Positions 1-64,000 of a stretch of DNA of 64,000 bases are shown here, piece after piece. The DNA comes from Alphaproteobacteria bacterium (lineage in GTDB: Bacteria > Pseudomonadota > Alphaproteobacteria > Bin95). The position numbers were made by a program, and so were the translations under genes. The notes under the pieces were generated by a model. It searched no databases. It had not been told where the DNA came from and was given only the letters and a program-made list of their open reading frames with translations. Each line of letters starts with the position of its first letter. Positions within the stretch are counted from its first letter, which is position 1. The stretch spans positions 3,392,001-3,456,000 of the forward strand of contig CBDBGH010000003.1 in NCBI GenBank assembly GCA_965205265.1. The letters run 5' to 3'.

Positions 1-585
1 TGGGAACGCTACATTCACGAGGCCGGGGAGATCGACCCGCTGATCCGCCTTGCGGTCATGCATTATCAGTTCGAGGCGATCCACCCGTTCGTCGACGGAA
101 ACGGCCGGACCGGACGCGTGCTGAACCTGCTCTATCTCGTCGACAAGGGCCTGCTCGACATTCCCGTCCTCTATCTCAGCCGGCACATCATCCGGAACAA
201 GGCGCTGTACTACCGGTATCTGCTCAAGGTGACGACCCGACAGGACTGGGAGGCGTGGATACTGTTCATTCTGGAGGCCGTCAGAGCGACGGCGGAATGG
301 ACCACGGCGAAAATCCGCGCGATCCGGGAGCTTCTCGACGAGACGGGCGCTGCAATTCGGCAGAAGATGCCGAAGATCTACTCCCGGGAGCTGACGGAAC
401 TGATCTTCGTGCATCCCTACTGCCGGATCGGCGACATGGTCAAAGCGGACATCGCCAAGCGCCAGACGGCCGCCGTCTACCTGAAGGCTCTTGCGGCCGA
501 AAGTCTCCTTGAGGAGATCAAGGCCGGGCGCGAAAACCTCTATATCAACCCGCCGCTCCTGGCGCTTCTGACCGAGCGCGAGTGA
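1..585 (+). CDS. Fic family AMPylase, 5'-partial, with C-terminal wHTH-like region
   Basis: Canonical Fic motif HPFVDGNGRTGR; frame is open from position 1. Confidence 0.9.
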   Translation, partial: WERYIHEAGEIDPLIRLAVMHYQFEAIHPFVDGNGRTGRVLNLLYLVDKGLLDIPVLYLSRHIIRNKALYYRYLLKVTTRQDWEAWILFILEAVRATAEWTTAKIRAIRELLDETGAAIRQKMPKIYSRELTELIFVHPYCRIGDMVKADIAKRQTAAVYLKALAAESLLEEIKAGRENLYINPPLLALLTERE

Positions 586-699
586 CCATGCGCAACCAGG
601 CGGCATCTTGAGGGCACCTGCATACAAGCCGACAGGCGCCTGGGCACGCCGATCCGCCATTAGACCCCTGTAGAACCCATTGGACCCGTCCCATGGGTC

Positions 700-2133
700 C
701 TATTGCGCCTGTACGAAGTTCCATCGCGCAGACGCGCCGTGTCCCGTGGCTGCTGCCAACCTCAGCTCCCGCAGTCTGGCGAGCGACCGCTTCACCTGAC
801 GAGCGCTCACCGATTCAGGCAGGCGCGCGCTGATTTCACGAAGCGCCAAGGGATGTCCAGCCTGCCGCAGGAGGTCGAGGACCGTCCGTTGCTGCTCGCT
901 CAGGTTCTGTATCCGGAGACCGGCCTCAGCGCCAACGGTCGTGCGCCCTCTATCCGAGAGGCGCACATTGTACCGGAAGCGCACTGTAACGCCGCCTCCG
1001 GCATCTTCGATTTCGGGCTGCGGCAAGCCGGCTGCGACCGTCGCCTCCGCCATCCTCAGCGTTCCACGGCCCCAGCGCTCGATGATGCCGCGCCGGTAGA
1101 AGACATCGGCGATCAGCGGGTTCCAGGGGATGGACTCGTGGGGTGCGAACAGCTTGTCGGGCGTCAGCCCGAAATGCAGCGCGCCCGTCGACGTCACCTC
1201 CAGGCGATCATCATAGATCGCCACGCCAACCGAACCGCCGCCGATCGCGTAGTCGCGATGACAGAGCGCGTTTGCCAAGGCTTCGCGCGTCGCCAACGGA
1301 GGAACGAGCGGTTCGTCGATACGCTCCATGCGGCCCTCCTCGATGCGCCCGGCAATGGGCAGACTTTCCCGCAGGTAGCGTTCGGCTGCCCTGAGCAGGG
1401 TAAAGGCGTTGCCGTGAAACTGGCGGTTGTCGAGAAACTCCGTCCTGTCGATGCCCCTGAACCGCGCGACGCGGAGCAGGCATTGCGGCATGTCGAACCC
1501 AACCCGGCCCTCATTGCCGAACAACGCGACCGACGCGCGCCACAGGACTCCGTCCCGGAACAGGCCCAAGCCGCGAAGCAGGTCGCGAACGTCGCGGGTT
1601 CCGGGGTCCTCCAGCCGGCCCCGGCGCACTGCCTCGTCCACGGTGGTGCGGATCTCGTTTGCGTCCAGATCGTCGCCCGACCAGCCTTCGGCGGGCTGGT
1701 TCTCCCAGCGCCGCTCGGCATGCATGCGCTCGAAGAGCAATCGCCGGTACTCGTCGGCGCGCATCTCGACCGTGGTGTTTCCCATCCGCCGGTAGGCGCT
1801 GCCCCGGTACATGTAGGGGCCGGCCTGTCCTCGGCCGACGGTGAGCACGACGACTTCCCGGTCTCCGTCCACCGGTATCCGCTCGATGGCCGGAAAGGCG
1901 GGCGGGTCGATTCTCGCGAGTTCAGCGCTCACCTCTTCGATTGTCCGCTCGCTCACCTGCTGGCCGGTCACCTGCCCGTCCGGTGCGACGCCGAACACCA
2001 CTTGGCCACCCTGCCGGTTGAGCATCGCGCAGATGGTCTGCGCCGCCTCGCGGCGCGTCCCGGTCGTACTCTTGAATTCGAGCGTCTCGGACTCGCCCGC
2101 CGCGACCATCGTCACTATCCGCTCTGCGGTCAT
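700..2133 (-). CDS. Schlafen/AlbA_2 + GHKL-like (HATPase_c_4) + C-terminal wHTH protein
   Basis: N-terminal ESETLEFK...AMLN..GG...FGV; central REALANALCHRDY and IERWGRG; C-terminal HTH. ATG at 2133 overlaps the upstream stop (ATGA). Confidence 0.85.
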   Translation of the reverse strand: MTAERIVTMVAAGESETLEFKSTTGTRREAAQTICAMLNRQGGQVVFGVAPDGQVTGQQVSERTIEEVSAELARIDPPAFPAIERIPVDGDREVVVLTVGRGQAGPYMYRGSAYRRMGNTTVEMRADEYRRLLFERMHAERRWENQPAEGWSGDDLDANEIRTTVDEAVRRGRLEDPGTRDVRDLLRGLGLFRDGVLWRASVALFGNEGRVGFDMPQCLLRVARFRGIDRTEFLDNRQFHGNAFTLLRAAERYLRESLPIAGRIEEGRMERIDEPLVPPLATREALANALCHRDYAIGGGSVGVAIYDDRLEVTSTGALHFGLTPDKLFAPHESIPWNPLIADVFYRRGIIERWGRGTLRMAEATVAAGLPQPEIEDAGGGVTVRFRYNVRLSDRGRTTVGAEAGLRIQNLSEQQRTVLDLLRQAGHPLALREISARLPESVSARQVKRSLARLRELRLAAATGHGASARWNFVQAQ

Positions 2134-5100
2134 GATCGCTCTCCCTCCGATTGTTCCCCTCTCCCAGCAAACGGACAGGGAAGACTCGCGACGATCGCGA
2201 CGGTCTCCACGCAAACATGGACGATGCGGCGGAATGCGGCGATCAAATCACGCGGCTCGTCAAACCAGCCGTTGGGATCGTTGACGATGCCGCTCTCCTT
2301 GTCGCGCGTAATCCGGTAGCGGTCGATGAGCCATTCCAGCGGCGTGCGCCCGTTGACCTGGTAGCCGTGCGCTTCCGCCGGAATGCCGACGAGGCGGAAA
2401 TAGTCATTGACGACGATGACGGCCCGGGCGCTATCCTCGAACCGCATGGCCCGCGTCCCGATCCGGTAGTGCTTCGGCGTGGGTTCGCCGGGCCCGGCGT
2501 ATTCGAGTTGCAGGGGATATTCCGCGCAGGTCTCATAGGCGAGATGCAACGCCGCCAGCCGCCGGCCGGCATCGGCGAAGGCATGAAAATCCGTCGCGAA
2601 CGGGATGCGCGGCAATTCTTTCGCAAGATCGTTGGCGAAACGCTCCCGATAATCGGGCGCATGAAGGACGCCGTAGATGTAGTCGAAGATCGCATCTTTC
2701 GTAATCGCGTTGTCGGCGTAGCGCACGCGGAAGGCGCGGAGCGCAGCGTCGGTAATGTTGTCGATGCGCTCCGGCAGCGGCTCCATTCCGGGAAGGCTCT
2801 GCTGACCACTCCCGCGCTCATAGCGGTAGCGCGGAAAGCATTGACCGAATGCGACCAGATGAAGGTCCGGCATCGTGTCGACCACAAGCGCGGAGAACGG
2901 CTTGGTCGAGCCGACCCCGGGGACGCATATGGCGCGGTTCTCAGTGCTGTTGGACGGAAAAATGCTGTCCTGCAGATACTTGTTGTTCACCAGTACGTAT
3001 TCAACATAGCAATGCTGTTTAACGAATGGTCGGTATTGTGTTGTCCAGATATTTTCAGGTGACCAAGAAATTTCCTTTTGGCGTCGCAGATTATTTTTCA
3101 GTTCGCGATCCCACCGCACATTTTGAGAATTCTGCTCAACAATGGCATCAAGCTCGTTGGGCTTGCCTGCGCTCTCATTCCATTCTCGCAGCGCATCGCG
3201 ATAATCTTGTACCATCCTCCGGGCATTGCTGGCACAGTCGTTGCGTGAGAAATTATAAGTATAGATGTCGCGACTGGTTTTGTAGCCGTTGCTGAACAGC
3301 CGGAATATTGCGTCGTCAGTCCTGCCCGCCTTCGCATCTTTCGATCCCAGCGGATAGAGCGCGCGGAACGCCTCGTTGCGCTGGCCTATCCAGTCGTGAT
3401 GCCGGTCGGGGGCGATTGCCTCCCAGTTCTCGATGCCAGCGATCGATCCCCACTTGCGCAGCATCGCGAGCTTGTCCTCGCGGGAGAGATAGTCGCCGAT
3501 GTCGCGATAGAGGATACGGCAGCCTTCATGCGCCGCGTCCGGGTTCTTGGCGAGGATCGTGATCGCGACCGGCGCACGTGAGCCTTGGCCGAAGACCTTG
3601 CCGCCTTCCCGGCGTGAACGTTCGCCCTGCGTGCGTTGGTTGCCCCGAAGGTTCACTACATGGATCGAACTGAACTCCTCCGCCAGACAGGCGCGAACGC
3701 CGGAGTCGACATTGCCGTCGATCCAGGAACCGTTGGTCACGAAAGCGACGACGCCCCGGTCGCCGATCCGGTCCGAGGCCCAGCGGATCGCCATCTTGTA
3801 GGTATCGTACAAGCTGTTCTTGAGCGTCGCCGTCGAGCGGGCGGCGTAGGTCTCGGCAACCCGCCGCTCGATCTCGGGATAGTCCACGTTCGGGTTGTCG
3901 TCGGCCGAACTCCGCTGGCCCGTCGACCAGGGCGGGTTGCCGACGATGACCTGTATGGGAAGTTTCTGCTGGCGTTCGGCGCGTTCGCTGTTGTCGGGCA
4001 GCCAGTCCTTCGGGAAGCCCGACCGCCCGGTGTGCAGGTTGAAGGTGTCGGTGAGCACGATGCCGCCGAACGGCTCGTAACTCCTGTCATCGCCAACCCG
4101 GCCGTGGAACGCTTCCTCGATATGGATCGCCGCGATGTAGTAGGCGAGCAGGACGAGTTCGTTGGCGTGAAGCTCCGCCCTGTACTTCCGCCCGAGATCG
4201 ACATCCCGGATCAGCGCCGATTGCAGCAGCCGCACCAGAAAAATGCCGGTGCCCGTGAAGGGATCGAGGACATGAACGCCCTCGTCGCCCAGGCCCCGGC
4301 CGAACTCCGAGCGGACCGCGTGATCGGCGCTCGCCAGGATGAAATCAACGACCTCCACTGGCGTGTAGACGATGCCGAGCCGGTCGGCCTCCTTCTTCAT
4401 CGCGGTCGAAAAGAACTTCTCGTAAAGCTCCATCAGCACGCGCTGGCGCGCGGCCGGGTTGTCGAGGCCCCTCGCTCGAAGCCGTACGCTTTCGTAAAAC
4501 CCTTCCAGGTCGCGGGTTTCGTTCTCCAGTCCGAACTCGCCGAAATCGCGCCGCAGCGCATCCAGTGCTCGGGCCACCGGATTGCCGCCGGCGAAATCGT
4601 AATCCTCGAACAACGCCTCGAACACCGGACGGGTGAGGATGTGCTGCGCCATCATGTCGATTGCACTGCCCGTCGTGATCGACTCGTTGATCGAGACCTT
4701 CAATTCGTCATGGAACGCCTCGAACCATTCCCGCAGCGCTTCGTTCTCCGGGTTGTCGAGCAAGCCCTCGATCCGCACGACAAGGCGCGAGAAGATGTCG
4801 GCAACGTCCTTCGCCCAGCTTTCCCAGTATTTTCGGTCGCCGCATTTCTCGACGATCTTCGCGTAGATTGCGCCCGGCGGCAGGTCCAGCGGCGGGAACG
4901 GCAATTCCGGCGCAGCCGGCGGCGAATCGCCGTTGATTCCGTCTCCGCTGAAGATGATGCGGTTCGTCGGCGTTTCGTTGAGGTCGATCTTGTTGATCTC
5001 GGCATCCAGCCGGTCGTCATGCGAACGAAGCGCCCGCAGGACGCTCCAGACGACTTCGAATTCCCCCGAATCGAGAACTTGCGCCGGATCCCTGCCTGCC

Positions 5101-6893
5101 GGCACGGCGACGGGCAGCACGATATAGCCGTGAGTCTTGCCTTCGGCCTCGGCCTTGCGCATGACGCGGCCCACCGCTTGGACGATATCGACCACGCTCT
5201 TGCGCTCGGTCATGAAGATCACCGCGTCGAGCGCCGGCACGTCGATACCTTCGGAAAGGCAGCGCGCATTGGAGAGGATGCGGCAGGTGTCCCCGGAGGA
5301 CCCTTTCAGCCATTCGATGCGCGCCTTGCGCTCCAGTGCGTTGTTCTGGCCGTCCACATGGCGGGTTTTGCAACGAAGCGCCGTCGCCTTCTCGGCCTCC
5401 GGCAGCCGCCCGATGGCGCTTTCCACGATACCGCCCCAATGCGTCGTCAGGCGCTGCGATGACGCAATGGTGTTTGTGAATGCGATCGCCCGGCGCAAGG
5501 ATTGGGACGGTCCTTCGTCGGGCGACAGGTTCTCCGGGTTCTGCAAGGCCTGCCAGCAGCCGACGATCCGGGCGGCGTCGGACAGGTTTATGTCCCCGCC
5601 CCCGGATGCCAGATGCTCCTGCAATGTCTTTTCCAGATGTTCCTCGGACAGCGCGAGCACCACGACCTTGTAATCGGACAACAGGTCCTGCCCGACGGCG
5701 GTCGAGAACGGCAGGCGGTGGAATTCCGGCCCGTAGGTCGCCCCGTCATCCATCGAGAACACTTCGATGTCGTGGCTCGCGGCCTTGGTCTTCGCCCCGG
5801 CGGTGTAGAGGCGGGGCGTCGCCGTCATGTAGAGGCGTTTGCCGGCCCGGATGCGGCTTGCATCATGCACGAGCACGAATGGGGAGGTCTTGTCGCCGGG
5901 CCGCTCAATGCCCGTGGTCCGGTGCGCCTCGTCGCATAGAACGAGATCGAAGACGGGCGCGCCAGCGTCCTGCGCCCGCTCCACCAGACCGAGCGAATGA
6001 TAGGTGCAGAACACAACGGTCATCGTCCCGGGCGATGGAAGCCGCAACGCCTTGCTTATCGTCGCCGGGTCGGTGGTGACGGGAATCTCCAGTTCCTCAA
6101 GCGAAGCGTCTTCGTCGTTCTTGCCGGCGCGCGTATCGGAGCAGATGCCGACATAGCGGTGTGGCAGGGCGCGTTGCTCCGCCCATTCGCGCATCGACTG
6201 CTGCAACAGCGAAATCGACGGCACGAGATAAAGCGCGCGACCGCCCTCGCCGGCGACGGCCTCCGTTATGCGCAGCGCGGTGAAGGTCTTGCCGGTGCCG
6301 CAGGCCATGACCAGCTTGCCGCGGTCATGGTCTTCAAACCCCGTCAGCACTTCGTCGAACGCCCGCCGCTGGTGCGGGCGCAGCCTGAACGGCTCGTGGC
6401 GTAGCGACAGGTCTTCCGGCTGCCCATGCACAAGGTCCGGCCAGTCGAACGGGCGGCTCGCGAGGTCGCCGAACCGGAGCACGGAGCACGGAGGTCTTAG
6501 CCGGGTGATGGTCTTGAAGGCGTTCGATCCCCACTCGTCCCCGGTATCGACGACGATGCGGGCTGCGAACGGCTCGCGCGCCGAGGCCGCGATGAAGGAG
6601 TCGAGAGCCGCCTTCGAAATCCTCGTGCCCGGCGCATGGCACTTGCACTGGATGGCGCAGAACCCGCCGCCCCGCTCCTCGGCCACGAGATCGACGCCGG
6701 TGTCGCCGCCGTCGAAGTCAGGCCGGGCGGCGGCCCATTCGGGCCACAGCCATACGTGCGAGAACCGGTCCCGGTAAAGCGGATCCTGCTCGAAATACGC
6801 CTTCATCAGCCGCTCGAACAGGCGGCCCTTCTCGGCTTCCGTCCCAGCAATCGACCGGATGTGGTCAAGCACGCGCTGGAAGCCGCCGGTCAT
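2130..6893 (-). CDS. Type ISP restriction-modification enzyme (Mrr-like nuclease, SF2 helicase, N6-adenine MTase, TRD; LlaBIII/LlaGI-like)
   Basis: 1587 aa; DTGVDLV...IQCK nuclease, MACGTGKT, DEAH, LDPFTGTG, GNPPW, C-terminal YRPF and ELPRIP motifs. Confidence 0.92.
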   Translation of the reverse strand: MTGGFQRVLDHIRSIAGTEAEKGRLFERLMKAYFEQDPLYRDRFSHVWLWPEWAAARPDFDGGDTGVDLVAEERGGGFCAIQCKCHAPGTRISKAALDSFIAASAREPFAARIVVDTGDEWGSNAFKTITRLRPPCSVLRFGDLASRPFDWPDLVHGQPEDLSLRHEPFRLRPHQRRAFDEVLTGFEDHDRGKLVMACGTGKTFTALRITEAVAGEGGRALYLVPSISLLQQSMREWAEQRALPHRYVGICSDTRAGKNDEDASLEELEIPVTTDPATISKALRLPSPGTMTVVFCTYHSLGLVERAQDAGAPVFDLVLCDEAHRTTGIERPGDKTSPFVLVHDASRIRAGKRLYMTATPRLYTAGAKTKAASHDIEVFSMDDGATYGPEFHRLPFSTAVGQDLLSDYKVVVLALSEEHLEKTLQEHLASGGGDINLSDAARIVGCWQALQNPENLSPDEGPSQSLRRAIAFTNTIASSQRLTTHWGGIVESAIGRLPEAEKATALRCKTRHVDGQNNALERKARIEWLKGSSGDTCRILSNARCLSEGIDVPALDAVIFMTERKSVVDIVQAVGRVMRKAEAEGKTHGYIVLPVAVPAGRDPAQVLDSGEFEVVWSVLRALRSHDDRLDAEINKIDLNETPTNRIIFSGDGINGDSPPAAPELPFPPLDLPPGAIYAKIVEKCGDRKYWESWAKDVADIFSRLVVRIEGLLDNPENEALREWFEAFHDELKVSINESITTGSAIDMMAQHILTRPVFEALFEDYDFAGGNPVARALDALRRDFGEFGLENETRDLEGFYESVRLRARGLDNPAARQRVLMELYEKFFSTAMKKEADRLGIVYTPVEVVDFILASADHAVRSEFGRGLGDEGVHVLDPFTGTGIFLVRLLQSALIRDVDLGRKYRAELHANELVLLAYYIAAIHIEEAFHGRVGDDRSYEPFGGIVLTDTFNLHTGRSGFPKDWLPDNSERAERQQKLPIQVIVGNPPWSTGQRSSADDNPNVDYPEIERRVAETYAARSTATLKNSLYDTYKMAIRWASDRIGDRGVVAFVTNGSWIDGNVDSGVRACLAEEFSSIHVVNLRGNQRTQGERSRREGGKVFGQGSRAPVAITILAKNPDAAHEGCRILYRDIGDYLSREDKLAMLRKWGSIAGIENWEAIAPDRHHDWIGQRNEAFRALYPLGSKDAKAGRTDDAIFRLFSNGYKTSRDIYTYNFSRNDCASNARRMVQDYRDALREWNESAGKPNELDAIVEQNSQNVRWDRELKNNLRRQKEISWSPENIWTTQYRPFVKQHCYVEYVLVNNKYLQDSIFPSNSTENRAICVPGVGSTKPFSALVVDTMPDLHLVAFGQCFPRYRYERGSGQQSLPGMEPLPERIDNITDAALRAFRVRYADNAITKDAIFDYIYGVLHAPDYRERFANDLAKELPRIPFATDFHAFADAGRRLAALHLAYETCAEYPLQLEYAGPGEPTPKHYRIGTRAMRFEDSARAVIVVNDYFRLVGIPAEAHGYQVNGRTPLEWLIDRYRITRDKESGIVNDPNGWFDEPRDLIAAFRRIVHVCVETVAIVASLPCPFAGRGEQSEGERS

Positions 6894-7057
6894 TCAAGGC
6901 CTCCGTTCACTGGAAAGCCATCAGGGCAATTGCACGACTGGCGCGGCGGCGGTGGCGACCCCCGCCATGCAGGTTGCGGCGCCTTCTGGTTTCGTTTGTG
7001 CGCCGCGGGGCGTATCGATGCGGTGTCCGATACTCGTCGAGATGTGATCGCGCCGCT

Positions 7058-8176
7058 TCAATGCGAACCGGTCCCGGCAAGCTCCCTATCGAGGAGATGT
7101 GCACGCTCCTTCAACTTCTTGCTCCCGACCTTGGTCTCTCGGTCGTTGCGGTCGCCGCGGCGCCAGCGCTCGATCCAGTCTGGATATAGCGTCGAGACGG
7201 CGTGCGCGAATGCTTGGCGTTCTTCAGGATCTGCGAGGCGCTCCTTTTCGAGGCGGATCCGCACCATATCTAGAATCTCGAACTCCGATCGTCCCTCTAC
7301 CTTCAGGCGCCATCGCCCCTCGGGGGTCTCCTGAAGCCGCTCGCGTTCCTGTTCCTCACGGCGTGCGCGTTCCTCGTTTTCCAGCGCCTGGGCCAGGTCG
7401 CGGGTTCGGCCTTCGCAATGGCGAAACCGGCCGTAGCCGACCGCCGTTTTCGCACCGCCGCCGGCCCATTCGAGGGCCTCGCGCAGCCAACCAAAAACGG
7501 CGCCGGCGTCGTCGCCTTGTGCCCCGCGCGGCACGAAGGCGAAGAGAAACGGCGTCGCTTCCGCCGTGGCGAGAAAGGGGATCGGGATCGGGGAGCGCCA
7601 GTCCCCCGGTGGATCCTCAGGAGTCCAACCGGCGTAGTGCGGAGTCATGACATCCGCATCCAGTCGCACCGGGCAGATGGGAACGGCATCCAGGAAGCAG
7701 ACGCCCCCCGCCCGCGCCTGGTCCCGGCATCCGAAGATACGACTCCGCATCTCGGAATCGGGGCGCGGTTCGGCGCCTTGCTCCGTCCACGCCTTGAGCA
7801 ACCCCTTGATCGAACTGCCCGGCAGATACGGCGTTCCCAGAACGGGGTGCCAGGCGAAGCCATTCTCGACCGGATGGCTGCGGCCGAGGCCGGTCACGAA
7901 GCGTGACTCGGTCATAAACACCGCGAAAACGCCGCTGAGCCGCTCGACCATGCGCGCCTGCCGCCGAACATGTTCATCAATCTGTTTCCGGTCGCCGACA
8001 TGCTGCGCCTTGGCGACGGTCTTGATCCAGCGGAGCTTTTCCTCCGCTGGCATGGCCCAGCTATCGTCGTCGTTCTTCCAGGTGTTGCAGAACTTGTCGA
8101 ACCAGAGTCCGGCATGTCCGTCGGCGGAACAGCCGTTCGGTTCCGGACTCGCGGTCTCGTAGAGCGGGCGGCTCAT
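7058..8176 (-). CDS. cmr6: Type III-B RAMP Cmr6 with C-terminal helical extension
   Basis: GLGRSHPVENGF, PYLPGSSIKG, DVMTPHY, GAKTAVGYG glycine loop; ATG at 8176 overlaps the cmr5 stop. Confidence 0.92.
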   Translation of the reverse strand: MSRPLYETASPEPNGCSADGHAGLWFDKFCNTWKNDDDSWAMPAEEKLRWIKTVAKAQHVGDRKQIDEHVRRQARMVERLSGVFAVFMTESRFVTGLGRSHPVENGFAWHPVLGTPYLPGSSIKGLLKAWTEQGAEPRPDSEMRSRIFGCRDQARAGGVCFLDAVPICPVRLDADVMTPHYAGWTPEDPPGDWRSPIPIPFLATAEATPFLFAFVPRGAQGDDAGAVFGWLREALEWAGGGAKTAVGYGRFRHCEGRTRDLAQALENEERARREEQERERLQETPEGRWRLKVEGRSEFEILDMVRIRLEKERLADPEERQAFAHAVSTLYPDWIERWRRGDRNDRETKVGSKKLKERAHLLDRELAGTGSH

Positions 8177-8577
8177 CCGCCGTCTCCCTCGCCGGACGGC
8201 AAGGCCGCGCGACAGCATTTCTTGTGCCATTCCAGCCACGCCAAGGCTTCGGCCTGCGCGCGGAGATAGTGCGACTGGTCATTCCCCACGATCGCCGCCA
8301 GCAGATCGCCCGCCGGATAGACACCGCCGTCCCGGCAGAGCCAGTCGTTCAGGCTGTCATGGAGCGCCTTGTGCGCACATTGACGATCATCCTTCGGCTC
8401 TCGACCCGCAGCCGCGCGTTCGGTCGCCAACGCCTGCCCCAGACCGTTCATTACGATGGCGGGGCCGAGGCGGTCCACATAGGCGCGATACAGCTTCTTG
8501 AATTCGCCAGACCTGTCTTCGAGCGCCTTGACCCGTTCGAGCGCGTGGGCCGCGCGCCGCTGTTCGAGCGTCTTCAT
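8173..8577 (-). CDS. cmr5: Type III-B small subunit Cmr5
   Basis: 134 aa; TLEQRRA..A, PAIVMNGLGQALA, EALAWLEW; lies between cmr4 and cmr6. Confidence 0.9.
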   Translation of the reverse strand: MKTLEQRRAAHALERVKALEDRSGEFKKLYRAYVDRLGPAIVMNGLGQALATERAAAGREPKDDRQCAHKALHDSLNDWLCRDGGVYPAGDLLAAIVGNDQSHYLRAQAEALAWLEWHKKCCRAALPSGEGDGG

Positions 8578-9395
8578 GGCGCGCTCTCTTCGCCGCCACT
8601 ATGGAGAACAACACGCACGGCGAACCGGCCCTGCCCCACTGTCTCGTTGCCGCCAGCTTGTAGATACGGATCGTCGTCCGGGAATAACCCGTTGAGGGCC
8701 GCGCCCGGACCGGTCCCGCCGCGAGCCGCGACCAGGGCGTACATGACCGTATCCGGCGGGAGCGTTTCCTCGTACCAGAGATTCCTGCTTTTCTTGGTGT
8801 CGTCTTCGAGAACGTTACGCGCCTGGATAGCGAGGCCGTAGCGCGCGAACCAGGCGAAATCATCGTCGTGCAGGATCGCAACTTGCGCCGCGAGACGCTC
8901 CCGCGTCTCCTGATGCAGAAGCAGCGGAGCGATGGCGGCCGTGAGACCTTCCGGCAACGGTCCGGAGATGTCGAATTCGCGCTCTTCCAGAAACAGCTTT
9001 CCCTCGCCGGCCGTCAGGACCTTGCCGCAGTCCGTTTTCGGCGTCGCCGTCGTCGCCAGGCCGACGCGACAGAGGTCGCGGCTGAAGCGCTCGATCATGT
9101 GCGGGCAGGTCGCCCAGCGATAGCGGCCGGTCAGGCTGCGTACCGGCAGCAGCAGGAGCCTTCCGTCGGACACCAGCAGGTCGCCCGCCTTGTTGATTTC
9201 GCCGAAATGGCGGGCACCGTCTCCGCCCATCCTCTCGGTCTTGTCGCGCAACGCGCCCTTGAGGCCGGAGCCGACCAGCACCGGATAGTCGGTCGCCGCC
9301 TCGCGGGCGACGGGCAGATCGACGACCCCCGTGCTGCGGCCGCTGCCAGGGTGAACGGGGGTTTCGGCCAAGAGGCCGAGCATGGCTGCCTTCAT
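8574..9395 (-). CDS. cmr4: Type III-B backbone RNase Cmr4
   Basis: HPGSG, VDLPVARE (catalytic D), GSGLKGALR, LWYEETLP, QAGGNETVGQG. Confidence 0.95.
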   Translation of the reverse strand: MKAAMLGLLAETPVHPGSGRSTGVVDLPVAREAATDYPVLVGSGLKGALRDKTERMGGDGARHFGEINKAGDLLVSDGRLLLLPVRSLTGRYRWATCPHMIERFSRDLCRVGLATTATPKTDCGKVLTAGEGKLFLEEREFDISGPLPEGLTAAIAPLLLHQETRERLAAQVAILHDDDFAWFARYGLAIQARNVLEDDTKKSRNLWYEETLPPDTVMYALVAARGGTGPGAALNGLFPDDDPYLQAGGNETVGQGRFAVRVVLHSGGEESAP

Positions 9396-10510
9396 GTTCC
9401 TGTCTCCCTATCCTTCGGCCAAGCGCCGGCGGCAACGAGGCCGAACCCCCAAGCCGTTCGCTCCCCGATGCGCAGTAGCCCGGCGGCGGCATTCCGCCCG
9501 TCTTCCGGTATTTCGCAGAACAGCACGCTGCCCGGCGCCAGCACGCTGCGGAGCGGCAACGGGCGGCGCGCGAGCGAATTCCAGCCGCCGATGCGCTGCG
9601 GACGATCCAGGCAGGCCGCAACGACCTTTGCGCCGCCCAGCGCGTCGAGCGGGCGTTCGCCGCGAAGGACAGCCTCGTCGAGATCGAGCGGCGACAGGGC
9701 GCCCAGCACCGCCCGTCCGTCCGCTCCGACCGGCGCCGGAAGCGCATCGAGCTCCGCGCCGTCCTGCCATTCCCGGCACTGCGCCAGCCGGCTTTCGCCG
9801 CCCAAGGGAACCAGCCGGTCGACGAGGCCACCGGCCCAGTCCGCAGGCAGACCGGCGATGCGCATGCCGAGGGAAACGCCGCGCCCGGGACGTATCTGGC
9901 GTGTGCTGTAGAGCATGCCTTCCTTCGCGCTGCGGGTCTCGTTGTCACGCTCAAGACCGATGCGTTCTTCGATGGACCACAAGTCCTTGCTCTTGACGAT
10001 CTCGCTTGCCTGCGGAAGCACACCCCGCAAGACGGAGGTCATGCCTTCCAGGGTGAGCCATTCACGGTCGCCTGTCCGAAGCTTCGCACCGGTCCTGCAC
10101 TCTTCGGGAAGGTCGGGAAGGCGAACCTTCTTTCCCAGATCGCACCAGACCTCCTCCCCTAGCCGGAGCAGCACGCACGGCCGCCATCCGTCCGCTTCCC
10201 TGACGCCGAGCAGGTGGCGGGGCGGACGGAACAGCGGCTTCCCGCACCGGAGAAGAAAGGGCCCGTCGAAGCGAAGCCGGCCCAGGTCTTCCGGGCCGTT
10301 GCCGAGAACCTCGTTGAGCGATTCGGGCCACCGGCCGCGGCCGTTCCAGCCTCGCGCCAGCGCCAGCGCCACCCGCAGGGCGCCGACGGGCGTCGCTGGG
10401 TGCGGCGGGAACAGACTTCCCACATCGTCCTGCGGCGTGGCATCGCTTGCGAACGGTGTACCGTCGCGAAAGAACCACGTATCCACTGGTTCGAGGCGGA
10501 CGGCGATCAT
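9392..10510 (-). CDS. cmr3: Type III-B Cmr3
   Basis: PVDTWFFRDGTPF, LGGESR, IGGW, PGSV, GFG glycine loop. Confidence 0.92.
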   Translation of the reverse strand: MIAVRLEPVDTWFFRDGTPFASDATPQDDVGSLFPPHPATPVGALRVALALARGWNGRGRWPESLNEVLGNGPEDLGRLRFDGPFLLRCGKPLFRPPRHLLGVREADGWRPCVLLRLGEEVWCDLGKKVRLPDLPEECRTGAKLRTGDREWLTLEGMTSVLRGVLPQASEIVKSKDLWSIEERIGLERDNETRSAKEGMLYSTRQIRPGRGVSLGMRIAGLPADWAGGLVDRLVPLGGESRLAQCREWQDGAELDALPAPVGADGRAVLGALSPLDLDEAVLRGERPLDALGGAKVVAACLDRPQRIGGWNSLARRPLPLRSVLAPGSVLFCEIPEDGRNAAAGLLRIGERTAWGFGLVAAGAWPKDRETGT

Positions 10511-12444
10511 GCTTCATGCCCGCTGTGGCCGCCGGCAGCGAGGAAGCGGGCAAGGAGGAGCGCATCGAACCCGATCTTGTCTGCGCGCCCATCCGTCCCG
10601 CTGTCCTGCTCGTCGGCAGGCGCGTGCGCACGCTGCAACACGCGCCTGACGAGATCGACCATGTTTTCGGTCATTGGTTCTACTTGTGCCTCGTCGTTAT
10701 CGCCCCGCCTCATGGCCAGGCTGTGGCCGATTTCAGCGCGCAGGAAGGCCGGGAGATCGATGTCCGCCGGTATGTCGCCCCAGACGCCGGGACGCCAGGA
10801 GCCCCATCCACAGAGCCTGATCAGCAGTTCGCGGATGCGGTAGAGCAGCGCGGACGACAGGCCCGTTTCCGACATATGGTCTTCGAGGCTTTTCACCAGT
10901 TTTTGGACGAGACCGACAGACGATTCGGTGCGGCCTTCGTCCCGATACCACATCGTGACCCACTGGGAATGGAGGCCCCCGGGCTTGAGGACTCCAACCG
11001 CCAGCGAATCGCGGCCGTTCTCGTCCTTGGCAACATCGTCGAGCAGTCGATGGGCGCCGCGAAGCGCACTGGTGAGCGGATACCGGAAATGTACAAACAT
11101 GACCGCGGCCGAAAGGGTGGCCCCTGCCCTGTCTTCAAAGGTCGAGCGGTAGCAATCGGCCAGTTGCTCCGCGCAGCGCAGCGCGCCGGTGAGCGGCAGC
11201 ATGGCCAGCACATCGTCACCTCCGGCATAGACCGTTTCGCCGCAATGTTCCCTTACAATATTCGGCGCAGCCAACGTGAACTTCGCCAGCGCCCGGCCGA
11301 CATGCTCGCCGCCGGTCTCGCCCACCAGCCGGCCCAGCCGGTCGCCATCGGCAAGAAGCAGGGCGTAGAAAGAGGACGGCCCGAGACGTCGCCCATCCTG
11401 GCTGGCGGAGTGGATCTTCTTCAGTTTGTAGGCAAGGGTGTCTCGCATCTCGTCACCGGCATCGGGCTTGAGCGGACACCGCCGCTCGCTCCCGACCGCT
11501 TCGCGGTGAAACCAGTTGGCGTCGAGCCGATGGAAATCGCCGGCGGCGGAACGGTCCCGATCCGGCCATGGCGACCGGCGTTCGGATAGGACGCCACTCG
11601 GCGCGTACTGCTTGACCAGCCCGGCATATTCACGCGCCAGGTTCGGCACACAGGCTTCCACCTGACGCAGCCACGGCCGGGCGGCGATGTGCACCGTCGA
11701 CGGCCAGCGCGACCGCTCCACATTCCATCCCAGCGCTTCTTCGGCGACCCTTGGAAACAGGCGCTTGACCAGGGCGACGGCGCACAGCCGCTCATTGTCC
11801 CTCAGCTCCAGCGGGCCGACTCGTCCGCGTATATGCGCCCAGAAGCCGTTCTGCGCGCCCTTGTCCGCTGAACGCACATGACCCGAAAGCTCCTGCAGGT
11901 CGTGCATGACCGTGCATTTGTCGCCCGGCTCGGCGGGCGAAACATGGCTCCGCCAGTATTTGCGCCGGGCGAGAAGGCCAGCCTCGGCCCCAGCCTTGGC
12001 CGGGCCGGCGGTCCACACCACTTCCCAGAACGCGCCGGTCTGGCGGTCCCAAATCGCGCGCGTGTCGACGCCGAGGTCACAGGCGTCTTTGACAAACTCC
12101 CCCCACACGGCATCGCAGACCCGCGCCCATGCGCTGCGCAAGGCGGCATCGGCGGCGCGGGCGACCGCCGATGCTTCGGTATCGCCCGTGACATCGACCG
12201 CGAAGCGGTTGGGCAGCGAGCCGATTCCGGGCGGCTCGCCGGTCCTTTCGCCTGCTATCCATGCATAAAGCGCATCGCACTCGACGATCGGCCGAACGAT
12301 GCGGCCGCCGGCCTTCTCCGCGCCGTGCATGGCGTGCCCAGCGAGGAAAGCAAGGAGATACGAACTGCCCCACAGGTCGCGGGTGCGCCGCGACTGCGCG
12401 ACGAAGCCCTGCACCGGGCCGATGGCGATATCGAGACGCTGCAT
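10507..12444 (-). CDS. cas10: Cas10/Cmr2 lacking the HD nuclease domain, cyclase palm intact
   Basis: Starts directly at IAIGPVQGFVAQSRRTRDLWGSSYLL; ADGDRLG and YAGGDD present; ATG at 12444 overlaps the cmr1 stop (TAATG). Confidence 0.93.
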   Translation of the reverse strand: MQRLDIAIGPVQGFVAQSRRTRDLWGSSYLLAFLAGHAMHGAEKAGGRIVRPIVECDALYAWIAGERTGEPPGIGSLPNRFAVDVTGDTEASAVARAADAALRSAWARVCDAVWGEFVKDACDLGVDTRAIWDRQTGAFWEVVWTAGPAKAGAEAGLLARRKYWRSHVSPAEPGDKCTVMHDLQELSGHVRSADKGAQNGFWAHIRGRVGPLELRDNERLCAVALVKRLFPRVAEEALGWNVERSRWPSTVHIAARPWLRQVEACVPNLAREYAGLVKQYAPSGVLSERRSPWPDRDRSAAGDFHRLDANWFHREAVGSERRCPLKPDAGDEMRDTLAYKLKKIHSASQDGRRLGPSSFYALLLADGDRLGRLVGETGGEHVGRALAKFTLAAPNIVREHCGETVYAGGDDVLAMLPLTGALRCAEQLADCYRSTFEDRAGATLSAAVMFVHFRYPLTSALRGAHRLLDDVAKDENGRDSLAVGVLKPGGLHSQWVTMWYRDEGRTESSVGLVQKLVKSLEDHMSETGLSSALLYRIRELLIRLCGWGSWRPGVWGDIPADIDLPAFLRAEIGHSLAMRRGDNDEAQVEPMTENMVDLVRRVLQRAHAPADEQDSGTDGRADKIGFDALLLARFLAAGGHSGHEA

Positions 12445-13652
12445 TATGGCCGCACCTCGATGGCCTCGTCGAACCGTTCCTTGCATCGGCTCTCGTCGAG
12501 CAGGCGATCGAGGAAATCGTGGATCGGGCGGTAGAGTTCCTTCGGTTGCGCCAACAGAACCTTCTTTCCGCCGACCGAGACGGCCGTCCCTTGCGGCAGG
12601 AAAAGGGCAGGCAGGAACGACAAGACCGCGACTGGCGCACCGCCGCATTCGTGGATGTGGATGAACAACGGGCTGGCGCGGCGGTCGAGTTTCCATTGCC
12701 AGTCATGATGGGGGCCGACTTGCGCAACTGCCCCTTTCCCGTAATTGTGAGGAAGCCCGAACGCGATGCGCTCAGGGTGTCGGTTTCTTTCGTGCGGGCT
12801 TTTCTTCATCAGGTCGTGATCGAGCCGGAAGTTCTTCTCCGAGTCGATTTGCCCGAGGATCTTCCTGTCCCGCCCCCAGCTTCGATACCGGACGAGTTCC
12901 CGGCCGACCCGGTCGAGCAGCTGCAGCGGCTTTGCATCCTCGCCCGACAGCAGAACATGGCGGGCACCGGACGAGAAAGCCGTGTATTTGGGCAAATCGT
13001 CCGTCTCCCGGTTGCATCGAAGCTGCCCGATCGCCGCCTTCAGATCGTCCGCGGACTCCGGCGCGCTCCAGCATTGCTCGCCGTTCACGAGCAAGGACCG
13101 GAGCGCCAGCGAGCCGTATCCCTTTCGGCTCTTCGCGCCCATGCCGCTGAGGGTGCCGAGGGCGATGAGCGCCTCGCGAAGCAGGGCGATGTCCGCCTCG
13201 CTCAAGCCACGGCAACGAAGTTGAACGGTGAAGTCGAATGGTGCGCGCAGGCAGCCGCGCGTGAGCTGGGCAGCCTTCGTACCGCGCTTCCAGCTGTCGA
13301 ACGCCTCCATGACGCCATAGCCCAGATAGCGCGCGCCGGCACCAACCGTTTCATGGTTGTCGGCGACCACGGTCAGAATATCATCCTTTTTGTATATCGC
13401 CGGCGTCGCTTCAGTCGGCGCGAAGCGCATCAGCACGCGAGACTGACCACCGTCGGCGCTGCCGAAGAGCCTGTCTTCGCGGCGCTGGATGGCCTTGAGG
13501 TCGCCGCCGCAGCGCGGCCATGCCAGCGCCCGCCACCAGAAGCGCAGCGCGCCCTTGAAGCTCGGCAGGCGAAGCTCCGGGCGGGCGCTGTCCGCGCCTG
13601 CGCAGAACAGCGGGGTGACGGCCCGGTATGTCGCCTCAATCGCCGTCGGCAT
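12444..13652 (-). CDS. cmr1: Type III-B RAMP Cmr1
   Basis: TPLFCAGA, LRLPSFKGALRFWWRA, GMGAKSRKGYG, AFGLPH, RRASPL. Confidence 0.92.
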   Translation of the reverse strand: MPTAIEATYRAVTPLFCAGADSARPELRLPSFKGALRFWWRALAWPRCGGDLKAIQRREDRLFGSADGGQSRVLMRFAPTEATPAIYKKDDILTVVADNHETVGAGARYLGYGVMEAFDSWKRGTKAAQLTRGCLRAPFDFTVQLRCRGLSEADIALLREALIALGTLSGMGAKSRKGYGSLALRSLLVNGEQCWSAPESADDLKAAIGQLRCNRETDDLPKYTAFSSGARHVLLSGEDAKPLQLLDRVGRELVRYRSWGRDRKILGQIDSEKNFRLDHDLMKKSPHERNRHPERIAFGLPHNYGKGAVAQVGPHHDWQWKLDRRASPLFIHIHECGGAPVAVLSFLPALFLPQGTAVSVGGKKVLLAQPKELYRPIHDFLDRLLDESRCKERFDEAIEVRP

Positions 13653-15414
13653 AGTCGTCCTTCCCGCCGTCGAGCCAGAACGGCTCTCCGGCTTGCCAGG
13701 GGTCCCTCTCTTGTTCCCCTGCCGGTCGCCGGTCGATCAGCCCAAAACGCCGCACCGGGCAGGCCAGCTTGCGCGCCGCATCGGCGACTGCCTCGGCGGC
13801 AAGGCCCATCAGCGTCGTTCCCCCGGTGACATTGACGACAACCTGACCGGCGCCCACGAAGTGGGGGCGCGCCGCCTCTGCCAGCCGTTCGATCTCCGCC
13901 CGGTCGCCATAGGGGTCGTCCAGGCAGAGCCTCTCCATCGCGCCGCTATATCCGGCGCTGTCCGTCGCTTCCGCGATCCGGCCCGCCGTCTCCTGCGAAC
14001 AGATGACGAGGCACAGGTCGGGCTCCCGGGCGTCCCCGCCGCTTCTGCACGCTTGCAGCGCGCTGAACAGCACGCCCGGACGCAGGCCGATGGGGCTGAC
14101 CAAGATACGCCGGCCCGACTGTTCGCCGAAAAACAATGGGATCGAAGGGCAGCTGCGAAGAGTCTCTGCCCAATACTGTCGGACATGGCGCAGGTTCTTC
14201 CCGATTTCGGGATCGTCGACAATATCCTGTCGACGCATGCCGTGATGGGCGTAACCGTTGCGAAGGTTCCGGAGTTTGCCCCAGTAGTCTCCCAGTTGAC
14301 GCTGGCTGTCGTTCAGGTGCTCCCCAAGCGTCTTGTCCCCGCCGACGACCTCGGTCGCGTCGAGAAGATTGGCGGCGCCGCGCCGCGCGCCGCGATAGTC
14401 GAGCCATTCGTTCACTGGCCCTTGCGCCCACAGGGCCCAGGAGACGGTCCATTCGCTCATCAGGCCGAGCGCGGTAGCAACATGGCCGCGCTCCAGCAAG
14501 TCGTCGATATGCCGGGCCTGCCGTTTCAATTCACACTCGGTCAGGGACAGCTTGCCCTTCCAACCGTTACCGGCAGCCGGTTCAAGAACGAAAGGCGCGA
14601 GAGAACGGTCGATCCGCTCGGCCAGCTCATTGCCCAACGGCAGGCGGCAGTCATCCGAGATGAGCTTGCGCAGGGGTTTCCGGCGCTCACAGACAAGGCC
14701 CGCCTGCCGGCCCAGCTCAAGCGGAAGGCCCGAGAGGTAGGCGTCCGACATTCGCGTAAGATCTTTCGCGATCTTCTTCGCCGACTGCTCCGGCGAAACT
14801 CCGCAAAGAAGGTCGGCCATCGGCCGCGCGCTGCCCGTATCGTGCAGCGCCTGCAGCGCATGGAGCCAGCGAGGCAGTTCCAGAAGACCGCGGAGATCGA
14901 GAAACGGGCTGGGTTCGCTTTCGCGTAGCAGGCCGTAATACGCGCCGCGAACTCGCATGCCCCGCAGCGCGGAGACATACAGCGCGACCAGAAAGGTGAG
15001 GAACGAGAAATGCCGGAAGCCATGGGTCACATCGACGGTAATCTCGGCATTTTCGCCGACGGCGCCAGCGGCCTGAGCCATGAAGGTGTTGACCTCTTCC
15101 GGCGCTCCGCCTCCCCACACCCGAACCAGTTCCGTCCGGCAGCGGTCGCCCAATTTCGTTTGAAGCAACGGCCAGCTGTCGCGTTCCGCTTCCGGCGTGC
15201 ACAACGCCGCGATGCGGTCCGGGCGGTCGGATGGCGCAAGTAGGCCGTAGAGCGCGAGGGGTGCGAGATCTGCCTCAGCCTCGCGGCCTTCGAGACGGTA
15301 GCGCGCGGGTCTTGGCTCCCTGCCGAGCACCGTCAGCAGCACATGTTCCCCCGCTGGCTCGTCGGGCGCGCCGACGACTGCGCGACCGTCGCCAGCATTG
15401 CGGTTGTCATCCAT
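13636..15414 (-). CDS. csx1: Csx1/TM1812-like CARF-HEPN ribonuclease with an extra C-terminal CARF-like domain
   Basis: DVTHGFRH (DxTHG), HEPN RNGYAH, C-terminal ILVSPIG...VVVNVTGG; RBS GAGGAG before ATG at 15414. Confidence 0.8.
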   Translation of the reverse strand: MDDNRNAGDGRAVVGAPDEPAGEHVLLTVLGREPRPARYRLEGREAEADLAPLALYGLLAPSDRPDRIAALCTPEAERDSWPLLQTKLGDRCRTELVRVWGGGAPEEVNTFMAQAAGAVGENAEITVDVTHGFRHFSFLTFLVALYVSALRGMRVRGAYYGLLRESEPSPFLDLRGLLELPRWLHALQALHDTGSARPMADLLCGVSPEQSAKKIAKDLTRMSDAYLSGLPLELGRQAGLVCERRKPLRKLISDDCRLPLGNELAERIDRSLAPFVLEPAAGNGWKGKLSLTECELKRQARHIDDLLERGHVATALGLMSEWTVSWALWAQGPVNEWLDYRGARRGAANLLDATEVVGGDKTLGEHLNDSQRQLGDYWGKLRNLRNGYAHHGMRRQDIVDDPEIGKNLRHVRQYWAETLRSCPSIPLFFGEQSGRRILVSPIGLRPGVLFSALQACRSGGDAREPDLCLVICSQETAGRIAEATDSAGYSGAMERLCLDDPYGDRAEIERLAEAARPHFVGAGQVVVNVTGGTTLMGLAAEAVADAARKLACPVRRFGLIDRRPAGEQERDPWQAGEPFWLDGGKDDYADGD

Positions 15415-15782
15415 TACATGATCTCCTCGGGCGGGTTGCGGACTCGCCGCACGTGAGGCAGCGAACAGGCCGCCGTCCTTGTGCAGCGCTAGCCTGCGCA
15501 AACGAAACCGTCCGGGCACTCAAAATTTCCATCTTGAAGTCCAATTTCTGCAGCCTTGCCGCTTCTGCAAATAGTCAGACGGCCTGATGCCTTTCAACTG
15601 CCTACAATACCATAAACCTGCAACGGATTGTCGGCGCTGCCCTCGCTGAAGCTTGGCAGCCGATTGGCTCGCGCCAAACTGCGCTGCTTAACCAAGGGCG
15701 GTCTATCCGGCTTCTTTGCGAAGGGGCGGTAATAGAGGTAGCCGGCTTCATGAAAGACTTCGACCGAAACGAGGGCGGTCCG

Positions 15783-17519
15783 ATGACGCACGTACAGCTG
15801 GAACTCCATCTTCCCGCGCCGTCGGCGACCGGCGCCGACCCTCTGGTTCCGGCGCGGATGGTGAACGAGTTCGTCTACTGCCCGCGCCTTGCCTATCTCA
15901 TGTGGGGGCAGGCCGAATGGGCGGAGACCGGTGACACTGTGGACGGCCGGCGGGTCCACACCCGGGTAGACCGGCCGAGCAAGCCGCTGCCCGATCCCGA
16001 AGCCCTGGAGGCCGACAATGCCAAGGCGGTCAGCCGCTCCCTGACTCTCTCGTCCGAAAGGCTCGGTGTGATCGCGAAGATCGACATCGCCGAGGCCGGG
16101 GACGGCGTGGTCACGCCGGTCGACTACAAGCGCGGCAAGCGGCCCCATGTGGCCAGGGGCGCCTACGAGCCGGAACGAGTCCAGGTCTGCCTTCAGGCGC
16201 TGCTGCTCGAAGAGCATGGCTACCGGGTCGAGGAGGGCGCCATCTGGTATGCCGAAAGCCGCGAGCACGTGCGGATCGTCCTCGACGACGAGCTCCGCCT
16301 CGCCGCGCGGGAGGCGGTCAGCCGGCTGCGCCTGACGGTCGCCCACGAGCGCATCCCGCCACCCTTGAGGGACAGCCCGAAATGTCCGCGCTGTGCGCTC
16401 GTGTCCATTTGCCTGCCGGACGAAATGCGTGCGCTCGGGGGCTCCGACCTCGCGCCCCGCCCCATCGCCGTCGGGGCGGACGAGGCCCTGCCGCTGATCG
16501 TCCAGTCGCAGAGAGCGCGGGTCTCGAAGGAAGGCGAAACGCTCAAGGTCGCCGACGAGGAGCAGGGCGATACCACCGTGCGGTTGAACGACGTGTCCGA
16601 CGTGGCTCTGTTCGGGAACGTCTCGATCACCACGCCCGCGCTTGCCGTTCTCATGGATCGCGAAATCCCGGTCGCCTTCCACAGCCACGGCGGCTGGTTC
16701 CGCGGCATCGCCCACGGAGTAGGCCACCGGAATGTAGAGGTCCGCACGGCCCAGTATCGGCGCAGCTTCGACCCGACTTATTGCCTGGGCTTCGCCCGAG
16801 ATCTGGTTGCCGCCAAGATCGTGAACCAGCGGACCATCGTGCGCAGAAACTGGCGCGGTGATCGTGACCAGCGTAAGGTCGTGCTCGACCGGCTCAACGC
16901 CGCGCGGCGGTCAACGAAGGCTGCACCCTCGACAGGCGTATTGCTGGGCCTGGAAGGAGATTCGGCCGCGACATACTTTCGGGCGTTTTCTGAACTGCTC
17001 GCACCCCCTGGCGGTGGAAAATCGCCGGACGCCGCCGAAGGCTTGGCGCCGTTCCGCTTCGACGCCCGCAACCGGCGTCCTCCGACCGATCCCGTAAACG
17101 CCATGCTGTCGCTCGCCTACGCCATGCTGACGCGCCACCTGACCGTCGCGCTCGCCACGGTCGGGCTCGATCCGTATCGGGGCTTCTTCCATGCGCCACG
17201 CTACGGGAAGCCCGCGCTGGCGCTGGACATCATGGAGCCGTTTCGGCCGATCGTCGCGGACTCCGTGGTCCTGTCGGTGGTCAACACCGGCGAAGTCTCG
17301 CCGGGGGATTTTGTGAGCGCTTCCACCGGCACCTCCCTCACACCGGCCGGACGCCGCCGTTTCGTCGGCGCGTTCGAACGGCGGCTCTCCCAGGAGACCA
17401 CGCACCCGCTGTTCGGCTACCGGCTCAGCATGCGGCGGCTTCTCCTGCTTCAGGCGCGTCTGTTATGCCGCCATCTGCTGGATGAACTGCCCGGCTATCC
17501 GCACTACCTTCCCCGATGA
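15783..17519 (+). CDS. cas1: Cas4/Cas1 fusion (type I-G adaptation module)
   Basis: YCPR, KID, PVDYKRG, CPRCALVSIC Fe-S cysteines; Cas1 LGLEG, RPPTDPVNAMLS, GFFH, DIMEPFR. Alternative start at 15750. Confidence 0.95.
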   Translation: MTHVQLELHLPAPSATGADPLVPARMVNEFVYCPRLAYLMWGQAEWAETGDTVDGRRVHTRVDRPSKPLPDPEALEADNAKAVSRSLTLSSERLGVIAKIDIAEAGDGVVTPVDYKRGKRPHVARGAYEPERVQVCLQALLLEEHGYRVEEGAIWYAESREHVRIVLDDELRLAAREAVSRLRLTVAHERIPPPLRDSPKCPRCALVSICLPDEMRALGGSDLAPRPIAVGADEALPLIVQSQRARVSKEGETLKVADEEQGDTTVRLNDVSDVALFGNVSITTPALAVLMDREIPVAFHSHGGWFRGIAHGVGHRNVEVRTAQYRRSFDPTYCLGFARDLVAAKIVNQRTIVRRNWRGDRDQRKVVLDRLNAARRSTKAAPSTGVLLGLEGDSAATYFRAFSELLAPPGGGKSPDAAEGLAPFRFDARNRRPPTDPVNAMLSLAYAMLTRHLTVALATVGLDPYRGFFHAPRYGKPALALDIMEPFRPIVADSVVLSVVNTGEVSPGDFVSASTGTSLTPAGRRRFVGAFERRLSQETTHPLFGYRLSMRRLLLLQARLLCRHLLDELPGYPHYLPR

Positions 17520-17539
17520 CCGGCGACCGGCGGCCCGGG

Positions 17540-17833
17540 ATGAGCGACGAGCGCACCTACATCGTCACCTACGACATTTCCGACACGCGACGCTGGCGGC
17601 GCGTTTTCAAGACCATGAACGGCTTCGGGGAATGGCTTCAGCTATCGGTATTCCAGTGCCGCCTGTCGCGTCGTCGTCGCGCCGAGCTGGAAACGAAGCT
17701 GCGCGAACTCATCAAGGCGGGCGAGGACCACGTTCTGGTGATCGACATCGGACCGGCAGACAAGACCGATATCGCCGTCATGAGCATCGGCAAGACCTTT
17801 TCGGCGATCGAACGCCAAGCGGTTATTGTATGA
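17540..17833 (+). CDS. cas2: Cas2
   Basis: YIVTYDISD, GEWLQLSVF; alternative start at 17516. Confidence 0.95.
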   Translation: MSDERTYIVTYDISDTRRWRRVFKTMNGFGEWLQLSVFQCRLSRRRRAELETKLRELIKAGEDHVLVIDIGPADKTDIAVMSIGKTFSAIERQAVIV

Positions 17834-18097
17834 TGGCGCACCCGCTTCAAGGAACGGTGGATCCGATGCCTGACGCCGGAATCAGCCGTAGCCAGTTCCG
17901 CCGGACCGGTTCGAGCGGCGAGGCAACGCAGGAGTACCGGGAGTCGCTCGAAACTGTGCAACATGTTGATAGCCGGGAGATTTCGGGCGTTCGCCGGGGT
18001 ACTCAAGGCGCCAAATGGATGCCTGCGATAAGCAAATCCCGAACCGCTCGAAATCGTCCGGATTTTGCCTTGACGGTCAGGGGGTTGTAAGGTGACA
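17834..18097 (+). promoter_or_regulatory. CRISPR leader with an IHF-consensus site and repeated CGCTCGAA motifs
   Basis: 17959-17971 reads TATCAACATGTTG on the minus strand (fits WATCAANNNNTTR); TTCGAGCG at 17910 is inverted to CGCTCGAAA at 17945, which recurs at 18045. Confidence 0.7.
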
Positions 18098-20537
18098 GTA
18101 TCCGGGGCGCGCGCGCCCCGGCCTCATTGAAGCTCACATACTCGCGCTATGCCGTAAACTTGCGCATGGGTATCCGGGGCGCGCGCGCCCCGGCCTCATT
18201 GAAGCCCGTACATATCCCACGACCACCACTGGTTTTTGCCACGTATCCGGGGCGCGCGCGCCCCGGCCTCATTGAAGCATGGTGGGTCGCGCCCATTGCC
18301 GGAACAGCGCTGTAGGTAGTATCCGGGGCGCGCGCGCCCCGGCCTCATTGAAGCCGTTCCCTTTTCTGTTTAGCCTACCATCATCAGGCAGTATCCGGGG
18401 CGCGCGCGCCCCGGCCTCATTGAAGCCGGGAACTTGAAGTCGGTGCGGCGGAAAGTTTTTCCTTGTATCCGGGGCGCGCGCGCCCCGGCCTCATTGAAGC
18501 GTAGTAGTAGTAGCAGTTCATTGACTTTCCTCCTTGTATCCGGGGCGCGCGCGCCCCGGCCTCATTGAAGCAGCCTTCAGCCCACGCTTCGCAAACTTCA
18601 TAGGCGTGTATCCGGGGCGCGCGCGCCCCGGCCTCATTGAAGCTCGCCACCAGTCATCGGCTTCCGGCCCCGGCGCACAGTATCCGGGGCGCGCGCGCCC
18701 CGGCCTCATTGAAGCCCTTCCGGGTCGAGAATAGCTGCGTTTTCACAGTGCAGGTATCCGGGGCGCGCGCGCCCCGGCCTCATTGAAGCCAAAGCCAAGG
18801 CGGCTTGCTCAAAGCATGTCTTGCGCGTATCCGGGGCGCGCGCGCCCCGGCCTCATTGAAGCTTTCGAGGTCACGGTGTGGGCGCCGAAACTCACCACGT
18901 ATCCGGGGCGCGCGCGCCCCGGCCTCATTGAAGCGGGATCAGCCGCGCGTCCGAGTCCTTCCCGGGAGCGGTATCCGGGGCGCGCGCGCCCCGGCCTCAT
19001 TGAAGCGCCACCTTCCGGGGCCGCAACGAGCAGTTCCTCCGCGGTATCCGGGGCGCGCGCGCCCCGGCCTCATTGAAGCCCTTGTACCACTTCATCCTGC
19101 GATCTCCTGCACCTCGTCGTATCCGGGGCGCGCGCGCCCCGGCCTCATTGAAGCTTGTCGAGCTGGCTCTTGGCCTCGGCGTTCTCGGCGCGTATCCGGG
19201 GCGCGCGCGCCCCGGCCTCATTGAAGCCGAAATGCGAGGAGTCTGCTCCGGTTCCCTCCGCACCGTATCCGGGGCGCGCGCGCCCCGGCCTCATTGAAGC
19301 TGTCAGATGGATGTCTACCGGCGCCCCGAGCTTTGAGCGGTATCCGGGGCGCGCGCGCCCCGGCCTCATTGAAGCCCCCGTTGTGGGGATAACTGCCAAT
19401 GTAAGCCAATGAGTATCCGGGGCGCGCGCGCCCCGGCCTCATTGAAGCGACCTCCGCAATGGCCTCATCCAGGGTCGTCGCCTCGTATCCGGGGCGCGCG
19501 CGCCCCGGCCTCATTGAAGCGAAAGAACGATCGAGAAGCCAGCGTGTGGGGCCCAGGTATCCGGGGCGCGCGCGCCCCGGCCTCATTGAAGCGTGAGAGT
19601 CACGCTCCGTCCTGCCAGCTCGGTCAGGAGTATCCGGGGCGCGCGCGCCCCGGCCTCATTGAAGCGTGAGAGTCACGCTCCGTCCTGCCAGCTCGGTCAG
19701 GAGTATCCGGGGCGCGCGCGCCCCGGCCTCATTGAAGCATCTCCCGCACGCTCCGCAGCAACCGCGAGTACGACGCGTATCCGGGGCGCGCGCGCCCCGG
19801 CCTCATTGAAGCTGACGCAAGGGGCGCAGGTGACTCCGATCAATCAGAGTATCCGGGGCGCGCGCGCCCCGGCCTCATTGAAGCACGCCGATGTAGCCAT
19901 GCACCTCGTCAGTGTACGTCTCGGTATCCGGGGCGCGCGCGCCCCGGCCTCATTGAAGCCTTCGAAGTCACGGTGTACGCGCCGAAACTCACCACGGTAT
20001 CCGGGGCGCGCGCGCCCCGGCCTCATTGAAGCCGGCGTGTCCGCAACGCGGCCAATGAGGCCGCATCAACAATATCCGGGGCGCGCGCGCCCCGGCCTCA
20101 TTGAAGCGGCGCCTTTTACGAGTCGCTCTACCTCGGTCCGACGTATCCGGGGCGCGCGCGCCCCGGCCTCATTGAAGCGGCGCCTTTTACGAGTCGCTCT
20201 ACCTCGGTCCGACGTATCCGGGGCGCGCGCGCCCCGGCCTCATTGAAGCGGCGCCTTTTACGAGTCGCTCTACCTCGGTCCGACGTATCCGGGGCGCGCG
20301 CGCCCCGGCCTCATTGAAGCCCGTATCCGGCGCCGTCGCCGTATCCGTATCCGTCGCCGTATCCGGGGCGCGCGGCCCGGCCTCATTGAAGCGTGTTTGT
20401 CATTTCATTCATCCGTTGGTGATCCGGCGGTATCCGGGGCGCGCGCGCCCCGGCCTCATTGAAGCGTGCGCAGCGCCGACACCCCCGCCCCCATCGGCAT
20501 GGTATCCGGGGCTCGCGCGCCCCGGCCTCATTGAAGC
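18098..20537 (+). CRISPR. CRISPR array, 34 repeats and 33 spacers; 36-bp repeat GTATCCGGGGCGCGCGCGCCCCGGCCTCATTGAAGC
   Basis: Counted directly; spacers about 35-40 bp; variant repeats at 20072, 20359 and 20502 at the leader-distal end; repeat has a CCGGGGCG/CGCCCCGG hairpin and an ATTGAAGC handle. Confidence 0.99.
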
Positions 20538-20579
20538 CCAGGATTTCGGCGAAAAGTTCGGAGCAGAAGGAGGCGGATC

Positions 20580-21747
20580 TAGTGTCCTGATCGATAAGTT
20601 TGTTGTACTATGGTCGTGTGTTTCATTGGAGGTCTGACCGGTGGGCAGAGCGGCTGTGGCGATTGTCTTGTCGGAAGCGGAACGACGTGAGTTGGAGGGG
20701 CTGGCGCGGCGCCGGAAGACGGCGCAGGGGCTGGCGCGGCGGGCCCGGATCGTTCTGGCGGCGGCCGAGGGGCTTGAGAACAAGGCGATCGTCGGGCGTC
20801 TGGGGGCGGACGCGAATACGGTCGGCAAGTGGCGCCGTCGCTTTGCCGAGCGCGGGCTCGACGGGCTCCTAGACGAGCCCCGCCCCGGAGCGCCGCGCAA
20901 GATCGGCGACGAGCAGATTGCCGAGGTGATCGCCCGCACCCTGGAAGAGACGCCGCCCGACGCGACGCACTGGAGCCTGCGCTCGATGGCCCGCGCGGTG
21001 GGCTATGCGCCGTCCACGATCCACCGTATCTGGCAAGCCTTCGGCCTGCAGCCGCACCGCTCGGAGACCTTCAAGCTGTCATCGGACCCGCTGTTCGTGG
21101 AGAAGGTCCGCGACATCGTGGGCCTCTATCTCGACCCGCCCGAGCGCGCGCTGGTGTTGTGCGTCGACGAGAAGAGCCAGATCCAGGCGCTGGATCGTTC
21201 CCAGCCGCTGCTGCCCATGCGGCCCGGCCAGGTCGAGCGGCGCAGCCATGACTATATGCGTCACGGCACCACGACGCTGTTCGCGGCGCTCGACATCGCC
21301 ACCGGCGAGATCGTCGGACAGTGTTTTGCGCGCCACCGCAGCCGCGAGTTCCTCAAGTTCCTGCGCACTCTCGAAGCCCGGCTTCCCGACGACCTCGACG
21401 TCCATCTGGTGATGGACAACTACGCAACCCACAAGACGGCGGCTGGCCGGCCATCCGCGCTGGCATGTCCACTTCACGCCGACCGGCGCCTCCTGGCTCA
21501 ACCAGGTCGAGCGCTTCTTCGCGCTCTTGACCGAAAAACAGCTCCGGCGCGGGGTCCATCGCTCGACCCAGGAACTCGAACAGGCCATTCGGCGCTACAT
21601 CGACACCGCCAACGCCAACCCCCGACCCTTCCGATGGACCAAGTCCGCAGACGATATCCTGGCAACCATCAAGCGCTTCTGTCTGCGAACGCTCGATACC
21701 GCCGAACGCCAAAGGGAAATCATCAAAACTTCAGAATCATGACACTA
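20580..21747 (+). mobile_element. IS630-family element
   Basis: Imperfect IRs TAGTGTCCTGAT... and ...ATCATGACACTA; CTAG at both ends (TA target). Confidence 0.88.
20641..21742 (+). pseudogene. IS630 transposase frameshifted near 21440
   Basis: [11 protein letters not shown] and MDNYATHK in one frame; [23 protein letters not shown] continues in another frame, consistent with a short deletion. Confidence 0.85.
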
Positions 21748-21783
21748 GGATGTTTGGCCTATGGACAACCGTGATGTTGCTGC

Positions 21784-23433
21784 TCAATCGTCGGGTTTGA
21801 AGAGGCCGAGACCGAAGTGGCTGCCGAACCCGATGGCGAGCGGCCCGGCGATCTGTCCCGGCAAGGCAATGCGCAGGAGGGCACCAGCCGCGTCGGGCTG
21901 CTTCTCGCCTCCCCGCGAACGAAATCGGTGAAAATGGAGGGCGCGCCGATTACTTCCGCCGACCGCGATGCTTCCCAGTTTTTCGATCTCCGCTCCATCC
22001 GCATCCAGGCCGCGGCGCTGGAGCAGGCGACGAACCTCCCCCGGATAACCGGCTTTCTTCAGGTGCCCAGCGGCCAGAAACGGGGTGACACTTCGCCACC
22101 GCGCCGCCTTGCCGAAGATCTGGGCGCTCCCGGCAAAGTCAGCGGAACGACCGAATCCCTCGAGTGCAAGCCGCCATTCCTGGGTCGTTGGAGGTTCGGG
22201 GTCGTCGCCGGCCGGCCGCTGCTTCGGCGCAAGCCAGAGGCGGGTAATCCGATCAAGACGAACGCGGACATTGTCGTCGATGCCACTCTCGACATAGACC
22301 GAGATGTGGTCGATCCAACCGTCCGAGTCCGCATCTTCCGGCAGCCAGAACGCGTGGGGATGTGCGGGGTCCACCAAAGGTCGGCCGTCGGCGTCGCGCC
22401 CGGAGATTTGCCATGGAGCACAAGGAATCGAGCGGCCCGTCGCCTCGTCCTTCCTCCAGCCGAACTGCGCGAGTGCGGCGCGGCGCATGAGTTCCCCGAT
22501 CCTGACCGCATCTTCGATGCGGGGAAGGGGCCGTCCGGCGACCAGAAAGCGGGCGATGGTCGGCCTGTCTCGGCTCAGGACGGGGTGGCGACGCCGGGCG
22601 AGGGGGCGGGGCAATACGCCGGGGGTTGCATCGGTGCCACACATATAGACGATTTCGTGCGCGGCCGGCGGACGGCTCCAGCCCCGATCCTGATAGTCCG
22701 CGGTATCGAGTGCCAGCGCATCCACGAGCCGCTCCGGCAGCGTGTCTGCGCCGGTCGCCCTGCTCCGAAATGCCGTGACTGCTTGGCCGCGGTGGGCGTT
22801 CGATTCTCGCTGCTGCGACACAGCGCCGGGTGATTCCCGACCGGCATTCGCGATCAGGCGCTGCCGTTCGGCCGCATAGGCCGCGGGCGAGCGCGACGCG
22901 AGCAGGCGCACCGGAGTCTCGGCACTCCCGGCTCCTGCGGGCCGACAGTTCGCCTCGCCGTTCCAGTCGTCCACGGCCCGGCATTCCGTCCAGCTCTCCG
23001 CGCGGCCGAGCCAGCCGATCGACTCGGCGAGGTCGGCCGCCAGCCCGAACAGGTTTCCGTTCAGGGTCAGCTCGGGCCAGGCGGCGACGATCTCCGCCCC
23101 TTTCGGCAGGTGGATGAACCCGTCGAAGATGAGCGCCGTCTTCTCTCTCCCCTTGTCCAGCTTCCCCTGCGGCATGTAGTGGCGGGTGTGGGCGTGGATC
23201 GCACCCTCGGGCAGATGGTAGACGGGCGGCGCCTCGGCCAGCGCGTCGATGAGGGCGGCGAGATCGTCCTCCGGCCAGCGCGCGCGGTCGCCCTTGCGCC
23301 ACCACGCGGCGACGATCGCGCGCAACAGCCGCCAGGGCTCCGGCGGCCATGCGACGTCCGCCTCGTTGACGTTGCGGCCCCACGGCGTCGCGTGGTAGCG
23401 ACCGGCGGGGAAGCCGAAGGTCAGGGCGAACAT
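21784..23433 (-). CDS. csb2: Type I-G Csb2 (Cas5/Cas6 fusion)
   Basis: GRYHATPWG, WPPEPWRLLRA, HTRHYMP, WLGRAES, WRSVTPF, GFGSHFGLGLF. Confidence 0.93.
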   Translation of the reverse strand: MFALTFGFPAGRYHATPWGRNVNEADVAWPPEPWRLLRAIVAAWWRKGDRARWPEDDLAALIDALAEAPPVYHLPEGAIHAHTRHYMPQGKLDKGREKTALIFDGFIHLPKGAEIVAAWPELTLNGNLFGLAADLAESIGWLGRAESWTECRAVDDWNGEANCRPAGAGSAETPVRLLASRSPAAYAAERQRLIANAGRESPGAVSQQRESNAHRGQAVTAFRSRATGADTLPERLVDALALDTADYQDRGWSRPPAAHEIVYMCGTDATPGVLPRPLARRRHPVLSRDRPTIARFLVAGRPLPRIEDAVRIGELMRRAALAQFGWRKDEATGRSIPCAPWQISGRDADGRPLVDPAHPHAFWLPEDADSDGWIDHISVYVESGIDDNVRVRLDRITRLWLAPKQRPAGDDPEPPTTQEWRLALEGFGRSADFAGSAQIFGKAARWRSVTPFLAAGHLKKAGYPGEVRRLLQRRGLDADGAEIEKLGSIAVGGSNRRALHFHRFRSRGGEKQPDAAGALLRIALPGQIAGPLAIGFGSHFGLGLFKPDD

Positions 23434-23437
23434 CCGT

Positions 23438-24379
23438 CTACTTCCGCCAGGTGACGGTCAGCACGCGGCTGTCTCTGTCTCCGAAGAGTCCCTGTGCTCC
23501 GACGGCATCGATCAGGGCGGGAAGCTCGGCCTCCAGGTCGGCAAGGTCGGGGAGGTCGAAGCGGTCGGGACGCGTGACCACGATTTCGTGAACATCGAGG
23601 TCGCAGGCGGTGCGCAGGCGCAGCCCCTCGACCAGGAAGCGCCGAATCTTGAAGAGGGCCATCGCGATGAGCAGCCGTTCGACCGCATCACCCAGACCGA
23701 ACGCCCGGATCTGCCGCAGGTCGAGGTTGAAGAAGGCCGTGATCCGCTCGGCCACCCACTCGTCCCGTGCAAAGAGGACGTTGCCCTCGCCTTGCTTCAA
23801 CTTGGGGTCAAGTCGATTAAACTTTACACCGACGCTCGCCGCCACCTTCGCATTCGAGGCTTCGATGAAGGCGGACAGCACTCGGGGCAACCGAATCACG
23901 CCGGCTATCTCTTCCAGAAATACCCCATGAACAAGGGAGTTAACATCGTATTTGAGTAATGCTGGCACCAGTTGTCCATGAATATTGAATGGTCGATTCG
24001 CCTCGAAACCGATTTCATTCCTGATTCGTTCAAACCCCTCGGCTCGCGCGATGTATTCCGAGTTAATGCGGTGCGCTTCGAGTACCGAATTAGTAATGCG
24101 CTCTCCTTTGGCGTTGACGACGCGAACGTATGGCAGTCCCTTCAATGGAATAACCCAGTCGTCAGCGTTCTCGTCCCAGCACACCGCCTCCAGGCGGTTC
24201 GCCATGGACTGGGCGCTCTCGACGAGCACGATCCGGCCCTGCCCGTCCGGTGATTCGTAGACGGCGTGGCCGAGATTGGGGAACCCCGTCGGCTGGAATC
24301 GGCTGCCCTGGACGGGGGTCAGTGTCGCTTCGACGAGCAGGCGCGGCGCGCCGTCGAGCGGGGTCAGATCAAGCGGCAT
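23438..24379 (-). CDS. cas7: Type I-G Cas7 (Csb1)
   Basis: RFQPTGFP, VESAQSMANRLE, EAHR, DVNSLVHGVF, LRLRTACDL. Confidence 0.93.
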   Translation of the reverse strand: MPLDLTPLDGAPRLLVEATLTPVQGSRFQPTGFPNLGHAVYESPDGQGRIVLVESAQSMANRLEAVCWDENADDWVIPLKGLPYVRVVNAKGERITNSVLEAHRINSEYIARAEGFERIRNEIGFEANRPFNIHGQLVPALLKYDVNSLVHGVFLEEIAGVIRLPRVLSAFIEASNAKVAASVGVKFNRLDPKLKQGEGNVLFARDEWVAERITAFFNLDLRQIRAFGLGDAVERLLIAMALFKIRRFLVEGLRLRTACDLDVHEIVVTRPDRFDLPDLADLEAELPALIDAVGAQGLFGDRDSRVLTVTWRK

Positions 24380-26906
24380 CGGTCGTTTTCTCCGTTGGAA
24401 AGCCGTCGTCGGGCAACGCATCGGGCCAGACGCGAGCGAGCAGCGCCTTCAGGTCACGGTCTCCGATCGGGATCAGAAGCGAGGCAGCCAGCCGGTCGGC
24501 CCGGACGCCGACGCCGATCCGACTGGCTGCGTGGCCGTGCGAGCCCGCCGGATCGAAAGGGGAGGCGAGGCCCGACGCACGAGCGCGGACCAAGGCGGTG
24601 CGGACCGCTTCGTCGGTCGCTCGCCCGTCCCGGCTGCCGCCGCCGGCGCGCAGGCGAGCCAGCAACCCGGGCGGCAGCGGCAGGCGGGCCTCGCCGTCGA
24701 GCGCCCCGGCGCACCGAAGGGCCGCATCGGTGGAGAACAGCGGCTTCAGAGCGGCATATGCGAGAGGTGGCCGCCTTGCGGGCGCACCGCCGCCATGTAT
24801 CCGGCTCCCCAACCGCGCCGGGGCCGCCCATACCAGGCCGGCAAGCAACGCGGCGCATCTTGCGTCGTCGAAATCACCTTCGATGAACGCGGCGACGTCT
24901 GCGGCCCCTGCGAAGGCGGCGCCCGCGAGCGGCTTGTCCAGCAGCTTGCGTATCGCCGCCTCGACCATCCGCCGCTCCAGAACCGCGATCATGTTCGAGA
25001 CGAGGCGTCCGGCCCCCCAGACGACGGTGGGTGGAGGGTCGGCAGAGTGCCATGTCCGGCGTTCGCGGAGGTTCGTCCTGTTGAAGAATCGTTCTCCGTC
25101 GATCGCGACCGGGGCGAAATGGGCCGCCATCGGCAGCGCGGATACGGCTGGAGATCGGGAAGCCTCTCCCGGTGTCTTCATCATGCGATGTGGATGCCCC
25201 GGGTCCGTTGCAGGGCGAGCGTCCGCCGAGGCGGCGTCCGCCGATGCAGGTGCGGGCTGGCCGGAAGGCGCCAGTGGAGGAAGTCCGAGGCTGGCGAGGG
25301 CGGCCGCGACCCGGAATTCAGGTGTGCCGTCGTCCGCCTGCCGAATCCAGTCCCGCGACAACCTCGGCGGAGGATTCAGCTTTTCGCGGGCTTTTCGATT
25401 CGTGGCCAGCCACTCGACGAAGCCGCCGATAGCCAACAGTGCGTTGCGGGACCCTTCGGGCGCCCGGGCCGCATCCGTCATCTGGAACAGCGCATCCTCC
25501 AGTCGGCGCATTGCCTGCCGGGCGCGACTCGGGGCTGCCCTCCGGTTACCGGTCAGCCGCTGCGCCTGCCCGAGCCAGTTACCGGCTTCCAGATCGACGA
25601 TCAGGTCTCGGCGTGGATGGGCGGGCGTGGCAATTCGACCGAGAGGAGTCGCCTGATACGGCATAATCCTGTTGCTGTCGGGCTGAATGAGGGAATAGCG
25701 CTCGAAGCTGCTGATTCCCCGAGCGAGCCCAATCTGTGCGACGGCGCGGGCGGCATCAAGGCCGGTACGCGCGGTGCGGTCTCCCAGGGTGAGCCTGCCT
25801 TCCGAGAAGATGGCCATGATCTCGATGAACGCGGCGGGTTTCTTCCACAGTGGCGCCCAGATTTCACCGCGAGGACGCAACGGGTCTTCAGGGGAGAAGT
25901 TCCCGGCGGCGGCCCCGATGGGTTCGAAGGTGAACGGGAAGGAGGCTCGGCTGCCGCCCGCCGCCGCCCAGCTTCGGGTCAGGGCGCCGGCGAATGCAAT
26001 GGTTCCCTCCATCGCCAGCACGACATCCCACGGGTTCAGAGGATTCTTGCCTTCGAATCCGGTCGTTGCATTGCGGCCACCTTGGCCGGGACGGAACTGG
26101 CCTATCGTTGCGCGGTTATCAAGGCGGCCTCCGCCGAAGAGTGCGCCATCGAGCGACGATTTTCCGAATACCGTCGCGATGCCGTCGTCGTCGTCCACCT
26201 TGAACAGCCGGGCCAGTCCGTCCGCGAAGTTGACACCGAACTCGCGGCGGCTGTCGATCCCTCCAGACCCGAGCAAGGGCATCGGAGTTTCCTCGGTCGA
26301 GAGAACATAGCAGGCATCGACATACGAGACATGCTCCGGCTCCGTTGTCGATCGCAGAGACAGAAGCAGCATCCGCTTGGACTGCTTCTCCTTCTTCTTC
26401 GCCGCCTTCCTTTTCTCCTCCCGGGATTTTCTCTCCTCTCCCTGCAATGTCTTTATCTCTTTCTCGAGAGCCTTCCTCCTTGTACGAAGGTGGTTTTGCC
26501 TGACAAGCTCATCATTCCCGCGCGAACGTTCGATAGTCCGCCGCGTGTTCGCGAAACGAGGGGCCGGGCTTGCTCCAAACCTGCGCATGAGGTCGGCGCC
26601 GGCGCGCGTCGAGTCTTTCTGCCCGTCTCCTTCGAGGAATCCGGCGCTGCCATTCCACGGGGCGATGATCGGGCTCGGTGCGTAGTCCTCCAGAAAGAAG
26701 CGGAATACCTCTTCGCGAGCGAGCGCGGTCCTCAGATGAAAGCGCTCGTTCTCCCACCAGCCCCGCACGCGCGGGTCGGCGGCCTCGCCGCTGACGTTGT
26801 TGGCCGGCGACGAGAGCAGGCGCAGGACGCCGAGCGCCTTCAGGTAGGACGCCAGTGGCGTGGGGGCGCATCCGTCGAGCGCGATCGGCTCAGGCGTCGT
26901 CATCAC
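24369..26906 (-). CDS. csx17: Type I-G large subunit Cas8g (Csx17)
   Basis: PLASYLKALGVLRL, YAPSPIIAPWNG, LLGSGG, NPWDVVLAMEG, GEIWAPLW. Confidence 0.9.
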   Translation of the reverse strand: MMTTPEPIALDGCAPTPLASYLKALGVLRLLSSPANNVSGEAADPRVRGWWENERFHLRTALAREEVFRFFLEDYAPSPIIAPWNGSAGFLEGDGQKDSTRAGADLMRRFGASPAPRFANTRRTIERSRGNDELVRQNHLRTRRKALEKEIKTLQGEERKSREEKRKAAKKKEKQSKRMLLLSLRSTTEPEHVSYVDACYVLSTEETPMPLLGSGGIDSRREFGVNFADGLARLFKVDDDDGIATVFGKSSLDGALFGGGRLDNRATIGQFRPGQGGRNATTGFEGKNPLNPWDVVLAMEGTIAFAGALTRSWAAAGGSRASFPFTFEPIGAAAGNFSPEDPLRPRGEIWAPLWKKPAAFIEIMAIFSEGRLTLGDRTARTGLDAARAVAQIGLARGISSFERYSLIQPDSNRIMPYQATPLGRIATPAHPRRDLIVDLEAGNWLGQAQRLTGNRRAAPSRARQAMRRLEDALFQMTDAARAPEGSRNALLAIGGFVEWLATNRKAREKLNPPPRLSRDWIRQADDGTPEFRVAAALASLGLPPLAPSGQPAPASADAASADARPATDPGHPHRMMKTPGEASRSPAVSALPMAAHFAPVAIDGERFFNRTNLRERRTWHSADPPPTVVWGAGRLVSNMIAVLERRMVEAAIRKLLDKPLAGAAFAGAADVAAFIEGDFDDARCAALLAGLVWAAPARLGSRIHGGGAPARRPPLAYAALKPLFSTDAALRCAGALDGEARLPLPPGLLARLRAGGGSRDGRATDEAVRTALVRARASGLASPFDPAGSHGHAASRIGVGVRADRLAASLLIPIGDRDLKALLARVWPDALPDDGFPTEKTTDAA

Positions 26907-29460
26907 CGCTCTCCTGTTCCTTCGCCGACGCTCGCCAGTCGGCGATGCGGACGATGGTCTCCATCCAGGCGAGACGGAAGGGGCCGAACCGTTTCAGCAG
27001 ATCGCGCGTGCGCTCGGTCCAGCTCTCGCGCGTCACGTCGTCCCAGCCGAGCTCCATGATCGACAGGGTGAGCGGGCCGCCGGCCCAGCGTTCGCCGGCG
27101 CCGAGATCGAAGCCCGGAATCTCGTCGCCTTCCCATATCCCGCGGGCGAAGCGTGCGCCCGCCTGTTCGCCCGTTGGCGCCTGCTCGCGCGGCAGCGCAC
27201 GGAGGTTCATCCGCACCTTCCCGTGATGGGAAGCGATCAGCCAGGCCACGAGATCGGCGTCGCGCGACCAGTGCTCGTGTTGGAGGAACGCGAGAGCGGA
27301 CGCAAGCTCGTGCCGGAAGAAGATGCGGCCGTGACGCAGATGCGTTGCGACCGTCTTCGCGAGGAACCCTTGATCTCCACTATCGGACTCGGGCAGCCCT
27401 CGGCGCATGGTGTCCTGGAAGACTTCGTGCGCCTTGCCAAGATCGTGCCAGCGCGCCGCCCGGACAATGGCCTCGCGGGTCTCGGAATCGGTGGCGAGAG
27501 CACGGCAGAGGGCCTCTGCCTCCTCGGCGACACGGGCGAGATGTTCGGTGAGCGGCACCGGCACGCCGATCATGCTTCGCGGATCTTCGTCATGGCCCTC
27601 CTCGTCCACAGCCGATGGTGGATCCGAGCCGGAGGTGAGAGCCGGGGAGCCTGCGACCGGCGTCGGAACGTCTTCTGGATTGCCCGTGAACCCGATGGAT
27701 TCATCGTATCCGCCGGCCTCCGTAGCCACGAGCAGGATCATTCCCGGCCACGGAGGATCCCGGAAGGGCCTCCAGCCGAGCGGCGTCTTGCCGGCCGGGC
27801 CCCCGGTGCTTCGCCACTGCGGGTCGCGGACGAAGACGAAATCGCCGACATGCTTATCGCGCACCTTCTTCAGCCACTCTCCGGCCTGGCCGATGGGAGC
27901 GGCACACAGCTCGCCCGCATGAGGCCGGGGCGGCACTTGGCCGGCTGCGGACCCCTCGCGCAGATCGCGCCAGAAGATGCGGACATCGGTGTCGTCCGTG
28001 TCCCGGACCCAGGGAGAGACATCGACATCGAAGCCGGTCAGATCGGGGTCCGTATCGAAGAGATCGTCCAGATCCTTCCGGCGGATGACCCGCCGTGGCG
28101 GATCGACGGCGCCCGGCGGGGGGAGGTTCGCGGGAGCCGCGTCGGCCAGCGACGCAAGTCGTTCGCGCGCCTCTTGCAGCTCCTCGGTCAGGTAGGGGAG
28201 CGCCAGGTCGCGCTCGGCCTTCTCGTCCCCCGATTCGCCGAGCAGGTCGATCCAGTGAATGTCGGCGCCGCCATCGAGCTCCGCGTACCGGTTCGCGCGA
28301 CCGAAGCGCTGCACCAGGGACGGCCAGGGCGCGAGCTCGGTGAACAGGACGGCGGCGGAGATGTCGACACCGGCTTCGACGGCCTGCGTGGCGACCACGA
28401 TGATGTCATTCGGCTCACTCGACCCGCCGCTGGCGACCTTGCCCATCTCCCGCTCGCGCTCGGCCGGGCGAAAGCGCGAGTGGACGAGGGCCAGCACCGG
28501 CGACGGTGCTTCACGTTGTGGCGGCGATCGCTTGATCGCCGCATGAAGCTCTCGATGAAGTTCCTGCGCCCGCGCCACCCGGTTGACGATCACGAGGGTC
28601 ATGTGCCCGGTGCGGTGGGCGGCCAGGATCGATTCCGCGAGCTCCCCGACATAGCGCTTCAAGTCCTCGGACTTCGCAGACGCCGGTCCGATGTCGGAAC
28701 GGCGAAGCGCCTTCCTCGCCTTCGCGAGGCGGGCAAGCCGGCCGTCCGCCGCCGCACCCGGATCGACCCGCGCCACCGTTTCCGGTGCCGGCTCGGCATG
28801 GTCCACGGTCCTGAGCCAGGCCGGCTCGAGGGTGGCGGAGATCCAGAGGCTGCGGGCGGGGTGGCCGTTCGGTCGATGCGCCCGCGCGGCGCGCTCGGCC
28901 TCGTGGCGACGAAAGGCTTCGAGCTGGGCCGAGGTAGCGCGGCCTGCCCCCATGAGCTGGACTTCGTCGAAGACCCACCGGGTGTCGTCGTGAAGCAGCG
29001 CGAACTCCATCGGCCAGTTGGCCCGCGAAGCAGCGTAGCCGCGCATGAGCGCACGGCTGAGAAGCATGTCCTGGGTGCCGACGAGCACCGCCGGACGTTC
29101 GGGTTTCTCGATCCAGCCGCCCGCCTCGACGCCGCCCACGAGGACATGAACATCTTCCGGTCCCGGGAGCCTGTCAGAACCGCTCGTTTCGGCCGCCAGC
29201 CGCGCAACCCAGTCTCTGACAGCTTCCGCGGTTTGTTCGACCAAGGTTCGCATCGGGAGGCACCACACCAGTCGGCGCGGCGTCGTTTCGGACGATCGCA
29301 AGCGGTGCGCTATCCATCCGAGGGTGACCGCCGCGGTCTTGCCCGAGCCGGTCGGCGCTACAAGGACTTGCGGCCAGTCGTCCGCCATGAGGGCGTGCTG
29401 CCAAGGATCCGGCTTTCGGTTCTCGCCGAAAGCAATCCGATAAATCTCTGCTCCGTCCAA
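26890..29460 (-). CDS. cas3: Type I-G Cas3 (N-terminal helicase, C-terminal HD nuclease)
   Basis: APTGSGKT, DEVQ, QRFGRANR, then LTEH, WHDLGKAH, RHELASA, SHHG, IAD; TTG start with RBS. Confidence 0.95.
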   Translation of the reverse strand: MDGAEIYRIAFGENRKPDPWQHALMADDWPQVLVAPTGSGKTAAVTLGWIAHRLRSSETTPRRLVWCLPMRTLVEQTAEAVRDWVARLAAETSGSDRLPGPEDVHVLVGGVEAGGWIEKPERPAVLVGTQDMLLSRALMRGYAASRANWPMEFALLHDDTRWVFDEVQLMGAGRATSAQLEAFRRHEAERAARAHRPNGHPARSLWISATLEPAWLRTVDHAEPAPETVARVDPGAAADGRLARLAKARKALRRSDIGPASAKSEDLKRYVGELAESILAAHRTGHMTLVIVNRVARAQELHRELHAAIKRSPPQREAPSPVLALVHSRFRPAEREREMGKVASGGSSEPNDIIVVATQAVEAGVDISAAVLFTELAPWPSLVQRFGRANRYAELDGGADIHWIDLLGESGDEKAERDLALPYLTEELQEARERLASLADAAPANLPPPGAVDPPRRVIRRKDLDDLFDTDPDLTGFDVDVSPWVRDTDDTDVRIFWRDLREGSAAGQVPPRPHAGELCAAPIGQAGEWLKKVRDKHVGDFVFVRDPQWRSTGGPAGKTPLGWRPFRDPPWPGMILLVATEAGGYDESIGFTGNPEDVPTPVAGSPALTSGSDPPSAVDEEGHDEDPRSMIGVPVPLTEHLARVAEEAEALCRALATDSETREAIVRAARWHDLGKAHEVFQDTMRRGLPESDSGDQGFLAKTVATHLRHGRIFFRHELASALAFLQHEHWSRDADLVAWLIASHHGKVRMNLRALPREQAPTGEQAGARFARGIWEGDEIPGFDLGAGERWAGGPLTLSIMELGWDDVTRESWTERTRDLLKRFGPFRLAWMETIVRIADWRASAKEQESGDDDA

Positions 29461-29891
29461 TTTGTCCTCTCCCGAGGCTGCGGAGGCTTACTTCACGGAC
29501 CGAAGGCGCAGTCTGGCAATCGCCGCCTCAGAGTAGGCTCTCTCGAGTATCAATCGTCGAGTTCGACGAAATTCTGCCGCGCGGGCACTCTTGATTACCG
29601 GCATTTGGCATTCGATGCCAGCTATTTGCTTCGTCCTGAAGGCCATTCAGGCGGAGACCGGATGGTGCGAAGGAGATGATCGGGGCGGCTGCTTGATCAT
29701 TTCGTCCGGGTGTCGCCCCGCGGGCGTGTCGGGGAACGGTGCTTCAGCAACCCGGAACATAAGCAGGTGGAAATATTTTTCACCCTCCAGCGCCGGGCAT
29801 GCGCGGCATGCGCCGCCAAGAGCATAAAGCGCAGGATTTGCCATATCCAAGACGGTTTCCCCGCCCGTCCGTGTTCCCTATCTGTCTTCGC

Positions 29892-30578
29892 ATGAAGGCC
29901 TCGGAGACAGTCCTGCCCGGCATCCTGGCGGCCCGGTTTCTGCGGGCGGTCGAGGCTTGGTGCGCCCGAAGCGGGATGAGCGCCGGGGCGTTCGGCGCGG
30001 CCGCGGTCGGCGACCGGGGCTTCGTCGCTTCCGTGCGCAACGGCCGGAACCTGCGCCTCGCGACGGTGGACCGGGCGCTCGCCGTCATGGGCGCGCCGCC
30101 GGCCGGCCCCGCCTTCCGCCGGGAGGTCGAGGCGTTTCTCGCGGTGACGGGGATCAAGCGCTCGCTGTTCGGACAGGAGGCGACGGGCAACCCCTCTTTC
30201 GTCGCGCATCTGCTCGGCGGCGTGTCGCCGACGCTGGCGACGGTGGAGGCGGTGCGCGCGGCGATGCGGTCGCTGGCAAGCCCGGTCGAACGGCATGAGG
30301 TCCGCGCCCGCGCCGGCGCGATGCCGGCGCTGCTGACCGGCGCCCCGTGGCCGCTGCCGGCGTTGCCCGCGGAGGAACCGGCCCGGCCGGCCCGCAGCGG
30401 GGACCGGGGGTATGTGGACACCCGCGAGGCGGCGGCCCGGCTCGGACTTTCCCCGGCGACGCTGGCGCGCTACCGCATCACCGGAGAGGGACCGTGGTTC
30501 CACCGCTTCGGGGGCTGCGTGCGCTACCGGGGCGACCACCTGGAAGCCTGGGCCGCCGAACGCAGGATATCGCGGTGA
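29892..30578 (+). CDS. Regulator with two tandem Cro-like domains and a C-terminal AlpA/excisionase HTH
   Basis: Internal repeat VEAW..FG..AVGD..FV and VEAF..FG..ATGN..FV; YVDTREAAARLGLSPATLARYR...VRY. Confidence 0.7.
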   Translation: MKASETVLPGILAARFLRAVEAWCARSGMSAGAFGAAAVGDRGFVASVRNGRNLRLATVDRALAVMGAPPAGPAFRREVEAFLAVTGIKRSLFGQEATGNPSFVAHLLGGVSPTLATVEAVRAAMRSLASPVERHEVRARAGAMPALLTGAPWPLPALPAEEPARPARSGDRGYVDTREAAARLGLSPATLARYRITGEGPWFHRFGGCVRYRGDHLEAWAAERRISR

Positions 30579-30602
30579 GGCCGGACGTCCCCGGACACGG
30601 GG

Positions 30603-31205
30603 ATGGCGGTCATGGTTGACCATGACAGATGGCTCATTCCTCTGGTCCTGGCCGGCCTCTGCACGGCGGCGATGGCGGTGCTGGTCGCCGGCCTCGCGCT
30701 GGCACTCGGCACGACCGGGCACGACTGGTACGCCGCCTGGAAGTTCACGCTGGTCGAGGCCATGCTGGCCATCGGCTTCGGCGATTACGGGCTGGTCGAA
30801 TACCGCACGGCGGCCGGCGAAACCGTCACCGTCGAGCGCTACCGTCTCGCCCATATGATGCACGAAGCGTGGCGGGCGCGCCGGCTGATCCTCTCCCTGG
30901 CGTCGGACCGCGCGGTGCTGGGCGCGTGCACCGGGCTTTCCCTGGTAGCACTGTGGCTTTCGGTGCGGGCGGCGCTGGGCCTGCGGCACCTCTGGAGCGG
31001 CCGCGGGGCGGTTGTCGAGCGGGCGCGGGCCGATCGCCCGCCGCCGGACCGATTGCCGGCCTGCGACCCTCCCGGTCCTGCGAAACCTCCGCCCGTCGAC
31101 GTGGGGCAAGGCAAGTCCCGTGTTGACAAGGACAACAGGGCGGAACCCGACACGGAGCCCGCGTGCCAGGCGCGCCGGCATCGCCAGTACGGGCGCTGGG
31201 TCTGA
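30603..31205 (+). CDS. Membrane protein resembling the N-terminus of a TraD-like coupling protein, with no ATPase domain
   Basis: Hydrophobic segments; stop overlaps the relaxase ATG; no Walker motifs. Family assignment is from recall only. Confidence 0.45.
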   Translation: MAVMVDHDRWLIPLVLAGLCTAAMAVLVAGLALALGTTGHDWYAAWKFTLVEAMLAIGFGDYGLVEYRTAAGETVTVERYRLAHMMHEAWRARRLILSLASDRAVLGACTGLSLVALWLSVRAALGLRHLWSGRGAVVERARADRPPPDRLPACDPPGPAKPPPVDVGQGKSRVDKDNRAEPDTEPACQARRHRQYGRWV

Positions 31206-34200
31206 TGGTTGCCTCGACCGGCGCGGTGGCGAGCCCGTCCCAGGGGGCGCACTACTACGAGGCGGACGGCTACTACGCGAAGGATTCGCCCGAGCACCGG
31301 GCGGCGAGTGCCTGGGCGGGCCGGGGCACGGAAGCGCTCGGCCTCCGGGGCCCGGTCGATGCGGATGCGTTCAGGGCGGTGCTGGAGGGCGAAGTCCCGG
31401 ACGGCTCGGGGAAGCGGCTCGGTCGCCGCATGGGCGACGGCGGGATCCGCCACCGTCCCGGCCGCGACCTGACCTTCAGCGCGCCGAAGTCGGTGTCCCT
31501 CGCGGCGCTGGTCGGCGGCGACGGGCGCATCGTGGAGGCCCACGACCGGGCGGTCGGGCGCGCGCTCGACTGGTTCGAGAGCAACGCCGCCGAGACCCGG
31601 ATGCAGGATGCCGTCACGGGCCGCATGGTCCGGGCCGGCGATCAAAGGACGGTGGTCGCCCGGTTCCGGCACGAGACCTCCCGCAACCTCGACCCGGCGC
31701 TGCATACGCACTCCGTGATCGCCAACATGCTGCTCGGCCCGGACGGGAAATGGCGCACCATGGCGAACGAGAGCCTGTATGCCTCGAAGATGCTGCTGGG
31801 GGCGCTCTACCGGAGCGAGCTTGCCGGGGAACTGGCGAGGCTCGGTTACGGTATCGAGCGGACCCATGCCGACGGGCGCTTCGAGATCGCCGGCGTCTCG
31901 CGGCATGTCATCGAAGCGTTCTCGACGCGCCGGGCCGAGATCGAGGCGGCGATGGCGGGCCGGGGCTTGGGGTCCACGGCGGAGAACCAGCATGCCGCCC
32001 GGCGCGCGGCGCTGATGACGCGGGCGGCGAAGCGCGATGTCGATCGCGATGCATTGCGCGAGGCCTGGGCGCGGCAAGCCGCCGAACTCGGCTTCGATGC
32101 CAGGGCGCTCGCGGCATTCGCCATGGAGCGGAGCCTGAATGGCGCGGAGAGGGAGCATGACGGCGCCGGGAACACCGGCAAGGGCGGTCCGCCCGCGGCG
32201 TCGCGGCAGGCGGACCTGTTCGAGCACGCGGCGCGGGCGGACCCCGCGCGCGAGGCGGTGGACTGGGCGCTGGCCCATCTCTCGGAGCGCGACGCGGTGT
32301 TCGCCAGGACCGACCTGCTCGCGGCCGCGCTGGCTTACAGTCCCGGTTGCGCCTCCATCGGCGAGATCGAGCGCGCCGTCGCCGGTCTCCGGCGCGAGGG
32401 CCGGCTGCACGAAGCGCCGTGCTTGGAGAGCCTGTCCCGGGCCGGTCGCGGGAGCGGCAGTCTCACCACCGACAGGGCGGCGGCCGACGAGCGCGAGACG
32501 ATCGCGCTGATGCGCGGCGGCGCGGGCCGGGGCAAGGCGCCGATGCGCGGCTGGAGGGTGGACCGGCATCTCAGGAAGGGACCGCTCACGGCCGGGCAGC
32601 GGGAGGCGGTGAAGCTGATCCTGAGCGAGCGCGATCGAACGGTCGGGGTGCAGGGGTTCGCCGGGACGGGGAAGACCCGGATGCTGAACCGCGCCCGGGC
32701 GCTGGCGGAGAAGAAGGGCTGGCGCATGGCGGGTCTCGCCCCGTCGGCTTCGGCGGTGCGGACGCTGGCGGCGGAATCGGGCATCGAGAGCGAGACCCTC
32801 CAGCGGTTCCTCGCGAGAAACGCGGGCATCGCCGAGGGGCGTCTCACGAAGAAGGGCGCCAGGGACATGCGCGCGGCCTTCGCGAAGACCGTGCTGGTGG
32901 TGGACGAAGGGTCCCTCGCATCGACCGTGCAGGCCCGCGACCTGCTCAGGATCGCCGCCGCCATCCGCATCCCGAAGCTGGTGCTGGTGGGCGATGCGAA
33001 GCAGCTCGACGCCGTCGATGCCGGCAAACCGTTCGCCCAGTTGCAGCAGGCGGGCATGAAGACCGCGGTGATGGACGAGATCCTGCGCCAGCGCGACCCC
33101 GGCCTGAAGGCCGCCGTCGAGGCGAGCCTCGCGGGCGAGATCGCCACGGCGTTCGAGAAGCTCGGCTCCCATGTCGCCGAGGTCAAGCCTGACAACATCG
33201 CCGGCGCGGTCGCGGCACGGTGGCTCGCGCTCTCGCCCGAGATGCGCGCGCGCACCGGGGTGATGGCCCCGAGCCATGAGTTGCGCGAGGGCATCAACGC
33301 CCATATCCGCGAGCGCCTCGCCCGTGAGGGGCGCATCGCGGGGCCGGTGTTGCAAACGCAGCGGCTGGTCTCGAAGGGCCACACGCACGCGGAGAAGGCG
33401 CTCGCCTCCAACTACGCCCCCGGCGACGTGGTCGCCTTCCACCGCCCCTACAGGCGGCTCGGCGTGGAGAAGGGCGAGGAACGCCGCGTCATGGGCGTCG
33501 AGCGCAAGGCCCGCGCGGTGCTGCTGGACGACGGCCACGGCGGCCGGGTCGCCTGGAAGCCGTCGGAGATCGGCGGACGCAAGGGCGGGACCGAGGTCTA
33601 CCGGACCGAAACCGTCGAACTGCGCGCCGGCGACCGTATCCGCTGGACCCGCAACGACAAGGGCCTCGGGCTGGTCAACTCCGGCACGGCCGAGGTGATC
33701 GGCGTGCGCAACGGGCGGGTGACGTTCCTGCTGGAGGAGGGACGCAGGCTCACCCTCACACCGGGCGATCCCCAGCTGCGCCATCTCGATTACGCATGGG
33801 CCGCGACCGTGCATGCGTTCCAGGGCCGCACCGTCGACAACGTGATCGCGGCGATGGAGGCGAACCACCCCAACCTGACCACCGCCAAGGCGTTCTATGT
33901 CGAGATATCCCGCGCCCGCGACCGGGCGGAACTGGTCACCGACGACGCCCAGGCGCTGAAGGAACGGCTGGAAGCGGTCACCGGAGAGCGTATCTCGGCC
34001 CTCGAAGGCATCGGCGAGAGCCTCCACCCGGAACGCGAACGCGGGCGGGAAAAAGACGGGAAGGCGCTGCTCGACAGGGAGCGGGCGAATGCCGAGACGT
34101 CGTCGCCGCACCCCCCGGTGCGGGATATCGAGCCGGTTCCGGCCCGCGACAAGGCGCCAAAGCCCGAACCGCCCGCCAGGGGCAAGGGCATCGAGATCGA

Positions 34201-34213
34201 CCTCGGTCTCTGA
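31205..34213 (+). CDS. MOBF (TrwC/TraI-like) relaxase-helicase
   Basis: YY..DGYY, DLTFSAPKSVS, HETSR..DPALHTH, FSTR, GFAGTGKT, VVDE, YAATVHAFQG-like helicase motif, YVEISR. Confidence 0.95.
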   Translation: MVASTGAVASPSQGAHYYEADGYYAKDSPEHRAASAWAGRGTEALGLRGPVDADAFRAVLEGEVPDGSGKRLGRRMGDGGIRHRPGRDLTFSAPKSVSLAALVGGDGRIVEAHDRAVGRALDWFESNAAETRMQDAVTGRMVRAGDQRTVVARFRHETSRNLDPALHTHSVIANMLLGPDGKWRTMANESLYASKMLLGALYRSELAGELARLGYGIERTHADGRFEIAGVSRHVIEAFSTRRAEIEAAMAGRGLGSTAENQHAARRAALMTRAAKRDVDRDALREAWARQAAELGFDARALAAFAMERSLNGAEREHDGAGNTGKGGPPAASRQADLFEHAARADPAREAVDWALAHLSERDAVFARTDLLAAALAYSPGCASIGEIERAVAGLRREGRLHEAPCLESLSRAGRGSGSLTTDRAAADERETIALMRGGAGRGKAPMRGWRVDRHLRKGPLTAGQREAVKLILSERDRTVGVQGFAGTGKTRMLNRARALAEKKGWRMAGLAPSASAVRTLAAESGIESETLQRFLARNAGIAEGRLTKKGARDMRAAFAKTVLVVDEGSLASTVQARDLLRIAAAIRIPKLVLVGDAKQLDAVDAGKPFAQLQQAGMKTAVMDEILRQRDPGLKAAVEASLAGEIATAFEKLGSHVAEVKPDNIAGAVAARWLALSPEMRARTGVMAPSHELREGINAHIRERLAREGRIAGPVLQTQRLVSKGHTHAEKALASNYAPGDVVAFHRPYRRLGVEKGEERRVMGVERKARAVLLDDGHGGRVAWKPSEIGGRKGGTEVYRTETVELRAGDRIRWTRNDKGLGLVNSGTAEVIGVRNGRVTFLLEEGRRLTLTPGDPQLRHLDYAWAATVHAFQGRTVDNVIAAMEANHPNLTTAKAFYVEISRARDRAELVTDDAQALKERLEAVTGERISALEGIGESLHPERERGREKDGKALLDRERANAETSSPHPPVRDIEPVPARDKAPKPEPPARGKGIEIDLGL

Positions 34214-34309
34214 CTGCGGCCTTCGGAACTTCCTTTCGAACGTTCCCGGACGCGATCCGCTCCCGAACCGGGAAGCGGCCCGCATTGCACACAGTCCTGG
34301 TCCGGATCT

Positions 34310-34696
34310 TCACGCCGGTCCCTCGTCCATTGTCTCCGCCATGCTCCTGCGGGCGGCGGCGATGAGGTCGTCGAGCTCCGCGCCGCGTTCGGCGTCGAGC
34401 ATCTCCTCCCGGTCGAGCGTCGCCATCACGTAGACGAGGCGGTAGATCTCCTCGATGAGCGCGGCATGGCCCTGCGACAAGGTGGCCGGTGGAGGTTCCC
34501 CCAGGCGATCCTCGGCGGCGGCAACCGCGCTCGATCGCACGAGTTCGCCGGGGGACATGCCGTGCCGCGCGGCGGCCCGCCGGATCAGGTCCCACTCGGA
34601 ATCGGAGAAGCGGGTCGAGCGCTGCCGGCGCGCATTGCTCCGGTTCTCCGCGGGTTTCTTCCCGGTCTCGGGCCTTTCCCGTTCGCTTCCCGCCAT
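34310..34696 (-). CDS. Ribbon-helix-helix (MobC/CopG-like) accessory protein
   Basis: RSTRFSDSEWDLIRRAAARHGMSPGELVR; adjacent to the relaxase. Confidence 0.7.
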   Translation of the reverse strand: MAGSERERPETGKKPAENRSNARRQRSTRFSDSEWDLIRRAAARHGMSPGELVRSSAVAAAEDRLGEPPPATLSQGHAALIEEIYRLVYVMATLDREEMLDAERGAELDDLIAAARRSMAETMDEGPA

Positions 34697-35624
34697 CCCT
34701 TCTGCCCTTTCCAGGTCGAACTGCCGGCCGGCCGCAATGAACTTCCGACCCTGAAACAGCACGCCGGCGGCCTGTTTGCGGCCGGGCCCGATCCGCCCGA
34801 CAAGGCCGCCGTACCCTTCTTCACCCGCCCCGACGGAACCGCAACCGGACGCCCCGAAGGGCGCCGCCGCGACCCGGATGCCGATCCCGGGGGCGTGTTT
34901 TTCCGTGTTTCGAGAGCCTGCACGGTGGAACACACCGTCACACACCCTGCCACCGATCGCAACCACCCTGACTGCTTTTGGCGACAGGCGCGCGCTGGAC
35001 CGCGCCCCGGTACGACGATCCGGCGAACACAAATCGGTGGCGCTCGGTCCGCGTTGCGCCGGCGGGATTCTGGCGGCGCCTGTCCACTCCTGGCGGCGCC
35101 AGGCAGCGCCTGTCATCGTATGCCGCATCCCTGCATCGGGATGCGTTCCGGTGTGACGAATTAGCGGCTTTGCCGTAGAGACAGAGCCGGAACGGACAGC
35201 ATTCATGATGGGGAAATCGGCGCCGGCGAGAGCGGCGGATTGGAGCCTCCGCGGCGCCTGATGCGGGCGACGGTGGCGACACCACGAATGGACGAAGTGT
35301 CGAGCGCGGCGCCGGGGGCGGTGACGGCGGTTCCGACGGGAGCGCCGTCACGAGGATCGGCGGGAGTGCCGGGAGCGATGCAGGCGACAACGCGCGATGG
35401 CGGCGACAGCCGCAAGGCGCTGCTGCCTTGGCCGGCGATCGGGCTGGCGGTCGCCAGCACCGACGGCGCTGCCGGAGATGCCGGTCACGGCGTCGATCGC
35501 GAGCGGGGCGCGAAGCACGCGCGAGGAGGGCGTTGTCCGCGCGATGCCGTTTGCGGAAAGAGCAGCGAGCCGCGCCGCCGTCCCGTTGCCGGGGATGACG
35601 ATGCGGCCCGCGCTGCGTTGCGGC

Positions 35625-36563
35625 CTATGCGCTGGCCTGGAGGACCGGGATACCGAGCTGGCGCGCGCGGTCGATGAGGTTCCCGGTGATGCCGCCGCCG
35701 CTGGCGGGGAAGGCGATGACGCCCTTGGGCAGGAGGTTGAGCAGTTCGTCGTTGCGGCGGAAGGGCGCGGCGCGGCCGTGCCTGTTCCAGTCGGGCTTGC
35801 AGACGACCTGGTGGACGCCGTTGCGCTCGGCCCAGCTTGCGGCGACCTTCTCGACGCCGGGTCCGCCGCCGTGCACGAGGACCATGTCGTTGTGCTTGGC
35901 GCGGGTCCTGTCGAGCATGCGGATCACCGCGTCGGGGTTGTCGATGTCCTTGCCGCCGGCGATGGCGACGAGGGTTCCCTGCGGCATGTGGGCCATGGTC
36001 TCGCGGTCCTTGCGTGCGCGGACGAAGTCTCGGGCGTCGATGCTGGCGGAGGTCAGCCTGCCGGTCTGGCTGACGTGGCTGCCGCGCCGGGGCCGCCAGG
36101 TGTCGCCGGTCTCGGCGCGGTACTGTTCGGCCACCGCATCGCGCAGGGTCTCGAAGGCGTCGCGTCGGTCCCCGAGGTTCTGTGCGCGGTCGGTGACGAG
36201 TTCGAGTTCGCGGGACCTGATCTCGGTTCCGTCCTGGTCGCGCTGGAGGTCGCGGAGTTCGGGGGTGAGCCGATCGACGCCGCGGTCGATGCGCTGCGTC
36301 TGGGCATGGAGCATGTTGACGAACCCCCAGAGCAGGTGTTCGCGCTCGTCGGCGAGCTGCGTGCCGTCGGGGCAGACGCCTTCGGCCATGATGCGGAAGG
36401 CTTCGGCAACGGCGTCGGTGGCGTCGTCCTTGTCCCAGACGTCGCGGGTGTCGAACTCGCCGCGTTCGGGGGTTGCGCCGTAGAGGGCGGCGTTCTCGCA
36501 GACGGTTGCGGTCACGGAGTGCCCTTCGGTCTCCATGGTGTCGATGTTCTCGATGAGGGTCAT
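35625..36563 (-). CDS. DUF2493 (YspA/SLOG-like) protein
   Basis: VAIAGG, LVHGG, PDWNRHGRAAPFRRND, IAFP; RBS AAGGAG. Confidence 0.85.
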   Translation of the reverse strand: MTLIENIDTMETEGHSVTATVCENAALYGATPERGEFDTRDVWDKDDATDAVAEAFRIMAEGVCPDGTQLADEREHLLWGFVNMLHAQTQRIDRGVDRLTPELRDLQRDQDGTEIRSRELELVTDRAQNLGDRRDAFETLRDAVAEQYRAETGDTWRPRRGSHVSQTGRLTSASIDARDFVRARKDRETMAHMPQGTLVAIAGGKDIDNPDAVIRMLDRTRAKHNDMVLVHGGGPGVEKVAASWAERNGVHQVVCKPDWNRHGRAAPFRRNDELLNLLPKGVIAFPASGGGITGNLIDRARQLGIPVLQASA

Positions 36564-36648
36564 GACGGTCTCCTTGACGATCGGTTGCGCGCTGGGGCCG
36601 ATCCCCAGACGTGATGTCCTGTTGGGAGCCGCGCGCGCAGGGGAAGCA

Positions 36649-36735
36649 CCTGGCCCTGGAAACCCTTGGGGCGGAGTGGTGCGGAAGATCGCTCCGCGAT
36701 CTTCACGGTCCGCCCTTAGGGTTTCCCTGGCCAGG
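36649..36735. other. Long nested stem-loop (candidate single-strand promoter or ssi)
   Basis: Nested pairs CCTGGCC/GGCCAGG, GGAAACCCT/AGGGTTTCC, GGGCGGA/TCCGCCC, GAAGATCGC/GCGATCTTC. Confidence 0.6.
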
Positions 36736-36920
36736 CCGCAGGGAGCGGAGCGACCGGAGGACCCCGCAGGGGTTGCTGGAGCGAGCCCGTGGATCACAAT
36801 GGGACATCACGTCGTCCGGCCCATTCTCTCCCCCTGCACGGACCCCATCGGCCTCTCGGCAGACACGGCGCTGGCGGACGACGCACCGGCCGTGCCGCCA
36901 GCGGGCGATGGCCGCCGCGC

Positions 36921-37148
36921 TCATTGCCAGAGGGGGTGGCTCAGGACGCGCCGGGCGACGGTCTCGCGGATGCGCGAGCGATCATGGATGCGCACGGGGC
37001 CGCGGGGGTCCTCGTCGAGCCAGCAGACGTAGTAGTGCGAGCCCGGGTTCAGGATGTCGTCATGGCGGTGCACCTCGCCGACGAAGTCGCCCTCGACATG
37101 GATGCGTGACTCTTCCGGCGTGATGCGCCTGAAAACGATGTCGGTCAT
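36921..37148 (-). CDS. Hypothetical protein, 75 aa
   Basis: RBS GGGGAG; plausible amino-acid composition; co-oriented with neighbours. Confidence 0.65.
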   Translation of the reverse strand: MTDIVFRRITPEESRIHVEGDFVGEVHRHDDILNPGSHYYVCWLDEDPRGPVRIHDRSRIRETVARRVLSHPLWQ

Positions 37149-37373
37149 GTTGTTCTCCCCGTCGGATGTTGCCGGAGGCAGGGACCGCTCCTTCTCTCCT
37201 CGCGGCGTTCGCCCGCCCGCCGCTCCACGCCGACCCCAGCCGGCTCTTGCAAATTGACGGCGACGCCGCCGTCCTTCGCGGCCGGCGGGTCAGGGAGGGC
37301 TCCGGACAGGCGGCAAAAGGGGGGCGGCCGCGCAGCGGCCGCCCGAGTTGGGAGGAAGGAAGTGTGATCGGCC

Positions 37374-37811
37374 TCAGAAAGGGATGATGTCGCGGGACTC
37401 CCCGGCCTGCTCCGGGGCGCCGCCGGCCGGCATGGCGCCGTTGCCGTTCGCGCCGAGAGGCTTGTCCAGGAACTGGACGCGCGAACCGGGCGCCAGCAGG
37501 ATCTCGGTGGAGAAGCGGTCGCTGTCCTCACCCTCCTTCTTCCACCGCCGGGTCTGGAGCTTGCCCGAGACGTAGACCAGCCGGCCCTTCCTCGCGTTCT
37601 TGACCAGCATGTCGATCAGCCCGTCCTGGAAGGTGACGACGCGATGCCACTCGGTGCGGTCGATGCGCTCGCCGCTGCCGTGCCGGTCGACGTAGCTCTC
37701 GTCGGTGGCGATGCTCATGTTGGCCACGCGGCCTCCCGAGGCGAGATGGTTGACGGTGACGTCGGTGCCGAGGCGGCCGATCACTTCCGCTCTGTTCAAT
37801 CCGAAGCTCAT
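37374..37811 (-). CDS. ssb: Single-stranded DNA-binding protein
   Basis: LNRAEVIGRLG, TEWHRVV, KGRLVYVSGKLQTR, C-terminal IPF. Confidence 0.95.
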   Translation of the reverse strand: MSFGLNRAEVIGRLGTDVTVNHLASGGRVANMSIATDESYVDRHGSGERIDRTEWHRVVTFQDGLIDMLVKNARKGRLVYVSGKLQTRRWKKEGEDSDRFSTEILLAPGSRVQFLDKPLGANGNGAMPAGGAPEQAGESRDIIPF

Positions 37812-37914
37812 GATCTTCTCCTTCATGCTCGATATTGACGTTGGGTTGACGAACGGCGGGAACCGGAATCCCTCGCTCCGGCCCCCTGCCGCTCACCTTC
37901 TCCGAAGCTTTCCT

Positions 37915-38058
37915 TCACTCTGCGTCGCGGCCGGCGAGGACCTCGCGGATGGCCCGGCTGTCGAGGCCGGCCTCGGCCAGCAGTTCGTCGCAGGCCGGCG
38001 TGTCACGTTCGGTGTCGGTTGCCGCATCGGCATCGGTGTCGTGGAAGAACTCGGACAT
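37915..38058 (-). CDS. Small acidic hypothetical protein, 47 aa
   Basis: RBS AGGGGAG; 14 D/E residues versus 4 R. Confidence 0.45.
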   Translation of the reverse strand: MSEFFHDTDADAATDTERDTPACDELLAEAGLDSRAIREVLAGRDAE

Positions 38059-39263
38059 GGGCATCTCCCCTGGGCGACGCCCGGACATCCGGCGGAAGGG
38101 CCGCTCCCTTCCACCCCGCCGGGCGCTCGCCCCCGCGAAAGCCCTTCTCCGACTCCGGGACGCCGGCCCCGGCGGAGACAGGGCGGGCGCGTGACGATGC
38201 GTTCGGCGGCAACACCATGGTCGCGGCCACCGGCGCCGGCCGGCGGCACGTGCCTCCGGCGGGCGCTCAGGCCCAGGATGCGAAGCGCGCCATGGGGCTG
38301 GCGTCCGCGACGATCTCGACCTCGTCGTGCGAGAGCTTCGCGAAGGCGAGGCAGAGCGCGACATCGGCCTCGCTGTCGAACGGCCCGTGCTCGCGGCCGG
38401 TCTCCAGTTCGATGACGGTCCAGGTCGGATCCCAGACCGGGATGCCCCTGAAATGCGCCGAGCCGTGGCAGGATTTCTCCGCGCAGGGCGGGCAGCGGGC
38501 GGCGCCCTGGGCCGGCGCCCCGCATGCCGTGCACAATCCGCGCTCGCGCCGGAACCTGTAGCGCCTCCGGCTCTGCGCGTTCTTGCGTTGCGGGTTGCGC
38601 CCGGCGCTGTCGGCGACCGCGCAGGGGGCGCAGTATGCCGCGCCGCCGAAGGTGGGGGTCCGGCACCGGACGCACAACCCGGCGGCGCGCCTGTCGGCAT
38701 GGCGCTGCCTTTTCGCCTGCCGGTGGTCGTCGCGGCACGGCCCGCACAGGGTCCGGCCGTCCTCGGGCGGGGCGTTGCCGCAGCGCACACAGAGGCCGGC
38801 GGCCTGGCGGGCCTCGCTGCGCCGGCGGCTGCGCTCCCGGCCGGCCTTGCGCCGGGCTACCGGATCGCGCCCGCCATAGGGTATCCTCTGGGCACTGGCC
38901 CGGGCGTGACGCTCGCGATCGTGCGCGCGATGCTTCTCAGCGCAAGGCCCGCAGGTCGTGCGCTCCGGGCGCGCCGGAACCCGGCCGCACCTTGTGCAGA
39001 TGCCCGTCGCCTTCCTCTCGACATACAGCTTGCGGTCGCGCTCGCGCCCCTGGCGCCGTGCCCGTTCGGGGTCGCGCCGGGGCTTCTTGCCGGCCCGCAG
39101 GCGGGCGTCCCGCGCCCGGCTCGCGCGGTTCTGTTTCTCGTTGCAGGGCGCGCACAGGCGGCGTTCCGGCACAGGGCCGGTCCGGCCGCATCCCGGGCAC
39201 AGGCCGGCCTCGGTCCGTGCGGCGGTGCGTCTGGCGATGCGCGCGCGGTCGCGCGCACGGCGG

Positions 39264-40061
39264 TTATCCCGAGTCGCTTCTAATGCCGAGTCGGGTGCGG
39301 AAGTCACCTTGTCCATTGAGTTTCTCCATAGGTTTACTCGGCATTAAATTCGGGTGTCATCGCGCGCTGAGAACACTCATCAGGTCGTCCTGCACACCGC
39401 GGAACGTCCCCGGTCTGATGGACGGCGGTGGGTTGTTCTGAAGGATTTCCAGTTTCTCCACTGGGCTTGCACGGAGATACGCTTCGGTGGTTTTGATGTC
39501 CGCGTGGCCGAGCCAGAGAGAGACTTTCCGGACGTCTCCGGTGGCGTGCAGGATCGTCATGGCGGTGGCATGACGCAGCACATGCGGGGTCACCCGCTTG
39601 CTCCGGAGCGACGGAGCCTTCGGTGTAGCCGTGGCGACATGCTTCTTGAGGATGTACGCGAAGCCATCCGCGCTCATCGCCCGTCCTCGTGCGCGGTCGA
39701 CTGTTTCCAGCGCAATACCGGTCAACGCAAGCCAGACCACGAAGTGTCGGGCAGTGCTCCGGTAGCGACGGACACGATTTCCTTCGATCCCCTGACGGAC
39801 ACGGAGATCGTCGATAAACGCTCGAATGACCGGGTCGATGCTGGTCAGTGCCGTAGTCGCCAGCAGGGGCCGGCGATCTCGTCTTGAAGCCATTGTCGTC
39901 CTCCATTTCATCGAAAGGGGGGACGACTCATAGGCGCGATGGCACCCGAATTTAATGCCGAGTAAACCTATGGAGAAACTCAATGGACAAGGTGACTTCC
40001 GCACCCGACTCGGCATTAGAAGCGACTCGGGATAACCGCCGAAATTCCGAGCTCGGAATTT
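39264..40061 (-). mobile_element. Internally deleted RIT-like (tyrosine recombinase) element
   Basis: 108-bp inverted repeats at 39258-39365 and 39934-40041 (one mismatch) containing TAATGCCG motifs; CGGCGG direct repeats at 39258-39263 and 40062-40067. Confidence 0.75.
39357..39893 (-). pseudogene. Chimeric tyrosine recombinase remnant (RitA-like N-terminus joined to RitC-like C-terminus)
   Basis: VTPHVLRH...LGHADIKTTEAY present, but the upstream catalytic R/K region is missing. Confidence 0.7.
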
Positions 40062-40198
40062 CGGCGGATTTCCGGGTTGGAACAGGCCATGCCGTCCTCC
40101 TCGGTTCGTGGAACAAGGGGAAAGGCGGACGCCCGGCCGCCTGGCCCGGCCCCCGAGCCGGGGACGCCGGGCCGGCAGGACGTCCCGGAAGAAGGCCG

Positions 40199-40525
40199 TC
40201 AGCCCTTCTGGCGGCGGTCGATACCGAGCCCCATGGCGTAGGTGCCCCAGTACTGGACCCCGCCTCGGCTGCCGAGGCCGGTGCAGACGATGATCTCGTT
40301 GCGCTCGGGCCGCATCTCCCTCACCGCCTTCAGCGTCGCGGTGGCACGGCCCGCCTTGCGCCGGCCCTTCGCGTTCGCCGCCTCCGGCCGGACCGGGCGG
40401 ATATCGCCACAGGCCAGAGCCCGGAAACGCTCCACGGCATAGCGGTCATCGGAAAGCCCGCTGCCGAAGAAATGCGTCAGGAAGGTGTTCGCCGTGTTGC
40501 GGGGGAATGCCATGGCTGCCGTCAT
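40199..40525 (-). CDS. Hypothetical protein, 108 aa
   Basis: RBS GAAGGAG before ATG at 40525. Confidence 0.5.
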   Translation of the reverse strand: MTAAMAFPRNTANTFLTHFFGSGLSDDRYAVERFRALACGDIRPVRPEAANAKGRRKAGRATATLKAVREMRPERNEIIVCTGLGSRGGVQYWGTYAMGLGIDRRQKG

Positions 40526-40840
40526 GGTGCCGTCTCCTTCGTGCCGATGAGGGGAAACGGACGAACGCCCTCTCCCGGACGCCCGACCGCCGCCCCGCTC
40601 ACGGCCAGGCCTCCCCTCCTGCCGGCGAGGGGCGCGCGGGCGGGGAGACCGGAAGGAGGGCGGCGGGCCGGCAACACGCGTCGGACGGAATGCGGATGCC
40701 GGGCCTTGTTTCCCCTCGGGACGGAACGGCTTTCCCCGCGCCGACGAAATGCGTATCCATTCGCCCGGAGAGAAGCCGCCGGAAGAACGGCGCGCGGTCC
40801 TCCGCGTCTGTCGCATCGCTTGCCGTCCGGGCTCTCGATC

Positions 40841-40926
40841 AAAAAAGAAGGGTGGCGCAGGAAACGCGCCACCCTTGTCACGACCGGGGACCGGGCCGGG
40901 CTCCCGCATCAACGGGAGCCCGGCCC
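40841..40926 (-). terminator. Two hairpins downstream of the lipoprotein gene; the distal one has a U-tract
   Basis: 14-bp stem at 40893-40926 and 11-bp stem at 40848-40876, followed on the minus strand by CTTTTTT. Confidence 0.75.
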
Positions 40927-40933
40927 CGTTCGG

Positions 40934-43306
40934 CTACTCCTCCAGCTGAATCTTCGCGCCGAACGCGCCTACCATCCGGTGGGTGTCGCCGTGCTCGGCG
41001 TAGAACTTGCCGAGCACCGAACTCGGCCTGTCGCTGCCGTCGCCGCCATCCGCAATGGTGCCGACCGCCTCGTCATACAGCGAGGCAACCCAGCTGCCGG
41101 CCGGCGTCTCCTTGGTACCGTTGATCGACCAGACCGTCTTGGCCGTCTTGTCGGTGTGGCCTTTCTGCGCCCCAATCTCACGACTGGCCCCGGTGGTCCA
41201 GGCGCCCTTCTGCAACGTCACGCTCCAGTTCGGCTCCGACCCGTTGTCCAGGCGGAACCCGTCGATCGTGCCGGTCATGCCCGCCTCGGGCACCAGGTTG
41301 GTGGCCCCGAACTTGGCCAGGAGCTTGGCCGTCGCCGTGAAGTCGCCGCCGTCGCCCTTCTCGTTGAGCGGGTCGTGGATGGCGTACACGCCGACCGCGG
41401 GGCCCTCGTAGCGCGCCACGCCGTTCAGGCTGCCGCCGTCCGTGGTGAGCTCGATGTCCCCGCCAGTGCTTCGGTAGAAGGCGCTGACCGCCGCGGGCAT
41501 GCCGTTGACGTCGTTCCGCACCCACCAGCCGAAGTACATGTAGCTGAGGTCCCTTTCCAGCACCTTCGCGCCCGCGTCGTGGACGAAGTACCAGCCGTCG
41601 GACAGGAAGTAGTAGCCGCCGACCCCGGTCCCGATTATGCAGGTGCCGGAGACGGGGCAGAAGTAGGTGCCCGGCGCGCCGTAGTAGGTGCCGGGGATCT
41701 TGATCTCCGCGCCCCCGTCGGTCGGCTTCGGAGCGGTCACGCTCCCTATCCTGACGGTCCACTTGTCGAACGTTTCGGATGCGATCGCCCGGTCGGCCCC
41801 GGTGCCCAGGGACAGCTTGCGAGACTCCGCGGTGTAGGTCCCCTTGTTGATCCAGTCGGTGTCGTCCTTGAAGAACTTCGCGGCATCCATCGGGACGACA
41901 CCCCATCTCTCCAGCGGGCCGCCCTGCCGGTCGTTGTACACCCGGACCTTGTCGGTGACCTTCATGCTGCCGGAGCCGGTGGTCCTCTCGTAGTGCGTGA
42001 CGTTCCACCGGCCGACCTTGTCCATGGCCGTGTCGTGCCCGGGGCGCCCCTCCGCGCCGTGCCTGAAGTACACGGCGGTGTGGGTGTTCGCAGTCGCGAT
42101 GCTCCCCGCGCCGGCCGCGGGGTCGATGCGGAAGTCCCCCCGCTCGCCCCTCTGACCGGTCGCCTCCGCCGGGGCGTCGTGCTGGCTATCGGTGATACTG
42201 GTGATGTAGTACGGGACGGTCGCGAGGTTGTTCAGCGCGTTCACGGGGGCCGTTGTGTCGTCGGACGGACCCATCGCCGCGTACAGCGCCCTGCCCATCT
42301 TGTGCCCATCCATGCGTGCCTTCTTGGCGTTGCCGAAGGCGTCCTCCTGCAGGGCGAGCCTCATGCGCAGCAACTCCTTGTTGAGCTCGGGGATGTTCGC
42401 GTCCATGATCGCCGTCTTGGCCGCCGCGATGGCGGCTTCGACGTCGGTCACGGTGCTGTTGTCGGACAGGGGCGTGATCATCCCGATCGGTTCCGTGATC
42501 GCATCGATCTGCTGTATGATGCGGTAGAACAGATTCAGCTCGCTGCCTAGGCATCTCGTTGAGGTGCGGGCGATGGAGCACCACACCAGCGGCTCTTTCA
42601 CAACGAGCAACTCCAGATACGGGGCCTTTTCGTCGTCGGTCAGATCCTCGGCGCCCGAGATCGCGGCCTCCAAAGCGGTGATGGCGGCGTCGAGCTGCGT
42701 TTCCGTAGGAAACGCGTCCTGCTCAGCCCCTGCAGCAAGCATTGCGAGCTCCCCGGAAGCAGCCGAAAGCGCGTTCATCTGCTCTTTCCGGCGCACGTCT
42801 TTCTCGGCGCTGGCCAGCTGCGTCCGATACGTCGCCTTGTCGGCATCGCTCACGTCGGCCGCACCGTCCAGCGCCTCCTTGAGAGCCGCGATGGCCGCCT
42901 TGGCCGCGGCGAGCTTGTCCGCGTCCGACAGGTCGGACGTGTCGACCTCGGCGAGCGCGTCCATCAGCGCCTTCTTCTGCGCCTCGGTGCGAGCCATCGT
43001 CTTCTGCGCCTCGGTGCGAGCCATCGTCGCCAGCGCCGTCTTGCGCGCGGCAGCCGCCGCCTGAAGCTTCGCGAGTTCCGCGCCGGAAACGCCGGCCGTT
43101 GCATCGGCAACGGCCTTGTCGACCGCAGCGTCCGTCGTGGCCGCCTTGATGGCCGCTTCCGCCTTCTGGTAGGGCGTCTGCGTCGGCATCTGCGTCGTCG
43201 GCGTCTTCGGCGTCGTCGACGGCGAGCTTCCGCCCCCGCCGCAGCCCGCAAGCGCCAGGGTCGCGGCGGCCATCGCCACGAGCGCCAAGCGTTTCACAGT
43301 TCTCAT
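40934..43306 (-). CDS. Surface lipoprotein with Ala-rich helical repeats and a TbpB-like C-terminal beta-barrel
   Basis: Lipobox LALAGC followed by GGGG linker; YMYFGWW, YEGPAVG, MVGAFGAK C-terminus; 27-bp tandem duplication (TMARTEAQK twice). Confidence 0.8.
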   Translation of the reverse strand: MRTVKRLALVAMAAATLALAGCGGGGSSPSTTPKTPTTQMPTQTPYQKAEAAIKAATTDAAVDKAVADATAGVSGAELAKLQAAAAARKTALATMARTEAQKTMARTEAQKKALMDALAEVDTSDLSDADKLAAAKAAIAALKEALDGAADVSDADKATYRTQLASAEKDVRRKEQMNALSAASGELAMLAAGAEQDAFPTETQLDAAITALEAAISGAEDLTDDEKAPYLELLVVKEPLVWCSIARTSTRCLGSELNLFYRIIQQIDAITEPIGMITPLSDNSTVTDVEAAIAAAKTAIMDANIPELNKELLRMRLALQEDAFGNAKKARMDGHKMGRALYAAMGPSDDTTAPVNALNNLATVPYYITSITDSQHDAPAEATGQRGERGDFRIDPAAGAGSIATANTHTAVYFRHGAEGRPGHDTAMDKVGRWNVTHYERTTGSGSMKVTDKVRVYNDRQGGPLERWGVVPMDAAKFFKDDTDWINKGTYTAESRKLSLGTGADRAIASETFDKWTVRIGSVTAPKPTDGGAEIKIPGTYYGAPGTYFCPVSGTCIIGTGVGGYYFLSDGWYFVHDAGAKVLERDLSYMYFGWWVRNDVNGMPAAVSAFYRSTGGDIELTTDGGSLNGVARYEGPAVGVYAIHDPLNEKGDGGDFTATAKLLAKFGATNLVPEAGMTGTIDGFRLDNGSEPNWSVTLQKGAWTTGASREIGAQKGHTDKTAKTVWSINGTKETPAGSWVASLYDEAVGTIADGGDGSDRPSSVLGKFYAEHGDTHRMVGAFGAKIQLEE

Positions 43307-43334
43307 GAACCCTTCTCCTTTCCGTCCTGCGCCG

Positions 43335-43428
43335 TGCGGCGCGCCAATCAAGCTGAGACGTCTGCGTCAATCAGGATGAGACGGGGGCCGCCGGCTCGAA
43401 AGATTTTTCCCTGGGCCTTCTGGCGGTG
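43335..43428 (+). mobile_element. Orphan IS21 left-end remnant
   Basis: TGCGGCGCGCCAATCAAGCTGAGACG... is nearly identical to the sequence from 52222, with an internal deletion. Confidence 0.75.
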
Positions 43429-43429
43429 T

Positions 43430-43704
43430 CGGTCGGCCAGCGTCAGGCTCTCACCGGCAGCGCCCGACCCGACGTGACCGTGAGGCTGATGGCTTCGCCC
43501 TCGGCTACCGCCGCCGGGTCGGCCGGCGATTGCTAATGTCGGCGTGATGTCCGTGACTGACGCCGCCAGAGCCACCAGCGATCCGCAGGGGGCCTGCGCC
43601 CGCGCGGTTTGTGGCGCGAGGACGGCAGCGAGTGTCAGCAGTGAGAACAGAACGGCGAGAAGAGCCGCGCTCAGGCGGCGGGCAGGTCTCCGGAGGGTGC
43701 CCAC
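43430..43704 (-). pseudogene. Remnant of a secreted adhesin-like gene
   Basis: Signal peptide ending ARA-Q, then a frameshifted Calx-beta-like stretch (PAAVAEGEAISLTVT). Confidence 0.35.
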
Positions 43705-43995
43705 CGGATCAGCCCCGCGCCGGATCGGATGCTGAATCCTCGGGGGGGGTTACGAAGGTCGCGCGCGCGTGAGGCAGTCACGTCCTCACCCCGCCCGGAC
43801 AGCAGCCGCAGGAGGCCGCGCATCGCAACGACGCTTGCAATGTTCGTCATGACTTCAACCTCCCTTGCCGAACTGGATTGCGACCGCAGGACAGCGGCAG
43901 CAAGCCTTTCGACCCTGTTCTTTAGGAAAAACAGCGGCCCGTTGCAACCCGATCTGCGGTCACATCAGGGCGAATGCGTTCTTCAGGCATTTGAT

Positions 43996-45690
43996 CCTAA
44001 ATCCGGCGGTTGGAGGGCGTGATCGCCCTCTCGGCGCGGTTGGAATGGTCGATTTCGGGTTCGATTTCAGCACGCTGGCGCGGCCCGAGGGGGCGGCAGC
44101 CAGGGCTGACGGCCCGGCTCGCGGCCGTGGAGGTATTTTTTGAGCGCTTCGGCGAGGATCCGGCGCCAGCGATCCTCGGCGCTCAACTGCTCCGCACTTT
44201 GCCTCACGGTCCGGAAGAAGCCGGCGATCCGCCGCAGGGCAGCAGCCACCGCCTCGCGCCGCCCGTGGTGGGAGGTCACCGTCAGCCGGGGCTGGCCGGC
44301 GTGCCAGGTCTGGCGGGCGACGCCGTGCAGCAGCAGCGGCCGGCTGGTGATCGCCTCGCGGTGGCGCTCGGGACCGGCGAGGCGGACGAAGAGGCTCCAC
44401 CAGTCGTAGATGAGCGCGATCAGCCGGGCCATGTGGCGGCAGCGCGTCAGGTCGTGCGTGGTGAAGCCTCCCCAGCCCCACTGGTTCTTCAACTCGTCGA
44501 AGCCGTTCTCCGCGTCGGCCCGGTCGCGGTAGAGCTGGGCCACAGAGCGCACCTCCAGATCGAGCGAGGTGGCCAGCACCGCGAACTCCCATACCCCGGT
44601 GCCGGGCTGCGCCTCGGTCCAGAACAGCTCGCCCTGGGCGGTGTCGCCGCGCGTCAGCGCCAGTGTCGCCGGAAGCCGGCGGCGCAGAACCACGGCCCGG
44701 CGCAACCGGCTCCAGCCCTGCAAGCGCAGATCGGCCCCGATCCCCTGCCAGCCCTGGCCCGCATCCTCCCAGCCGTCCCGCGCCATCTGCCGCTCGGCAA
44801 GCCGGCGCGCGCCCCTGGTCAGGCGCAGCTTGAACAGATAGTCCAGACCCGCCGCCTCGCACGACGCCATGTTGCCCTCGCTGCCCCAGTCCTTGTCCCC
44901 CCGCACCAGGCGCGGCCAGCGGTCCCGGCCGAGACGGTCCAGCAAAGCCCACAAGGACGGCGCCGCCCGGTTCGAGCGGTGATGATTGCCCGGCGCAACC
45001 TCGACATCCAGAACCAGCCGCGTGCCCGCCATCAGGAACGCATGGCAGGCGTGCGAGGGACGGCCCGGCTTCTTCGGGTTGTAGCTCACCACCGCCCCCT
45101 CCTGGCGGCCGTAGAGCGGCTTGATCGTCGTGTCGCAGTCCAGAACCCAAGGCTCGCTCAGCAGCGGGCGGACCGTGGCGTCGAGATGGCCCTGAAGCCA
45201 CGTTGTGCCCTCATCCGCCCCGATCCGCTCCAGACCGCGCCGCACCGAATCCTCGCTCGCGACCTTGCCCATACCCAACAGCGCCGGGTTCACCCCGTCC
45301 CCGCGCAGCGCCGTGATGTGCGCATAGCGAGACTGGCCCGCGAGGATCGACAGCAGCACCGTCCCCAGAACGTCCCGCTTCGACGGCGCGTTCGGGCTCG
45401 TGTAGACGAGCGGGCAGTCCGCCACCAGCGCCTCGAAGCGACCGCTCACCTTCAGATATTCCGCGAAGAACGCCAGATGGCCAAGCGGCGTCACCGCCGC
45501 ATCCGGGTCCCATTCGACGTGAACCGTGCCGCCGAAGGTGTCCACCTTCACAGCCTCGCAGGCGAGGTCCCGCACAGCGCCAGAACCCTCACCCGCAGGG
45601 TGACCCTCTCGGCCCCATCCAAATCCGCTCATACCCGCAGTCTACAAGGGCCACGGCGAATCCAGACCCCGATCAACTGCCGGATTTAGG
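43996..45690 (-). mobile_element. IS1380-family element
   Basis: IRs CCTAAATCCGGC(G/A)GTTG; 5-bp TSD TTGAT at 43991-43995 and 45691-45695. Confidence 0.9.
44067..45632 (-). CDS. IS1380 DDE transposase
   Basis: LDCDTT, VRGDKDWG, YRDRADAENGFDELK. Confidence 0.88.
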   Translation of the reverse strand: MSGFGWGREGHPAGEGSGAVRDLACEAVKVDTFGGTVHVEWDPDAAVTPLGHLAFFAEYLKVSGRFEALVADCPLVYTSPNAPSKRDVLGTVLLSILAGQSRYAHITALRGDGVNPALLGMGKVASEDSVRRGLERIGADEGTTWLQGHLDATVRPLLSEPWVLDCDTTIKPLYGRQEGAVVSYNPKKPGRPSHACHAFLMAGTRLVLDVEVAPGNHHRSNRAAPSLWALLDRLGRDRWPRLVRGDKDWGSEGNMASCEAAGLDYLFKLRLTRGARRLAERQMARDGWEDAGQGWQGIGADLRLQGWSRLRRAVVLRRRLPATLALTRGDTAQGELFWTEAQPGTGVWEFAVLATSLDLEVRSVAQLYRDRADAENGFDELKNQWGWGGFTTHDLTRCRHMARLIALIYDWWSLFVRLAGPERHREAITSRPLLLHGVARQTWHAGQPRLTVTSHHGRREAVAAALRRIAGFFRTVRQSAEQLSAEDRWRRILAEALKKYLHGREPGRQPWLPPPRAAPAC

Positions 45691-45747
45691 TTGATCTGTC
45701 TGACAACAGGTTGACGGCGATACTGAACTTCCCCGCCACGATTTGGT

Positions 45748-47672
45748 ATGCCTGCCGCGAGGCAGCCGTGGGACGGGGAAGCTGTGGCGGTTCTATCGGA
45801 GGTGGCGGTCGACATCGTGGCGGCGGAGGACGAGGCCCGCTTCCGCGATCTGATGGATGCGCACCACTATCTCGGCGCGGTACCGGGGATGGGCGAGACG
45901 ATGCGCTATGTGGCGCATGATCGGGGGCGCTGGCTGGCGCTTGTTGTGTTCTCGGCGCCGGCGCTGAAGTGCGGCGCGCGCGACCGCTGGATCGGTTGGG
46001 AATACGGCGTCCAGTTCGGTCGCCTGCACCTGGTGACCAACAACGCGCGCTTCCTGATCCTGCCCGGCGGCCCGCCCAATCTGGGCTCGCGGGTACTGCC
46101 GCTGTGCACGCGCCGTCTGGTCCGCGACTGGCCGACCCGCTTCTGTCACGAGGTGCTCCTGGCGGAGACCTTTGTCGACCCGGCGCGGTTCCGGGGCACG
46201 GTCTACCGCGCGGCCAACTGGATCGAGGCCGGGCGCACACGCGGTTTCGCCCGCGGCGGGGCCGGCTACAGCGCGCACGCCAGGCCCAAGCTCGTGTTCC
46301 TGCACCCTCTGCGCCGGGACGCGCGGGCCCGGCTGCGCGCCGCCTCACTCGACCCCTGCTTGCGACATGGAGTGCCGAAGATGACGCTCACCGCCGCACA
46401 GATGCGATCCCTGCCCGAGGTCTTCCAGAACATCGACGATCCCCGTCGCCGCCAGGGCCGGCGCCACGCGCTGCCCACGGTGCTGGCGCTGGCCGTCGCG
46501 GCGACGCTGTGCGGCATGCGCGGCTACAAGGCGATGAGCGAATGGGTCGACGATCTCAGCCCCAGGGTGCTGCAGCGCTTCCGCGTGCGCCGCCGTGACG
46601 GGGTGTACCGCCCGCCCAGCCTGTCGGCGATGCGCAGCCTGCTGATCCGCGTCGATCCGGCCCAGCTCGACGCCGCGCTGAGGGCCTGGCACGAGACCCA
46701 CGGCTCGGGTGACAGCGCGCTGGCGATCGACGGCAAGACCATCCGCGGCGCCATCGACGACGAGGGATGCCAGGCTCATGTGCTCGGCATCGTGGGCCAC
46801 GACACCAAGGCGCCCTGGGGTCAAAAAAAGTCGGCATGAGGCCGGATGCCGGCCAAGGCGAGAAACGCACCAACGAGATCGGCACCGCCATCCCCTTGCT
46901 CGAGACCCTGCCCAACATCGCCGGCCGCACCGTCACCGCCGATGCCCTGCTCACCCAGCGCGCGCTGGCTTCCTGTCTCATCGCCCGCGGCGCCGATTAC
47001 CTGTTCACCGTGAAGGGCAACCAGAAGACCCTGCTGAGCGATATCCGGCTTCTGCTCGACGAAGACATCGCCAGCCGCGCGCCGGACTTTGAGGACCAGA
47101 GCCCGAAGCCCTAGCACGGCCGCCGAGAGAAGCGCTCCATCTGGGTCTCGGGAGAGCTCAACGATTATCTCGACTTCCCCGGCGTCGGTCAGATCTTCGC
47201 CGTGCGCCGCGAAACCGTCGAGGTCAAGTCCGGCAGGCGACGCAGCGAGATTGCCTACGGCGTCACCAGCCTGACCTCCGGGGCCGCATCGCCGCAACGC
47301 CTGCTCGCCCTCAATCGCGGGCACTGGACCATCGAGGCCACCCACCACATCCTCGATTGGAGCTTCGACGAAGATCGAAGCCGCATCCGCGCGGGCCACG
47401 GGCCGGAGAACATGACCCTGCTGCGCCGCTTCGCCATCGGCCTCATCAAGGGGCGCAGGCTCGCCGTCGCCGAGGTGAGTGCTCATGCCCGGATGACGCC
47501 GCCGCCGACTCTCAGGCTCAGCAGGCTCCCTGTAGGGCAGAACGATAGCGGCCAAATCCAGCGCCCGCCAACCACGAAAACGACAACGCAAGCGCGCAGG
47601 CCATCATCAAACGCTCCGGGCCGGCAACGAAAATCAGAACGAATTGGCCGTGCCCTGCCGGGGCTTGCATGA
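45748..47672 (+). pseudogene. DUF4338 (DruA-like)-ISAs1 transposase; -1 slippery site at 46823-46830, premature TAG at 47112-47114
   Basis: HHYLG, RDRWIGW, NNARFLIL, AETFVD, GTVYRAANW; then DDPRRRQG, IDGKT, TNEI, VTADAL, VKGNQ, RGHWTIE..H..LDWSFDED. Confidence 0.8.
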
Positions 47673-47720
47673 GCCATGACGGCACGCTACCAATATGATG
47701 GCACGCTTGGAGACAGGACG

Positions 47721-47981
47721 ATGGCGACGATCAACGTCAGACAGCTCGACGACGATGTGGTGGCCCGCCTCAAGCGGCGCGCCTCGTCGAACAACCGTTC
47801 CCTGGAGGGCGAGGTGCGCCACATCCTGGAATGCGCATCCGACGATGACATGGCGGCGAAACGCGCCGCGTTCCTGGAGGCGTCGGACCGGCTGCGGGAG
47901 AAGACCCGGAGCCGCAGACAGACCCCGGCGGAAGTGCTGATCCGCGAGGACCGCGACCGCGGCCACCGCGACGACTTCTGA
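47721..47981 (+). CDS. FitA-like RHH antitoxin
   Basis: MATINVRQLDDDVVARLKRRA..NNRSLEGEVR; stop overlaps the toxin start. Confidence 0.88.
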   Translation: MATINVRQLDDDVVARLKRRASSNNRSLEGEVRHILECASDDDMAAKRAAFLEASDRLREKTRSRRQTPAEVLIREDRDRGHRDDF

Positions 47982-48409
47982 TGCGCTTCGTCGTCGATGC
48001 GAGCGTGGCGGTCAAGCTGCTGGTCGACGAGCCGGATTCGGATGCCGCGCGGGACCTGGCGGCGAGCGGCGAGGCGTTGCACGCGCCGCGCCTGATGGCT
48101 TCGGAGGTCGCCACTGCGTTGTGGCGCAAGGCGCGGCTGGGCCAGATCGGGCGCGCCGATGCCGGCGCTGCCATGGCCTTGCTTGCCGACATGCCGGTGC
48201 GCTGGCACGGCGACGAAACCGTCAGCGCGGACGCGGTGCGGCTGGCGCTGGCTCTCGACCGTCCGGTTTACGACTGCGTGTATCTCGCGCTCGCGCACCG
48301 TATCGGCGCGACGGTGGTGACGGCGGACCGGCGATTCGCGACGGTCGTTGCGCCGACCGATCACGGCGGGGCCGTGATGACGCTGGCAGACCATGCGGAA
48401 ACGCGATGA
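47981..48409 (+). CDS. vapC: VapC/PIN toxin
   Basis: VVDASV, E, YDCVYLALA, VTAD. Confidence 0.9.
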   Translation: MRFVVDASVAVKLLVDEPDSDAARDLAASGEALHAPRLMASEVATALWRKARLGQIGRADAGAAMALLADMPVRWHGDETVSADAVRLALALDRPVYDCVYLALAHRIGATVVTADRRFATVVAPTDHGGAVMTLADHAETR

Positions 48410-48582
48410 CCACGGAATTTTGTCGATCATCCCCCTGGCGCGGCATGCCGCGCCAGGGATGGACGGCGGCATGCAGGGGCATGATTGGATGCAGGAAACC
48501 CCATACATGGCCGGTTTGACAGGGCCGGATCTCAGGCCCAGACCGGCTCCCGGAAGCATGGTGCTGCGGGAGTTGCCGGGAG

Positions 48583-48804
48583 ATGCCGGAGAGCGGGGAG
48601 CGCGGGATTGCCGCTACGGGCGGCGCGGCGGCGAACGACAACCCCGGCCCGGGGGCCGGGGCAGGTGGCGAGGCGGAGGCGCGGGTCGATGCCGCCGTGG
48701 CGACGCTGGCCCGGCTGCTCGGGCGGCGCATCGCGCGCGAGCAATTCGACAGGCGCGCCGCGGCCAACGACAATGCACCGACCGGGGAGGCCGGCGAGAG
48801 ATAG
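48583..48804 (+). CDS. Small protein upstream of the serine recombinase
   Basis: Helical core VATLARLLGRRIARE flanked by two AANDN motifs; ends just before the recombinase RBS. Confidence 0.5.
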   Translation: MPESGERGIAATGGAAANDNPGPGAGAGGEAEARVDAAVATLARLLGRRIAREQFDRRAAANDNAPTGEAGER

Positions 48805-48817
48805 GAGACCTTTCATC

Positions 48818-50501
<1,684 letters not shown>

Positions 50502-50680
50502 TCTCGCGGAGATTTGCGCATCACGCCGCCTGACGTGCGCTGGAGTATGATAAAGCAAGGTATAGAAAGACTTTTCGGGTTCGTCAACTGCGACTCCTGA
50601 CAGCTGGCGACATCTGGAAGTTGATTCCGTGTGTTGACGCAAGTGTTGACGTTTTGCCCGCGCGGTGGCACGATGCCCCC

Positions 50681-52000
50681 ATGCAACCGACTTCCGGAAA
50701 ACGCACCGCCAGGGTGCGCACGACGCTCACCAAACGCTCCGTGGAGACGCTCCAGCCTGCCGAGCGCTCGTGGATCGCCTGGGACGACCGGTTGACCGGC
50801 TTCGGCGTCCGCATCCACCCGGCGGGCACCCGGACCTTCATCGTCAACTACCGCGCCGGCGACGGCGGCCGGAAGGCGCCCAACAAGCGCGTCTCGCTCG
50901 GTCGCTTCGGCGCGGTCACCGTCGACCAGGCGCGCAGGAAGGCGCAGGAGATCCTCGGCAAGGTTGCCGGTGGCAACGATCCGGCCGGGGAACGCGCCGA
51001 GGCTCGCCGCATGCCCACGCTCGGCGAGGCCTTCGAGGACTACATGAAGGCCAATCCCGAGCGGTCGAAGCGCACCGACGAACTCTACCGCTACGAGGCA
51101 AACCGCTATCTCGGCGACTGGCTCGCCCGTCCCCTCGACCTGATCGCCCGCCGGGACGTCGAGGCCCGCTTCAACCGCATCACCGCAGACCACGGCTGGT
51201 CGCCGGCCAACCGGGCGATGTCGCTGTTGCGCTCGATCTATCGCCGGCCCTGCGTCGACCAGGAGGGACTGCGCAATCCGGTCGATCTCTGGCTTGCCGG
51301 CGGCGGCAAGTTCCACCGCAAGGCGCGGCGCAAGATCTCGGCGCCTTCGGAAGTGCTGCCGTGCTGGCGCCGGGGCATCGAGGTCGAGGTCCACAACCCG
51401 GCGATCCGCGACGCGCTCTGGTTCGGGCTCTACACCGGCATGCGCCGCGAGGAGGTGTTGACCCTGCGCTGGGAGCGGATCGACAGCGAGGCCCTCGCCT
51501 TCCGGGTCGAGGAGACCAAGACCGGCGTTCCGCTGGAGCTTCCCGTCACCCGGCAGCTCGCGGCTATTCTCGAACGGCGCCGGGCGGCGTCCGCAGACCT
51601 GCCCGACTGGGTTCGGGAGTGGGTGTTCCCGTCGCCCACAAGCGCGACCGGCCATGTGCAGGATCCGCACCATCTCTACACCCGCATCGGCAAGGCCGGC
51701 GGGGCGAAGTTCTGGTTTCACGGGCTGCGCAACTGCTTCATCACCGTCGCCGAGCGCGAGCTGATGCTGCCGCCCTCGCTGACCAAGCGACTGGTCAACC
51801 ATGCCCGGCCCAACGACGTGACCGAGGGCTATGCCGCCGACTGGACCCTTGCCCAGTTGCGCGAGCCGGCCCAACGGATCGCCGACCGGATCGAGGCCCT
51901 GATGACCTCGGCGGCGCCGACCGCAGATGCTTCCCGTGTCGCTCCGCCATCCGGGGAATGCTCCGAACCGGTCGATGCGAAGAAATCCGCCGGCCTGTGA
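50681..52000 (+). CDS. Tyrosine integrase (P4-like, with arm-binding domain)
   Basis: WDDRLTGFGVR arm domain; TGMR, K, FHGLR, LVNH, EGY; upstream direct repeats GTGTTGACG at 50631 and 50643. Confidence 0.92.
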   Translation: MQPTSGKRTARVRTTLTKRSVETLQPAERSWIAWDDRLTGFGVRIHPAGTRTFIVNYRAGDGGRKAPNKRVSLGRFGAVTVDQARRKAQEILGKVAGGNDPAGERAEARRMPTLGEAFEDYMKANPERSKRTDELYRYEANRYLGDWLARPLDLIARRDVEARFNRITADHGWSPANRAMSLLRSIYRRPCVDQEGLRNPVDLWLAGGGKFHRKARRKISAPSEVLPCWRRGIEVEVHNPAIRDALWFGLYTGMRREEVLTLRWERIDSEALAFRVEETKTGVPLELPVTRQLAAILERRRAASADLPDWVREWVFPSPTSATGHVQDPHHLYTRIGKAGGAKFWFHGLRNCFITVAERELMLPPSLTKRLVNHARPNDVTEGYAADWTLAQLREPAQRIADRIEALMTSAAPTADASRVAPPSGECSEPVDAKKSAGL

Positions 52001-52029
52001 TGAAGCCGGACCGGTACGCTTTCGTTTCC

Positions 52030-52221
52030 CCTGAAGTTCCGACTAGGCATTTGGCGGAGGCCGTCCGGGATGTGGCATGGAACGCGCAGGCGCGTCTGAC
52101 CAATCGCTACCGCAGCCTGATCGCGAAGAGAAGGCGCGCCACGGTCCCCGTCACCGCCGCCGCGGCCCGTGATCCGGTCGGCTTCATGTGGGCGATCGCC
52201 GTGATTGAGCCTACGGTAGCC
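52030..52221 (+). pseudogene. IS110 transposase C-terminal remnant
   Basis: VRDVAWNAQARL..RYRSL..AARD..GFMWAIA; its stop (TGA at 55021) lies beyond the IS21. Confidence 0.65.
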
Positions 52222-52388
52222 TGCGGCGCGTCAATCAAGCTGAGACGTTTGCGTCAATCAGGATGAGACGGGGGAAGGCGGCGGCCTGGAACGCAGGGAG
52301 GGCGTAGCCCGACCGGAGTTCCGGGCCGCCGGCTCGAAAAATTTCCCCCGGGCCTTCTGGCGGCCAGGGCCGGCCGGGCGAACGGTGA

Positions 52389-54757
<2,369 letters not shown>

Positions 54758-55122
54758 GCCGCCGCCTGCTCAGGTAGAGCGGCCACGACAATCAGGGCCC
54801 GCGGGGATCGTCTCCGCGCGCCGTCTCTTCTCCGACCCGACGGCCTGCCGCGACAATCAAAACCATTCCCGAAAACACTGTTTGTCGCGCCGCGACAATC
54901 AAAACCGGAAACCGCTTGCAATCCACCCCCCGCGCGGCAATCATCAACTCGCCGCTGCCGCCGGGAATCTCATCCTGATTGACGCGCAGCTCTCACCCAG
55001 ATTGTCGCGCCATAGTAGCCTGATCTGAAGGGGCACGTATCAGCGACGACGGGGGCTCCAGCTTGTATTAGACGCCGGTCCCCCTTACGTTGCCACCCGA
55101 CGAAGCCAAACCCCGACGTCGT

Positions 55123-56601
55123 ATGTTCTCTATCCTCCATGTGTCCGACCTGCACAGGTCGGAGGCCGAACCGATATCCAACCAAGCTCTGATTGCGTCT
55201 CTACTGGCGGACCAAGGCCGATTTTCCCTCGAGACTCCGCCGATTCGCCAACCCGATGCGATGGTAGTAAGCGGCGATATTGTCGCTGGGGTACCGCTGG
55301 GGGAACCGGACTATGTCAACTCGCTTAAGGAACAGTACGCGATTGCTCAGGACTTCCTGGTCCGACTGACTGAACGCCTCTTTGGGGGCGACCGTACGCG
55401 CGTCGTATTGGTCCCGGGAAACCACGACTGCTGCTGGAACACTGCGATTAGCGGAATGACACCGGTGCCGGAGGATGACACTCCGAGGGACTTGGTAGGC
55501 AAGTTGGAGTTCCCCGATTCTCCGTTCAGGTGGAGTTGGCATGACCGAAAGCTCTACAGAATTTCGGATCCCGATTCATATGCGCGCAGGCTGGACAACT
55601 ACTGGGACTTCGTGGAGGAGTTCTATGTGGGTTCGGACCTGGCGTTCCCAATTCGACGGGACACTGGATACAACCTGTTCGAAATGAACGGCGGACAGAT
55701 CCTGGTAGCCGCCTTTGAGTCGCTCCATGGAAACGACTGCTTTTCTTCCAGGGCGCACTTCGAACCGGAAGCTGTGGCGAGTGCAGCGTTGCGGCTAAAC
55801 GACGAACGGAGGTACTACAACCTCCGCATCGCACTTTGGCATCACGGACTACACAGCCAACCATCGTACCGATCGGATTATCTCCCCATCAGTTCCGTAT
55901 ACGAGCTTATTGGGCACGGCTTTCGACTCGGTCTCCACGGTCACCAGCACTTCGCGGAGATCGGTTCCCATTACGTCCGCGTTCCGGGCGAGCCAGAGAT
56001 GGCAGTGGTGTCGGCGGGTTCCCTGTGCGCAGGAGCGAGGGAACTTCCTCGAGGAGTCAACCGCCAATACAACGTGGTCGTCGTATCCGACGACTATGAC
56101 AAAATTGACGTGCATGTGCGGGAAATGACGCGGGGAAACCACTTTATGCCGAGCAGCGGAGCGTCGGGATTTGCGAACGGACTCGTCCAATTGCAGCTCT
56201 CGTCGCCCGGTGCGAACGGAAAGCCAATGATCGACATCGACTATACACGCCGCAACGAACTTATCATGAAGGCCGAGTCCCACCTGCGGGTTGGTCGTCC
56301 GGCCGAGGCGTTTGGAATTCTCAGTGGAATTGACTGCGAGAACGAACCATATGCCCGCCGGTTGTTGATCCAGGCAGCCGAGCAGTCGGAACAGTGGGAA
56401 GATCTTGTGGCTGTTCTTTCTGATCCGCAAAACTCTGAAGAAGTAGTCCAGTTAGTCGAGGCGCTCACTCGGCTTCGAAGGATTGAAGACGCCATAGCCT
56501 ATTTGCGAGAGTCTGATCGGCCCCCTTTGGCAGATCATGTCCGACGAGATCTGCAACGCCGGCTTGAACGGCGAGCGGCAATTTCCGGGAGGAAAGCGTG
56601 A
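55123..56601 (+). CDS. Calcineurin-like metallophosphoesterase with C-terminal TPR-like helices
   Basis: SDLH, SGD, GNHD, HH, HGHQH; helical C-terminus; alternative TTG start at 55090. Confidence 0.88.
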   Translation: MFSILHVSDLHRSEAEPISNQALIASLLADQGRFSLETPPIRQPDAMVVSGDIVAGVPLGEPDYVNSLKEQYAIAQDFLVRLTERLFGGDRTRVVLVPGNHDCCWNTAISGMTPVPEDDTPRDLVGKLEFPDSPFRWSWHDRKLYRISDPDSYARRLDNYWDFVEEFYVGSDLAFPIRRDTGYNLFEMNGGQILVAAFESLHGNDCFSSRAHFEPEAVASAALRLNDERRYYNLRIALWHHGLHSQPSYRSDYLPISSVYELIGHGFRLGLHGHQHFAEIGSHYVRVPGEPEMAVVSAGSLCAGARELPRGVNRQYNVVVVSDDYDKIDVHVREMTRGNHFMPSSGASGFANGLVQLQLSSPGANGKPMIDIDYTRRNELIMKAESHLRVGRPAEAFGILSGIDCENEPYARRLLIQAAEQSEQWEDLVAVLSDPQNSEEVVQLVEALTRLRRIEDAIAYLRESDRPPLADHVRRDLQRRLERRAAISGRKA

Positions 56602-57306
56602 ACACAAAAAAAATTCCGCTCCAGGTCAAGAGTGATCGCGTCATCGAGTTGTTCGCCCGAGACATATACCAGTCTCCGCTTTCACTGCTTCGCGAGAACG
56701 TCCAGAATGCCTTCGATGCCATTCTGATGAGGAGGCGTGCCGGTGACGAATTCTCACCGAAAATTGATATTTGCCTATGCGCTGAGACAGTAACGGTCAG
56801 CGACAACGGCAACGGAATGACGCCTGACGAGCTGGAGAAAAACTTCTGGTATGCGGGCAACAGCGGAAAGAACACCGAAGACGCCAAGAATGCAGGGGTC
56901 GTAGGCACGTTCGGCATTGGAGCTATGGCGAACTTCGGCATCGCCGAGCGGTTGCAAGTGGAAACGGAGAGCTCGGCTACCGGCGAGCGGTCTCGAAGCA
57001 GTGTAGATAAGGAAGATCTGTCGATCAATCAGGAGTGCATCGATCTCATCTTATTGGACTCGCGGGACGAGCCCGGTACGACAGTAACGGCATATCTTGC
57101 ACCCGACGAGCGACTGGATGTCGACGAGGCCCGTCGATACCTATCGGACTTCGTGTCACTTCTTGCGGTTCCCGTGTATGCGCGTTTCAGTAAGTCCCGG
57201 CCGGTGATTACGGAAAGTCCCGGCCGGCATGACCGGGGCGATTTGAGTTCGGCTTTCGGGTGCGCCGACTCGGCGTCTACCCCCTGGCATTTTGCCGGGG
57301 GGTGGC

Positions 57307-58860
57307 ATGCCGGGACGGAAGCAGACGAGACGAACGACAGTGAAGGACGTCAGGGCGATCCTGCGGCTGAGCCATGGGCAGGGTCTGTCGGAGCGCGAGG
57401 TCGCGGGGCGGCTGAAGCTCTCCAGGGCGACGGTGTCGACCTATCTTCTTCGGGCCCGGGAGGCGGGCCTGTCGAGCTGGCCGCTGCCGGCGGTCTACGA
57501 GGACGACGCGGTGCTGGAACAGTTGCTGTTCCGGCGCATGGGCCGCCCGCCGCGGGATACGCGCCAGCCGCACTGGCCGACGGTGGCGGCCGAGCTGAAG
57601 CGCAAGGGCGTGACGCTGAGCCTGCTGTGGCAGGAATACCGGGCCGCGCATCCGGACGGCTACGGCTATACCTGGTTCTGCGACGCCTTCAGGGCCTTCG
57701 AGCGCCGCACGCATGCGAGCTGGCGCAACCGGCACGAGGCCGGCGCGGTGATGCAGACCGACTATGCCGGCCAGACGGTCGAGATCGTCGATCCCGAGAC
57801 CGGCGAGATCCACGAGGCGCAGATCTTCGTCGCGGTGCTCGGCGCCTCGTCCTACACCTTCGCGACCGCGAGCCTGACGCAGCGCCTGCCGGACTGGATC
57901 GCTGGGCAATGCGAAGCGCTGGCCTTCTTTGGGGGCGTGCCGAAAAGCATTGTCTGCGACAACCTGAAGGCGGGGGTGGCGAAGCCGCTCTGGTTCGAGC
58001 CGACGCTGAACGCGACCTTCGCGGCGCTGGCGGAGCACTACGACACCACCGTCCTGCCGACGCGGCCCCGAAAACCCCGGGACAAGGCGAAGGTCGAGGT
58101 TGGCGTGCAAGTGGTCGAGCGCTGGATCCTGGCCCGCCTCAGGAACCGGCGCTTCTTCTCCCTCGGGCAGCTCAACGCGGCGATCCGCGTCCTCCTGGAC
58201 GAACTCAACGACCGGCCCATGCGCCATCTCGGCCAGAGCCGGCGCCAGATGTTCGAGGCCATCGAGCGCGCCGCGCTGGCGCCGCTGCCGAAGACCCCCT
58301 TCGAATACGCCGAGTGGAAGACCGCGAAGGTCCACCCCGACTACCATGTCGATGTCGAGCGCACCTTCTACTCGGTCCCTCACAGCCTGATCGGGCGCAC
58401 GGTTCGGATCCGCCTCACCCGGCGCACGGTCGAGGTCTTCCATAGCCACAGGCGCGTCGCCGCCCATGCACGCCGGTCTCCCTATGGCGGGCATGTCACC
58501 GTTGCCGCTCATATGCCCAGCGCGCATCGCCGCTATGCCGATCGCACCCCGGCAAGCCTGATCGGCAGGGCAAGACGCATCGGCCCCAACACGGCCGTGC
58601 TGGTCGAGCGCATGATGCGCGACAGGCCGCATCCCGAGCAGGGCTATCGAAGCGCCATGGGCGTCATATCGCTCTCCCGGCGATACGAGGCCGAAAGGGT
58701 CGAGGCCGCCTGCGAGCGCGCGCTCACCATCAATGCGCTCAGCTACTCCTCGCTCACCGCCATCCTCCGGTCCGGCCTCGACCGCGCCGCGCCCGAGCGT
58801 GAGCCCCTCCTGCCCCTGCCGGCGCACGACAACATCCGCGGCCCCGCCTACTACCGATGA
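57307..58860 (+). CDS. istA: IS21 transposase
   Basis: QTDYAG, VCDNLK, KAKVE, YSVP. Confidence 0.93.
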
Positions 58861-58874
58861 ACGAAGGACTTCCC

Positions 58875-59651
58875 ATGCTGACACATCCGACCCTCGACCA
58901 GATGCACGCCCTTGGCCTCAAGGGTATGGCCGAAGCCTGGCGCGACATGGCCGAAAAGGGCCAGGCATCCGAACTCGACCGCGAGGAATGGCTCGCCCTC
59001 ATGCTCGACCGCGAAGCCGCAACACGCGCCGACAGGCGGCTCACCAACCGCCTCCGGCTGGCCAGGCTGCGCTTCCCCGAGGCCTGCATCGAGGATATCG
59101 ACTTCGATCCCGCCCGCGGCCTCGATCGCCGCAATATCCTCTCCCTCGCCCAGGGCGAATGGCTCAAGACCCACGACAATCTGATCCTGGTCGGCCAGAC
59201 CGGTACCGGAAAGACCTGGCTCGCATGCGCCTTCGGACATCAGGCCGCAAGGCTCGACCGCTCTGTCCTCTATGTCCGCATGCCCCGTCTCTTCGAGGAC
59301 CTCGCCATGGCCCGCCTCGACGGAAGGCTCCCCAGGCTCATCGACAAGCTCGCAAGGGTCCAGCTCCTCATCCTCGACGACTGGGGTACACACGGCCTCG
59401 CCGACCGCCAGAGGCTCGATCTCCTCGAAATCTGCGAAGAACGATACCGTCGGCGGTCCACCCTCATCACCGCACAGCTCCCCGTCGCCAAATGGCACGA
59501 CCTCATCGGCGAAGCCACCGTCGCTGACGCCATCCTCGACCGGATCGTCCACAACGCCCACCGCATCGACCTGAAAGGCGAAAGCATGCGAAGGAAAAAC
59601 GCCAGGCCCGACTTGACCCCGGCCGCCGCCGCGGAAGACAATCCCGGCTGA
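58875..59651 (+). CDS. istB: IS21 helper ATPase
   Basis: [20 protein letters not shown]. Confidence 0.93.
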
Positions 59652-61666
59652 CCAAAACCAGGCGCCCGGAGCCACGCTCAAGGCCGGCCGCGACTTAATG
59701 AAATCCGCGGCCGGGACTTAGTGAAATACCCGGCCGGAATCACTGAAATCCGCACCGTGTACGTGAACGGAATCCAGGCGAGCGGTCGATGCGTCGAGGA
59801 AATCGTACCCCTTCCGCCCATTTCCTGGCGTGGACAAAGCTACGAGACTGCGGGCCGTCTTGCTGCGAATGTGGACTTGGTTGTCGCACAAGACGGTGCC
59901 GTGTGGGCGCGCTTCGACAGTATTACCTGGTCGGGATACGAGATGCAGGGTTCGATGACTCTGCGGAGCGATGTGCCGGGTCTGCGTACGTACCGGAACG
60001 GATTTGGATTGGCAACCGTGGGCGCGGCGACCGCCTACCAGTTCGGCGGCGTCGTAGACCTAATGGAGTTGTACCCGACAGCGGGAAGGGAAGCGCTGAC
60101 ATCTTCGAGCATGCAGTTGCTCCAGTCGATGCTTACTCATGTCGACGAAATCGTGTCTCTATTGTTGTCGAGCAGGCATGAGTCCGACTCTAGCACTGCA
60201 TTCATGAACTGGGTCGTGAATAACTCCAGATATGACCTATGTGACCGAATCCGGATCAGCACGGACGGAGATGAACATCTTGAATTGAATATAGTGAAGG
60301 CGAATGCGGACAGGGAGTTTCGCATCTATTCCGGTGCTGATCGAGGTTTAATTGAACAACTGTCGAGTGACGATTCACCTTTGTTACTTTTTGCGCGCTA
60401 CGACCCGAGACGACGCTGCCAACGCGAGTACATCCAGCGGTACTGCGCCGAACATGTCTCCGAAATTGTGGACGAGCCCCAAGTCACTGAGACACTCCCT
60501 GATTCGAGTTACAGTCATTCGGAGTATGGGACCGCGTTCCGAATCCAGTCTATCCTTGACAAGGATTACCTACTTTCGACAGAGGTACACTTTGGCCACA
60601 TAACCCACCGAGTTCCAGTAATCGCCAATGAGGTAGACAACAAAGTAATCATCACCGTCGAGCGCGACTTGAGCGCAATCGACCTAATCGTTGGATTGTA
60701 TGAAAACGAATACTCCGCATTCGGTGCGATGGTTGGCGATTTCGTTCGCGGCGTCGTCTTCCCGCGCATATCTCGTTACGTTCCAACCAGTCAAACTCAC
60801 GGCACTCAAGCGTTTTTGCAAACGATTCGACGCCAGCGGGAGGCGTTTGAGTACGAGCGGGACGACGTCACGGAGTTTCCAGATCTAGCATTTTGGGACG
60901 ATGTTCGCAACGACCGTATTAGCATCGCCGAGGCAATCAAGCGAACAATGGCCACGTCCCGTAGCGACGTTCAGGTGCTCGACTCGGCGTCCGCCGCGAG
61001 TATGGGTGAGGTATTGCCCGATGTAGCGGCCAATCAGCATGCGCTACAAGGGGACAACCAAGACGATGAATTGGCCCTTGGTGCGCTTCCTGCCATTGTC
61101 CGTTCCGACATATCTTGCGGTGCCAAACTGTTGACAATTCCGGTCGAGGAACGCGATTTGGCCGGATACAGGTGCTTTCTGGCGCTTGGCCGTAAAGCAA
61201 GGGAGGACAAGGCGGAGTTTTTCCTCCAACCACACACCACATCTATCGTGTGGGGTGGGCAGCGAGTGTTGTTTATTTTTGCCCACCGCTCCGAGGACTA
61301 CGGGTTGTATTATGATCTCGAGTCACGAAAGCTGATTTCCAACAAACCGGGTGGAGGACGTTATCCGACCTGCACAATTTTTCTGGCTAACCAAGTCTAC
61401 ATACCAATTCCAGTCGACATTCAGTCGTGCTTTCTACTTTCAGAAGGTGAACGCAAACGGTTTTTGGTCAGGGATGATCTGCTCTCGGTCGGCCCCAATA
61501 TCCGTGAATGACCATGGGAGTCCTGACCATAACAGCACTATCGCTTGGCGGAGGCCGTTCAGGCTTATCCGGCACGTTCAGGACAACACTAACCAATCTA
61601 AAGTCACAGCGGTGAACACATCTAAAGAAAGATTGAGGCGATGATAGGTTTCGTTATCATTGAGGG

Positions 61667-62143
61667 ATGGAATCCTTGACCCGCATTATATGGCAATGGC
61701 TTCTTAGCCTATCGGGTCTGTTCACCGTTATCGGCACAGTTCATGAGCTCTTTACTCGCCCCAATACAGACGTGTTGGCGGAGTCCATGGGCGCATATGT
61801 GAGCCTGCATAGCATTTACCTCGGCGTTTTGGGGGTAGGCGTTGTTCTAACTGTGCCTGCTGCCTTGGCCATTTGGCGTTGGTGGGTCGACACGCACAGC
61901 CTCAAGTCGAAATTTCTGCGACTGGAGACAAAACTGGAGAGAAGGGCGAGTCTTGAAGTTTATGACATCGCCGATATACGGGATCTACGATTTGCCCTTG
62001 CGGAACTGGGAATCGAATATCCTCTGGACGGTATTGACGCGAGGGACAGGCAATACGTTACAAAGGATTTGCTGGCCGCGTGTCGCAACGGGAAAGTGAA
62101 ATACGCTCGAACGTCATGGCAGCGGCGCGGAAAGCCGGATTGA
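61667..62143 (+). CDS. Hypothetical membrane protein with two TM segments and a small soluble C-terminus
   Basis: Two hydrophobic stretches in the first 70 aa or so. Confidence 0.6.
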   Translation: MESLTRIIWQWLLSLSGLFTVIGTVHELFTRPNTDVLAESMGAYVSLHSIYLGVLGVGVVLTVPAALAIWRWWVDTHSLKSKFLRLETKLERRASLEVYDIADIRDLRFALAELGIEYPLDGIDARDRQYVTKDLLAACRNGKVKYARTSWQRRGKPD

Positions 62144-62194
62144 TGGTCGAATTCAAACAGGGGGGAATGCGATGATCCAAAACGTGCCCGTACA

Positions 62195-63238
62195 CTACGG
62201 TAGGCGCGCTGTTGCAGAGCGCTGTCTGCCGCCATCCTCGGGAAGGGGTTCCGCGTTATCCTCCGCGTGCCCATTCCAAAGCAGCCCCGGATGTGGAATG
62301 CGATAGTACCCGTCAGCGTCCTTCTTTGAGTTTTTTGGCTTCGGCGCCACTGTCGTCTTCTCAAACCGTCCCCTGGCGCCGCGCAGATACGATTCGACGA
62401 CTTCCGCGCATACCCACTTGCGTCCAAGCCGTTCGGCGACCTCGCCCGTAACGCAGCTCCCGGCGAATGGATCCAGAACCACATCGCCCGGATCGGTGAC
62501 CATCCTCACGAAATACTCCGGCAGGGCGGCCGGGAAACGGGCGGGATGCACCTTGATCCCGTTGTCCTTGCAGTAGCGCAGATAGCTGCTGTTGCTTTCG
62601 GTATTCGGAATGGCGATCAGGTTCGGAGGGATCGCGGCGCCATTGTCGGTGGAAAACTTGCTGCTGATATCGTGTCCCGATGGACGCAGCATTGGCTTGT
62701 AGCCATTGTTCAGCAAGCTCTTCATGCTGTCACTGTAAGGTTGCAGGACCCGGCGATTGCTCGCGCGCGGCCAAGGCGTCTTGGACAACCACCATACGGT
62801 ATTGATCCCGTCCTTGACCCGGATTCGCCTTACGTTGACCCATTCCGCTGGCGTAGGAAGCTTCGACGGATTCCACCAGTAGAACTCCTGAGCCAGATGA
62901 AATTCGTATTCCTCGCACAGCATGATCAACAGCTTGAAATGATAGAGGCTGCGCACGGGTATTCCGGGCTTCCACGCGCCGCCGAGATCGATCACAAGGC
63001 TTCCGTCGTCCCTGAGGATGCGGCGGAACTGCCTCGCGAAATCGCGAAACCATTCGAGATAATTATCCTCCTGTTCGTTTCCGTAGTCCTTCTTGCGGGT
63101 CAACGCGAACGGCGGACTCGTCATTACCAGAGCGACAGAAGCCGACTTTCTGTTCTTCATGACCTCCAGGCTGTCGCCATGATAGACGCAGCCAAGGGCA
63201 GTCCGATGGAACACGCGAGGGGCCTTGCTGCCTGTCAT
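62195..63238 (-). CDS. Beta-class amino-DNA methyltransferase, probably N4-cytosine
   Basis: TSPPF (motif IV) precedes HPARFP and LDPFAGS (motif I). Confidence 0.92.
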   Translation of the reverse strand: MTGSKAPRVFHRTALGCVYHGDSLEVMKNRKSASVALVMTSPPFALTRKKDYGNEQEDNYLEWFRDFARQFRRILRDDGSLVIDLGGAWKPGIPVRSLYHFKLLIMLCEEYEFHLAQEFYWWNPSKLPTPAEWVNVRRIRVKDGINTVWWLSKTPWPRASNRRVLQPYSDSMKSLLNNGYKPMLRPSGHDISSKFSTDNGAAIPPNLIAIPNTESNSSYLRYCKDNGIKVHPARFPAALPEYFVRMVTDPGDVVLDPFAGSCVTGEVAERLGRKWVCAEVVESYLRGARGRFEKTTVAPKPKNSKKDADGYYRIPHPGLLWNGHAEDNAEPLPEDGGRQRSATARLP

Positions 63239-63254
63239 CTTCCGGCCTCCTTCT

Positions 63255-64000
63255 CTAGAGATCGAGTTTCTTCAGGTTCATGGCGTGGCGCGCCTCACGT
63301 TCGAACGCTTGCACTATTTCCGCCGGTCGTTCGCTTATCTCGTTCAGATCCCCTCCGTCCAGCATGACAATGGCAAGATTTGAGTCGGCCATGATTCTAT
63401 TGGCGTATCGCCGGGCCTCGCTGCCGACTTCGCCGGTGGTGACAATGACAATCGCATTGCTCTTCAGGAAATGGGTAAGGCCCACCTCCTTTGCGACATC
63501 GTCCAGAGACACGCGCGCAGTGTTCTTGCACTGGATTTGCCAGCGGGAGAATACCAAGCGGGCGCTCTCGAAAATCAGATCGACCTCCGCGCCGCCTGTC
63601 TGATTGGCGCGCAAGCGGGTCGCAACATAGGTCATGTCGAGGACACGCATGATCTTGAAGGCGAGCGCTTCGAGAGCGAGTCCGGCTCGATATCGATCTT
63701 TGCTCTTCATTTCTTTCAAGATCGTGGAAAGCGGCGTTCGCAATAGCGCCAGAAGCTTCGGCTCGGTCTGCTTCCGAAGCTGCTCGAGAAGCGGTTCGAC
63801 CACATCCGCGATCAATTTTTCCGTAGGCGACACCTGAAAAGGCTTGGCTCCTCGTCCAGCCGTGGTCTTCTCGGCCGTGATGTATCCTGCGCCCTCCAAG
63901 TCGTTGAGAACCAGCTTCGGAAGACTCTTTTCCGGAAACTTCACGCCGTAGGTCGCCGCGGCCAGTTTCGCAACCGCATTCGCGGGCTGCGGCTCAACGG
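63255..64000 (-). CDS. Restriction endonuclease with C-terminal Mrr-like PD-(D/E)xK domain, 5'-partial
   Basis: LE..., EVDL, WQIQCK; directly upstream of the MTase. Confidence 0.82.
   Translation of the reverse strand, partial: VEPQPANAVAKLAAATYGVKFPEKSLPKLVLNDLEGAGYITAEKTTAGRGAKPFQVSPTEKLIADVVEPLLEQLRKQTEPKLLALLRTPLSTILKEMKSKDRYRAGLALEALAFKIMRVLDMTYVATRLRANQTGGAEVDLIFESARLVFSRWQIQCKNTARVSLDDVAKEVGLTHFLKSNAIVIVTTGEVGSEARRYANRIMADSNLAIVMLDGGDLNEISERPAEIVQAFEREARHAMNLKKLDL

Follow-up and report, generated by a model that had tools for sequence, protein, structure and literature searches.

Defence proteins in which an Hsp90-like module is fused to a calcineurin-like phosphoesterase are credited in the Tiamat preprint (10.64898/2026.09.30.754977) to Nicastro et al. 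(2023), who, by that account, proposed an Hsp90-like sensor acting with a calcineurin-like effector; the same preprint describes Hsp90-like defence proteins as fusions with rapidly evolving C-terminal domains. Metallophosphatase-based defence has been established experimentally for DS-8 and DS-9 according to the account in PMC13092281, where DS-8 is likened to SMPDL3A and SMPDL3A is said to cleave cGAMP. PUA-Cal-HAD is described as depleting dNTPs (preprint 10.64898/2026.01.15.699771), and for both DS-9/PUA-Cal-HAD and DS-8 the metal site is reported to be needed for defence (PMC13092281; 10.64898/2026.01.15.699771). Full-text literature searches retrieved no experiment on any member of the family analysed here, a phosphoesterase gene paired with a gene for an Hsp90-like ATPase, which we found in a 64,000-nucleotide stretch of an alphaproteobacterial genome (the window). 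As far as the cited description of the Nicastro-type proteins goes, the pair has in common with them an Hsp90-type GHKL module, a calcineurin-like phosphoesterase, defence-island contexts and the same proposed logic, in which the ATPase would sense, change conformation and switch on a nucleotide-hydrolysing effector. By that description, those proteins are fused and have rapidly evolving C-terminal domains, whereas here two genes overlap by 4 bp and the C-terminal region of the ATPase is conserved; neither the 150 best cluster representatives nor a search for longer proteins yielded a fused form. Since the Tiamat preprint cites Nicastro et al. (2023), the theme had already been predicted computationally, and the original prediction went too far in calling the system undescribed. 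It did not recognise the pair as a named system, and indeed neither the pair nor the C-terminal 582 aa of the ATPase is covered by a model in PADLOC v2.0.0, NCBIfam r20 or Pfam.

The first gene (55123..56601, + strand, ATG to stop, with an alternative TTG start at 55090) is intact in the window and encodes 492 aa. As originally predicted, it is a calcineurin-like metallophosphoesterase with five metal motifs: a Pfam profile search matched Metallophos over residues 14-287 (3e-11), and the motifs (D9-x-H11, G51-D52, G99-N100-H101-D102, H240-H241 and G273-H274-x-H276) were all invariant in 18/18 family members, while among 105 sequences motifs II-V were invariant and motif I was at least 90% conserved. 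In the AF2 model (mean pLDDT 79.4), the catalytic domain (about residues 1-363) is followed by a tail of seven helices (about 372-491). For this variable, helical part of the model, TPR-like is a fair name, and so much of the earlier description stands; TPR proper does not, as Pfam TPR_14 reached only 0.0029, which is under its cut-off. In the VIA search the catalytic domain was best matched by Bacillus subtilis YydB (chain B of the integrative YydD-YydB model 9a6c; Z 25.8, residues 1-363, rmsd 3.3 over 292 residues), a protein of similar length (481 aa) whose model includes its partner YydD, but which has only 15% sequence identity to the phosphoesterase. SMPDL3A was the closest solved human structure (Z 20.4, residues 1-363), and it is, together with Lmo2642 and Rv0805, among the closest solved structures overall, all three being cyclic-nucleotide or nucleotide phosphodiesterases. 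The 50 best structural matches listed comprised phosphodiesterases, acid phosphatases, nucleotidases and Mre11/SbcD nucleases. Among the NCBIfam models, DS9_1 ('anti-phage phosphoesterase') was the top model for all 18 phosphoesterases tested (best E 1.6e-13) and DS8 was matched by 16 of them, with scores far under the cut-offs (33 versus 420 bits for DS9, 26 versus 790 for DS8) and a likeness to DS-9A and DS-8 confined to the N-terminal ~100 residues; no other phosphoesterase model was matched among the 18. For one family member there were additional matches to three DNA polymerase II small-subunit models. We propose that the first gene encodes a predicted binuclear-metal phosphodiesterase whose nearest named relatives are DS-9A and DS-8. 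DS-9/PUA-Cal-HAD and DS-8 share the SMPDL3A-like fold and provide the nearest named sequence models, but the pair has neither the PUA domain and HAD partner of DS-9 nor the fused NACHT domain of DS-8, and its partner is instead an Hsp90-like ATPase.

The second gene starts with GTG at 56598, overlapping the phosphoesterase stop codon (TGA, 56599-56601) in the GTGA that had been read from the sequence, and a putative ribosome-binding site (GGGAGG, 56587..56592, + strand) lies 5 nt before this start, still within the phosphoesterase gene close to its end. Its 5' piece (56598..57178, + strand) holds codons 1-193 plus 2 nt, and its 3' piece (59762..61511, + strand) continues from the third base of codon 194 through codon 776 to the stop. 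Between them lies an IS21-family insertion sequence (57179..59754, + strand, 2576 bp) with imperfect terminal inverted repeats, carrying istA (57292-58860; rve, Mu-transpos_C_2 and HTH domains) and istB (58857-59651; IstB_IS21 2.4e-70) and bordered by the 7-bp target-site duplication CCGTGTA (57172..57178 and 59755..59761). When the element and one copy of the duplication were removed, the two pieces joined, as anticipated, into an ORF of 2331 nt (776 codons plus stop). An intact homologue of 776 aa (P0005) aligned without gaps to both pieces, with 91% identity over residues 1-193 and 88% over residues 195-776. With the present copy included, the genome contains three full, 100% identical copies of the element, besides one partial copy. 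The element has been recently active, and with the ATPase gene split the module is dead in this window. A whole phosphoesterase gene beside a broken ATPase gene was found here and in two other loci (L070 and L075), so that the enzyme is not lethally active by itself; this fits a model in which the ATPase is an activator, but a harmless enzyme as well.

On the N-terminal side, the GHKL assignment was borne out by HATPase_c_3 (9.5e-11, fragment 56598-57176), and the 5' piece matched the NCBIfam models 'HSP90 family protein' (3e-23) and HtpG (2.5e-14), both under cut-off; the 3' piece gave no Pfam, PADLOC or NCBIfam match. All of the 60 best PDB sequence matches shown were Hsp90-family N domains (TRAP1 6.6e-17). 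Sequence similarity to canonical Hsp90 stops at about residue 220, and the profile alignment with the host's own HtpG ends at 216, short of R303, a candidate counterpart of the catalytic arginine of Hsp90. In the Foldseek search, which the original prediction had suggested, the top matches listed were all full-length Hsp90s (E 6e-22), and in the VIA search model residues 10-537 aligned with full-length Hsp90 (for example Hsc82 11-662; Z 22.5). Across 148 ATPase sequences, E33, N37, D40, D69, G71, G73, G100, G103, G106, G160, T161 and R303 were invariant. We read the product as a dedicated Hsp90 paralogue with an ATP-binding N domain and an Hsp90-type middle region. The last ~550 aa, earlier considered unassignable, can thus be assigned for about residues 200-540 to the Hsp90 fold, while the C-terminal ~235 aa (about 540-776) are a family-specific conserved region without an assigned fold, in which residues 641-765 are as conserved as the ATPase domain (mean majority fraction 0.61-0.66 versus 0.63). 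The protein shares with the canonical Hsp90s (HtpG, TRAP1, GRP94 and Hsp82) the N-domain signature, with invariant ATP-binding residues, and the N-plus-middle architecture, but it differs from them in its additional C-terminal region and in being a rare mobile accessory gene that falls under the HtpG/HSP90 NCBIfam cut-offs. Tiamat (TmtA) and MORC/paraMORC are likewise GHKL ATPases in defence islands, and the N fragment gave a weak PADLOC TmtA match (9.3e-06) over the ATP-binding domain only. The ATPase departs from these in its best sequence and fold matches, which were Hsp90 rather than MutL or MORC; DUF3684 and the NOV_C nuclease domain were not detected in the pair by Pfam search.

A metallophosphoesterase-fold enzyme with a helical repeat next to an Hsp90 recalls the eukaryotic Hsp90-PP5 couple, a parallel drawn in the original prediction. 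PP5 belongs to the PPP family of protein phosphatases, in which the motif is GNHE, and carries its TPR at the N-terminus. The repeat of the pair's phosphoesterase is C-terminal, its motif III is GNHD and its nearest structures are phosphodiesterases, so that the resemblance is at most convergent and may serve as an analogy only. The true Hsp90 fold, the helical repeat tail and the tight translational coupling of both genes would suit a pair with everyday duties in stress response or proteostasis, in which a specialised chaperone has a protein phosphatase as its client-specific co-chaperone and neither plays a role in conflict. We consider this very improbable: a canonical HtpG is encoded elsewhere in the host genome, the GC of the pair is foreign, a broken pair is tolerated, the GNHD motif is accompanied by 50 best listed structural matches without protein phosphatases, the defence context described below is significant against the control, and, of 400 genomes sampled from the class, 399 lack the pair, those of the same genus and family among them.

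The phosphoesterase gene was found directly upstream of the ATPase gene and on the same strand in 79/80 species genomes, mostly with a stop/start overlap of 4 bp, and the adjacency expected of homologues was thereby confirmed: the two genes do belong together as an obligately linked module. It occurs, among others, in Pseudomonadota, Actinomycetota, Chloroflexota, Planctomycetota, Cyanobacteriota, Bacteroidota, Acidobacteriota, Paceibacterota and Bathyarchaeia, while in the host's class a match was obtained in only one of 400 other sampled genomes. The module is horizontally mobile. In the window, GC is 0.51-0.59 over the pair and the restriction-modification genes versus 0.66-0.72 upstream and about 0.68-0.72 in the host, IS elements border this block on both sides, and the pair sits in a foreign DNA island. 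The block also contains a Type II N6/N4 DNA methyltransferase gene (62195..63238, - strand; Pfam N6_N4_Mtase 3e-37, PADLOC MTase_II PDLC03323 6.6e-122) and an Mrr_cat restriction endonuclease gene (63255..64000, - strand; Pfam Mrr_cat 5.2e-10) that continues past the window end, its N-terminal part, with an RHH motif (RHH_1 9.9e-05), lying in L092:2-901. The lower-GC island next to a Type II restriction-modification system was therefore correctly recognised, but what had been taken for an integrase (48485-50500) proved to be a large serine recombinase with host-like GC that stands apart from the pair, with another IS21-family element in between.

Such mobility could also mean that mobile elements, and not anti-phage defence, are what the pair works for, as an addiction or exclusion module or as a weapon with which plasmids, transposons and islands compete; the phosphoesterase would then be a toxin that arrests growth and is restrained or triggered by the ATPase. 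In line with this, the pair occurs on four conjugative megaplasmid records and one IMG/VR contig, Tn7-like TnsB/TnsC/TniQ genes adjoin it in L004 and L019, and IS elements flank it in the window. However, most copies are chromosomal and have restriction-modification, Abi and further anti-phage genes around them, a search of 50,697 phage records yielded no copy, and losses lack the asymmetry of a toxin-antitoxin pair: the ATPase alone is broken in the three loci named above and the phosphoesterase alone in L011 and L058. We regard a role in the service of mobile elements as unlikely.

For the neighbourhood of the pair, ORFs within 5 kb were searched at 46 loci (PADLOC match at E ≤ 1e-10). The proximity to defence genes that the original prediction called for was found in 36/46 loci (95/385 ORFs), compared with 4/18 random host-genome loci (4/132 ORFs) in the same pipeline (Fisher p 8e-5 by locus and 1e-9 by ORF, the 46 loci being phylogenetically non-independent and the control coming from one genome only, unmatched by taxon); the remaining 10/46 neighbourhoods had no PADLOC match within 5 kb. 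In 30 loci a defence model was clearly present, be it restriction-modification, Abi, a named or a candidate system, and in five of these (L002, L003, L024, L029 and L059) it was a methyltransferase alone. In L028, HmaA/HEC-01A and HmaB enclose the pair; in L063 it directly follows HmaB-HmaC, and in other loci its immediate neighbours are Qat, Septu, CBASS cyclase, short pAgo-SIR2, PglW or Type IV REase genes. The module is strongly associated with defence genes. The CBASS-type cyclase genes found immediately upstream of the pair in L038 and L053 and the capP of L058, taken with the phosphodiesterases closest in structure and the cGAMP cleavage that PMC13092281 ascribes to SMPDL3A, would agree with a signal-clearing accessory, an oligonucleotide (cyclic or linear) phosphodiesterase regulated by the Hsp90-like protein that tunes or resets neighbours such as CBASS and does not stand alone. 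This is distinctly unlikely, as such neighbours were present in 3/46 loci only and neighbours otherwise vary, with no third conserved gene (no other neighbour family was common to more than 7/80 loci). These same features suggest an autonomous module.

We therefore lean towards the pair being a self-contained, horizontally mobile two-gene conflict module, most likely anti-phage. The observation behind the original prediction is confirmed and its interpretation partly supported. In the mechanism that we propose, the Hsp90-like dimer would be an ATP-driven clamp and switch, filling the place held by STAND NTPases in other systems; it would detect an infection cue, either a phage protein as 'client' or another infection-specific ligand, and would then license the associated phosphoesterase. 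The original prediction would have this step run through the TPR-like tail. The phosphoesterase may degrade nucleotides or their derivatives (dNTP/NTP, NAD+, cyclic or linear oligonucleotides), which would halt phage replication with host growth as the price. Judging by its relatives, the pair is most likely a predicted anti-phage defence system, a candidate two-gene variant of the predicted Hsp90-like/calcineurin-like kind that has been inactivated in this genome.

The phosphoesterase gene (plus strand, ATG at 55123 to stop at 56601) encodes a protein of 492 aa whose residues 14–287 matched the Pfam model Metallophos (3e-11), and its stop codon TGA (56599–56601) overlaps the GTG start (56598) of an ATPase gene on the same strand, ahead of which lies the sequence GGGAGG (56587–56592). 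The ATPase gene runs from this GTG to codon 193 (N piece, 56598–57178; HATPase_c_3, 9.5e-11), is then interrupted by foreign sequence, and resumes its frame at 59762 to end at 61511 (C piece). Compared with P0005, an intact metagenomic homologue of 776 aa, the N piece aligned to residues 1–193 with 91% identity and the C piece to residues 195–776 with 88% identity, in both cases without gaps, confirming the elements and coordinates of the original prediction as well as its arithmetic, by which removal of the insertion and one copy of its 7-bp duplication restores a 776-aa ORF. The inserted element (57179–59754, 2576 bp) has the characteristics of the IS21 family: istA, coding for a DDE transposase with rve and Mu-transposase C-terminal domains, istB, coding for a helper ATPase (IstB_IS21, 2.4e-70), imperfect terminal inverted repeats, and a short target duplication in the form of a 7-bp direct repeat on either side (57172–57178 and 59755–59761). 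The same element is present elsewhere in the host genome as two further full copies and one partial copy, all 100% identical (G000:C3:3524075–3526644, 4344738–4347300 and 433814–435318), which marks the insertion as recent and the element as active. At their left ends these further copies aligned slightly out of register, suggestive of a short indel within the terminal repeat. The window copy of the pair is inactivated, with nothing functional in the window itself, and automated annotation will present it as fragments.

The two-gene arrangement proposed from the window was found to recur across the family. Synteny was scanned using one genome per species at 80 loci encoding the Hsp90-like protein (31–91% identity), from hosts that include Pseudomonadota, Actinomycetota, Chloroflexota, Planctomycetota, Cyanobacteriota, Bacteroidota, Acidobacteriota and Gemmatimonadota, one Paceibacterota genome and three Bathyarchaeia. 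At 79 of these loci (three of them truncated by a contig end) the gene immediately upstream, in the same orientation and in most cases overlapping by 4 bp, encoded a phosphoesterase homologue; at the sole exception (L046) the ATPase gene was reduced to a 212-aa remnant. All-against-all clustering of the flanking ORFs gave no further gene that is conserved: the genuine neighbour families next in frequency were present at no more than 7 of the 80 loci, and the other large clusters were antisense shadows of the pair's own genes. Broken copies were observed for the phosphoesterase (L011 and L058), the ATPase (L070 and L075) or both (L027). No fused form was detected, as no protein among the best 150 representatives exceeded 813 aa and a search of longer proteins, itself weak evidence, returned no fusion above threshold. 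The pair thus consists of two co-inherited, translationally coupled genes. Within the class of the host, only one of 400 other sampled genomes carried it, and it was absent from a same-genus and a same-family genome. It was present on four conjugative megaplasmids, annotated as "metallophosphoesterase" and "ATP-binding protein" and located near "ABC-three component system" genes, and on one IMG/VR contig, and in none of 50,697 phage records.

The DNA surrounding the window copy differs in composition from that of the host. Host DNA in the window has a GC content of 0.66–0.72, and the block that starts near 54.8 kb and reaches the end of the window has one of 0.51–0.59, the inserted element (0.66–0.69) excepted. 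Besides the pair, this block contains a 158-aa ORF (61667–62143), which had no Pfam, PADLOC or NCBIfam match and is not kept beside the pair in other genomes, a Type II methyltransferase gene on the minus strand (62195–63238; PADLOC MTase_II, 6.6e-122), and a neighbouring Mrr_cat endonuclease gene (63255–64000, continuing past the window end into L092:2–901). An N-terminal ribbon-helix-helix motif is apparent in the Mrr_cat gene (RHH_1, 9.9e-05, L092:2–901), from which an RHH–Mrr fusion of about 550 aa would appear to result. One boundary of the block, just upstream, is a second, different IS21-family element (52416–54757) with an istB-like ORF (53741–54757; IstB_IS21, 1e-63) and an istA-like ORF (52416–53918) that matched the Mu-transposase C-terminal domain weakly; the other, just beyond the window end, is formed by a DDE transposase and a UPF0236 gene. 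A large serine recombinase with host-like GC (48485–50500; Resolvase, Recombinase and Zn_ribbon_recom domains) may be part of a larger integrated element. No tRNA gene that could serve as attachment site was found in the 64-kb window, and a promoter consensus scan of 54700–55200 returned nothing, a result of little weight in an organism of 70% GC.

The genomic neighbourhood of the pair was analysed at the 46 loci where the sequence extends 5 kb or more beyond the pair in each direction. ORFs of 120 aa or longer that did not overlap one another were called in these 5-kb flanks, and the resulting 385 were scanned against PADLOC (E ≤ 1e-10). As control, 18 stretches of 13.8 kb chosen at random from the genome of the window were processed with the same pipeline. 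Any PADLOC match was found at 36 of the 46 loci, compared with 4 of the 18 control stretches, and for 95 of the 385 ORFs, compared with 4 of 132 (these four including one Cas7 and one strong PDC-S24); the Fisher p-values of 8e-5 (loci) and 1e-9 (ORFs) are indicative only, since the control comes from a single genome without matching for taxon and the loci lack independence. Clear matches to models of restriction-modification, of Abi or of named or candidate defence systems were present at 30 loci (at five of them a methyltransferase alone), ambiguous matches only were present at four (L005, L018, L020 and L026), matches to Tn7-like TnsB/TnsC/TniQ only at two (L004 and L019), and no PADLOC match at ten. 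The pair is located between HmaA plus HEC-01A and HmaB at L028:3015–18358 and directly after HmaB–HmaC at L063:3072–13520; this position in Hma is a site at which other candidate defence genes ("HEC" models) occur. Elsewhere, the pair is flanked by QatA/C/D and HEC-06 (L025) or adjoined by Septu PtuAB and a Type I system (L030), by a short pAgo with SIR2 and two AbiE pairs (L049), or by PglW (L071). CBASS-type cyclase genes (L038:7072–7908 and L053:7019–7855) or a capP gene (L058:7424–8203) are located directly upstream at three of the 46 loci, and a link to cyclic-oligonucleotide signalling is possible, if rare. At two loci the genes immediately upstream code for the Tn7-like proteins TnsB, TnsC and TniQ (L004:3223–7104 and L019:3598–7523), so that transposons can carry the pair as cargo. 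The pair has a patchy, mobile, defence-island distribution, and its putative role in defence is well supported by this context.

The ATPase is a GHKL (Bergerat-fold) protein according to its HATPase_c_3 match and its motifs I–IV (ExxxN, DxGxG, GxxGxG and Gly-Thr), and residues E33, N37, D40, D69, G71, G73, G100, G103, G106, G160 and T161 were invariant in 148 sequences. With a profile of 18 members, all of the best 60 PDB sequence matches listed were Hsp90-family chains, in the order TRAP1 (6.6e-17), HtpG, GRP94 and Hsp82; the N domain is specifically of the Hsp90 type and not of the MutL, MORC, gyrase or kinase type. Alignment of the 148-sequence profile to HtpG of the host, which has this protein besides the Hsp90-like ATPase, gave a probability of 98.4% over residues 1–216 and no further (hhalign). 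The AlphaFold2 model of P0005 (mean pLDDT 69.8) is mostly confident for residues 1–530 and poor, mostly below 50, for residues 536–776; Foldseek matched it to full-length Hsp90 structures over 620–670 columns (E = 6e-22), and VIA gave Z of 21–22.5 with model residues 10–537 aligned to TRAP1 109–703 and Hsc82 11–662. On the basis of this structural match, residues ~200–540 represent the rest of an Hsp90, the model indicating an Hsp90-type middle domain after the N domain, and the fold of the protein is an ATPase-competent Hsp90 fold. The last ~550 aa, which the original prediction could not assign to any family, are therefore accounted for up to residue ~540; the description still holds for residues ~540–776, which had no Pfam, PADLOC or NCBIfam match, and an Atlas look-up with residues 530–776 yielded 0.76 as its highest score, too low to be of use.

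The sequence P-T-A-G-R at residues 299–303 was invariant in the 148 sequences, with the next Glu (304) present in at least 90%. In the Hsp90 family a catalytic arginine is provided by the middle domain in an SRE motif, and we take P-T-A-G-R to be reminiscent of this catalytic-arginine loop; the host HtpG reads LNLSREMLQ, the profile alignment to it ending at residue 216, short of this motif. When both pieces were scanned separately, the N piece stayed below the NCBIfam cut-offs for HtpG and "HSP90 family protein" (82 bits vs 455 and 53 vs 371), and the C piece had no NCBIfam match. At E ≤ 1e-30 the family comprises 230 cluster representatives, and every full-length member measures ~765–790 aa. 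ATPase residues 641–765 (mean majority fraction 0.61–0.66) are as conserved as the ATPase domain (0.63), the variable segments being residues 201–260 and 601–640, and the conserved C-terminal region may function in dimerisation or docking. A sister group of proteins of ~700–775 aa (P0347, P0350, P0357, P0359, P0363, P0367, P0375, P0379, P0381, P0384 and P0387) matched only about the first 450–600 profile positions, and these proteins probably have the Hsp90 core in common with the family and a different C-terminal region.

The phosphoesterase was assigned to the calcineurin-like superfamily by its Metallophos match (cut-off 21.5 bits), by the five metal motifs (types DxH, GD, GNH[DE], H and GHxH) and by fold matches with Z of 15–26. 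Among 105 sequences motifs II–V were invariant and motif I was present in at least 90%, motif III reading GNHD. In the model (mean pLDDT 79.4), the best structural match listed for the catalytic domain (residues 1–363) was the B. subtilis YydB model (Z 25.8), and further matches included SMPDL3A (Z 20.4), Lmo2642, acid sphingomyelinase, Rv0805, GpdQ and purple acid phosphatases (Z 17–19.6), and SbcD and Mre11 (about Z 15). The matches thus consist mainly of nucleotide and lipid phosphodiesterases, plus acid phosphatases, with the Mre11/SbcD nucleases lower, and the enzyme is catalytically intact and of the phosphodiesterase type. YydB (PDB 9a6c chain B) has been modelled in complex with YydD, which hints at a wider set of phosphoesterases working with a partner protein. 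When family members were scanned against 18,950 NCBIfam models, two phosphoesterase models were matched, both describing anti-phage metallophosphatases that have been validated: DS9_1 was matched by 18 of 18 members (best 1.6e-13) and DS8 by 16 of 18. Each of these matches spanned only ~100 residues and scored far short of the cut-off, and three models for the small subunit of DNA polymerase II were additionally matched by one member. The nearest named relatives of the phosphoesterase are accordingly anti-phage effectors; with respect to the Calcineurin-CE immune effector clade (Nicastro 2023), these two sub-threshold models were the nearest in NCBIfam. Searching the phosphoesterase profile against PDB sequences returned one weak, irrelevant match only. 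PPP protein phosphatases have the signatures GDxHG, GDxVDRG and GNHE. The corresponding motifs of the phosphoesterase read SDLH, SGDIV and GNHD, and neither PP5 nor calcineurin was among the 50 best structural matches listed in the Foldseek ranking; the enzyme is not a PPP enzyme, and the resemblance to PP5 with which it had been introduced is at most convergent.

The last ~120 residues of the phosphoesterase form seven helices in the predicted model. This tail matched TPR_14 with an E-value of 0.0029 (18.6 bits, under the 23.5 cut-off), the relative P0231 has a precomputed PF14559 match, and the tail is the least conserved part of the protein (0.44 vs 0.63–0.69). Co-folding of the full Hsp90-like protein with tail residues 362–494 gave 0.53, 0.20 and 0.00 in three runs against a mark of 0.32, which speaks neither for nor against binding.

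No model in PADLOC v2.0.0, NCBIfam r20 or Pfam describes the pair, and no PADLOC v2.0.0 system fits it, since no more than weak partial matches were obtained: the phosphoesterase matched PDC-S60 (3.9e-06), the ATP-binding domain matched TmtA and REase_II, and the C piece matched nothing. A full-text literature search revealed no paper on the two-gene family and no experimental test of any member. According to PMC13092281, defence by DS-8 and DS-9 requires their metallophosphatase sites, and a preprint (10.64898/2026.01.15.699771) describes PUA-Cal-HAD as sensing a modified nucleotide, upon which dNTP pools collapse. Whereas DS-9/PUA-Cal-HAD combines a phosphoesterase that carries a PUA-like sensor at its N-terminus with a HAD phosphatase encoded next to it, motif I of the pair's phosphoesterase is at residue 9 and there is thus no N-terminal PUA domain; nor is there a HAD partner, the Hsp90-like gene adjoining instead (79/80), and the score was 33.5 bits vs 420; the pair is not a DS-9 system. 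DS-8 is a metallophosphatase–NACHT fusion, and the pair's protein of 492 aa has no NTPase domain and scored 26.5 bits vs 790. Membership in Tiamat was rejected because the pair's ATPase lacks a nuclease domain. Hsp90-like defence proteins are described, in the Tiamat preprint (10.64898/2026.09.30.754977), as carrying a phosphoesterase or HD effector fused at the N-terminus and a modular, rapidly evolving C-terminal domain. In contrast to these proteins, the pair is encoded by separate genes (79/80 loci) and the C-terminus of its ATPase is conserved. Data S1 of that preprint ("putative antiphage Hsp90-like proteins") may include the pair's family, and Fig. 6F of PMC13092281 contains predicted systems with "TPR" and "HATPase" domains. 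The claim of an undescribed system is accordingly weakened: no model covers the pair, but the coupling of Hsp90-like and calcineurin-like proteins is already in print, the Tiamat preprint citing Nicastro et al. 2023 for it. We therefore regard the family as a new variant, made up of two genes, within a kind of system that had been predicted computationally, the concept itself being already known.

Modules related to HSP90 and HSP70 reportedly function as STAND-domain analogues and are coupled to effectors that target nucleotides. In the scheme proposed for the pair, the Hsp90-like dimer would act as sensor and switch, and the phosphoesterase as the effector, which would deplete nucleotides or cleave a nucleotide-derived molecule, with abortive infection as the presumed outcome. 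The most variable segments, namely the phosphoesterase tail and ATPase residues 201–260 and 601–640, are candidate contacts with a changing invader cue. An intact phosphoesterase gene beside a broken ATPase gene, as in the window, L070 and L075, fits an enzyme that is inactive until licensed. Tentatively, and with the balance of our judgement somewhat on the side of doubt, we propose that a dedicated Hsp90 paralogue could be the infection sensor of a pan-prokaryotic module, in which an ATP-driven clamp would capture a phage-made "client" and thereby unleash a nucleotide-degrading phosphoesterase docked by its variable TPR-like tail.

For the host genome itself the message is smaller, its copy being inactivated. 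The family is widespread (many bacterial phyla and archaea), compact at 3.8 kb and mechanistically attractive, and it is missed by the defence-annotation model sets tested; as a large, compact family outside current models it therefore offers a testable entry to chaperone-clamp recognition of infection. Should the pair prove to protect against phages, it would represent the first tested example of a chaperone machine of the Hsp90 type serving as a prokaryotic immune switch, and a third architecture with a calcineurin-like phosphoesterase effector beside DS-8 and DS-9/PUA-Cal-HAD. Chaperone-clamp pattern recognition, if true, would be a mechanism distinct from sensing by STAND/NLR proteins, CRISPR and restriction-modification, and would constitute a counterpart in prokaryotes to the reliance of eukaryotic immune receptors on Hsp90.
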